The notes under the pieces are model-generated. The model searched no databases and was not told where the DNA came from. It saw nothing but the letters and a program-made list of their open reading frames with translations. 64,000 nucleotides of DNA from Diadema antillarum (Eukaryota): contig NW_027272920.1 of NCBI RefSeq assembly GCF_040938485.1, forward strand, positions 1 to 64,000, in the 5' to 3' direction. Shown piece after piece: positions 1 through 64,000 of this stretch. Numbering within the stretch: position 1 is the first letter of the stretch; each line of letters starts with the position of its first letter. The position numbers and the translations under genes were made by a program.

Positions 1-349
1 CATATTTGCAAAATTGCTGTGATCAAAGCATCTTTATGAAGTGAGACCCAGATCTTGGGCTGTGAGAGCCTTGCATCACTCCTCAAATTTCAATCTAACC
101 ACCAATCTACCTCTCACATTAACACACATGCCATGCCATACACATTGCTCTTCCCTATTGCATATTAAAGACTACTAAAACTTTGTTCTGAAATTAGTAT
201 CAGTTAATTCCATGAAAAAGAAAGAAAAAATACAGTTTTGTTTTTTCTATAATGACTAAATTTCCATACCCCCTCTCAGTGACCACTCTGTACAAGTTTT
301 ACATTACATGCAAAGGAATGTGCTCTTTGTGACCCACTCCTGTGGATCT

Positions 350-574
350 CTATGGCTGTTGTACTTCTTGTTGTTGCTCTGCTGGTTGCTGCTCTTGTTC
401 TTGTGCTACATTTTGCTGTTGTTGGTGCTCTTTTTGCATTTGCAGCACTTGATTGCCTTGTTGTGGTACAACTTGCATTGCAGGAGGTTGGGCTTCATGC
501 TGTAAGTTTTGTTGCTGCTCCCTGTTTGGTACAATACCTGGGGCTTGTGGTACGACCTGTACTCCCAAATTAAT
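350..574 (-). CDS. NUCB2: Nucleobindin terminal coding exon 11, Q-rich tail [10 protein letters not shown]...QQQEVQQP*
   Basis: Acceptor CTTCATCTCTTCAG, phase 0 matching exon 10, 75 codons ending in TAG; Gln-rich like other nucleobindin tails. Confidence 0.75.
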   Translation of the reverse strand: MNLGVQVVPQAPGIVPNREQQQNLQHEAQPPAMQVVPQQGNQVLQMQKEHQQQQNVAQEQEQQPAEQQQEVQQP

Positions 575-3500
575 CTGAAGAGATGAAGAAAGGACATGGC
601 TGAGGCAGTCAAATCATATTTTTCTTAAACTTAATTCAAGGCAAGACACTACAGATACAGCGTATGAAAATTACAACACACACTTTGAATGACATAACTG
701 GTCTACACATGTAGTTCAGAAAATATTTTGACTGAAACACATGACCATATGTGACCGTGCATCACAAAACGAACAAAAAGTCGCACACACTGATTTTGCA
801 TGAGGACTGAAAATAAGTGAAATGGGTCAACCTAGCCGATCTTGAATATTTCATATTTTCTGAAAGAGCAAGTCTTCTTTTACATTATGCTGAAATTTGG
901 GGTCATAAAACGGGTGGCAAAGTGTGTTTTTTAGCAGTTTATCTTGAATTTTTTTGGTAGAATAGTGTGATTAGGTGTGTCTTTAGAGTCCCATTTTCAT
1001 TTCTGAAAAACCTTGTACACACTCTTCACTTTCAACTCTAATAACTTTTGAAAGGATAGTGCTACTGCTATGAAAGTCGGCATTAATTATGGACAGAATG
1101 TGTTTATGAGGCATGCTTAATTTCAGGTTAATCTGATAATCCCTTCATTGTTGTTACTCGGGTGGTTTACTTCCTGTTTTTTGCCCCATTCATCGCACAG
1201 CCAGCACGGCTTGGTAAAGATTCAGCGCTTGAATAGACGCTGTACTTCAGAGCCTCTTTTCTAAGATCACACTTTTCCTGAGTTTGTGCTTTCTTTCCAA
1301 TATTTAGATAGGTTAGGAGAGTCCATTTGATTTGGGTTATACATCATTTTAAAGTTTAACGTCTGCTCTTTCAGAATATGGTCTTCACTAAAAATTCATG
1401 TCAGGCGACTTTTTGTTTGTTTTGTGGTGCAGGGTCACATATGAATTCTCCACACAGCAATGTTGATACATTGGACTCCCATTATTACGAAGTCCTCCAG
1501 ACCGACAGTTTTCTTTCGTTATATCGAAATTTCGGTATAGCCGAACAAACAAACAATAAAAATACATACAGCGGATAATGTTGTGGCCTGAATTTTTACT
1601 TCATTGTATTAACCCTAAAAGGGCCGGGGGGGGGGGGGGGGGGGGGGAATCTGCCCCCCTCGACGTTTCGCGCTATAAATCTGTAACGTGACAAGGCCTC
1701 GTCGCGAGGCTTCTTGACTTTCTTCGTTCAAGTCTCGCGCAACTTTTGAGACCAAATTTGCAACGTCCGCGCATACTTTTGCGAAGCCACGCCCATTTTT
1801 GTAACAGAATGTCGCCCCAAAACGGGCACAATTTTGTGATTTTGTGTACATTTCCTACGGAAAACAGTGTTCTGTCATGAAAATCATAAAAACCTGATTA
1901 TTTTTACAATTAATCACTTTCACTGATTAATTTTGTGCTAATTATGGTAGAAAAGTGGTCAGTGACAATTTCCAATGAAAAAACAAAGAAAAAACAAAAG
2001 TTGAAAAACAAGGAAATACATAAGATATTCTGAAAACAACAAAATACATTAAGAATTGAAATGAGTTTTGGAAGTTTTTGTGATGTACAATTGTTGAATA
2101 TGCTAAAACAGATTTACAGATCAAAAATTAGACTCTCAATGCTTTTAATTAGGCTAAAATATGATCTTGAGCTTAATTTGTATAATTAATTAATCAAAAT
2201 TAGAAATTGATTGTTTCAAAAAAAATCTTATGACACAATCTTGTAGATTATGACGTGGGTCTCACGCATGCAAAATTTCATCGCGATCGCACCACCGATG
2301 GCCAAGATCTCGGGGGGGGAATCCCCCCCTCCCCCCCCCCCCCCCCCCCCCTCGGTCTGAGCATAGCCAAAAAAACCCGGCCCCTTTAGGGTTAAACCGG
2401 AATTTCATTATAACCGTGTTCCTTATAATGGGAGTGCACTGCAGATGGACCCTAGATGTGAAACTGAATTCCACACAAGATTGACAGTGTATTGATTGGT
2501 AGTTATTGTTATTGTTGTTTTTTTTTCTAGAGCATTGGGTAGTAGCTTGCTATTTCAGATTAATAAACTTGGCAAGTATCTAGGACCAGTACTGAGCAAT
2601 CTACTGGTATATGATGTATTGCATCTCACATGTCTCTAATCTGATTTAATCTGATTGATAAACACTGGAACTTCCTTAGCAGTAGAACACTGGGCTAACA
2701 AGCAATACAGAAAACTACCAAAGTCTGCAGCTGACTATATTCACTAAACACTACCACAATTATAAGGATGTGTGGGACTCGTAATACTGCACGTGTAGGG
2801 AAAGCTTTTACTGACAGTAAATAGTAGTGTAAAAATTTTTTAGTGTAGATGATGTTTCCTTGCCTTGATTGTTCCCTGGAAGTAAATGCTATTTGATGTT
2901 TAGTTTTGAAAAAAAAAATGGTAAAGTAAAATGGAGGCTTTAGTTTTGATTCTTAACTACATGCAGCTCACAGTATTACACTAAACTTCACATTTGTTAC
3001 AAAGACAGATTCAAAATAGTGATGAAAATGTGCCTGGCATGGGCTTAGAAAGTGAGACTTCTACCGAAAGAGTTGGTGTGAATAGCTGATGAAGAAGTCT
3101 GACATATGCTCACATACATCTGTATATCAGTATGGGTATTTCTATCAGTACCTATCTGGTCACACTTTAAAATAATGACCTAAAAAATAATCTACTGCTT
3201 GCTAACCTGCACTCTGTGTAAGTTTTTTCTTCTTCTTGTAGTATTTATCCTGCAACAAGGTAGTTTGCCTGACACACCATACTTCAGAAATATATATACA
3301 TGTACTTGAGATATCCCATGGAGCACAGTCCCTCAAGGCTTACTGGCTGTAAAATTTACACTGATATATCTTGTGCAACAGAGTGCATTGGAGTGTTCAG
3401 GAAAAATTTACAAATTACAGATAAAGCAAGCATCATCTTCACTTGGTAAATCAACATGCAGTAATAGGGGATATCAAGATAATGATTAGCATATTATCAG

Positions 3501-3601
3501 GCATCTGGTTGGCATGCAATCGACTTACAAATTAAACGGTTTGCCACCGAGTCTAGCTTTTTAAGAAAGTAAATTACATGCAATATCAAGAATGTAATAA
3601 T

Positions 3602-3665
<64 letters not shown>

Positions 3666-6600
3666 CATTCAATTAGATTTGCAATAAATCTTTTGCAACA
3701 ATGAATGAATGAGACATAAAATAATAAAACATCATATGAAAGATTAACAAAACAATACATTCCACTATCATGAATGTCTTTTGTGAACTACTATATTCAG
3801 CAGAAAAAAAAAAATGGCCTAGTTCTGATATTTCTATGACTCAACTTTAGCTTTTCTGTTTTGCTATACTATACTGATGTAACATAAAAGCATTCTTTGT
3901 TTATAATGTAATAAAACAGTGTCAAAGTGTGTTGATGCGCATGTAAGTTTCTGAGTGTACACGCACCTGTACGCAAGCTTTCAACTTTGTGCAATGCATG
4001 TGTCTGACTGTAAGTCAGAGGCTGTAATTTCCCCAAACAATCATGTCATGGCACTATGAGTAAGCAGATTGTAGCTGCCACTATCATCCATGGACATGTC
4101 TACTGTCTCTGTTGAAAAGCTTACAAAATTTGAACAAAATTAAGTATTGAACAGAGAAACTAAAGGTGAATGGGCATGCAAAGAATCACAAACTAGACAT
4201 TTCCAACTGTTCATTTGCAAGCAAGTGAGTAAAACGAGAAGACCAGAGGGAGAGGGAAATTTCACAAAATGCTATGAATTACAATGATACATGTACCTAC
4301 AATTGTTATGATAAAGCCATCATCAATAAGTTTGTAACCAAAATATTCAACTCACAAATTGCTCTCTGATTCTGATTTTTTTTTTCATGGTTTTGGTTAT
4401 GTTCACATATAAATCAATTAGGGAATAATTCATGTTGATTTACAAAAAATAAAAATAAAAATCTATTTCATAGAAGAAAGGGTTAACTTCTCTCCCACTG
4501 GTCACATAAAAGCAAATCAAAATCAAAATACAGTGTAAGAGATCATATGAAGAAAACGTCTGTATTGAAACTCACATGCACCAACAAATGAACAAAGAGG
4601 GATGGGTGATAAGTGTCACTATACCTTGTGTTGCAGTTACTGATGAATGGGGCTTTGATTAATATCTTAACTGTAAAACATATGTGCAAAATGGATAGTT
4701 GTTGGTGACTTTAGAAGTTGAAGCATATCACATTGATTTTACATTTCTAACATCAATGACATCTATACTTCTTGGCCTGGCATCTGCAAGGTATATGTAT
4801 ATGACACAGACGATGTGCTCTGTATTTTGACCAGGAGAATTACTACTTTAAAGTCAAACAAAAATGCTTGACATGTGTACATGTGATATATGTGATTTGT
4901 CCTACCTGAAATGAAAAATATTCAAGTACACTATATGTACAAGTCTAACCTGCACTGCAATTAAAGAACAATTCTGACAAACTTTCAGATCATCTCTGGA
5001 ATATTATTCTTTACTGTTATGAAAATACACTATTCAGTGTCTTTTATTCTTTTAGACTTAATAGCCCACACAGCAAAAGGGAACCCACACCATAAATCTT
5101 ATTGAAAATGTACACTGATGCTCTAAATTTAGGAAGTCTTTTCCAACACATTCATGGACACTTGAATTCCTCAAGATTTCAAAAAGAGGGATTGTCACAA
5201 AACTGTCACTGTCTTCCTGTAGTTTAAAGGGGAATGCTACCCACATATATACATGTTCTTTCATTATGCTTGAACAATGAAAATATGTTCAATTCTCTTT
5301 ATGTTTTCTCATACAGTTGCCTTGCACTGATGTTACAAACTGTCAGTCTTCTCATCAAGTGGTGGTGGCACTGAAGCTTTAAAAATTCATATCTGATGAA
5401 CAGATAGTCCAATCTTCCTCAAACTTCAATGATGTGTTCTACCAATATTGCTGCATTTACACTTTTAGTACCTCAATCCCCATATACAATGGATATGTAT
5501 ATCTCACAACTCTCATACACATCTGTAGTTGGTATCTTAGGGGTTGTGGTAAGTGAACAGAGACATTTCTGAATTAGAAAGAAAAAAAAAAACTTAAATG
5601 TCATTTATTACCTTTCCTTCTTTTGTGTCTATAGGAGGGAGTCCTTTTGATAAATCATCCTTGATTTGTTGTGCATGTCCCTTGAAGATAACAAAGGTCA
5701 GATGGAACAAAACAACTATGATGCAGAATATGTTGATGTTGACGAGGGTTAGTGTTAATACATGACATGCTGCTGCTATAAATAAAAAAATTACGTCGGT
5801 ATGGTCCATGCTATCATTCAAAATCAAAAGAAACTTGGCAAACGTTTGGACATATAATCATACACAATGAAGAATTTGTGTTTTGAAGACAGTGAAATAT
5901 CTATAGGTGAAACACAACCAGGAGCAACTGTTTTATATCCATGATTCGATTCACAATGTAGCCGATTAACTACTCTGTTAAAAAACCAATGAATATATAA
6001 ATAACTTTATCAAGTGATCCAATAAATTTGCTCTCAAGAAACCTACCAACTATACATCAATCTGCCTACACACTTCAAGCTCATTCAATCACTCAGACGA
6101 AATAAAATTGACAATTCCTCTACCTGGTCCATAGCGACTGGTTCTTGTCTTTGAGGCTGCCTGACTTTGACAAAGTTGTCTCCAGCCTCTGCCATTTTTG
6201 CTTTGGTTTCCTCCAAAGTCCTCCTCAGTTCTTCCTGGTATGCATTCAACTCCTCCTCCGTAAACTGATCTTCTTTATTCAAGTCCTGTTCAGGTAGAAA
6301 ATGATAAATGCTCTTGTCGTAGTTCAGTGTCAAAATTGTAGTCACTGTTTAATACTTCATATCACTCTGTTTCTAAATAAAATTTAATATCTTTCCTATA
6401 CAAATACAAGTCTTGAGCAAACTAAAGCTGTACTTTGTTTACAGTTCCATTTTTCTCGTCCTTCTCACAGTCTTCCTACATCCAACAGCCACCGTCTGAA
6501 CTAATATCATGTTCCTTATTCTTCTCTCCTCCTCCTCCTCCTAATCCTCCTCCTTGTCCTCGTCCTCCTCCTCCTCCTCCTCCCCCCACCACCTACCTGC

Positions 6601-9600
6601 CATTCACTCTCATCATCAAAGTCTGAAGCTGCAGCTGCCTCCATGAACTCCTCCAAGCTCACCATCTTGTCCTTGTTTCCATCAATCTGCAAGAAAAAGA
6701 CATTTAAGAAATTACTGTCAACTTTTTCCATTCAATTGATATAATTACAGCACACTCGAACCTGGAAACTGATGTAAAAACTGATCGGTGAATGCCATGT
6801 CACACAACTACAGAATATGTTGACTGCAAGCTTTCTTTCAACAACTAGTATTACAAACGGGTTGTGTACTCTAGATGAGTCTATAAGAGATACTGATGGG
6901 ATTGAGGGTTGTGAGTGTGATTCATTTCTGATGGTAACCATTAACGTTACGCTAATACCCATTTAAATAAGTTTCGAGCAACATTTATTGAGATCGTTCA
7001 TTTTTGTACAACTTTAATATTGTGTATTTTACATGGCGTTTCCTTCAAGACAATTCAGTGCCCAAACCCATTTCTTAAACACATGAATATGATTTCCATA
7101 ATAATGTAACTTCATTCAAACAAGAACAAAACTTTGTTTCAATAATCAAGTAGACTGTGTATAACACAAAGATGAAACCTCTACGATATCAACACAGATC
7201 AAATCTGACAGCACTATTTGTTTCTATTCATGTTTGCACCAAAAAAAATTCTAGCAATAAACTCATGGCCGCACTAAAAGTTGCTGCAACTAATACTCAT
7301 GACAAAGCATAATCCCGTCAGAGTGTGATTAAGAAAAAAAAAAAAATGATTATGCAAAACAATGACACTCAATGGCAACAACTTAGCAACAAACGGAAAT
7401 TCCAAGTCTCATGTAATACTCAAACAAACGATCAAATTAAAAAAACAAAACAAAGAAAGATGACATTTTTTCCCCATATCCAGTATTAATCAAATAATAT
7501 TTAAAAAATTTCATTCCGCATGTTACTGCAAGATGGCAAGTCACCATGAAGCACTGAGAATAAAGAATGAATGTAACTGCAGAAGTGCCATTATCCTTAG
7601 TTACCCTTCCAGGCTGAAAAATCTACCATGACACCATTAGTCTTACTTTAAGACTCTACCACATTTTGTACAAAACAAAGCATCTAATTTCAAAATGTAC
7701 TTGAGTCTTTTTTCTTTTTTTGGCCATTGTCAGAATAAGAGTATCTGAAAATTGTCAAACTATGGATAACCGAAAAACAGAGTGGCCAGAAATGCCAAAT
7801 AGAGGCAACCTTCTCTTTAAAAGCACCCTAGGGGCAATCACTTGAATGCTTCAATGCACCATGAATTAATCAAGAAGATGAAAGTTGATGGAATGATATT
7901 CAATCCAAGTTTTTATTTCACATGTGCTTGAAGATGTGAGATAATCTATCATCATGATCCTGCACACAAAAGAAAACAAATTAATGGATATTGTGACAGC
8001 ACAGGGAACAAGGCACAATGGTATATAAACACTGGCTTTCACAAGAACACTTCAACACAGACTGACAACTGAGATAAGTACCTGGTTTACTACATGTTCT
8101 CTCATGCGGGACAACTCTTCAAACTTTTCCTGTACATCTACATTTTTGCGGCCTTGGTAGATTTTTTCCACCTAGTCAAAGGTTTGGGACAAGTGAGACA
8201 GACAAAGAAGTAGGACCACGCCAAGCAGCAGAGAAAAGATGGGAAACAGCAGAAGGTGTGGAAGGTAAAGAAAACAAAGAAATACAAAAAGAGGCAAGAA
8301 GAATCACAAGAAGGGGATATAAACATGGAGAAGAAAAAACGTAAGTTTGAAAATACCATGAATTGACGATCATGACATGGAGAAATGTAAAATCAAATAA
8401 AGAAGAATGTGAGAGCAAGGACAGACAGGAAATGTAGCAAAGGAAATAAGAAAGAAAGATAAATAGAAGAAGAGGAAAATAAAAGAAGAATCCAGACATA
8501 CAGCATTCGAGAGTAAAAGGTGTGGGTGAGAGAAAGAGAGAGAAATAAGAAATTGATAGAGGAATACAGAGAAAAAAAGATAAAAATGCAGAAAATGGTA
8601 AATGAACATATATATTGTACCATGTCATGAGAAGAAAGAAAGAGAAAGCAACGGCAGGAGACAGCATTACAGGTCATCATTGATGATAAAGAGATAAAAG
8701 AAATAAAAATCAGAGCGGGTAATGGGGTTGAAGTAATACACATTCACCACACAAACAATATTTAAAGCAGCAGATAGAGAAAAGTAAGGAAAATGGGGAC
8801 GGAAAGACAGATAGACAGAGAAAGAGAAGACAAAGATAGATGGAAATGAGAGAGAGAGAGAAAAAAATGACACTCATGATTATACAAACTATAAGAGGCC
8901 TCAGTTCTGATGATACTTGCTGCAGATATTTAACTCATTGACAGATACAGATAACAAAAGGGACATAAAATGTATCTTAATTTCCTCAGAACAGAGGAGA
9001 TCTTTTAATGATTTCAAAGGGATATCAAAACTTCAACTTGGGTTGAACCTGGCCTTTGATTGATACACATTGTATCTATGAGCAACATCCAAGCCAAAAA
9101 GGAGGACAGGTGAAGAGTGTTCCTCTGAAGACAGAAACAATAAAATGTTTTTTTTTTTTTAAGTTGTGTCCTCTCAGCCATTCATTTACGGAGGGGCGTT
9201 TCAGGAGTTAGAGCAATAGTCTTCATAGTTTGCTGCAAACTATCATACAGACTGAGACCTCAGTACTGCAAAGCCATGTCATACAAAATGAATACATATA
9301 GATTTAAAAACATCCATGAAACTATCCACATTCAGCTCTATCAGCGCATTCTACCCGCCAAAGAATAATGAAATGTGATGCAAGAGCCAAATTTTAAGTA
9401 GCAAACACTAGTGTAGCGTACATTTCAGGGGCTTTCTCCTGTTTGCGACCAACATGCTGCATGACTATATCCATTACGGAAGTTCTACGTTACATACAAG
9501 CCCTGCCTACCTCATCCATCAAATGCTCTCGCATGCGAGCAATCTCCTCATCCAGTTCAGCAGCATTGGCGGGGTCATCCCCATAAATTTTGGCTGCCTG

Positions 9601-12600
9601 TTGCCATTGGCAACAGAATGCATCATTCATGTAGAGGAGTTGTCATGGTTACAAATGCACATCCAAACACAGTGAATTAAACTGATTAATCATTTCTTCA
9701 CTTTCCTACTCATCAGCCCTACACTGTAGCTCTCTATGGAATTGACATGACTATACTTTCTTACTCATGAGCCCTAGCTCTCTATGGAATTGACATAACT
9801 ATACTTTCTTTACTCATGAGCCCTAGCTCTCTATGGAATTGACATAACTATATCAGTTTATGTCGTTTGGATGTTATATCATTTTCAAAAGAAGATAAGT
9901 ATAGATGATGATTATTATCTAGAGTGTTGATGCAAGGGATAGCCTTTGCGTTTCCTTCAATCATTTGAAGGTAAGACAACAATCGATGATGAGGCTGGTC
10001 TTTCACTTGAATAATCTCATGCTTCACAACATCAAAACTGAGAGAAAGAGTGCAGTTTTTTTTTAATTTGACACACCTGAAATGAAATATATCATGTCCA
10101 CAAATTCCATTTATTTCTACATCAAGTTGAATGCAGTCAAAAAGATACTAAGAGACCTGATCATATCCTGTATCAAGACCTCCTAATCCTCACCATTTAA
10201 ATGTTGCACTATTGATTATATCATAACTATATCATGTCATTCAACATTTATAGCACAATAAATGTGCTGATGTAAATTGGCAGCTAGTGGTAGTTTTTGT
10301 AGATGTGAGATGACATACCTCCTTGATGAAGAGAGCTTCCAGCTCGAAGGCATCGAGGAACCCATCACTGTTAGCATCATGGAGGAAGAAGAATGTCTTG
10401 GGGTTGAAGTCCCCTTTCTCCAGGTGATCGGTTTTCTCCCACACTTCCTCCAGCTGCTTCTTACTTCCCTTTCAATGGAAGATCATCATTTTCATATATT
10501 GTAACATTCAAAGGAAATCAACTCCAACTACAGAAAATAAAGCAAATTGAATCCAATTGTAAAGCCAGTTACTGCTATTGCTTGTTTGTTGTTATTTTGT
10601 TTGTATGTTTTTTGTTTTGTTTTACTAATCAGTCAGTATTTGTTTTATAGACAGATATAAAAGTACTTTTTCCAATTACTGCAATTACCAAGATTTCACT
10701 TATTTCAGATTTCATACACTAACACATAAATGGACTGTGTGCAGAATCAGCTCACACTATCATAAAGCAATATGTAGTGGTAATGATGCCAGGAAAATAT
10801 ATTGATGACTTCATTTACCAGGGTTTCTCTCAGCTATTATTAAAGCCTCCCTCCCCCCCCCCCCCCTTCCCCATGCCCGGGCAATTAACCACTGAAAGAC
10901 CTTCATTCAAAGAGTGAGAAATATACTGAGAACTCACAGGGTGGTTGACCTTAGAGTGGTGTCTGAGCTGCTCTCTCTCCTCTCTATACTGCCTCTCTGC
11001 CTCTGCTCGCTCCTTGGCCTCCATGTGCTTCAACTCGGTCCGACGCTTCAACTCCTTCTCCATCTCATAGCGCTTGAACTCCTGTCGCCGCTGCCGGTCA
11101 TTCTCCTCCAGATCTTTGGTGGCCTGTTGACAGAACAATGTGCATATTAAAGATGACACGCTGACCTACCTTGAGCAAGTGGCATTCTTAAAGACAATTT
11201 TAATAAAATAAATGCAATTATTGTAATAAAATATTGTAATGTCTTTGCACTATAACATGTGGTAGTTTGTCAACTTCACACAAAGCAAAATTGGAAAACT
11301 GTTTTACTGACCATATTCAGGGCACGCAGGATGAAAAAAAAAACAATAAAGTGATGACAACATAAAGAATGAGTCAAGTCTGTAAGATGCATGATTATAA
11401 TTGACTACATGCATAAGTACGCTATTGCAACAAGTTTGTGGGTGTATCACCAGGGATTTTACCCCTGCTTCACTCAAACACTTATTTTCTTCACGTAACA
11501 AAAGTTGATAATCAGCTTTTGAATTGTACTCTGGCGGAGAACCAAATTTCCCTTTTGAATGGATCCATCAAGTTCAGTAATATCCTGCTTGCTTGAATTA
11601 CGAATAAACTTCACAGCCAATTTTCTCAAAAGTGTGTGTTACTGCTGGCTGGCTTTCTTATCATTCTGCAGCAAGTTTCATGAAATACTGTGTGTCAAAT
11701 TGTCATCGGAAAGCTTGGATTATGGAAAATGAATACAACAATTAGAAAATCAAAGTTCAGTGATCTCTATTACATGTTGTAATTCCGATATATGCAACAT
11801 ATTCAAGCAACATATTACAATATACATGTATTTGAATCTCCCAATTATTTTCCCTTGTGTTGCATAACCTCCCCTCCCCTCCCCCCCCCAAAAAAAAACA
11901 AAACCCTAAAACAAAACAAAAACACAATTGGACACAATTTTGTTACCTACATGAAAGGCTACTGAGGGAAATACTTGGCCATAATACACTGATTAAGAAC
12001 CAGTGATCTGCATAGACTATGTAAAGTGTTAACACTGGTTGTTCTCAGTTCATGGTGTGTCTGATATCTTGGACTGAGAGAAGGGCGTTAGTCATTAGTT
12101 GCTGAAATGCACATGCTGACAAGTTAGTGTCTCCAAACCACACAGACCCAAATTAGTACAAAAGGCCTTGAGTTAGAGTGACAGTATATGCATGAAATTT
12201 TGCTAGATATAACATTATGGTAATTAACTGATACAAACTCATTTGGGGCTCCCTGCCTGGAAGCTTTAGGATTTCAAATTTCCTGTTTACTCATATGAGT
12301 GACATGCATTTATGATTGTCTAATAATACATTGAAATTTCACATAACATATCACAAATCTATCTTCAAACTTCTTTCTTTCTTTTTTGTCAGAAATGGGC
12401 ATCATACCTTAACAAGTACAAGAATGCAGGCCATGAATATATGTTAACACAGATGTATTAGAAAAGAAACTGACAACTGCTTGCTAAGAATACTGATTCG
12501 TGTTAAAACATGAGTGCTAGGTAGATCTGCCACTGAAATACAGGCTGTATTACACTGCTGAGAACAATGTTCTCTATCATTTTATAGTCATTAGGAAGGG

Positions 12601-15600
12601 AACCAGATAAAAATCTATAATTGGCCTTAATAGAGGACATAATCTACAAGAGAAAGAAGGGAATGCCATATTATGAGTAAGAAAGACATAGGCTGGACAA
12701 CCCATGCCAACATGCACCACAGAATCCTTAATAGGTCACTTGGAAACTTACAGATGAGGGAACCAGATCAGGGTATAAATTAAAGGGAGAGTCAAAAATG
12801 CTACAAAAAGTGAGAACTTACATTTGATGTACATCCTAATACAAGTTTCAACATAATAAAGGCAATGTAATTTGAGTGAAATTATTGTAATTTTCAACCA
12901 ATCATTTGATAATTAAGTTGCTTGCTCATATGATGTTACGGGCCACTCAGAGATTTTTAGCAAATTTCAACCCATGAAGTTATCTACTTTTTAAAAATCA
13001 AATTTAGTTCATCCATATATATATATTTTTTTTTCTTTAAATGTATACGGCTTTAACAGTGATAGCTAATCACAGGATGCCATCATTTGCCCTTTGCCCT
13101 TTAATGTAAAAGTAGTTGTGTTTATAGCTCTGTTGATTGATAACATTGTTAAATAGATCAGTCCTTTGTCCTTGAATCACACTGGAATACAATTATGTGT
13201 AACTTGTACACACCTTCAAATAGAACAACACATTCCAGTCTCCATTACACTTCATGGAATTCTCTCACAAGATGGTGTTGGCAAAATTGTTGTACATACA
13301 TGCAAGAGGCACCTACAACTTACTCTAAAACAAATGACACCAGTTGCCAACACAAATGATCACCTAAACACCAAGGTATAACATCAAACTGCACTACACT
13401 ATATACATTATGGTATGATACACACAAAACTTAAAGGAAACCACAAAATTACAGTTTAACAATTCTTTTCATGCCAACAACATGCATTTGTGTCAATACA
13501 AACTCTGTCAGACTGCTTTATTTTTGGGGAAAGAGGGGGAAAACACTGAAGTACCTTCTGCAGCAAATTATTTAGGTCCGCCTCTTCAAACGTGTGTTCA
13601 TTTCGAAAATCAACATGGGCGATGAAATCAAGGAGGTTTGTCTGTGTATCCGCACCTACACATTGCAAATAAGGGACGTGAAAGCTTTTAGAGGGGATGG
13701 GAGCCATTTCAACAGGCAAGGCTATTGAGTGAACAATTATAAGCCTATAGATATTGCATGAGGAAAGGTAGATAGATAAAGATGAAGTGATTACAATAGG
13801 TGTACATACTCACGTGCAAGTAGTTTCATACTAACATACATAATACACACACACACATGATACAACATTAATTTCTAAATACATACTACATATACACACA
13901 CATACATAATCATAGGGATGAGGTCTAGTTTACAGGTCACTGTGCACTCGACAGTCAGTGCTATATCTGTAAAGCTAGACGTAAAGAAATATACATTAAT
14001 TGTTAAAAAGACTTGTGCTTTTAACGTTTCACATAACATGTTGAATGATGTGCAGTCCTCCAGATGAAAGAGAGAGAGAAAAAAAAAGAAGTTAGGTTGT
14101 GGGCAGACAGCAAGATGGATGGATACAAGACACAGGATGGCAGTAGACTTGATAATCTTGTAGACTCCCACTGAGGACAAAAACATTTCTCAGAATTTTG
14201 AAGATAAAAAATATCCTGAAAATGAAACAGTGTGCAACCTGGGCTGAAGGAGACATCACTTGATTGATGGTGACTGCCATAATAATAGGGACTCTGTACA
14301 TTTCAAAGTATTTGTAAAAAAAAGAGAAAATGCATTGAAGGAAAAAGAGTAGAGAGAAACAGGGCGTCAGAGTCAAGATTAATTGTATACAGAGAGAAAT
14401 TATTAGGAAAACAGAAGCATCATATAGAAAAGTTAAGATAAAGAGCTTGGCAAACTGCCAAGTAAAGCATGTGTTATTAGATATTACAAGCTTGAAGAAT
14501 TTTCCAAACAGTAGGAGCTGTTTTCAATAAAAGCAATGCAATGCTTGAATTATGAAGTGACCTAACCATAGTGACTAAGTTTGGAGTGTCAATGTGCATA
14601 ACACTACATCAGGAAGCTTTCATTACTAACATTCTCATGTTTTAAAAAGAGTCAATTTGCAACTTGAGGTTTTATGAATGCATTGCTTTTTTATGATACT
14701 TCATTGCTCCTACTGAAAAGGACTTCATTCTGCTAGGTGATGGTCAAATTTGACAGAGTGACTAACTGTGCACATCATAACACAGCAAATACATCAAATT
14801 CATGTACAAGTGGAAGGAGAGCAACAAGAAAAAAATATAGCTCCCTGAATTCAATGGATTCTCAACTCAGTATGCACATGTGTAGCATTGAACCAAGAAA
14901 GGATAAATTCCTTGCCTCAGAATAATTTCAGATGATTTCAATTACTGTACATGCCATTCTTGCATAGATTTAAATGGAAGGGAGAGGGAGGTTCTAAGAT
15001 TTTTATTTTTGTTTTAATCTATTTTGTTAAAGAAGGAATTGTACTATTTAGTTTTAAGCTGTCCAACCAATGCATATCTGTGTGTGCTCTATGGTTTTAC
15101 CAGAGTTTACATCTATTAACTTTTAATTTGTCTCTCAATGAACTGCATAATTTCACCTGATTTGGCTTGCTACTACCACTGTGAGATGAGAACCCAATAA
15201 ATTCAAAGATTACAATACAATTTGGTGATCAAATGTGGAACATTTTCTTTGAGGATGAAAGAAACCAAACTTCTGAAACTTCTCAAAACCTGTCCCAAGT
15301 CTCTGAAAAATTGCCTGCAGACAAAGAACTTCAAATGTCAAACATTTTGTGAAAGCTCCTGTAAAGCATGGGAGAAAATAGTGCATATAATCATCATAGT
15401 AGAAGTCGACAGCAAAAGAAGATTATGATCAAAAGGAAGTGATAATCACAATCATCAGTTAGTGATATAAATGTACGAACAATGGGACATGAAAACTGCA
15501 ATAATCAGTACGAGTACCATACTCTATATAAATTCAGGATTAGGTTTCCACAATGACAACCAGTGAGTTATTTGAGACAGGCTTTGATACAAAGCTTGAT

Positions 15601-18600
15601 ACAAAGTTGTTTAAGAAGTACCCAAAACATTCCTAGCGGGATTTGCATCCTATATGGTCATAACCTATGTGCAACTTCATCTGGTCCAGACCTTACAAAA
15701 TAATAAATTTGGGGCTGCATTGAAGGTGGATATATAAAATTTGAGACATGCAGGAGAGCAAAAAGGAGTCCAAAACCATTTCTTTTTTCATTAATCTAAT
15801 TCTAATACAAGAGATGAATCATAATTATATTCTGATATATTTTGACAACAGATTTATGGAAAATCAATCACTAAATTGTCACTGAATTGTTTTTTAATGT
15901 GAGTAGAATTTACATATGAGCTGATTTACCACTGGTTATGGAATTAAACTTTAGATTTAGGGTTCTATGATAGTGGAAAGTTGGTCAGAATTCTCACAGA
16001 CAACATTACATTACTGCTCAAATGTGAAAGAGAGCTAGAGAGAGAGAGAGAGAGAGAGGAAACCCTTCCACCACAACTATATTTGACAGTCTAAAATTGA
16101 AATAGATGATTTTATGATGCTTCTGATGTATAGTATTTTATATGCAATTTGACAATGAATATACTGTCAAAGAAATCCAATGAAAAGATACAATGCATAC
16201 AGCATACAATTGTAGATAAGCCTTATCACAGTAGTTTGAGACTACATAGTATTTCTCAATTAAATAGGTTTGTTCCTGCATTGGTGATTTTAGTGAAAAT
16301 GCACAAATGCTATGTTAAGAAAACAACAGAAAGACACAAATCCACAAGTGCAGAACACATAATAAAGTCTTATCTAACAACACAAGAAACACAAAGGAAA
16401 CATAAGAAACATGCATAAACACAGTTTACACAAGCGCACACAAACAGAGATGGATGCATTTGCTACGAAAATGCAAAAAGTGTGATATTCGCGGCATTCC
16501 AGGAAATGTTAGGGCATCATTTGCACCAAGTAACTGTGAACTGAGTGTCAGTCTGCCAAGCACAGCACCATAACACAAATTTACTTCAAGCTGTGATGAG
16601 CACTGGCCGAGTTGATTGCTAAGTACTACAACACCAAACATTCATGTGTTGGTGAAGAGGGAAGAGGGTGTACCTTTTGCAATAATTTAGTTATATCATC
16701 AGGGCTGAAACTGCTAATTGAAGATGCATCCAGATGGCCAATGAGGTTGTCCAAATACGACTGGTCTGGAACTCGATTACCTTTGGCTTTTTTATGAAGT
16801 AATATCACGGAAGTGCAAAGAAGGGGCAAGGAAAAAAAAAGTAATCACAAAATACATGCACAAGCTGGGATTATTGCAGCAACACATCACACCCCTGCAA
16901 CAAAAATTGAATTTCAAGTTAATAAATGATGAAAGGGAAATGTGATATGTAATATTCTTTGCATAAAACATACAATTTATGTAATTCAAATAATCAAAGA
17001 CATGAAGGAGAGCAAATGGGCAGACACTTCTAAATGCTACAAAACTAACTATGAGATTTGCTTTAAAGTCTCTAGTAACAACTGCTGCTGGGATTGAACA
17101 AAGTGGCTTTTGAATTCTCCAAACCTAAACACTTTGAAATCATTGATGTGTAGCCACAGATGTCTGATGCCACAGCAAATACTTTTTATTCTACAGGCTT
17201 CAACTTCATGCATTTTCACTTTTAGACATAATACAAGAAGTTATATTTCCAGTACTATCATCAGTGGTGTTGAACAAATTTCTATTTCAGAAGTGGTGTT
17301 TGGATGCCCGGCTTGCAATTTGTTCTTCCCTCTGAGTCTTCTATTCTTGTTAAGTAAAATATGCCAGCTGAGGTATAATGCATCCTTACTGTACAGCCTT
17401 AGGTATGATATTCTACATACATGTACAATGGGAAAATTTTGTGTTTGCAATAAATTGCAAGTCCAGATGTTGGTATGCCAGTATTTGCAATATCTCAATG
17501 TTAAAAGCTTCATGAATTGACTCAGCTTTACACATCAGTCTCCTGTTTGCATGTACTGAAACTAAATCCCTGTTTTCAAACAGGCAAAATAGACATTGAT
17601 CTGCAGAATCAATTAATTCCTTGAGTCAAACACACATACAGTTACTTAATTTAAACATACATTTCAAGAAAAATTGGCTGAAAGGCTAATATTGCTTGTT
17701 CATGAATCTACTATTACAAGAAGTGACTGAGGTTAAGATACAAAAATCTAAATTGGACAATAGACATTGGAAAGAGTCAATGTAAGCCATGAGAAACTTG
17801 TATCATTATTTTGTGATTTTAAACAATACTCTTCTTGAGTGGCCAGCAGAAGTCCGGTTGATCCCACTTCAGACATGTTTAAGTTTTCCTGATGCTAAAT
17901 GCCACCAACAAGGCCCATTTCACAAAGACTCAAAACTGCTGTAGCATATATGTGCAGTTATCACACAGTCAGGCCTGAAATAACTAAACAATATTAATCT
18001 TTATAGCTAATCTCAAATGTAGGTGCAGTCTTTGAGACTTTTATACAACAGTAGTAAGGCTTTGGATAACACAAAGTGATGGCACCCATTTCAAGTTTGC
18101 AATCAATATAGAATAGTGGAATAACTGAAGTTAAGGCAGTGACAACTTAATGACTCACAGCTGATTATTTCATGGCAGCTGAAATAACCACTCTCATCAA
18201 TGGAACATAAAATAAATACATGCCTGTACATGAACTTAGTCCAAGTTGTCAAGGGAAGACTAATGGCTTGACAAGGTAAATCATCACCTACCTGCATGCT
18301 CCTCCATCTTCTTACGGGCAACAATGCGCAGTCGCTGGATCTCTTTACGTTTCAGGTCATCAAGTTGACTGCGAATGTGGTTCCCCACATTGTTGAGCTG
18401 CTTCCCGAACTTCCCACTCTGATACATGTGCCAAAAGACAAATTACCATCAACAATCAGTGGAACTTTGCATAACTACTAAGTAGTGGCTTTTACAATCT
18501 GATCATGCTAGGCTAATAGAATTTACACATTTTTTTTCCACAACTTTGTCCATGGTTTTAGCCAAGAAAATGTATAAAATGTAATACTTACATCAGTGCA

Positions 18601-20092
18601 GTGTAAAATTCAGGAATTGTGTTTTTCAGTGACCAAATATAACTGCATAACACAACAAATTTATATGTAATGTTAACAAATACAATTTCTTGAAGGCCTA
18701 AATTTTGATGATAATTGATTTTGTCATACAGCGGCCATTCCTAAACCCATATACAAGCAAATTTTTCTTGACATGTGTAATATTCACCATGCAAACCAGT
18801 CTCATTCTCAAAAGTCTTACACATCTCTGTGCTTTCATGTTTCTGTTTTATACTCACAATCCAAAGGATTGAAAATTTGCCAATTCATTCTAATGCAGAT
18901 GCCAGTTTCTCTCAAAATAGATTTATGTCATAACACTATATTGGGGCACCAAAAAAAAAGAAGTTAGCAGTCTTGATGAAAGGCAAATTTACTCACAAGG
19001 AGGTCATCAGTGTCCATCTCATCCATCTTAGCCTTCATCTCTGGGTCAGCCTCCAACACCTGGATGACCTCTCGTAAATAGCGCTCATACTCTAGGCCCA
19101 GGGGCTAACGTCACAAACAAAAGGGTACAGGTCATAGTTCAAACTATACACTTTCACCACTGGCCATAAAATGTAATTTGCATTAGACAGCTTAGTGACT
19201 TTCTTATGTCAGAAAATTAAAATCATTACAGAGTGACTTTTTACATACGTATGTGATTTACAAAGTTTCTATTTTCAGGTTGTTGTTCTTTTTTTACAGT
19301 GATCACATCAAAGGATGGGAGAAATGTAGAAACAAAAGTTTCATGTATATCAGAAATTGTACAGAGACAGTGATTGCACAGTCTGCATGTTATACACTCC
19401 TTCATTCAAAACTACCTGTAGACATCTACACATGGTATACGCTCCACATGTAATTAGATGATATCAGTCATCAGCCAAAGTATTCATCAAATTGGAAAGA
19501 AAACTTTACACCCTTAAGGTACTTGCCCCCACACCTCATATAAGGGAGTAATCCCATGTTCTTCTCAAGAAGTGCCATTTTAGAATTTAGCATCTCATCT
19601 CTATAGAGCCAAAAGAACAGACATGAGAGGAGCGATTCTGCGAGGGAGCAGAACGACCAGTGTATCAGGCATCACACACACAGCATCCATCAATTTCTGT
19701 AGTACAAGTAATATTCAAGTAGTACGGCGGGATATGGTGGCTGCAAAATAAGGGGGGAAAAAGGGGGGGGGGGGAAAGAAGAAAAATTGTGGAAATTTTT
19801 CCAGATGGTGTATTACTCCCCCACAATTTCAAAATCCGCAGAAATCTCATGCTGAAAGAGATTAAACAGTTCAAGACAGAAGGGCATGATGCTTCCGGTT
19901 CATCTACCAACCTTACCAGCCAGCTCAAGGATAACATACCTCTGCCTCTTTGTTGTCACCCTCTCCAGCTACCCCCTCAACTTTAGGCTCCTCCTGCTTC
20001 TCCTCTGCAGGTTTGGGGTCAAGAGGTGCCAGGTGGGCCAGCTGGACAATGACCAGTAGCAGTAATGCCAGCTTCAACTGTGATGTAGCCAT
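350..20092 (-). CDS. NUCB2: Nucleobindin (NUCB1/NUCB2 family, nesfatin precursor-like), whole coding span: 11 coding exons per isoform with alternative exon 4a/4b, about 485-490 aa
   Basis: Exons join in phase through GT/AG sites to give signal peptide, [83 protein letters not shown] and [14 protein letters not shown], all matching nucleobindin as recalled. An invertebrate gene is probably co-orthologous to NUCB1 and NUCB2. Confidence 0.95.
751..1438. mobile_element. Non-autonomous DNA transposon (MITE), about 35-bp TIRs, ATAT target duplication (Sola1-like, inferred)
   Basis: ATAT|GTGACCGTGCATCACAAAACGAACAAAAAGTCGC ... GCGACTTTTTGTTTGTTTTGTGGTGCAGGGTCAC|ATAT. Confidence 0.8.
1469..2441. mobile_element. 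pogo/Tc1-mariner-like MITE interrupted by a piggyBac-like element
   Basis: Ends CATTGGACTCCCATT / ATAATGGGAGTGCACTG; same family as 29631-30912 and 46479-46691. Confidence 0.75.
1613..2391. mobile_element. piggyBac-like non-autonomous element, 779 bp, TTAA target duplication
   Basis: TTAA|CCCTAAAAGGGCCGGG ... CCCGGCCCCTTTAGGG|TTAA; no transposase ORF. Confidence 0.85.
3602..3665. repeat. (CAA)n microsatellite
   Basis: About 21 uninterrupted AAC units. Confidence 0.95.
5612..5680 (-). CDS. NUCB2: Nucleobindin coding exon 10 ([23 protein letters not shown])
   Basis: CAAG acceptor, AAG|GTAATA donor, 69 nt, open only in phase 0; little homology support. Confidence 0.6.
6124..6285 (-). CDS. NUCB2: Nucleobindin coding exon 9 ([20 protein letters not shown]...)
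   Basis: AACAG acceptor, CAG|GTAGAG donor, 162 nt; resembles the FTEEEL segment after EF-hand 2. Confidence 0.8.
6597..6686 (-). CDS. NUCB2: Nucleobindin coding exon 8, EF-hand 2 ([30 protein letters not shown])
   Basis: TTGCAG acceptor, CAG|GTAGGT donor, 90 nt, 12-residue EF loop. Confidence 0.92.
8200..8870. repeat. Purine-rich (GA-rich) low-complexity intronic tract
   Basis: Strong A/G bias on the plus strand; explains the Phe/Leu/Ser-rich ORFs called here. Confidence 0.7.
9511..9597 (-). CDS. NUCB2: Nucleobindin coding exon 7 ([29 protein letters not shown])
   Basis: AACAG acceptor, GAG|GTAGGC donor, 87 nt; RMREH motif. Confidence 0.9.
9727..9852. repeat. Tandem repeat, 48-49 bp unit, about 2.6 copies
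   Basis: TAGCTCTCTATGGAATTGACAT(G/A)ACTATA starts at 9727, 9775 and 9824. Confidence 0.9.
10319..10468 (-). CDS. NUCB2: Nucleobindin coding exon 6, EF-hand 1 ([11 protein letters not shown]...[20 protein letters not shown])
   Basis: AAAG acceptor, GAG|GTATGT donor, 150 nt; strong similarity to NUCB2. Confidence 0.95.
10938..11123 (-). CDS. NUCB2: Nucleobindin coding exon 5 ([21 protein letters not shown]...KVNHP)
   Basis: AACAG acceptor, CCT|GTGAGT donor, 186 nt. Confidence 0.95.
13555..13655 (-). CDS. NUCB2: Nucleobindin alternative exon 4b ((G)[33 protein letters not shown])
   Basis: TGTAG acceptor, AAG|GTACTT donor, 101 nt, phase 1 to 0; homologous to exon 4a and to the NUCB2 H..NP..F...DL..LI segment. 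Confidence 0.85.
16674..16780 (-). CDS. NUCB2: Nucleobindin alternative exon 4a ((G)[35 protein letters not shown]); the acceptor may instead be at 16786
   Basis: AAG|GTACAC donor; two in-frame AAG acceptors 6 nt apart downstream of a pyrimidine tract; phase 1 to 0. Confidence 0.78.
18292..18418 (-). CDS. NUCB2: Nucleobindin coding exon 3 ([31 protein letters not shown]...)
   Basis: TATCAG acceptor, CAG|GTAGGT donor, 127 nt, ends in phase 1. Confidence 0.93.
18997..19104 (-). CDS. NUCB2: Nucleobindin coding exon 2 ([21 protein letters not shown]...)
   Basis: GTTAG acceptor, CTT|GTGAGT donor, 108 nt. Confidence 0.93.
19940..20092 (-). CDS. NUCB2: Nucleobindin coding exon 1 with signal peptide ([26 protein letters not shown]...)
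   Basis: ATG at 20092, hydrophobic h-region, GAG|GTATGT donor; probable acceptor just upstream at 20101-20102. Confidence 0.9.
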
Positions 20093-21218
20093 AGTTCTTC
20101 CTTCAGTGCAGAAAAATTTTACAATAAAAAACATTATACCCTATGGGTTATGACAGGTGGTACATGCATCCCAACCAGTAACAAATAAAGTTTATCTGCA
20201 AAAGCTTCTGGGAAGTCGACCACTACAAGGTTTTAATACTAAAGTGTGAAGTGTTAATTATCTGAGTAAAAAGTTTCATGTACGGTATCAATGCTCTGTG
20301 ATACCAGTACTAAAATAAAAAAATGCAAATATTGTTTACCGGTCCTCAGCTTTATCAACACTAACTTATGGTATTACGTACAAGTATGCTATAAAGTACA
20401 CAGGTTATTACACTAAATAAGTATGTGGTAATGATTTTATGTGTAAATGGAATTAAAAACATGCAAAATTGTCATAGTAAAACAGTTACCAGAATATCAA
20501 ATTTTACAATGATTATCAGGCAATTTCACGAGAAAATAAACCCAATGCTTTAAGTTTACCTGCTTTCTGTTTCCAAGATCCAAATCTAGGTAATATTGTT
20601 TTCTATATATATTTTTCTTTCTCATTCCAGTTTTGAAGAAAGTTCCAAAACAAGCTTAGATACCAGATAGTTCCAAAACAAAGAACTCACTGTAATACAG
20701 CCCCACAAAAATACCATTTGGGGGGTCAAATCGATACCCTCATAAAGAAGTATAGATGTACCATGAGGCATGAGGAGTGTTACAAGAGCCACCATGGTAC
20801 AATACCCAGACAATTCATCACACTTGCTGGCTAGCTTCAACAAAACATGTATGTACAGTGTAAGCCAGGCATACATACGTATACATAATAATACTACTTT
20901 CTACATGCATTTCGAAAAAAATGAATTGCAATGATTGCATTATTTATGGCCAAAGACAATGTTGCATTGCAATGACATTGTAGAGAAGGTGAAACATGTG
21001 AGAATACAATTCTGTAATCTAAAATATCACCTAAATTAATATTGTTTTGAGGCAAGGTGCTACATTCAAAGATAATAAAAAGTTTTGGTACCTCAAAAGT
21101 TTCCTTGAATTTCCTTGTCTTAGTTTGTGTTTCAGGTTAAATTACCTTTCATATAACTAACACTGTGAGACTTACTCGCCCCAAAGTGCTCTCATGTCTT
21201 TAATAGTAATCATGCAAT

Positions 21219-21914
21219 TAACTGCGACCAGCAGCCCCATACGCATAGCGACCAGCAGTCCCATACGCGTAGCGTAATCGGGCTTCGCATTGTATCATTC
21301 AGGATCATGACAGATTTGTAGTATCGCAGGATACATGTTAACTTAAAATCCCAAAAATTCTTCAATTTGAAGACTTGCCAATTAAGGTGCAGTATTGAAA
21401 ACAGGCTTCGGGCAACGTTTGGTTCTGCCTATAGTCCCTTTCTGATTGAATTGATGACTGAATGTGACTTGGCCGAGAGGACCTTGGGAGAGCTACATAC
21501 ACTGAATACTACAGCCAGTGCATGCGAACACATCACATGCGCACAAATTTCAAAGCCATCAACGGATAAGATGTTTGTGTGCGCATGCGTTGACCGTAGT
21601 AGTCAGTGTATGTAGCTCTCCCAAGGTCCTCTCGACCGAGTCACATTCAGTCATCAATTCGAAAAGAAAGGGACTATTGGCAGAACCAAACGTTGTTCGA
21701 AGCCTGTTTTCAATACTTCAACTTAATTGGTACGGTAAGTCTTCAAATCGAAGAAATTTTTGGATTTTAAGTTGCCATTTACCCGCGATACTAATTCTGT
21801 CATGATCCTGAATGCTACAATGCGAAGCCCCATTACGCTACAATGTATGCGTATGGGGCTGCTGGTCTCAGTTAGCTATGCGTACAATGGGCTGCACGCT
21901 GCTAGTCGCAGTCA
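21219..21914. mobile_element. Fold-back element, about 320-bp imperfect arms, short spacer
   Basis: 21219-21540 is the diverged reverse complement of about 21570-21874; terminal GCGACCAGCAGCCCCATACGC sub-repeats. Confidence 0.85.
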
Positions 21915-22646
21915 GTGGTTTCGTATAATATTTATCGACGCTGTACGGTGACGGCTCTGGTACGAAACCATTATTGCATGATTACTAAGACATGAGAGCA
22001 CTTTGGGGCAAGTAATTCTTACAGACAACGTACTTTAACGTGAAACACAAACCAAGACAAGGAAATTCAGGGAAACTTTTGAGGTACCAAAACTTTTTAT
22101 TATCTTTAAGCAATTGCCTGATTGCCCGGGGCAAGTGAAAAATCAAAGCTGGGCAAGTGCTTTGGAGCAATAAGAAAAAAAGTTCTGAAGCCACACGTTA
22201 GCCACCTTTCTTTCATTTTTCCCCCATACAAATGTACATGTAAAAACCCACAAAATCAACCATACAAAGGCCCAAACATAATGACTGTTTAATGTCAATG
22301 CAACACACTTTAGTTTCATTTCAGCAACTTTCCAACACTTACAAGAAGAACCCCATTGCAATGCAATGTCAAAACTTGATCAAACCAAGTTTGTTACTCC
22401 AATGTATTCAAGCGTGCAAATCGATGTGCATGTTTATTCAAATGATTGTGTTTTATTGAGCCCTTGACGTACTGTATACGTGATTTCCTAGAACCCTATC
22501 AGTTTCTTATATTTTTGGACTTCCTTATGGGCAAGTAAAGTTGACGTTTGGGCAAGTGTTCTGCAACAATTTGAAAATCTGCTTGCCTGACTGCTGGGCC
22601 TGGGCAAGTGGTCAACATTGAAGAGGTATTGTATGAACATAGTACC

Positions 22647-22803
22647 TAGACAGAAAAATCTGTCTGTCCGGAGGAGTCTTTCATCATTTTTTGACTTTAT
22701 CGTCTCTTCTTTGTATAGCTGTATAGTAGGGGATTCTGAAGCCAGACGCAGTCTCTGCAGAACATATCCCCGACGACCAGATACTGACCGATCTTTCGGT
22801 TGA
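22647..22803. mobile_element. 157-bp short copy of the element at 54241-54999
   Basis: Left part matches 54241-54305, right part matches 54910-54999; flanks CATAGTACC / TGTAGCACC fit a decayed 9-bp duplication. Confidence 0.75.
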
Positions 22804-23847
22804 TGTAGCACCATGTTTAGAGGTCAACACTAAGCATGACCCCTGCCCCTAAACCCTTGCCCCTTGTTTTGCTGATACAGTGCTCACTGCTCGGGAAGGG
22901 TCGGGAGACATGCTTTTCTCTCGTTTAAGTGGTGCTCCTGCTTAGGCGGTGGCTGGTATTGGCCCGTGCAAACTACACAACATGAAGCCCAGTATGTGGG
23001 CATTACGTTCACTAAACCATGCAGTTATCAAATCCGCTGATAACCACAGCAACAAATGCACGTACGCTATAACACACAGACACCAAATGGCGATAAGAAA
23101 AGACACAGCAGTCTCATAATTTTGGTAAATGCATCATCGGAACAAACCTTCATTCATTTGATCCACATAATAACCCTCTTTTGGAGTTCAAAGGTTACCA
23201 AACAAGTCAAGATGCACACCCTATTAAAGTCGGACGATCGTCACCCCTAATGGTGCGTTATTTCGTAATCTCCCGAACAACCGAAGTTTGTGCATGCAAT
23301 TGCGCAATGCCAGACTCGGTGCTATATCCATAAATGTGTAGGACAATGCTGCCACTGAGACACGTGTGTGTGTGTGTGCATGTGTGTACGCATCATACAC
23401 AAACATTGTGACCGCGAGCTGTGGTGATTGGAGGAGAGAGGCCAGAAGACGCGTGGCTCTTTTGGCCTCTCTTCATGCGCATGCACACTGTGAGTGTGCG
23501 TCCATTCAGAAGCTCTCGTGGCTCGGGCAGTCATTTTGGGTCAGGAGATTTGTAGTCTAAAGTGTTGTTCGCTGACCCATTAAGCCAGCCAGCGCTATTC
23601 TCATTCGGCGTCACTGCATTTGGTACAGAATGGGGGAGGCAGCGTGTTGCGTTCGTCTCCGTGCCGCACAAACCACTCGCCACGATTGTAAGGCTTTGAT
23701 GCAGAGAAAGAGGCAGCTATGCTATAAACTTCGACACCCTGTTTAACATGCAACATATTACGATGACACTGATTGTGACAATTGTACAAACACATTTGTC
23801 TCATATCCATGGCCCCTGCCCCGTTCATGTTCTGCTGTCACACACAA

Positions 23848-24602
23848 CAGTTCGGGAAACCCACTCACAAGGGGGGCCCCTCCTTATAAGTAACCCGTCC
23901 CCTTATAAGTAACCCCGTCCCCCTTATAAGTAACCCCCGGGGCACCCCTTATAAGGAGTCTCCACGCTTTTTTGCAATGCAACGCGAAAATGAAAGGACT
24001 GCTGCAATTCGCTTGATTATGTCCATAAAGCTTCACAAGTTTCCTAGTTACTCACGAAATTTGAGCAAAATCGGTTTGAGGCATCATATCTAAAATCATG
24101 GATTTAAATGCGATGTCAAACGACCCATGCGAATGCTGAAATGCGAGCGATTACTGGCGTGAGTGTCGCCAGGCGCGGCGGCGCGGCAATGCTTGAGTGC
24201 AGACGTGGCGACTGAGTACGAAAGTCTCCGTACTCAGTCGCCACGTCTGCACTCAAGCATTGCCGGCCCGCCGCGCCTGGCGACACTCACGCCAGTAATC
24301 GCTCGCATTTCAGCATTCGCATGGGTCGTTTGACATCGCATTTAAATCCATGATTTTAGATATGATGCCTCAAACCGATTTTGCTCAAATTTCGTGAGTA
24401 ACTAGGAAACTTGTGAAGCTTTATGGAAATAATCAAGCGAATTGCCGCAGTCCTTTCATTTTCGCGTTGCATTGCAAAAAAGCGTGGATACTCCTTATAA
24501 GGGGTGCCCCGGGGGTTACTTATAAAGGGGACGGGGTTACTTATAAGGGGGACAGGTTACTTATAAGGAGGGGCCCCCCTTTTGAGTGGGTTTCCCGAAC
24601 TG
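23848..24602. mobile_element. Near-perfect 755-bp palindrome (fold-back element), about 373-bp arms, 8-nt spacer
   Basis: The arms are reverse complements with about 8-9 differences by eye; outer parts carry tandem CCCTTATAAGTAAC repeats. Confidence 0.93.
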
Positions 24603-25591
24603 ACAAACACACACAATTAATGCATGAACAGGAAGATTAAATGGGCCGCACGCGAGGAAGATGACTCTCTGTATCGCACTGAAGGGGTGGTACAGTGTAA
24701 GTGCAGTGCATGATTAGAAGCTGACAACACACGATAAGGTGACACTCGATAAGACCTTCTTTGCGCTATGTCTCACTGTCTAACGGCAAATGTCATGAAT
24801 GTTTAGACTGCAGTCAGCATAATTTATCGGGAACTGATTAGAAAATAATCCTTCTGGGGTAATCTGGTAAGGAAATGAAATCCCTGCAATTTTTTTTTTC
24901 TATGGATTTACTTACAGTACATTTTTAGACATTAATACAAAGACAATGGAAGTGTTTCAGCCAGATTTGTCCTAAAAGCAGTTTGTGGTTCCGATTAAGC
25001 AGTGGAAAAAACATGTGACTAATTTGTTACACCAAGTTTTTGTTGAAGCAGGGTTCCCGCTAAAGCAGTTCCCCAACGGGTGAGCACTGTTTATACAATG
25101 AAATATAGCTTTTCATCAGTCAAAACCCACTTACCTAACGTTAGACTTCTAGTTCTGAGGAATTATATCTAGGTCTAATGACCTTCATATTTAAATCAAT
25201 CGTGAACTAGATATTCCTAACCAGTTTTTGAGAACATAAAAATTTCTAGTTGATGAATGATGTATTGTAACAGTCTGCCTAATATAAGCTTCCTAAAGAG
25301 AGCCTCACATTATACATATGATGGGCAATGTAGGGTTCACGTTAGGTAGGCAGCTCCAGATTTTTCTTTAATACATCTAGGTTTAACCACTCTTTTCACT
25401 TGCATTCGTAGTCTCTTGCTATCTCCGACATATTCGATTACGAATGGGACTAACTTTGCGGAAGACGAGCTATTAGTATTGGTATACTTCTCATGACAAG
25501 ATGACCAGCTGCTTTATGACTCTGTCTTTAACCTGTTTGCTGTTAAACTGTAGCAAATTCAGATGAGAGTGAATAAACTGTAAAAACTTAC

Positions 25592-25700
25592 CTTTGAACA
25601 CTTCTATGCTACGATGGCTTGATTCTCTGAACAATTACAACGCAACGAGACTCAGGTTCCAACGTGTAATTAGACGTGTCGCAGTTCAGGTTCAGCGAAT
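25592..25700 (-). other. NUCB2: Probable non-coding first exon of nucleobindin (5' end approximate)
   Basis: Strong donor AAAG|GTAAGT at 25591; CpG-richer context next to bZIP motifs. No transcript evidence. Confidence 0.5.
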
Positions 25701-25714
25701 CCACCCTGACGTCA
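25661..25714. promoter_or_regulatory. Cluster of ACGT-core bZIP motifs, including a perfect CRE TGACGTCA (25707-25714) and GACGTGTC (25673-25680)
   Basis: Motifs read directly from the sequence; function inferred from position. Confidence 0.4.
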
Positions 25715-26899
25715 AGAGTTTCCGGTGTCAAAACACTTATTGTACATACATGTAATATCAGTGATGCGTAGTGTGCGTCAACTTGCACCAGCCCACTGAT
25801 CGGATCTAAACTCTTTTGACCTCTATTGATTTTTCAAATCAGGAAAATTGTAAGTAATTTTTGGTTCTTGAATATGTCTCATGAATTCTTAGATTACTAA
25901 ATTAAAAGAATGCAATTAAGAATTTTTTTTTTTCATATAAAGTCTCTGTGCCTTACTCCCTATGTCATTAGAAGATTGAGTTGACAGAAAATTCTTATTT
26001 TCCCCTTTAGTTTCCCACTTTGCTTTTGTTTAAGGTTAGAAAGAGATAAAGAGAACGAACAATTATTTTGCTATTTCATTCAAGTCTCTCATTGTGTTAA
26101 ATTGGTCTTTTGTTATCACTGTTATCTTGAAGAGCATTGGCAAAGGAACGTCAACATGTAAATTTTTGCAATTTTTACTTTTATGACTTGAAAAATAAAA
26201 ACGAATGTGTTCACTCATGCGTAAAGTTTCCCTTAAAATTGACCTAAGGTAGATAGCCAATTAAATAACCTTCAATATGGTATATGATTCACTGATTTTC
26301 ATTAAAATCTTCTATGAAAAGTATAACCTCGAAAAAAAAAATGTCTACTTTCTTCTTCTTCTTTTTTTCCCCTGAGGTTATGCTGATTTTAAGGTTATGC
26401 TGATTTTACCTGTGATTAAAATTCTGCTTGCCATTCTCATTTTACCTTCTTATCTTTCTCTTTTATTTCTTGAACGTGATCTCATTTATTGCTGTTGCTA
26501 AGCGAGAAAGGAGAACTTTTGCACACTCTTGTAATCTTACACACATGGTTCTGGTTCTCATTTTGTTGCTGTACTAAAGTATAAAATGCATCGAAATTGA
26601 CACTGTATTTTTATCATATATCTACACTTAGAATCAATATTATTTTCTATCAAAAACTGATTAAAAACTAAGCTTATAGAGAATCATTTAGAGCTATATT
26701 CCGCACTTACCACCCCTCTCTATCTCTAAATGTCTGTCTAAACCACTGATTATTCACCTCGATTGCCCCAGCCCTCAATCATTATCTATAGCCAGTATCA
26801 CCCCCATGGTCTATAACTACATGTCACTATCTCGTACCATTCCATACAGGCTCACTCAACTTCAAGAATTAATTTCCATCTTTACCTCGATCAACATCG

Positions 26900-27900
26900 T
26901 CATCTCTCACCATCACATTACAATCTCTTACCCATCTCTCCCCATCTAATATCTCTCACATCTCTCAACATCTCTTTTATCTCTCCCCATCTCATATCTC
27001 TCCTGTCTTTCAACATCTTTTAATACCTCTCCCATCTCTTGACATCTTTTAATAATCTCCCATCTCTTAACATCTCTCAAATCTTTCCCTACGTCTTAAT
27101 ATTTCTCCTCATCTCTTAACATCCCTTGATATCTCTCAACATTTCTTATATATCTCACCATCTCTCCACATCTCAATATCTCTTATTACTCTCCCTACAT
27201 CTAAATACAAAGTACAATGTATTTCTCCTCATCTCTCGATATCCCTTGATATCTTTCAACATCTCTTATAATTATATCTCACCATCTCTCCCCATGTTAA
27301 ACTGTATATCTCACCATCTCTCCCCATCTTAACATCTTTGTATCGCTCCCCATCTCAAGATCTCTTATATCTCAACATCTCTTATATCTCTCAACATCTT
27401 TTAATGTCTCTCCCATCTCTCAACATACCTTGATATCTCTCTCACCATCTCCCTCCCCATCTTTCAACATCTTTGTATCTCTACTCATCTCTCAATATCT
27501 CTTATATCTCCTCATCTCTCCCCATCCCATAACATCATTTCTCTCTCATAATCTCTCAACATCTTATACATGTATCTCTTAAAATCTTATATCTCTCCCA
27601 TTTCTTTTTATCTCTTATATCATCACTTACAATTTCTCATCATCTTTCACTGCCTAGCAATCTCTATATACTTTCCCAAAATGTCTTAATATCACAAATC
27701 ATCGCTGACCATTATTTCTTTTAATTCACAATAATTTCTTGTCTCTAATTGTCTACTACCTCTCATAATTTCTGCTCACATTTCACTATCTCTCACTGCA
27801 TCTTATTTCCTCACCCCACAGATCACTTAACTTCAGTATGTCATCATCTGTCACCATTTCTTAAAACTCTCCCCCATCTCTGATCTTGTCATCCCAGCCC
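26900..27900. repeat. G-poor degenerate C/T/A satellite (CATCTCTC-like units)
   Basis: About 1 kb of CATCTCTCAACATCTCTT-like repeats, with an internal duplication 27095-27180 vs 27218-27290. Confidence 0.8.
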
Positions 27901-27937
27901 TCATTCTAGCTTGTCATCTGTTCTACAAAACCAAATA

Positions 27938-28440
27938 CAGTACTCTCCGCGTAATCGGGTATCGCTTATACGGGTACTCCGTTTAATTGGGTAGAAAAGT
28001 CAAAATCAGTTCCAATGCACATTAAAATCACCTGATAATCGGGTTGCCTCTCCGCATAAATGGGTAAATAATTTTCTTCTAATCTACTTTCTACCCGCAT
28101 TTTATCACAGATATAACACTTTAAGAAATAATGAATGTCAAATTTTCCACGTTAGCGAGGAGTCTTAGTCAAACCACAAAGTTTTATGAAGGCATATTTG
28201 TCCATAAAAAGAGTGTAAATTAATGCTCCTGACTGAGCAAGTGTAAGGTATGTACAATGTGCCGTGCAAGCACGCGTGTTAAGCATACAGTGTAGGTGTT
28301 CGGTGCAGTGTACAATTCATGTACATACACATTGTGTGTGTCAAATGTGAATGAGACATGTTCTTCTGTTAATCGGGTACTCCGCTTAATGGGGTAAGAA
28401 ACGCTCTGCCCGAGCCTACCCGATTATGCGGAGAGTACTG
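27938..28440. mobile_element. pogo/Tigger-like MITE, 503 bp, TA target duplication
   Basis: TA|CAGTACTCTCCGCGTAATCGGGTA ... TACCCGATTATGCGGAGAGTACTG|TA. Confidence 0.88.
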
Positions 28441-28514
28441 TACATGTATTACTGAGAGTTCATCATATTTTCACTTTCCTGACAAGATGATGGCCCCCTT
28501 GGCTTACCTCTTCC

Positions 28515-28545
<31 letters not shown>

Positions 28546-29630
28546 GGGGGGGATATTACCCTTAAATTTTTTTCCCCCAGTAACAATATTGTAAAGAATG
28601 TGTGATTCTCATAAAAAACAAAATTTTCCTTCTCATACAACTGTGACATCGCTAATTGTACAATTTTGTAGTCTTCTTAATATCCAACAATGGGGGTGCC
28701 GATGACTTAGAAACTTTTGCACAGATTGTCCGAATTTCCTCAGACTTCACAGATATGTTCTATTGATATTTCTGCATTCATACAAATCACATACTGCATA
28801 CTCATACAATTTTACCAATACAATTGTACAATCATTCACACTGCACTCTTTTAATTTAGACTTGCAATACCATTTTGTCTGACAAACAAGACCATGGGCA
28901 TCATAATGTAATGTTATCTCTGCCTCAGTCCAAGGCTATCAATTCAGTGTTTGTTGTGGCACACTGTTCACCATTTTAATCAGCCATTTTCTCCATAAGC
29001 TTAAGTGGCATTACTTGTAATCACCAGTAATCAGCAGTCTATTTTCATAGATATATGTACAGGATATGTGCAGATGGGCAAATACACTGTGTATTTACAT
29101 GAAATGAGTCACAAGCACTTGCAGAAATGGAAGAGATGGGTATATACAAATTTTGAACCTCATGTCATCATATCATATTCTATGAAGGTTGGAGGAAAAA
29201 ACAAGAATTGCACTAAATAAAAGAAGCACAACTTAGTTTTAATTTCTCACCTTTACAAAATACATTGATTTGCGCAATCTTTATGTCAGCAGTTCTGAAA
29301 TCATGCTGGATATATCGAGGTTGTGGAAGATTCAAAAGAATCAGAAGTTTAGAAAATTGTTCTAAATGACATCCTTTATCAATGGAATTTAACAGGCACA
29401 ATAGCTTTAATGGGCATGAAGAAACGGTACAGCAAGTTTACAAAATGTAAATTGTACTGCAGGTTATAAATCCTGAAATACCCACAAGGATATTAGTTAG
29501 AAAAAAGCTAATGTCCACGCAATATCATAAAATTTGGCCTACATGTGATTGTTGGTCTTATTACGTGCTCATCAAGATTTCCTGTCCTTCTTTGTAGAAT
29601 GAGGAATTCACATTAACATTTTGTTTGTTA

Positions 29631-30912
29631 CAGTGCACTCCCGTTATAACGAAATGCTTGGGACCGGCAGTTTTCTTTCATTATAACGAAATTTTGTTAT
29701 AATCAAATAAATACTACATATAACAAAAAAAAAAACACCAAAAAAACAAACACGCATATATCATATTTTGTTTGTTGAATACTCATCATACACTCGAAAG
29801 CTATGTGAAATGGGATGGCACCATTTTAATTCTGTTTGAATGTTACATTTACAAGAAAGCATAAAGTTGTTTGTATTGTCACACATGTATAGAAAATGAC
29901 GGTTTAGGATTCAGTTACAGTTTGCTATAATTCCAAAGGTTCATTTCTTACTAAAGTTCGTTACTCCGAAGGCTCCTTATTCCGCAGTTTCGCCATTCCC
30001 GGGATTCCGAAGGTTTGTTCATTTGAAGCTTCACTCTTTCAAAGATTCGATCGTTATTCCGAAAGTTCATAATTTAGATATAAATATAATGTTATTCGTT
30101 TTCCGAAGATTCGTTGATCAGACAATGAAATGAGGTTCGTCATTCTGAAGGTTAGTAAATCAAGAAATGAGAAAGGATCACTATTCTTAAGGTTCGTTGT
30201 TACTCCGAAGGTGTGATAATAAAAAAGAAAATGAGAAAGGTTAGTTATTTAGAAGGTTCAGTTAACTTAAGATGATTATAAGGTTTGCAATTCCTCAGTT
30301 TTGTTAGTGGACTTACCTTTTTCACTTTTGGATTAACAAAACGTTTTTTTAATGTTGCGATTAATGAATGTTTGAAATTCCTATCATTTTCGGACTAATG
30401 AACCATCGTAATAAGAACCATATTTCTCTGTCGGATTAACAAACCTTATTGATAACGAACCCTATTTCATTTCCGAACTAACAGACATTTAAGTCAATTA
30501 GAATCTGTGTGTTTTGTAAAAAAGAACCTTTGGAACAATAAAGCGAACCTTATTTAATTTCAGATTATTGTATTACAATAACGCAAGTTCCCCTCAGAAA
30601 CTGTGCTTGACACATGGAGCGAACACTCAATGATGTAAAGCGTTCGCCCATGCAGAGACGCTATAATGCTTGTTCCGCTACGTATTTTCGGAAGCGATCC
30701 GCATTTTGTTATAACAGAGCACATTTCTTTTGTTTTTCTTTGTCAGTGGTGCTCTGAGAAGACTCCGTTATAACGAAATTTCGCTATGACCGTGTTCGTT
30801 ATAAGCAAATTTTGTATCATAGACCTTAATGCCGATAATTTTGGGACCAGAAGTTTTACTTCATTATAATGAATTTTGATTTAACCGTGTTCGTTGTAAC
30901 GGGAGTGCACTG
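29631..30912. mobile_element. pogo-like MITE, TA target duplication, with an internal insertion of the TTATTCCGAAGG repeat family
   Basis: TA|CAGTGCACTCCCGTTATAACG ... CGTTGTAACGGGAGTGCACTG|TA; degenerate 16-bp repeats at about 29955-30570. Confidence 0.85.
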
Positions 30913-31859
30913 TATTGCCATAAAGGTTCTCCAAACCATACTTGGAATCTACAACTCAGCAATTTCACATGCACAACACAGACGTTTGAAGAGTTTGCAG
31001 TTTTCTCGGCTTTAATTGTTACAAATGTCAAAGTAAATTCCACAATGCTCACAGCTTATTTATTGTTTTCTAGCTGTTGCCATTGTTGCCGACCAAATCC
31101 TGAAAAGTAGAAGTATGAGCACAAATATACACTGCTTATAGATGGATCTTGGGTGTTACTCTGAATTTTTTGTGATAAAATTAATGACATTGTCAAAAGC
31201 ATGAAAATACAAAATACAAGATTGAATTATCAGCTAGAGTGACTGTGCATATGAATACACAATTTAAAGGAAGGTTCAGTGTGCTAACTGCCTCCTTATA
31301 CCTAAAAATACAAATCACTCAAAAGATTTTACTGACTGACTACATGAGAATGGAGAAACTGTTCTAAACAACTCCATACCCTGAGTTTTACAGTTCATAT
31401 GCATTACAGTTCATCACACAGGACTGCAAACTAACCCATTTTTTTTTTCTAGTTTCTACCCAGTTTTTCCATTTTTGTACTGGTACATTCCTGAATAGTT
31501 ACTGGTCTGACACTGATTTTTACTGATCTGGACCATTGGACCAGTGTCAGTGTGTTATGCACAAGGTCTTAACCACAAAAGTACTCTGAGAGTGAAGACC
31601 TCAGATAGGCAGCTCATTTTAACTCATATACACATAATATGTTTAAAATGGCCCCATTTCCAAATAACAGAGAATCCTTTCTAGTGTCTCTACCTTAAAT
31701 TCTGATGCGCTTTGATTGTGCACATCAAATATGCACAGCTTGAATTCTCTCTTCTGTTGGCCCTTTTTGCCTCTGATAAAGAATCCTTCAAAAAAATTAA
31801 AAAGAAATTCCTGGATGCAGATGGTAATCAAGATGGTAATCTACATCATTACATGTACA

Positions 31860-32006
31860 AAAATTAAATTATCTGTTCCTTGTGCCACTTTCAGTATTTC
31901 CTGCAAATTTCATTCAAATCCTTTTTTGAGTAATTTTGAAAGCAGAGAGACACACAGACAAATAAACTGACACCAGCAAAAAATTACCTCCTTGGCGGAG
32001 GTAATT
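31860..32006 (+). mobile_element. 3' fragment of a Helentron-associated (HINE/pearl-like) element
   Basis: ACAG-like microsatellite followed by hairpin ATTACCTCC-TTGGC-GGAGGTAAT (31983-32005). Confidence 0.45.
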
Positions 32007-32071
32007 GTCACAGGTTAAACCTTCACGACACTGCTGCCAGCAATGCATCTTCACATGCTTGATATACTTCA

Positions 32072-32102
<31 letters not shown>

Positions 32103-33328
32103 GGTGGCATAGTCTGTTTGTTCCAATCATTCCACTTCACACTGGTGATTATTTTTGGCCAAGGGCTTGGAATCCAAAGCCATGGCTTGTCATCCACAAG
32201 CTGGAAATGCACAGTGGTGGACAATAAATGTCTACAAATTAAAAGATTGTGATGAAATAACCCTGAAACCAATTTGGTCATCAAGGTTTGTAAATCCCTC
32301 AAGACTCACGTGCACACCATAATCTGCACCTTTTGCAAACATTTCATTGACTTTACAGATAGTACTACAGTCATGTTCACAAGGAAAGAATGAAGGTTGT
32401 CTGCCATGTACGGTCCATCAGTTAGTCACAGTGGATTTTGTCTTACAGTTAGTGGCAAATGTTCAAAATGCAATGCTTTCTTGCTTTTTGAGTCTACTTC
32501 CAACAAACTTGAATGTTCATTCTTAAATATACTTTGGTCTGATAGGTGATATACTGTATTTTGGCAATGAGCATACATCTCAATTCACTCTTTGTACCTT
32601 GCTAATCTGAGGTGACACAAAATCAATTTCATAACATGTACTTTTAAGTTCATCCATAACTGAACTGAAGGACAAAACAGTGATAAACAGATATTGTGTG
32701 AAATATGAATAAACAGAAAATATACTCTCCTCAAATAGGCATACTTCTTTTCTTTTGCACATCTCTGAGATATTTTGCATCCATAGTTTCCTTCGCTTCA
32801 CATAGGTGTGTAAACCATAAATCATTTAAAGTACTATGTTGTCTATACAAACTGACTCAGGAAGGCACTTATTCTTCAGTCTATTTTTGTCTACTGTCCA
32901 AGGTTTTGATAAGACCATTTGCAAATTACATATTACATTTAACAATGAACAGCCTTATCAATGGAGACAATGGGATATACACACATTCTATCACATCAGG
33001 AGTGTAAATTCCACTCCCTTTATACACTGCAACAAAGGCAATTTGTGAATGAATCTTTCTCCACAGAAATGAAGGACAGAGTAAACTTGACATCTGACCT
33101 TGAGCCACCCAGTTCAAAATCCAGGAGAGGGTTAAACTCCTCAAAGATTCTAGAAAGTGGTGGCGAAAAGAAAGTCCACTTGGAAAGTCTTTCTCTCCAT
33201 ATCCAGCATTTATGCAAATTGGGTTGGCACCAGTCTGACCATCCTAGCCTCAGTTCACCCTTGATTCAGAAGTACATTGTCCATTTATGAACTCTTGACC
33301 TCTTGAGTTACGGGTATCTCGATACCCT

Positions 33329-33425
33329 TCACCAGCAGGGATTGCCGAATCGCTTTATGAGGTTGTCTTGGTCTGCGAGATCCTTCTGGACTTTCTTGCG
33401 CATGTAAAAGATTGGGCAGTCTCGA
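33329..33425 (-). CDS. POLD1: POLD1 exon 21 ([17 protein letters not shown]...RFGNPCW*)
   Basis: CTCAG acceptor, phase 2, TGA at 33331-33329. Confidence 0.95.
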
Positions 33426-36400
33426 CTGAGCAGTGAGACAAATTATAAACAATATGGAAGAAAACAGATATGGTTAGTATTAGTCTCTGTGTTCTGGGTG
33501 TATGCACAGCATATTCCTCAGTGTGAGCTATGCTGCATGAAATATCAAAGCTATAGAAAATAAGTTCCAGGAGCTGTTGAATCAAAGAACAGATCATAGG
33601 TATTTTTAATTCAGAGCAAACAAAATTTGAGAAGAAATGACTCAGTGCATGTTTTGTACAGTAACATTTATGATTGAATTGACATTTGATACTCCTTTTT
33701 CATGATGAAAGCTGCACAAAAAATCGAAGACATTATCAGAACTATTGCCTTCGATTGACAGAGGTAAAAGAAATGTAATAATTATGATAACTGCATATTA
33801 TTTATTCTCTACATGTGCACGGCAACCATGAAAAAGTTTTAGGAATTGAAATTTTGCCTTGAAAATCTAGCCCATATAACTGAAATGCCATATTGATGCC
33901 TCTTGTTTATTGATGTTAATGAACAAACATGTCAAACTTTGAATTTGTAAAAAGAGAGAAAGATAAAGTGAAGAAAAAGACTGAGAAGGAGACATATAAA
34001 AAGAGAAAATTAGAAGAAAAATAGACTTGTCAATGCCATGAAGACTATAATTTGAGGATTGTAATTTCTCCAAAAAGGGATATGAAAACTGCTTTCAATT
34101 GAAGAGATCCAAATATAATGTTTTGATAGCTAGAAATGCATAGCAAAAATCTTCTCAATGCTTGGTCTTTCCAAATTCACCAGCAGAGAATTTGGGCTAT
34201 GATGGATGGAATAAAATACAAGTTGGTTCTCACCTGGTGCAAAGAATGTCCTCATGCAAACTCCCTTGGCAACGCTGACACTGTGTCCAGAGACGACCAA
34301 ATTTCTCCTCCAAAGCAGCAAGCTGGATGATCTAAATTATTATTGTTGAAAAAGGAAGCAATTCATAACATTACATATAAAATAATTAGGCATATATACA
34401 TGTACGTCAGATATGTATAACAGAAAAGAATTATCATAGAACTAGAAATGTCGCTACGGCGACTGGTGTATGCCTCCACAATAATGCATGGTTCTCCTAA
34501 TAGGTCTATAGTACAATGTCTTGACAATGTGTGATGACAGTTTCACACAATTGGCAAAATATTAAAATGACAGGTTTCCCACAAATGTGCTGAATGTTCA
34601 CTTTCCTAGAACTAGGTTCAATTGGATGAATGATTAAAACGTCAGAGTGCAGGTATTTGGGGGAACTGATGATTTTTACTTGACTTTTGACCCTTTTATA
34701 AGTTTATGCATTGAGTAATTTTCAAGGTATTGAGAAAAAGTATAATTTCAGTATCAAATGGTAAAATAGTATTATCTAAACCTGGCCTTTGACCTTTGAT
34801 CTCACAGTTCCAAAGAGAATCACTGTTGGGTAGAACATGCATAAATATGTAAGTTTCATGATAATACCTTGAGTTACTTTTGAGATATGGAGGAAGAAGT
34901 GCAATTTAGCACTTTCACTTGACCTTTGACCTTTTGGCAAGAAACTTCCCACAGAATATATATTGGGTTATACATGCATACATCAAGTTAAAAAAAAAAT
35001 ACTTCGGCATTGCATAAATATAAGGAAAGTAGTGATATTTTGAGGAGTTGACCTTGATCTTTGACCCCTGACCTTTGACCCATGACCCCCAACTTCCCTA
35101 GATAATCACTGCCCATCGGTGGCATACACACTAAGTTCCATGAAGATACCTTGAACCATTTGCGAGATATGGAGAAAAACATGAAATTTCAAACTTTTTT
35201 CACAAAATAACCTGTGACCTTTGACCTTTGACCCCGTGACCCTAAAATCTAAACAAAGTATCATCCCCCAAGGTTATACCCTCATACCAAGTTTGATGTA
35301 AAACCACCACATGGTTCTTGAGATATCGACAAAAACAAAACGGGACGGACGGACGTACAGACGGACGGACGTACAGACGGACGTACGGACGGACGTACGG
35401 ACGGACGTACGGACGGACGGACGACCCGAAAACATAATGCCTCCTGCCACTTCGTTGGCGGAGGCATAAAAAGCAGTTGCTCTTTATTTTCCAAAATGAT
35501 GGTTTGGAGTCTTGAAATGAGGCTTACAACACAAGACAACAAGTGACCTCACATACATCCCATCTTTCATCAAACGTAAGCATGTACCTAAAGATTAAAA
35601 CTACTTTCATAATAATAAGTAGATGCTGTTATTATTCAAAGAAAATATATTTACATTAACAAATATTACATCATACATTACATCAAAACTCAAGAAGCTT
35701 TGAGGTGAGATTTGACATGTAATCTCAAGAATAAATTTTATTGAAAATTGGAAAATAGAGTGGAATCTAAGAATCTAAGAAACAAGATGAATTGGGTTTT
35801 TTAATCAGTATTGGAGAATGAAATTTATTATGAAAAAAAAATGTAGATTTGATGATATCTGGTAAACTATTCTTGCAGGAAGATAGAATTTACATTGAAC
35901 TATCATAAAAACAGAAGAATAGCTTCAAAGATAGGGATAACCCATGCCAGTGGATCAGCAAGCTAAGACTCATGTGACTGAAAGTTCGGGAAAGACCTTG
36001 AATTTTTTTTTTTTTTTTGAGTGAGGAGGTAGGAAAAATGCTTTCCTATGATGATATATGATTTTTCTCTGTGTTAAAATTCTGTAATCAGGAGACATAC
36101 CTCCTTCTGGTAGATGGCTGACTCATTTGGCTTGCAGAACTTGCAGACAGCCACACCCTCCTTGTCCATTCCCATCTTACATCCTAGACATTTGCTGCGC
36201 TTCTTGGTGAATGCCATCAGACCTCCGACCTTTGATGTGACCTTTGTCACTGTCATTGTGTGTTCTCCCTCTGCAAATTAAATTCATATGAAGCGAGTCA
36301 AGTTATCTAAAACTCTGTTCCCTCTGACAGCACTCAAAGAGAATTTGCAGCAAATGCACCTCATGAGTGTTACAGCACTTGCCATTCAAAAACTAGCAAG

Positions 36401-50800: not shown

Positions 50801-52469
50801 CCTTCCCGTATATGCAACTTTGATCACTAATACGTGCAAGTTTTCTCCCCCCCCCCCCCTCCACTCACATCTAACCTATGTTCCATGTGTACATGGTCAT
50901 GTTCAATAATGAACCAGGTTCGGGTTAAAAGTAACACATTGTTAGGTGGTAGACACACATTCTAGAATTTGATCTGGTACTGCGATCCTTGTAGCATAAG
51001 TGGTTGTCTCTCAAATATTTACTAAACTTCTCATACATGCAGATCGCTCATCTACATTCCTAATCACTGACGCACATGAATCCAGTAACAAGAGTCAGCA
51101 AACTTGTATACCCTAGTACCAGAAAACCACTTTGAGTGAACAATAAGTTTGCTTGGAACCACGGGGATTGGCTAAAATTGCTTCGAAAGGTCTGGTTATC
51201 CAGGTCACTTATTCTTAGGTCAAGCCAGTATTTCACTTACTGTGCTCCACTTCCTGAAGATCATTGAAACAAGGCTGCTATTGTAGGGTGACCACTTACT
51301 ACATCAAGCCATACTACAGTTCATCTTGTGATAGTGTCCCTACGTGCACATTGGGTATAGAGAGAGGGTTGTGGATACCACACCTTGGTTAAAAGACCAA
51401 GGAGAGAACTACCAGGACAGGGACTAAATTTGATCTGCAAAAATTTCTACCTACTGAAATACATGTAAATTGCTCACCGATGTAATGCTCAAGGTCAATC
51501 TGCTGGAATATGACTGAATCTTTGTTGGGGTTTATGGGTGGCAGAGGTGGGCGGGGCCATTTTGGGTGCTTGCTCTGAGAGGAACCTGAAGTTTTGAAAA
51601 ATGGTGGAAAGACAGTAAATCATGGGAAATATTATGGTATGTACATCATAGTTCAGATGGTCAAATACAATCACATTAAATTAACACTTCTTGCTAAGTT
51701 CTTAGCAAGTGAACTGATGAAGAGAATACATTTAATTATCAACAAGTTGATAAACCAAATTATGATTTATCACATAATGCCATAGAAACAAAAAAGGGGG
51801 GAAAATGTGCTCAATAATGACTAGGCCTACAGATTGGTAATTCTGACTTATACTCCAATTGTCTGCATAACAGTTTAAACTCACTTCCTACACATTGTAC
51901 AAGACATTGAGATTCAAGTGATATTGCTGCACTAAATATATTTTGTGGACTTGTAATATATGGCAAATCAAAATAACTTTAGTTATACATGTCTTCAGGC
52001 TTGTGTAAACCATTAAGATTTGTGATGAAAGCTGCATTCATTTGATATAAAATGGATTTCTCTTTCTTTTATTTCCAAATGGACCTCTGTGAAGGAAGGG
52101 AAAAGTTTTGTTCAGTCAAAGAAAAAAAAAACTCTTTTTACAGTAACAATCTTAATTTTTGTAATCACACTCCTACACTGTATTGTACTTTTATGCTGAA
52201 AGTTATCTTGTGCTGAAGAAAAAAGGAAACCCAAGATACTGAATACATTGATCATGCATATAATCACCTTGGCTGGAGGGTGGAGTTAGCTCAGTTGCTG
52301 ATCCATTGGTCTCTTGTGACTCATACTCTGCCTCAATCTGCTCCATCAGAGCAAGTTCTTCTTCAAAGACTGATGGATCATGATCATCAAAGTCAGGCAA
52401 GCGAGCTCGCTTTGACTGAGAACCACTCCCCCTTGGGGTGCCACTTGGTTTTCGTTTATTTGAATCCAT
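33329..52469 (-). CDS. POLD1: DNA polymerase delta catalytic subunit, whole coding span: 21 exons, 3309 nt, 1102 aa
   Basis: Phase-consistent exons give Exo[11 protein letters not shown], Exo[14 protein letters not shown], ExoIII YCLKDA, motif A DFSSLYPS, motif [14 protein letters not shown], motif C YGDTDS, and CysA and CysB. Confidence 0.98.
34234..34331 (-). CDS. POLD1: POLD1 exon 20 (CysB: [19 protein letters not shown])
   Basis: TTTAG acceptor, CAG|GTGAGA donor, 98 nt. Confidence 0.95.
34440..35472 (+). mobile_element. Helentron-associated non-autonomous element (HINE; pearl/DINE-1-like) in a POLD1 intron
   Basis: 5' ATGCCTCC (34470-34477), internal GACCTTTGACC repeats, (ACGG)n microsatellite 35341-35423, 3' hairpin ATGCCTCC...GGAGGCAT, A-rich end. 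Confidence 0.85.
36101..36270 (-). CDS. POLD1: POLD1 exon 19 (GEHT...KCLGCK...VCKFC, CysA)
   Basis: TTGCAG acceptor, GAG|GTATGT donor, 170 nt. Confidence 0.95.
37105..37237 (-). CDS. POLD1: POLD1 exon 18 ([22 protein letters not shown]...)
   Basis: TTCAG acceptor, GTAAGT donor, 133 nt. Confidence 0.95.
38108..38210 (-). CDS. POLD1: POLD1 exon 17 ([21 protein letters not shown]...)
   Basis: TTCTAG acceptor, GAG|GTGGGG donor, 103 nt. Confidence 0.95.
39054..39206 (-). CDS. POLD1: POLD1 exon 16 ([32 protein letters not shown]...)
   Basis: TACAG acceptor, AAG|GTGAGA donor, 153 nt. Confidence 0.95.
39245..40131 (+). mobile_element. Second HINE-type element with two tandem cores of about 325 bp in a POLD1 intron
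   Basis: 5' GCTCACCTGAG (39268-39278), repeats starting near 39397 and 39721, GACG microsatellite, 3' hairpin AGCTCACTTGAGCC-TTT-GGCTCAGGTGAGCT. Confidence 0.85.
40567..40739 (-). CDS. POLD1: POLD1 exon 15 ([16 protein letters not shown]...[11 protein letters not shown])
   Basis: TATAG acceptor, CAG|GTTTGA donor, 173 nt. Confidence 0.95.
41520..41657 (-). CDS. POLD1: POLD1 exon 14 (motif [12 protein letters not shown]...IKLEFEK)
   Basis: GTTAG acceptor, AAG|GTGAAC donor, 138 nt. Confidence 0.95.
41801..42044 (-). CDS. POLD1: POLD1 exon 13 (motif [21 protein letters not shown])
   Basis: CCCTAG acceptor, AAG|GTGAGA donor, 244 nt. Confidence 0.95.
42888..43001 (-). CDS. POLD1: POLD1 exon 12 ([17 protein letters not shown]...ARKR)
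   Basis: TACAG acceptor, AAG|GTTTGT donor, 114 nt. Confidence 0.93.
43915..44025 (-). CDS. POLD1: POLD1 exon 11 (motif [20 protein letters not shown])
   Basis: TACAG acceptor, GTAAGT donor, 111 nt. Confidence 0.95.
44132..44216. mobile_element. 85-bp piggyBac-like mini-MITE
   Basis: TTAA|CCCATTGAGGATG ... CATCTTCAACGGG|TTAA. Confidence 0.65.
44603..44691 (-). CDS. POLD1: POLD1 exon 10 ([30 protein letters not shown])
   Basis: TTTCAG acceptor, GG|GTAAAC donor, 89 nt, phase 0 to 2; the only intact candidate found between exons 9 and 11. Confidence 0.9.
45147..45627. mobile_element. MITE with about 17-bp TIRs (Harbinger-like, inferred)
   Basis: GGGTGCGTTTATCTAAA ... TTTAGATAAACACAGCC; no clean target duplication. 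Confidence 0.55.
45783..45974 (-). CDS. POLD1: POLD1 exon 9 ([18 protein letters not shown]...SQLLRK)
   Basis: TCCAG acceptor, AAG|GTATGT donor, 192 nt. Confidence 0.95.
46479..46691. mobile_element. Short pogo-like MITE, same family as 1469-2441
   Basis: TA|CAGGTGACTCCCCATCATAATGAAGTCCTCC ... TTATGAAGGGAGTGCATTG|TA. Confidence 0.7.
46834..46944 (-). CDS. POLD1: POLD1 exon 8 ([21 protein letters not shown]...TDLQ)
   Basis: CTTAG acceptor, CAG|GTGAGA donor, 111 nt. Confidence 0.95.
47459..47704 (-). CDS. POLD1: POLD1 exon 7 (Exo[25 protein letters not shown]...)
   Basis: ACCAG acceptor, CAG|GTATTT donor, 246 nt. Confidence 0.95.
47735..47920. repeat. (TAGA)n microsatellite next to the POLD1 exon 7 acceptor
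   Basis: Long GATA run. Confidence 0.95.
48564..48730 (-). CDS. POLD1: POLD1 exon 6 ([15 protein letters not shown]...EMLQ)
   Basis: TTCAG acceptor, CAG|GTACTG donor, 167 nt. Confidence 0.95.
49167..49390 (-). CDS. POLD1: POLD1 exon 5 ([14 protein letters not shown]...Exo[11 protein letters not shown])
   Basis: CTATAG acceptor, AAG|GTAAGA donor, 224 nt. Confidence 0.95.
49724..49892 (-). CDS. POLD1: POLD1 exon 4 (IYGYHGNK...[11 protein letters not shown])
   Basis: CAAAG acceptor, CAG|GTAAAA donor, 169 nt. Confidence 0.93.
50257..50523 (-). CDS. POLD1: POLD1 exon 3 ([28 protein letters not shown]...)
   Basis: TCCAG acceptor, GTATGT donor, 267 nt. Confidence 0.93.
51478..51585 (-). CDS. POLD1: POLD1 exon 2 ([28 protein letters not shown])
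   Basis: TTCAG acceptor, GTGAGC donor, 108 nt. Confidence 0.93.
52268..52469 (-). CDS. POLD1: POLD1 exon 1 (MDSNKRKP...FEEELALM...)
   Basis: TGTAG|A-ATG start, basic NLS-like segment, FEEEL motif, AAG|GTGATT donor. Confidence 0.9.
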
Positions 52470-53729
52470 TCTACACAAAGTAAAAGAAACATAAAACAAA
52501 ACCTCTGATCAAAATGTACAGACATAATGACATCATGACATGAATGTTTGCATGGCAGTGAACTGTCTTCTCACTAAGCTTACCTTCATGCAATCATTTG
52601 CTGCTCATAGTTCTCAAGATGCTTTAAACACCTGCAGCATCAATTATGCTTACTTTTGCTCTCAACCATGACAGCAATGTTTCTGTGAAGTGGCCTGGAA
52701 ATCAACAAGTGATGATTCGTTTCATTTGTATCTCTTAGCATCATATTTTAATTTTAGCATCTTTATAAGTGTCCCATTTTACATACTTTACACATACGTT
52801 CTGTACAATAATTCATACCCGCTGTTCACTTGCTATTTCCAGATTGATCCCATGGTCTTGAAAACATGTTTTTCTACGATTTCTTCTTTCATTTTTAAAA
52901 AACAACCTGTGTGTGGCATATTGTGCATTGGTGATATGAATATGCAGGAGTGTTGCAATGTTTTTAATCTATGGACAAGGCCCTTTTGCTGTGTAGCGGT
53001 GAGTGAAAGGGTTTAAGTGAAACACAAAAGTTGCATGTCTCCTGTTGTCAACAATTGGACTACATTTGTATGTATTCAAATTGATGCAATTTTTAGTCTT
53101 TAAGTTTTTAAGGGCAATACTACCCCATAGCAGATCTATTAAATATATGTGTTTAGTATAACCCCAAAAGCACACTTAAGATTTAATTGTTGCTGCTGCA
53201 AATGACCTCGAACACTGTACCGTGATAGCCCACCAGGGCGTTGTGTGCAGTATACAACCAGAACCAGAACCAGAACCAAACACTTCACGTTCGGGCTGGT
53301 CGCAGCTAACTTCAAAACAAACAATGTCATTAGTGATTACATGTCTGTGCTGTGTCCCTGATGAATAGTGCTCTACACCATGTATAGTGAGGTGCCCGCA
53401 CTTTGTCAGGGGCCCTAATATCGTCACCCTGCGTAAAATTGCTACAAGTGCACTGAACAAAAATGTACCCCTGGGATTGTGTTCAGTACACTTGAAACTT
53501 TGCAGGGTTACCAGTAGTAGTACCACAACCAAGCAGACTGAGGTGAAAAACGGAACAGTTTTTCTTGAAAATCTTAAATTTGTATGAAGTATGAGGGATA
53601 ATTAAGTGTTATCAAGTATCATTATCGTCACCCACACACGTCTTTTACGTGCTTTGACCTTTGTCTATGCGAGTACGGGGTGGTGAGGTGCGGGCCCCTT
53701 CCTTAGCGCACATCTATTTTGCATTGTTC

Positions 53730-53960
53730 GCGTTTGACGATGATAGCTGCAAATTTCCAGTATCGATCATTGAACTTGCACTTGCAGTTCCATTGGCATT
53801 TGCAGTTCCATTGGCGTTTGACGATGATAGATAGCTGCAAATTTCCAGTATCGATCATTGAACTTGCAGTTCCATTGGCATTTGCAGTTCCATTGGCGTT
53901 TGACGATGATAGCTGCAAATTTCCAGTATCGATCATCGAACTTGCAGTTCCATTGGCATT
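53730..53960. repeat. Minisatellite, three copies of a 78-bp core
   Basis: Units start at 53730, 53814 and 53896 (core plus 6-nt and 4-nt insertions); internal TTGCAGTTCCATTGGCA sub-repeat. Confidence 0.9.
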
Positions 53961-54240
53961 GGAATCTCCGGCATTTTTCCTTTATGTACATGGTATTTCA
54001 TAGAATTTCAGTGACGTGGGGTGATGACATGCACATGCGTATTAAACATTAACTATTAGAGAAAAATAAGAGTATTAAATCTAGGCACCCTACTGTTAGT
54101 CTAACGTTAGTAGCAGTATTTTATTTTTAGATGACGAGGACCACACGAGGTGCGGGTCACACGCATGTAAGTACGCACGGTACGCAGCCGCTGTCGCTTC
54201 GCGACAGCGCCACAGCGGTCTGGTCAGGCTAGTACGCACC

Positions 54241-54999
54241 TAGACAGAAAGATCCGTCTGTCCGGAGGACTCTTTTATATTTTGCCATTAACGCTGTCCT
54301 CCGTAGACAGACGGAAGGTTGCAGTACCCATTGCTGTGTGGATGTTCTTAACCACTGTCTCTATGGAAAATTGGGTGAGGTACCTCACCCTTCTCGATTG
54401 CGTCTAATTCACGGCCCTAGGTCGGCAAATTTAAGCTTGTATAGTGGAATCAACTATTCAAGAGTATATTGCACTCACCAGATGAATGAATAATCCAACA
54501 TTTTGGTCGAATTTTCAACGTAAAACACACGTCAACCAGCCCGTCGCGTCGTCACGTTCAAACTGCAGCAACATACAGTACGAATCTATTAGCCAATCAC
54601 ATGCGAGGTAGTTTCTACGTGTTTTTTTTACTGAAACACGTACCTCACATGTGATTGGCTTACAGATTCAAAATGGCGACTTACGGCTAGCGGACGGCGA
54701 TGTTGCGATATGGATAAAATTTCTGCGTTATAACCGAGTTACTGTGAGTATTTCGATTGCAAAATGTGAGAAATTAACCCCAAATGTTGCTGCATAATGT
54801 GTCATGTCATGTCAAACTTATTTGAATGTAAAAAAGCTGCCTGAAATTTGGTTTATCGTAACGTTTGATCTGTGCGCTACTGCCACACAGGAGCTGGCAT
54901 CATTGACTTCGGTCTGTATACGGAGGGGATCCGTGAAGCCAGACGCAGTCTCCGCGGAACATTCCCCGACGGACAGATACAGACCGATCTTTCGGTCAA
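54241..54999. mobile_element. 759-bp TIR element with an exact 9-bp target duplication (Mutator-like, inferred)
   Basis: GTACGCACC at 54232-54240 and 55000-55008; TIRs 18/21 identical; a second inner inverted pair at 54298-54317 / 54907-54926. Confidence 0.8.
54582..54669. promoter_or_regulatory. Dyad of inverted CCAAT + E-box modules
   Basis: AGCCAATCACATGCGAGGTA (54591-54610) and TACCTCACATGTGATTGGCT (54641-54660) are 19/20 complementary, extended by GAATCT/AGATTC. Confidence 0.55.
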
Positions 55000-55403
55000 G
55001 TACGCACCTAGCAATCAATACGACAAGAGATCGCTAACAACTGAAAATACAATCGTAATTCGCCAATGAGAAGAGTGACAACACAACAAATTACTGTGAT
55101 ATATATTATCACGGTCCCGGTAATCCTAATGAGTAATGTAAATTTAGATTGCGCCTACTGAATGACGTCCACTGCACTGTCACTTCCGCCAACAAAATTT
55201 AGCATATATGGGACTAGTCTATAAGAAGAGTATCAAGGATTCTTGGACACCTTGCTATCGATTTAGCCTGCTTAATGAATGCTGGTTTGTAGAACTAAAA
55301 AAAAAAAAAAAAATGATTCATTCATTTTACTGATATATGCATATTGCCTGCAAATCTATTTTCTACTTATGAATTGATAGTGCTTTGATGTGGTGTCGTT
55401 TAC

Positions 55404-55462
55404 CTTCCTCGGTCTCGAACGTCTTGACTGTTGTGGCGGGAATATTTTGCAATTGGCGCGGG
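55404..55462 (-). promoter_or_regulatory. Candidate POLD1 promoter and non-coding first exon with two E2F-like sites
   Basis: Donor GAAG|GTAAAC at 55403; TGGCGGGAA at 55434-55442; ATTGGCGCGGG at 55452-55462. Confidence 0.5.
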
Positions 55463-56506
55463 TTAGCATCAGTGTAACGTGTACGTGTGAGTGGTGGTGG
55501 TAACCACAGAACTTTTGTGTAGAATTCTGTGGTGGTGGTAAACGCGGTGGTGGAAGGGGAGGGTGGGGGGGGGGGGGGGGGGGCTCATAATAAGTGCTGG
55601 TGCATTATGAGGCCAGGAGGAGTGGGAGGAGAAAAATCTCTTGGGCTGGCATCTAAAAATTGCTTGTCCATGGCTTACATTTCCTGGAAGACAAACTACA
55701 CGGATAAACAAAACTGAGACAAGACCTCTACTAACCATCATTAAAATACTGACAATGATGATGATGTACCGGTACATGTAGGCCTATCTTTTTAAAAAGG
55801 TAAATGAGCGCTCTATCATTATTTTAAGTAGGCCTCGTGATGATAATGACAATATGATTCTAGGGCCTTCTCACGGTAATGACTTTCGCCCGACAAAGAT
55901 GTTACATTCTAGTGTATTGCATGACGTTGCAATGGTTGTTACAAGTTTGAAAACAAGGAGCAGTGCTTTAGATCTCATTTTGTCATTTAGGCCCTACTTT
56001 TACATAGGCCTAGGTTTAGTAAAAATGTTTTTTGACTTTCCTTGTAGGCATTAAACATTATTAGTTTCGGTTTTAATTTGCTCACTAGGGCGGCAAAAGA
56101 CGATTGGACTTTCTTGAAGTTTCCCAAATATATAATTTACATGGGAGGGGGGGGGGGGGGGGGCTACTAGTTAGTTGTAGCTTCACTGAATGCAGGAACA
56201 AAACAAAACATGTTAACTGAATCATCAAGGTTTGAGACAAATTTGATAATCCGCCGTAAGTTACTAAAGTACACGAGGTTCAGAAGATTTCCAGGGCCCG
56301 ATCAAGCTTCTATATTAACATAGGCCCTTGACAGCTATTAGCACATCACGATATGTTTTCAAGTTCCGATATTCATTATGACGAATACTAGCTCATTTGA
56401 CAGGCTAGACCTTCTTTGCGTATTATGGTTATTATTGGGGTTTTCGGGATGGTCCATTCCATTCAATACACGCAGTCCAGTATAGGCTCTAAGTGGCAGT
56501 AACCTG

Positions 56507-56792
56507 GTCGGGTGCTGTTCGTTATTCTGAAGGTTCGCTATTCCGAAGGTTCGTTATTCCGAAGGGTCGTTAATCCGAAACACGCAAATTCCCCATACCT
56601 ACAGGTTCGTTAATCCGAAAATGAAAAAGGGTTCGTTAATCCGAAAATATGTGGCGTTATTCCGAAGGTTCGTTATTCCGAAGATTGGTTAATCCGAAAA
56701 TGAAATTCGGAACAATGAACCTTCGGAATAACGAATCTTAGGAATAAAGAGCCTTCGGAATAACGACCCTTCGGAATAACGAGCTGTAACCG
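56507..56792. mobile_element. Small fold-back element built from 16-bp TTATTCCGAAGGTTCG repeats in inverted arrays
   Basis: Left array on the plus strand, right array reverse-complemented, ending CGGAATAACGAGCTGTAACCG. Confidence 0.75.
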
Positions 56793-58204
56793 ATTTGGTC
56801 GGGGGGGGGGGGGGGGGGGGTGGAAGGGGCGAAATCACCGAAGGCGAATTATTGTTCCTCGCGCTTGAAGATTAAGTATGATATAATTGAATCATTTTGA
56901 TTAATTATCATTAATTCAATTCAATTTTTCATTTCAAATGAAATTTTATTTCCAATTAACACATGTTTATAGTTGCACAAATTGAATGAAAACAAACCGT
57001 ACATCTATTACAAAAAAAAAAAAATGCTTATACAACTACTGTAATAACAATTATGAAACTATATTGTTCAAAATAATTGCATTAATTCGAAATAAACCGA
57101 ACTTTAGTATAATATCATCATACGTCGAACATTATACTGAAATGATAAAAATCATAAAGAATAAAGTGCTGAAATAAAAACGAAAATTCTATAAATGAAC
57201 AAGATTTCACGAATATAATCTAAATATCACACGATTAATACCACTCAAATCATGAAGTTTAATATAGTGCGGTACATTGAATTAAACTTCATTGTTTGGA
57301 GATCTGTCAAGTAATCAAATGCTCCGTCTTATAAGTAACTATACGCGTTGTTAATGACAATTAAGGTTTTCTTGAAGATTTACTAGCTTTCCCCTTAATG
57401 AATAGAAGATGGGCTTGAATTTTGCGTATCATTTTTTCATATCCGGAAGGTGACTATGGGAATACATAGGTTCTATTATACCTATAGATTTTTACAGGCA
57501 TGTGCTTTACACGATATATCTGTTGATTTTCAATGAAGAGAATGCATGATGGAATAGCTGCGTGGATTCTCATGTATAAATGGGCTACTGTAAAATGGCT
57601 GCTTGGCGTTCATGTACTATAACGTATAAAGTTATCGTCACCAATATTGTTCAAAAAACAAAAACAAAAGAAAGTGTGAATTTTCACCTCCCACTCCCGC
57701 ATTTACAAAGACAATTAATTTCCATCATAATTGACAAAAATCGTGGTCTCAGTTACCTATTCAGTTAAGGCAACTGTCATCTGCAGAAACATTCACATCC
57801 AAACTTAAAACGTATCTGTTCCTCTCACACTGAGGACTATAATTGCTGTCATTATGTTCGGAACAATTGGTATATAATAATGTTTGTTTGTTTTGCCATT
57901 TTCTTCTCTTATGTCATGTTCGAACATGTGTATTATGCATGCATTTTATATCTTTACATTTTTGAAGCGCAATGAGCACTGAAAGGTGGACCTGTGTGCG
58001 CTATAGCCACTTAATATCATCATCATCATTATTATGGCTTTTGAACAGGTTCGCAGATCCAGGATCTATCAAAATGCTTTAAAATAGAAAAATAAGAATT
58101 AGCAAGTTATGAAAATCAAAAGGCAGAGGGAACACATCCCCTGCTCTGTAGTGTGGATCACTATCTTTTATAGATATGCCTTTATCAGGCGAGTGTTGCA
58201 GTCC

Positions 58205-58590
58205 CCTTTTCCGAAGGTTCGTTATTTCGAAGGTTCGTAAATCAGAAAATGAATTAAGGTGTATGTTGTTCCGCTAATCGCTAATCGTTAATCCCAATAA
58301 GAAATAAGATTAGTAATTCTGAAGGTTCGTTAGTATCCGCACCTTTTTATTTTTTTAATTTTTTTTTCAATTTTCGGACAAACGAAATTTAGCAGTGCGC
58401 GCTCAATATATTATAGTAATGGCGCGAATCGGTATGCATCAAACAATGCATAATCGATTAGCGCTGGCTGCATGTGTGGGTGTGTCTTCCCATACCACAT
58501 ACAATAATTAGGAACCTTATTTCATTTTTGGATTAACGAACCTTCGTAATGGCGCCTATACCAACAATACTTACGAACTTTCGGGTAACG
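58205..58590. mobile_element. Degenerate copy of the TTATTCCGAAGG repeat family
   Basis: TTCCGAAGGTTCGTTATTTCGAAGG on the left, CGAACCTTCG-like inverted units on the right. Confidence 0.55.
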
Positions 58591-59882
58591 AATATCACCC
58601 ATTTATAAGTAAAGCAAGGCGATTGTATAAAGCATCACTGTCGACAAAGTGTGTTTTCACCGTTGCGCCATCTGTATTCTAAAAGTTTAAATCAATTATT
58701 ATTTTTTTTTTTGGGGGGGGGGGTATAATTTATTTTGCTCTCTCTTATCATGGGAGTGCTGTGAAGCGTTGAACGACACTGCAACGCTTGTGTGTAATGC
58801 TTTGTTGACTCAGGTGAGGCGAGTATACACGAATTCATATTGGTGCAAGCATTCATCCACTCACGGTTGGATCACTGCTGTGGTAGACTGATTCAAAGCA
58901 AATAGCTCTCATAATAATTATTCTTATAGGTACCAAATCTAACCGTGTAGAATACTTTTCGTGTAATGGTCATTGATTATAATTATTGATTTTATAGTTA
59001 CTAATTCAAAAATTGTTCATGTGTATGAGCAACCCCCATTACATTGGGAGCAAACAATATTCATCGACGATTGTAATTTGAACAAAAGCATTTTCAGTTT
59101 ACAGTAATTATGCTTCGATATCTTTCTTGTAATTCCGGCCATTTCACTAGCTGTCATCAGGAGTTTTGTTTTTATGCACGAGCTTTGAGAAAAGGCTGTT
59201 ATTACCATGACAGTCATTTGTCCAGGCTCGCGCGTGTATGTTATAAGCCAACCTTCATCACTCAGCTCAACTTACAGGTAAGTGCACAATTATTCATTTC
59301 ACTTCATGTATGTCGCAGATCATGAGTGTAAAAATTGTTGAAATTGTAGGCCTATATAGAAAATAGTCATATAGTGTGTAGTACCATACCTATTTCATAT
59401 GTATGATATTGTTGAAAAGAAAGATATGAAAATGGGTGTTACACAGAGAATAAATTAAATCAAGTCAAATCAAATCAAATCAAATCAAATCAAAATTTCA
59501 ATTCACAATATTTCATTAGGGCATGCAGTGACAGTTACGATCTCGATCGCCTTCACGCGGATGGCCATCCCCATGTACCGATGCACGCAATAATGTTTGA
59601 CACAATAATAAGGGCGTGTCTCGGAGGGGGAGGGGGGTATCCTCCCCTCCCACACGAGGGAACTTTTCCATACTTAGAATTGAAATTCATCGATCTGGTA
59701 TATAGACTTTTGGTGTTATGGAAAATTTTCAGTCAGAAGAAGGAAGAAAATTCAATTTCAGGGGCAATATGAATGACTTCGAGAAAAACAATTTCGATAA
59801 TAGGGCCTATAATTGAAACTTACAACATGAACATTGCATATATACCATGATGCTGTTTAATGATTATCTTACGGGTTTACTC

Positions 59883-59924
59883 CCATGCAGCAAACACATA
59901 ACGTTTTCAGAACATTTCCTAAAC

Positions 59925-59969
<45 letters not shown>

Positions 59970-61148
59970 GTTCCGTACGTATTCGTATCAAATGGACGTT
60001 TTTAAAACGTACATACAACGTCAAAGTTGGGACTTAGCATTGACCGCAAAGCACAGATTTTTTTTTGAAAACGTTTGAAAAACGTCAATGGACGTTACAA
60101 AACGTTTTTGTTATGATTGTCTGTTACGTCTTCGTCCTTTATAAACGTCCACAAAACGTTTTTATTAGGTCTGCTACGTCGACTTCGTCTTTAATGAACG
60201 TTTAAAAAACGTTTTTATTTGGTCCGCTACATGTTTGTCATTGGTTTCATTATCATAAATATTCATGCCTATTTATGAATATTCAAATAAGAAAATATAA
60301 GATTTGAAAACTATAGTTGAAAAAGATGAAAGACAGTGAAATATAAAGATTTATGCTGGGTTCAAACTTTCTGTGTTAGAAATAAAATTACCTACATTAT
60401 TGTTCAGTTATGTACAATTTCAAATTGTGTTATGAAGAGGTATTTTCATAACAATACATAATTGTTAATAGGCCTAATTAAGGTGTGTGTGATCTAATTT
60501 TAGTAACCATGTCTTCATGCATTACAACATTTTGCTGGTATATAAAAGAATGTGATACAGATTCATCAATAATTGGGACTATAGGATGTAGTATAGGCAT
60601 CTAGGTGGTAGGACATTAGGAACAGGTTAGAATAGGATATACTACTAGAATTAGGATTAGGGTACATTAATCCCAGATTGTGCATGTATAATCTCATAAC
60701 TTTTTTTTAATACCCAATAAAAAATAAACATTAGACGCTCTTAAAAGGTTTTCTGGACGTTCTAGACGGATATGAAAGGTTCTCTTCACGTTCTGGAACG
60801 GGTCATAAGACTTTTTAGACGTTCTTAAAACATTTTTTGAACGTTCTAGACTTTTTTCACAGGTTTTCTGGATGTCCGCAGAACGTCCACAGAACGTTGT
60901 GAATATTCTTAAAAGGTTTTACTGACGTCTATAACGTCCAAAAGGTTTTCTGCAGCTCCTTTAAAATTCCGAAAGGGTTTTTATCGGTTTTTTAAACGTT
61001 TAAAAAACGTTTTTATAACGTCCATTTGAAACGTTTTAAATACGTCGAAAACCTTCCACAAAGAGACGTTCTGAAAACGTTTTGACAAAACGTCCAAATA
61101 ACGAACTTCGAACGTTTCAAGAACGTCTAGAAAACGTCCAATTAGCAG
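59883..61148. mobile_element. Degenerate non-autonomous DNA transposon with AAAACGTT-rich subterminal arrays
   Basis: Left CCCATGCAGCAAACACATAACGTTTT, right AACGTCCAATTAGCAGGG; ACGTT-rich blocks at both ends. Boundaries approximate. Confidence 0.55.
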
Positions 61149-62070
61149 GGCTGTTGTGGGACTAAAGATCATTGTGGTCATTTTGTCTATTGTGTGTGGT
61201 AGTGCCCGTTGGGGCGCTGTCCTTTTTTTAGTGTAGGTGTCATAAATTTTTATGTTTAAATTGTTGTTGTGTTAATTGTTTGGATGCACTGCCGAATGGA
61301 CATTGTAATTTCATTTTTTTCTCAATAAAAAAGATAAAAACCCAGGAATACACGAACACAGAAGAATGCAGAAGCATTAAACATAATTAAATGCATATAA
61401 GCATGCGGGGTTGTGTATACTTCTTTGCTTGTTTTAAAGGAAACTTTCGCCCATTTCTGGCCCCATCCTCACCCCATCACCCATTCTCAAAAAAACAACA
61501 ACAACAATAGAATATGTAACATATTCTAAATTGATTACAATAAGTAGGAAATTGATCATCTGAAAATGAAATTGAACGCCCCCAAAAAAGCTCATCGGGA
61601 CTATCGCGTGAATTTGAATGCACGAGTATAGGAAATGCAGTGCTTTTTTATTTATTTATATATTTATTTATATGTTTTATTTTCACAGGGTGGCTCCGTC
61701 AGTGGATTAAACACTGTTGTTCTTGGAGGCCCTGCGTGAACACATACATACAAATAAACACATAACAATAATACAATACCAACATCAAATTTGCAGTATC
61801 AAATCTGTATATAACTTAACATAGTGTATTAAACTCAAAATATAACAACAACTAAAATTATCACTGAAGGTGATTAATACCCCGGCCCCTATTAAATGTT
61901 GCTTTATAATATGTGATGTCATGAGGGCAATGACGTTAATACCAAATTTGTGCACTTATAAAAATTACAAACAAAATTATTTTAATTTACTGTACAATTA
62001 CAGATTTAACACTGAGTATAAGACTTACAGCAAATGGAAACATGCTTTCCCCCAGCATCACTACACTTAA

Positions 62071-62643
62071 AGGACAAGTTCACCTTCATAAACATAAGGC
62101 TTGAGAAAATGCAACAATATTAGTAGAACACATTAGTGAAAGTTTGAGGAAAATTGGACAATTGATGCAAAAGTTATGAATTTTTTAAATTTTTGTGTTG
62201 GAACCGCTGGATGAGGAGACTTCTACAGCTTGTGAGTCATATGCGTACAACAGTATACATAAAGAAAATGTAAAAGAAAATTCAACATATTTTCACTTTT
62301 TTCGCATAATAAAAGAGCACTTGACTTGCCTCTTTCTAAAGGCAGGGGGAATAATATTACCCGTAACATTTGTCCGTAAGGAGTCAGGGGAATGTGTACT
62401 TTTTTCAAAAGATGGAATTTTGTGAAATTCTCTTTATATTTTCCTTATATTGTTGTACGCATGTGACATCTAAGTTATTCATACACTGCAGTAGTCTTCT
62501 CATCCAGCGGGTACTGCACAAAAACTTCAAAAATTCATAACTTTTGAACGGATTGTCTGATTTTCCTCAAACTTTCAATGATATGTTCTACTAATATTGC
62601 TTCATTCTCTCAATCCTTATGTTTGTGAAGGTGAACTTGTCCT
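62071..62643. mobile_element. Kolobok-like MITE, 573 bp, TTAA target duplication
   Basis: TTAA|AGGACAAGTTCACCTTCATAAACATAAGG ... CCTTATGTTTGTGAAGGTGAACTTGTCCT|TTAA; purine-purine termini. Confidence 0.85.
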
Positions 62644-63120
62644 TTAAAAACCATCATACACACCAAATTTAACCTTCATAACTTGAATGGCTTATTCTGA
62701 TACAAAAATGAGTGGTTACCATGGCAACACATATTCCTCGCATTACATTGGAAAATGCATGAATTTGGTTTGACGGGAACGAATAATATGGTATAGAGCT
62801 CCATTAAATTAATGAAATTGATCGCTCGGATTCTGAATTTGAATAATGCCCAAACATTTTCGCATTGAGAGGTTTAGTTATACGAGCGACGGGGACTGCG
62901 AAGTACCTGCGTGGGAGTTGCCTGCGAGGTACTGCCGCTAAGGGCCTCCTACTAGTGTTCTGCGTGTACCCCTGCGGGCAAGCCCCCGCGACGGGCCCGG
63001 AACAAGTTTTTATCATGCTCAATGTCTTGTCACACCGTGTCTGGGGAAGCCTTGCGGCTTTTCTTGTGCTTGTGCCTTTCTTGTGCTATTCATACCCGGA
63101 GCTCCCCTATACGAGGCCTT

Positions 63121-63650
63121 CGTATCTCGCCCATAGTTGCCCAGAAGTGCGCACGCAAGTCCGATTTACCCGCAGCCAAGTTTTGAGCATGACCAAAACT
63201 TTTCTGGGTTAGTCGCGGGATTGCCCGCAGAGGTCCACGCAGAACAAGCAGTAAAGGCGGCAGTAACTGACCCTCAGCATGCACACAATTTGCTCGTAGA
63301 TAGCTCGCTCTTCGCCCGCTCTAACAATGGACTGCAATGACCAGCTATACAGGGATATTGGCAGTTTCGTCACCGTTCCTTGCCAGTTAAACACCCGGTT
63401 ATGCTCGTAGAATGCCCGCAGATGACACGCGCTTCCAGCGCATAGGCCTAGGCATAGATCCACGGTTAACTTACGTACTTCAAGCGGGTCAACATGCCTG
63501 TGACTTGTGGCAGCTACGGGCATCCTACCGGTGTTCTGTGTGCAGTGGACTTTTGCGGGCAAATCCCGCGATTCAGCTTGGGAAAAAAAAGTTTTGGTAA
63601 TAAATCGGACTTGCGTGCTCACCTCCGGGCAACTATACGGGCGAGATACG
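63121..63650. mobile_element. GC-rich inverted-repeat element, about 125-bp arms
   Basis: 63121-63245 is the diverged reverse complement of 63531-63650. Confidence 0.65.
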
Positions 63651-63699
63651 TGCTAGGTACTGTCAAGTGCGGGCCAACTGCGGGTAATTCTGACGCGTT

Positions 63700-63761
63700 G
63701 TGACATTTGTGGGTAATTCTGGGATCAACCTTCATCCACCCACCAAGTTTCATCCCAATGA

Positions 63762-63792
<31 letters not shown>

Positions 63793-63830
63793 AAGAAACG
63801 TTGATCAAATTCTGATTCGCTCCTTTTTTC
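63700..63830 (+). mobile_element. HINE-like fragment with (ACAG)n microsatellite
   Basis: CACCAAGTTTCATCC core followed by ACAG repeats. Confidence 0.4.
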
Positions 63831-64000
63831 ATTATCATAATGCAAGCAACGAGTTTTGACATTTACAGTAAAAATGGACATTTTGACATTTGTGGTTGAC
63901 GTGTTATGACATTTGTTGTCACGGACGTTTTGACACGTGGTAATTTTTACATTATTTTGTGGTTGACGTGTTTATATGACATTATTTTTTGGTATAATTT

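What the first reader, a model, noticed from the sequence alone, without database searches (positions are those of the whole stretch)
54232..55008. Transposon-like element with a 9-bp target duplication encloses a promoter-like core upstream of POLD1
Seen: exact GTACGCACC duplications flank a 759-bp element with 21-bp TIRs and a second inner inverted pair. Its core holds a symmetric CCAAT/E-box dyad almost at the element midpoint (about 54625 vs 54620), TTCAAA (CHR-like) hexamers at 54557 and 54667, a YY1-like AAAATGGCG at 54670, an 18-bp perfect palindrome GGGTGAGGTACCTCACCC (54373-54390), and outward-facing GTGAGT splice donors on both strands (minus 54478, plus 54744). A core-less sibling lies at 22647-22803. 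Established: 9-bp duplications typify Mutator-like elements, which can capture host DNA (Pack-MULEs). Inference: a mobile bidirectional promoter and first-exon cassette, either captured from or donated to a cell-cycle gene, 1.8 kb upstream of the POLD1 start exon.
Basis: partly seen in the sequence, partly recalled or inferred. Interest (0 to 1): 0.72.

Follow-up and report, generated by a model that had tools for sequence, protein, structure and literature searches.

The report
Young passenger transposon upstream of POLD1
This is a freshly inserted copy, present on only one of the animal's two chromosome copies, of a gene-less "jumping DNA" family with over a thousand near-identical copies in this sea-urchin genome; its promoter-looking middle is in every copy, so it was not captured from or built for the POLD1 gene.

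Summary
Window 54241-54999 is a 759-bp element with imperfect 21-bp terminal inverted repeats, an exact 9-bp target duplication (GTACGCACC), an inner inverted pair and an 88-nt central palindrome carrying two inverted CCAAT boxes.

It is not locus-specific. The 5' end occurs 2527 times, the 3' end 1941 times and the core arm 1093 times in this apparently two-haplotype 1.75-Gb assembly. All 29 full copies examined lie at different sites, and 26 have their own exact 9-bp duplication.

The allelic contig has a clean empty site, so this insertion is hemizygous and very recent. A second young copy is hemizygous too. The family inserts at a palindromic target, GCWW-N9-WWGC, which the POLD1 site fits exactly.

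No transposase partner was found. Mutator-like is the best guess, from duplication length only. Merlin fails its terminal-GG rule.

No stand-alone copy of the core was seen, so capture from a host gene is unsupported. Promoter and first-exon activity could not be tested, because no RNA run was listed.

Verdict: an ordinary, currently mobile non-autonomous DNA transposon with a possible but unshown regulatory cargo. The scan has noted similar 9-bp-duplication passenger families on other DNA of this genome.

The parts
54241..54999 (+). 759-bp non-autonomous DNA transposon, subfamily A copy, hemizygous
   Evidence: Full-length matches of 95-100% at 40 of 40 scored genomic places out of 1984 candidates. 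Absent from allelic contig C470. Longest ORFs inside or overlapping it are 51-77 aa.
54232..54240 (.). left copy of the 9-bp target site duplication GTACGCACC
   Evidence: It occurs once at the empty allelic site.
55000..55008 (.). right copy of the 9-bp target site duplication
54228..54231 (.). left half of the palindromic target motif (GCTA; family preference GCWW)
   Evidence: Across 29 sites, G at -4 in 21 of 29 (p = 3e-10) and C at -3 in 18 of 29 (p = 6e-7).
55009..55012 (.). right half of the palindromic target motif (TAGC; family preference WWGC)
   Evidence: G at +11 in 20 of 29 and C at +12 in 20 of 29, p about 1e-8 to 3e-9.
54241..54261 (+). 5' terminal inverted repeat TAGACAGAAAGATCCGTCTGT
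   Evidence: Identical in 26 of 29 copies. The 29-nt terminus occurs 2527 times in the genome, control 0.
54979..54999 (+). 3' terminal inverted repeat ACAGACCGATCTTTCGGTCAA
   Evidence: Identical in 27 of 29 copies. The 29-nt terminus occurs 1941 times, control 0.
54298..54317 (+). left subterminal inverted repeat; holds a second TAGACAG and a CAGACGG motif
   Evidence: CAGAC(C/G)G lies symmetrically at element positions 14(-), 68(+), 670(-) and 740(+). I infer these are transposase binding sites.
54907..54926 (+). right subterminal inverted repeat
   Evidence: Invariant in 29 of 29 copies.
54373..54390 (.). 18-bp perfect palindrome GGGTGAGGTACCTCACCC
   Evidence: Invariant in 29 of 29 copies. 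It shares GTACCTCAC with the right arm of the central dyad.
54582..54669 (.). 88-nt central palindrome with two inverted CCAAT boxes
   Evidence: Arms 29 nt, 90%. Kept in both subfamilies and more perfect in B. The left arm occurs 1093 times in the genome. Only sub-threshold generic hairpin matches in Rfam.
22647..22803 (+). old short-class (157 bp) member of the same family, with a decayed 9-bp duplication at 22638-22646 and 22804-22812
   Evidence: Young short copies equal element positions 1-66 plus 674-759 (C127:1949707-1949858).
52206..52471 (-). putative first coding exon of POLD1 (ATG at 52469), preceded by a polypyrimidine tract and AG
   Evidence: Its assignment to POLD1 is inferred. 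The downstream exon 50222-50506 (-) matches human Pol delta residues 116-198 with E = 1.7e-24.

Best explanation
Window 54241-54999 is a hemizygous, very recent insertion of a non-coding, non-autonomous cut-and-paste DNA transposon.

The family comes in two size classes:
- about 750-770 bp, which carries the core;
- about 116-157 bp, which lacks it. Young short copies equal element positions 1-66 plus 674-759.

How it most likely moves (inferred): a transposase supplied in trans, not identified here, binds the CAGAC(C/G)G motifs in the terminal and subterminal repeats. It excises the element and inserts it by a 9-bp staggered cut. The insertion at palindromic GCWW-N9-WWGC targets is shown. The site 1.77 kb upstream of the POLD1 start codon is simply a perfect match to that target (GCTA-GTACGCACC-TAGC).

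The promoter-like core is part of the family's master sequence. That covers the central palindrome with two CCAAT boxes, the TTCAAA and AAAATGGCG motifs and the GTGAGT motifs. It was not captured at this locus and POLD1 does not need it.

The superfamily is most likely Mutator-like. I put that at about 0.55, and it rests on duplication length alone.
For: - Family size: 1984 first-look candidates, and all 40 scored are full length at 95-100%. Termini occur 2527 and 1941 times and the core arm 1093 times, with controls at 0.
- Independent insertions: 29 full copies sit in unrelated flanks. Of these, 26 have an exact private 9-bp duplication and 1 has a single mismatch.
- Empty site: allelic contig C470 is 98.6% identical over 3 kb of left flank and 98.7% over 1.15 kb of more distal right flank (from 55348). 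It holds a single AGTACGCACCTAG and no element.
- Second case: the near-identical copy on C669 (99.7%) is also missing from its allelic contig C5, which keeps one 9-bp target.
- Target motif: p = 3e-10 to 6e-7 at four flanking positions.
- Size classes and nested-insertion variants.
- No coding capacity: ORFs of 77 aa or less.
- The element's CpG o/e is 1.16 against 0.49 for the window, as expected for a young copy.
- Mutator-like elements make 8-11-bp duplications and occur in echinoderms (PMC6446971).
Against: - No autonomous partner was found.
  - The 22 PF10551 (MULE domain) hits are single loci seen on two haplotypes, with no family terminus within 1.5 to 5 kb.
  - PF00872 gave nothing.
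  - Searches for termini joined to foreign subterminal DNA gave no properly oriented pair on one contig.
- The 21-bp terminal repeats are short for a Mutator-like element.
- Because no RNA data could be laid on the locus, a regulatory effect on POLD1 or a neighbour is not excluded.
- Only about 30 copies, the ones most like the query, were examined base by base.
Confidence: 0.88

Rival explanations
1. The element is a Pack-MULE-like cassette whose core is a bidirectional promoter plus first exons, captured from or donated to a cell-cycle gene. It now supplies an alternative promoter and leader exon to POLD1, using the minus-strand donor at 54478 and the acceptor at about 52471.
For: - Two perfect NF-Y-type CCAAT boxes lie in inverted orientation in a conserved palindrome, with outward GTGAGT on both strands.
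- The POLD1 ATG exon does begin at a 3' splice site at about 52471.
- The element is CpG-rich and lies in CpG-undepleted DNA upstream of a gene.
Against: - The core occurs about 1093 times, and all 37 sampled hits lie inside full family elements. No host parent copy was seen.
- The insertion is absent from the other haplotype, so it is neither the normal POLD1 promoter nor an old donation.
- The motifs are short, and the palindrome doubles them automatically.
- There is no similarity to coding sequence, with ORFs of 77 aa or less.
- Candidate leader-exon donors lie much closer to the ATG exon, at about 52583 and 52655.
- No transcript evidence could be obtained.
Confidence: 0.06
2. It is the same passenger transposon, but its conserved central palindrome is a functional cargo spread by the family. 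It could act as an NF-Y-type enhancer or promoter, or as a hairpin that yields small RNAs. Insertions would then change expression of neighbouring genes without any capture from a host gene. This reading is compatible with the best explanation.
For: - The palindrome arms and both CCAAT boxes are kept in both subfamilies. The arms pair perfectly in subfamily B, while the region next to the loop varies.
- The hairpin folds at about -46 kcal/mol.
- The whole element folds far better than shuffles, z = -6.3.
- MITE families are known to spread transcription-factor motifs (PMC5950925; title and abstract seen).
Against: - Copies are 95-100% alike, so conservation mostly reflects youth rather than selection.
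- Rfam hairpin matches are far below gathering scores, 22-33 bits against 70-110.
- There are no expression or binding data.
Confidence: 0.15
3. The family belongs to the Merlin superfamily rather than Mutator. It would be moved by one of the many Merlin-type transposases in this genome.
For: - Merlin elements make 8- or 9-bp duplications (PMC8101967).
- The genome holds 86 PF12762 matches, several as multi-copy intact ORFs at 99.6-99.9% identity. Active Merlin-type transposases are therefore far more evident than Mutator-type ones.
Against: - Merlin terminal repeats have a conserved terminal 5'-GG (PMC8101967). This family starts TAGAC and TTGAC.
- None of the 10 Merlin loci checked carries the family terminus.
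- The one mapped Merlin terminus, and a second similarity break of uncertain nature, read quite differently.
Confidence: 0.1

Closest known systems
Non-autonomous Mutator-like elements (MULEs), including short-TIR groups
   Same: A constant 9-bp target duplication, which is within the 8-11 bp that defines MULEs (PMC6446971). Also terminal plus subterminal inverted motifs, high copy number, non-random bases flanking the duplication, and presence near gene 5' regions.
   Different: The terminal repeats are only 21 bp and imperfect. No MULE transposase sharing the termini was found. The MULE-domain genes in this genome look single-locus.
Pack-MULEs of plants
   Same: A transposase-less element with a 9-bp duplication and an interior unrelated to any transposase.
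   Different: Pack-MULEs are defined by recognisable host gene fragments. Here no host copy of the interior was seen, and the interior does not code for anything.
MITE families that spread cis-regulatory motifs (for example plant MITEs carrying transcription-factor sites, PMC5950925; rice mPing, from my own knowledge)
   Same: A short non-coding element recently amplified to hundreds or thousands of copies. It carries conserved binding-site-like motifs, is polymorphic between haplotypes and lands upstream of genes.
   Different: No binding or expression effect has been shown for this family. At 759 bp the core-bearing class is longer than a typical MITE. Only the 116-157-bp class is MITE-sized.
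Merlin superfamily
   Same: 8-9-bp target duplications, and abundant intact transposases in this genome.
   Different: The defining terminal 5'-GG is absent, and no Merlin locus checked has these termini.
Sea-urchin non-coding foldback and long-TIR families already noted in this genome by the scan (s1-215047, s1-215063)
   Same: Enzyme-less, 9-bp duplication, polymorphic between haplotypes.
   Different: Those are 6.8-13 kb with long arms. This family is 0.14-0.76 kb, with 21-bp ends and only a central 88-nt palindrome. I did not test for sequence relatedness.

Membership tests
Cut-and-paste (TIR) DNA transposon, non-autonomous | Terminal inverted repeats at fixed ends shared by all copies | tested here: met
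   The same 21-nt ends are in 26-27 of 29 copies.
Cut-and-paste (TIR) DNA transposon, non-autonomous | Target site duplication of constant length, different at each copy | tested here: met
   9 bp: exact in 26 of 29 copies, one mismatch in 1, ends damaged in 2.
Cut-and-paste (TIR) DNA transposon, non-autonomous | Empty site holding a single copy of the target | tested here: met
   C470 for this copy; C5 for the C669 copy.
Cut-and-paste (TIR) DNA transposon, non-autonomous | No transposase gene inside | tested here: met
   759 bp with ORFs of 77 aa or less.
Mutator-like elements (MULE) | 8-11-bp target duplication (PMC6446971) | tested here: met
   9 bp.
Mutator-like elements (MULE) | Mobilised by a MULE (PF10551-type) transposase whose element shares the termini | tested here: inconclusive
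   22 PF10551 hits, with no family terminus within 1.5 to 5 kb of those checked. PF00872 gave no hit.
Mutator-like elements (MULE) | Long terminal repeats (typical, not universal; some groups have 20-38 bp) | tested here: not met
   21 bp, 18 of 21 paired.
Pack-MULE | Interior made of recognisable host gene fragments that also exist at a parent locus without the termini | tested here: inconclusive
   All 37 sampled core hits lie inside full elements. A diverged parent could not be sought, because only 40 candidates are scored per genome search.
Merlin superfamily | Terminal repeats ending in a conserved 5'-GG (PMC8101967) | tested here: not met
   The ends read TAGAC... and TTGAC....
Merlin superfamily | 8-9-bp target duplication | tested here: met
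   9 bp.
hAT superfamily | 8-bp target duplication and YARNG termini (from my own knowledge) | tested here: not met
   The duplication is 9 bp and the termini are TAGAC and TTGAC.
Promoter / first-exon cassette | Transcription starts and spliced reads arising in the element | not testable with these tools
   No RNA run was listed for this stretch and the single look-up is used. Read laying could therefore not be run.
Known RNA families (Rfam), including microRNA precursors | Score at or above the family's gathering threshold | tested here: not met
   No hit at gathering. The central hairpin scores 22-33 bits against thresholds of 70-110.

The most novel reading that the evidence does not exclude
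The family is a currently mobile carrier of a palindromic, NF-Y-type bidirectional promoter or enhancer. The core arm is counted 1093 times in the two-haplotype assembly, which I estimate as roughly 500 core copies per haploid genome. It lands preferentially in CpG-undepleted DNA upstream of genes. Hemizygous insertions such as this one would then create allele-specific alternative starts or altered expression of neighbours like POLD1. That would be a live case of regulatory rewiring by a DNA transposon in an echinoderm.
Probability: 0.1. Interest if true: 0.6.

Novelty: new member of a known kind. Interest (0 to 1): 0.27.

Why it matters
As it stands this is routine repeat annotation: a young non-autonomous DNA transposon family.

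Three things make it mildly useful:
- The family seems to be moving now. Two of two young copies tested are hemizygous, which makes it a handy marker and a candidate mutagen in this sea urchin.
- It has an unusually clear 17-bp palindromic target, GCWW-N9-WWGC. That could help assign its unknown transposase.
- Every long copy carries a conserved CCAAT palindrome. Hemizygous insertions next to genes therefore offer a natural allele-specific test of whether such cargo changes expression.

The report also warns against reading promoter-like motifs inside a repeat as locus-specific regulation.

Tried and rejected
- RNA evidence: the look-up of sequencing runs listed no RNA run, so read laying was never run.
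- Transposase partner, sought by protein family:
  - PF10551: 22 hits, none with family termini. Three long-ORF loci were checked over about 10 kb.
  - PF12762 Merlin: 86 hits, 10 loci checked, termini unlike.
  - PF00872: none.
- Transposase partner, sought by termini:
  - Hand-pairing the listed 5' and 3' ends gave only elements of about 140 bp, about 760 bp and 1.1-1.3 kb.
  - The 1.1-1.3-kb and 5.2-kb cases are 759-type copies with unrelated nested insertions.
  - Negative-IUPAC patterns gave 36 and 63 hits with no oriented pair. One candidate, C62, is a 206-bp short variant.
- Host parent of the core: none among the sampled hits.
- Fixation of a subfamily B copy: inconclusive, because no allelic contig was among the scored hits. 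That call also corrected my first idea that B is old: B copies are 99-100% alike.
- Rfam: nothing at threshold.
- Metagenome scan for the terminus: nothing.
- Earlier-findings search by sequence: blank.
- Literature searches found no description of this family.
- I built no spliced POLD1 model and joined no exons. Exons were checked singly by reference.

Full report
**1. What is in the sequence**

- The element runs from 54241 to 54999 (759 bp).
- Its ends are TAGACAGAAAGATCCGTCTGT and ACAGACCGATCTTTCGGTCAA, with 18 of 21 positions complementary.
- It is flanked by an exact 9-bp duplication, GTACGCACC, at 54232-54240 and 55000-55008.
- The inner inverted pair (54298-54317 / 54907-54926) and the 18-bp palindrome (54373-54390) are at the stated places.
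- So are the central dyad (54582-54610 / 54641-54669, centre 54625.5 against element midpoint 54620), the TTCAAA hexamers, AAAATGGCG and the two outward GTGAGT motifs.
- The "core-less sibling" at 22647-22803 aligns to element positions 1-43 and 674-756 at 88%. It keeps a decayed 9-bp duplication.

**2. It is one copy of a large, young family**

A search of the window's own genome gave 1984 first-look candidates. That genome is 1.75 Gb in 2963 contigs, and paired hits suggest both haplotypes are present. All 40 scored candidates were full-length 759-bp matches at 95-100% identity.

| Piece searched (29 nt, up to 2 mismatches) | Hits | Reversed control |
|---|---|---|
| 5' terminus | 2527 | 0 |
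| 3' terminus | 1941 | 0 |
| Left arm of the central palindrome | 1093 | 0 |

- Pairing the listed ends by hand shows two size classes. One is about 116-157 bp. The other is about 750-770 bp.
- Young short copies equal positions 1-66 plus 674-759 of the long form.
- Rarer elements of 1.1-1.3 kb and one of 5.2 kb are long-form copies with unrelated nested insertions.
- The 29 full copies fall into two subfamilies. A is the window type, with 8 copies at 98.7-100%. B is about 95.5% identical to A.
- B copies are 99-100% alike among themselves, so both subfamilies look recently amplified.

**3. It is mobile, and this insertion is polymorphic**

- Each of the 29 copies sits in different flanking DNA. 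Twenty-six have their own exact 9-bp duplication, one has a single mismatch and two have damaged ends.
- The allelic contig, G000:C470, is 98.6% identical to the window over 3 kb of left flank. It is 98.7% identical over 1.15 kb of more distal right flank, from 55348.
- At the insertion point C470 reads a single AGTACGCACCTAG with no element. That is a textbook empty site.
- The closest sister copy (C669, 99.7%) is likewise missing from its allelic contig C5, which keeps one 9-bp target.
- Two of two young copies tested are therefore hemizygous. This argues for very recent or continuing transposition.

**4. Target choice**

Rebuilding the 29 pre-insertion sites shows a palindromic preference outside the duplication, GCWW-N9-WWGC.

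| Position | Base | Copies (of 29) | p |
|---|---|---|---|
| -4 | G | 21 | 3e-10 |
| -3 | C | 18 | 6e-7 |
| +11 | G | 20 | 3e-9 |
| +12 | C | 20 | 1e-8 |

- The site upstream of POLD1 reads GCTA-GTACGCACC-TAGC, a perfect fit.
- That fit explains why the direct repeat looks 13 nt long. It is also enough to explain why the element landed here.
- A symmetric target with a 9-bp stagger fits a dimeric DDE-type transposase. That step is inferred.
- The motif CAGAC(C/G)G lies symmetrically at element positions 14(-), 68(+), 670(-) and 740(+). I take these as likely transposase binding sites, also by inference.

**5. The "promoter-like core" belongs to the family**

- The central palindrome is kept in both subfamilies, and its arms pair perfectly in B.
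- All 37 listed core hits on contigs C1-C37 lie at the expected offset inside full-length elements. That includes the two I had to fetch to check.
- No stand-alone copy that could be a host parent was seen. A diverged parent cannot be excluded with these tools.
- The element encodes nothing, with ORFs of 77 aa or less.
- Rfam gives nothing at threshold. The central hairpin draws only generic sub-threshold microRNA-precursor matches.
- The copies are 95-100% alike, so motif conservation mostly reflects youth and not selection.

**6. Relation to POLD1**

- POLD1 lies on the minus strand. Exon 50222-50506 matches human Pol delta residues 116-198 with E = 1.7e-24, and it matches Pfam POL3_N.
- The putative ATG exon begins at about 52471, right after a polypyrimidine tract and AG.
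- Two good GTAAGC donors lie only 100-200 bp further upstream, at about 52583 and 52655. They are more economical candidates for the native leader exon. This is inference.
- The element starts 1772 bp upstream of the ATG.
- The other haplotype lacks the element, so it cannot be the gene's normal promoter.
- Whether it adds starts or alters expression on the filled allele is untested. No RNA run was listed for this stretch and the look-up cap is one.
- I built no spliced model and joined no exons.

**7. Superfamily**

- A constant 9-bp duplication points to Mutator-like elements, which make 8-11 bp duplications and have been reported in echinoderms (PMC6446971). It could also point to Merlin, which makes 8-9 bp duplications (PMC8101967).
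- Merlin's conserved terminal 5'-GG is absent here, so I do not file the family there.
- For Mutator, the decisive feature is a transposase gene bounded by these termini. It was not found.
  - The 22 PF10551 hits look like single loci seen on two haplotypes, and none has the terminus nearby.
  - PF00872 is absent.
- Merlin-type transposases are plentiful and intact, with 86 hits. The ten loci checked do not carry the family terminus, and the one Merlin terminus I could map reads quite differently.
- Terminus-first searches also failed.
- I therefore call it Mutator-like at about 0.55. That is a statement about how it behaves, not a proven membership.

**8. Context hint**

- The 1.4 kb on either side of the 29 insertions has GC of 41-46% and CpG o/e of 0.77-0.93.
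- The comparison values for CpG o/e are 0.49 for this 64-kb window and 0.58 for other fetched loci.
- The baseline is weak. Still, it hints at a preference for CpG-undepleted DNA, as at this gene-upstream site.

**9. Verdict**

The capture, cell-cycle-promoter and first-exon parts are unsupported or untested.

This is a new member of a known kind: a currently mobile, non-coding DNA transposon family. Earlier notes of this scan describe other enzyme-less 9-bp-duplication families on other DNA of the same genome (s1-215047, s1-215063). One note names the species as Diadema antillarum and reports another transposon present on one chromosome copy and absent from the other (s1-208713). I did not check the species. 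The paired hits are consistent with a two-haplotype assembly.

Noticed in passing
window 55054-55347: About 294 bp just right of the element is also absent from the allelic contig C470. There is no clean duplication or inverted ends at its borders, so it looks like a plain indel between haplotypes.
   Followed up: partly
window 53730-53960: A minisatellite with a 78-bp unit, 2.8 copies and 90% matches, about 300 bp left of the element. It holds an 18-bp sub-repeat.
   Followed up: no
window 53380-53805 and 53890-54060: The left flank of the element holds another interspersed repeat, 73-82% identical to more than 35 other loci in the genome.
   Followed up: no
G000:C8:843447-843690; also C36:2697980-2698220, C43:1602509-1602752, C45:1592731-1592974: A composite short variant of the family has two outward-facing 3'-type ends 212-215 bp apart, with a 5' end inside. 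It recurs at four or more loci, so it is probably a sub-lineage with more symmetric ends.
   Followed up: partly
G000:C26:328531-333683 (L062 + L010): A long-form copy is split at element position 34-36 by a 4.4-kb insertion of unrelated sequence. Three other copies carry 0.4-0.6-kb nested insertions at positions 39-42, 85-86 and 190-194.
   Followed up: partly
G000:C92:539765, C147:1799354, C783:412210, C1504:657090 (L073-L076): A Merlin-type (PF12762) transposase family has an intact 479-aa frame at four or more loci that are 99.6-99.9% identical. Several other intact Merlin families exist. They look like active autonomous transposons unrelated to this element.
   Followed up: partly
G000:C999:553013-556208 and C1210:79136-80893: MULE-domain (PF10551) matches repeat in tandem within 3 kb, with four on C999 and two on its presumed allelic contig C1210. 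This is an odd arrangement for a transposase gene.
   Followed up: no
flanks of 29 family copies (L001-L030): Insertion neighbourhoods are GC- and CpG-richer (CpG o/e 0.77-0.93) than this window (0.49). This may mean a preference for unmethylated DNA, but the baseline is weak.
   Followed up: partly
window 52471-52700 (minus strand): The POLD1 ATG exon starts at a 3' splice site. GTAAGC donors at about 52583 and 52655 suggest a short untranslated leader exon, and the native promoter, within about 300 bp upstream of it.
   Followed up: no
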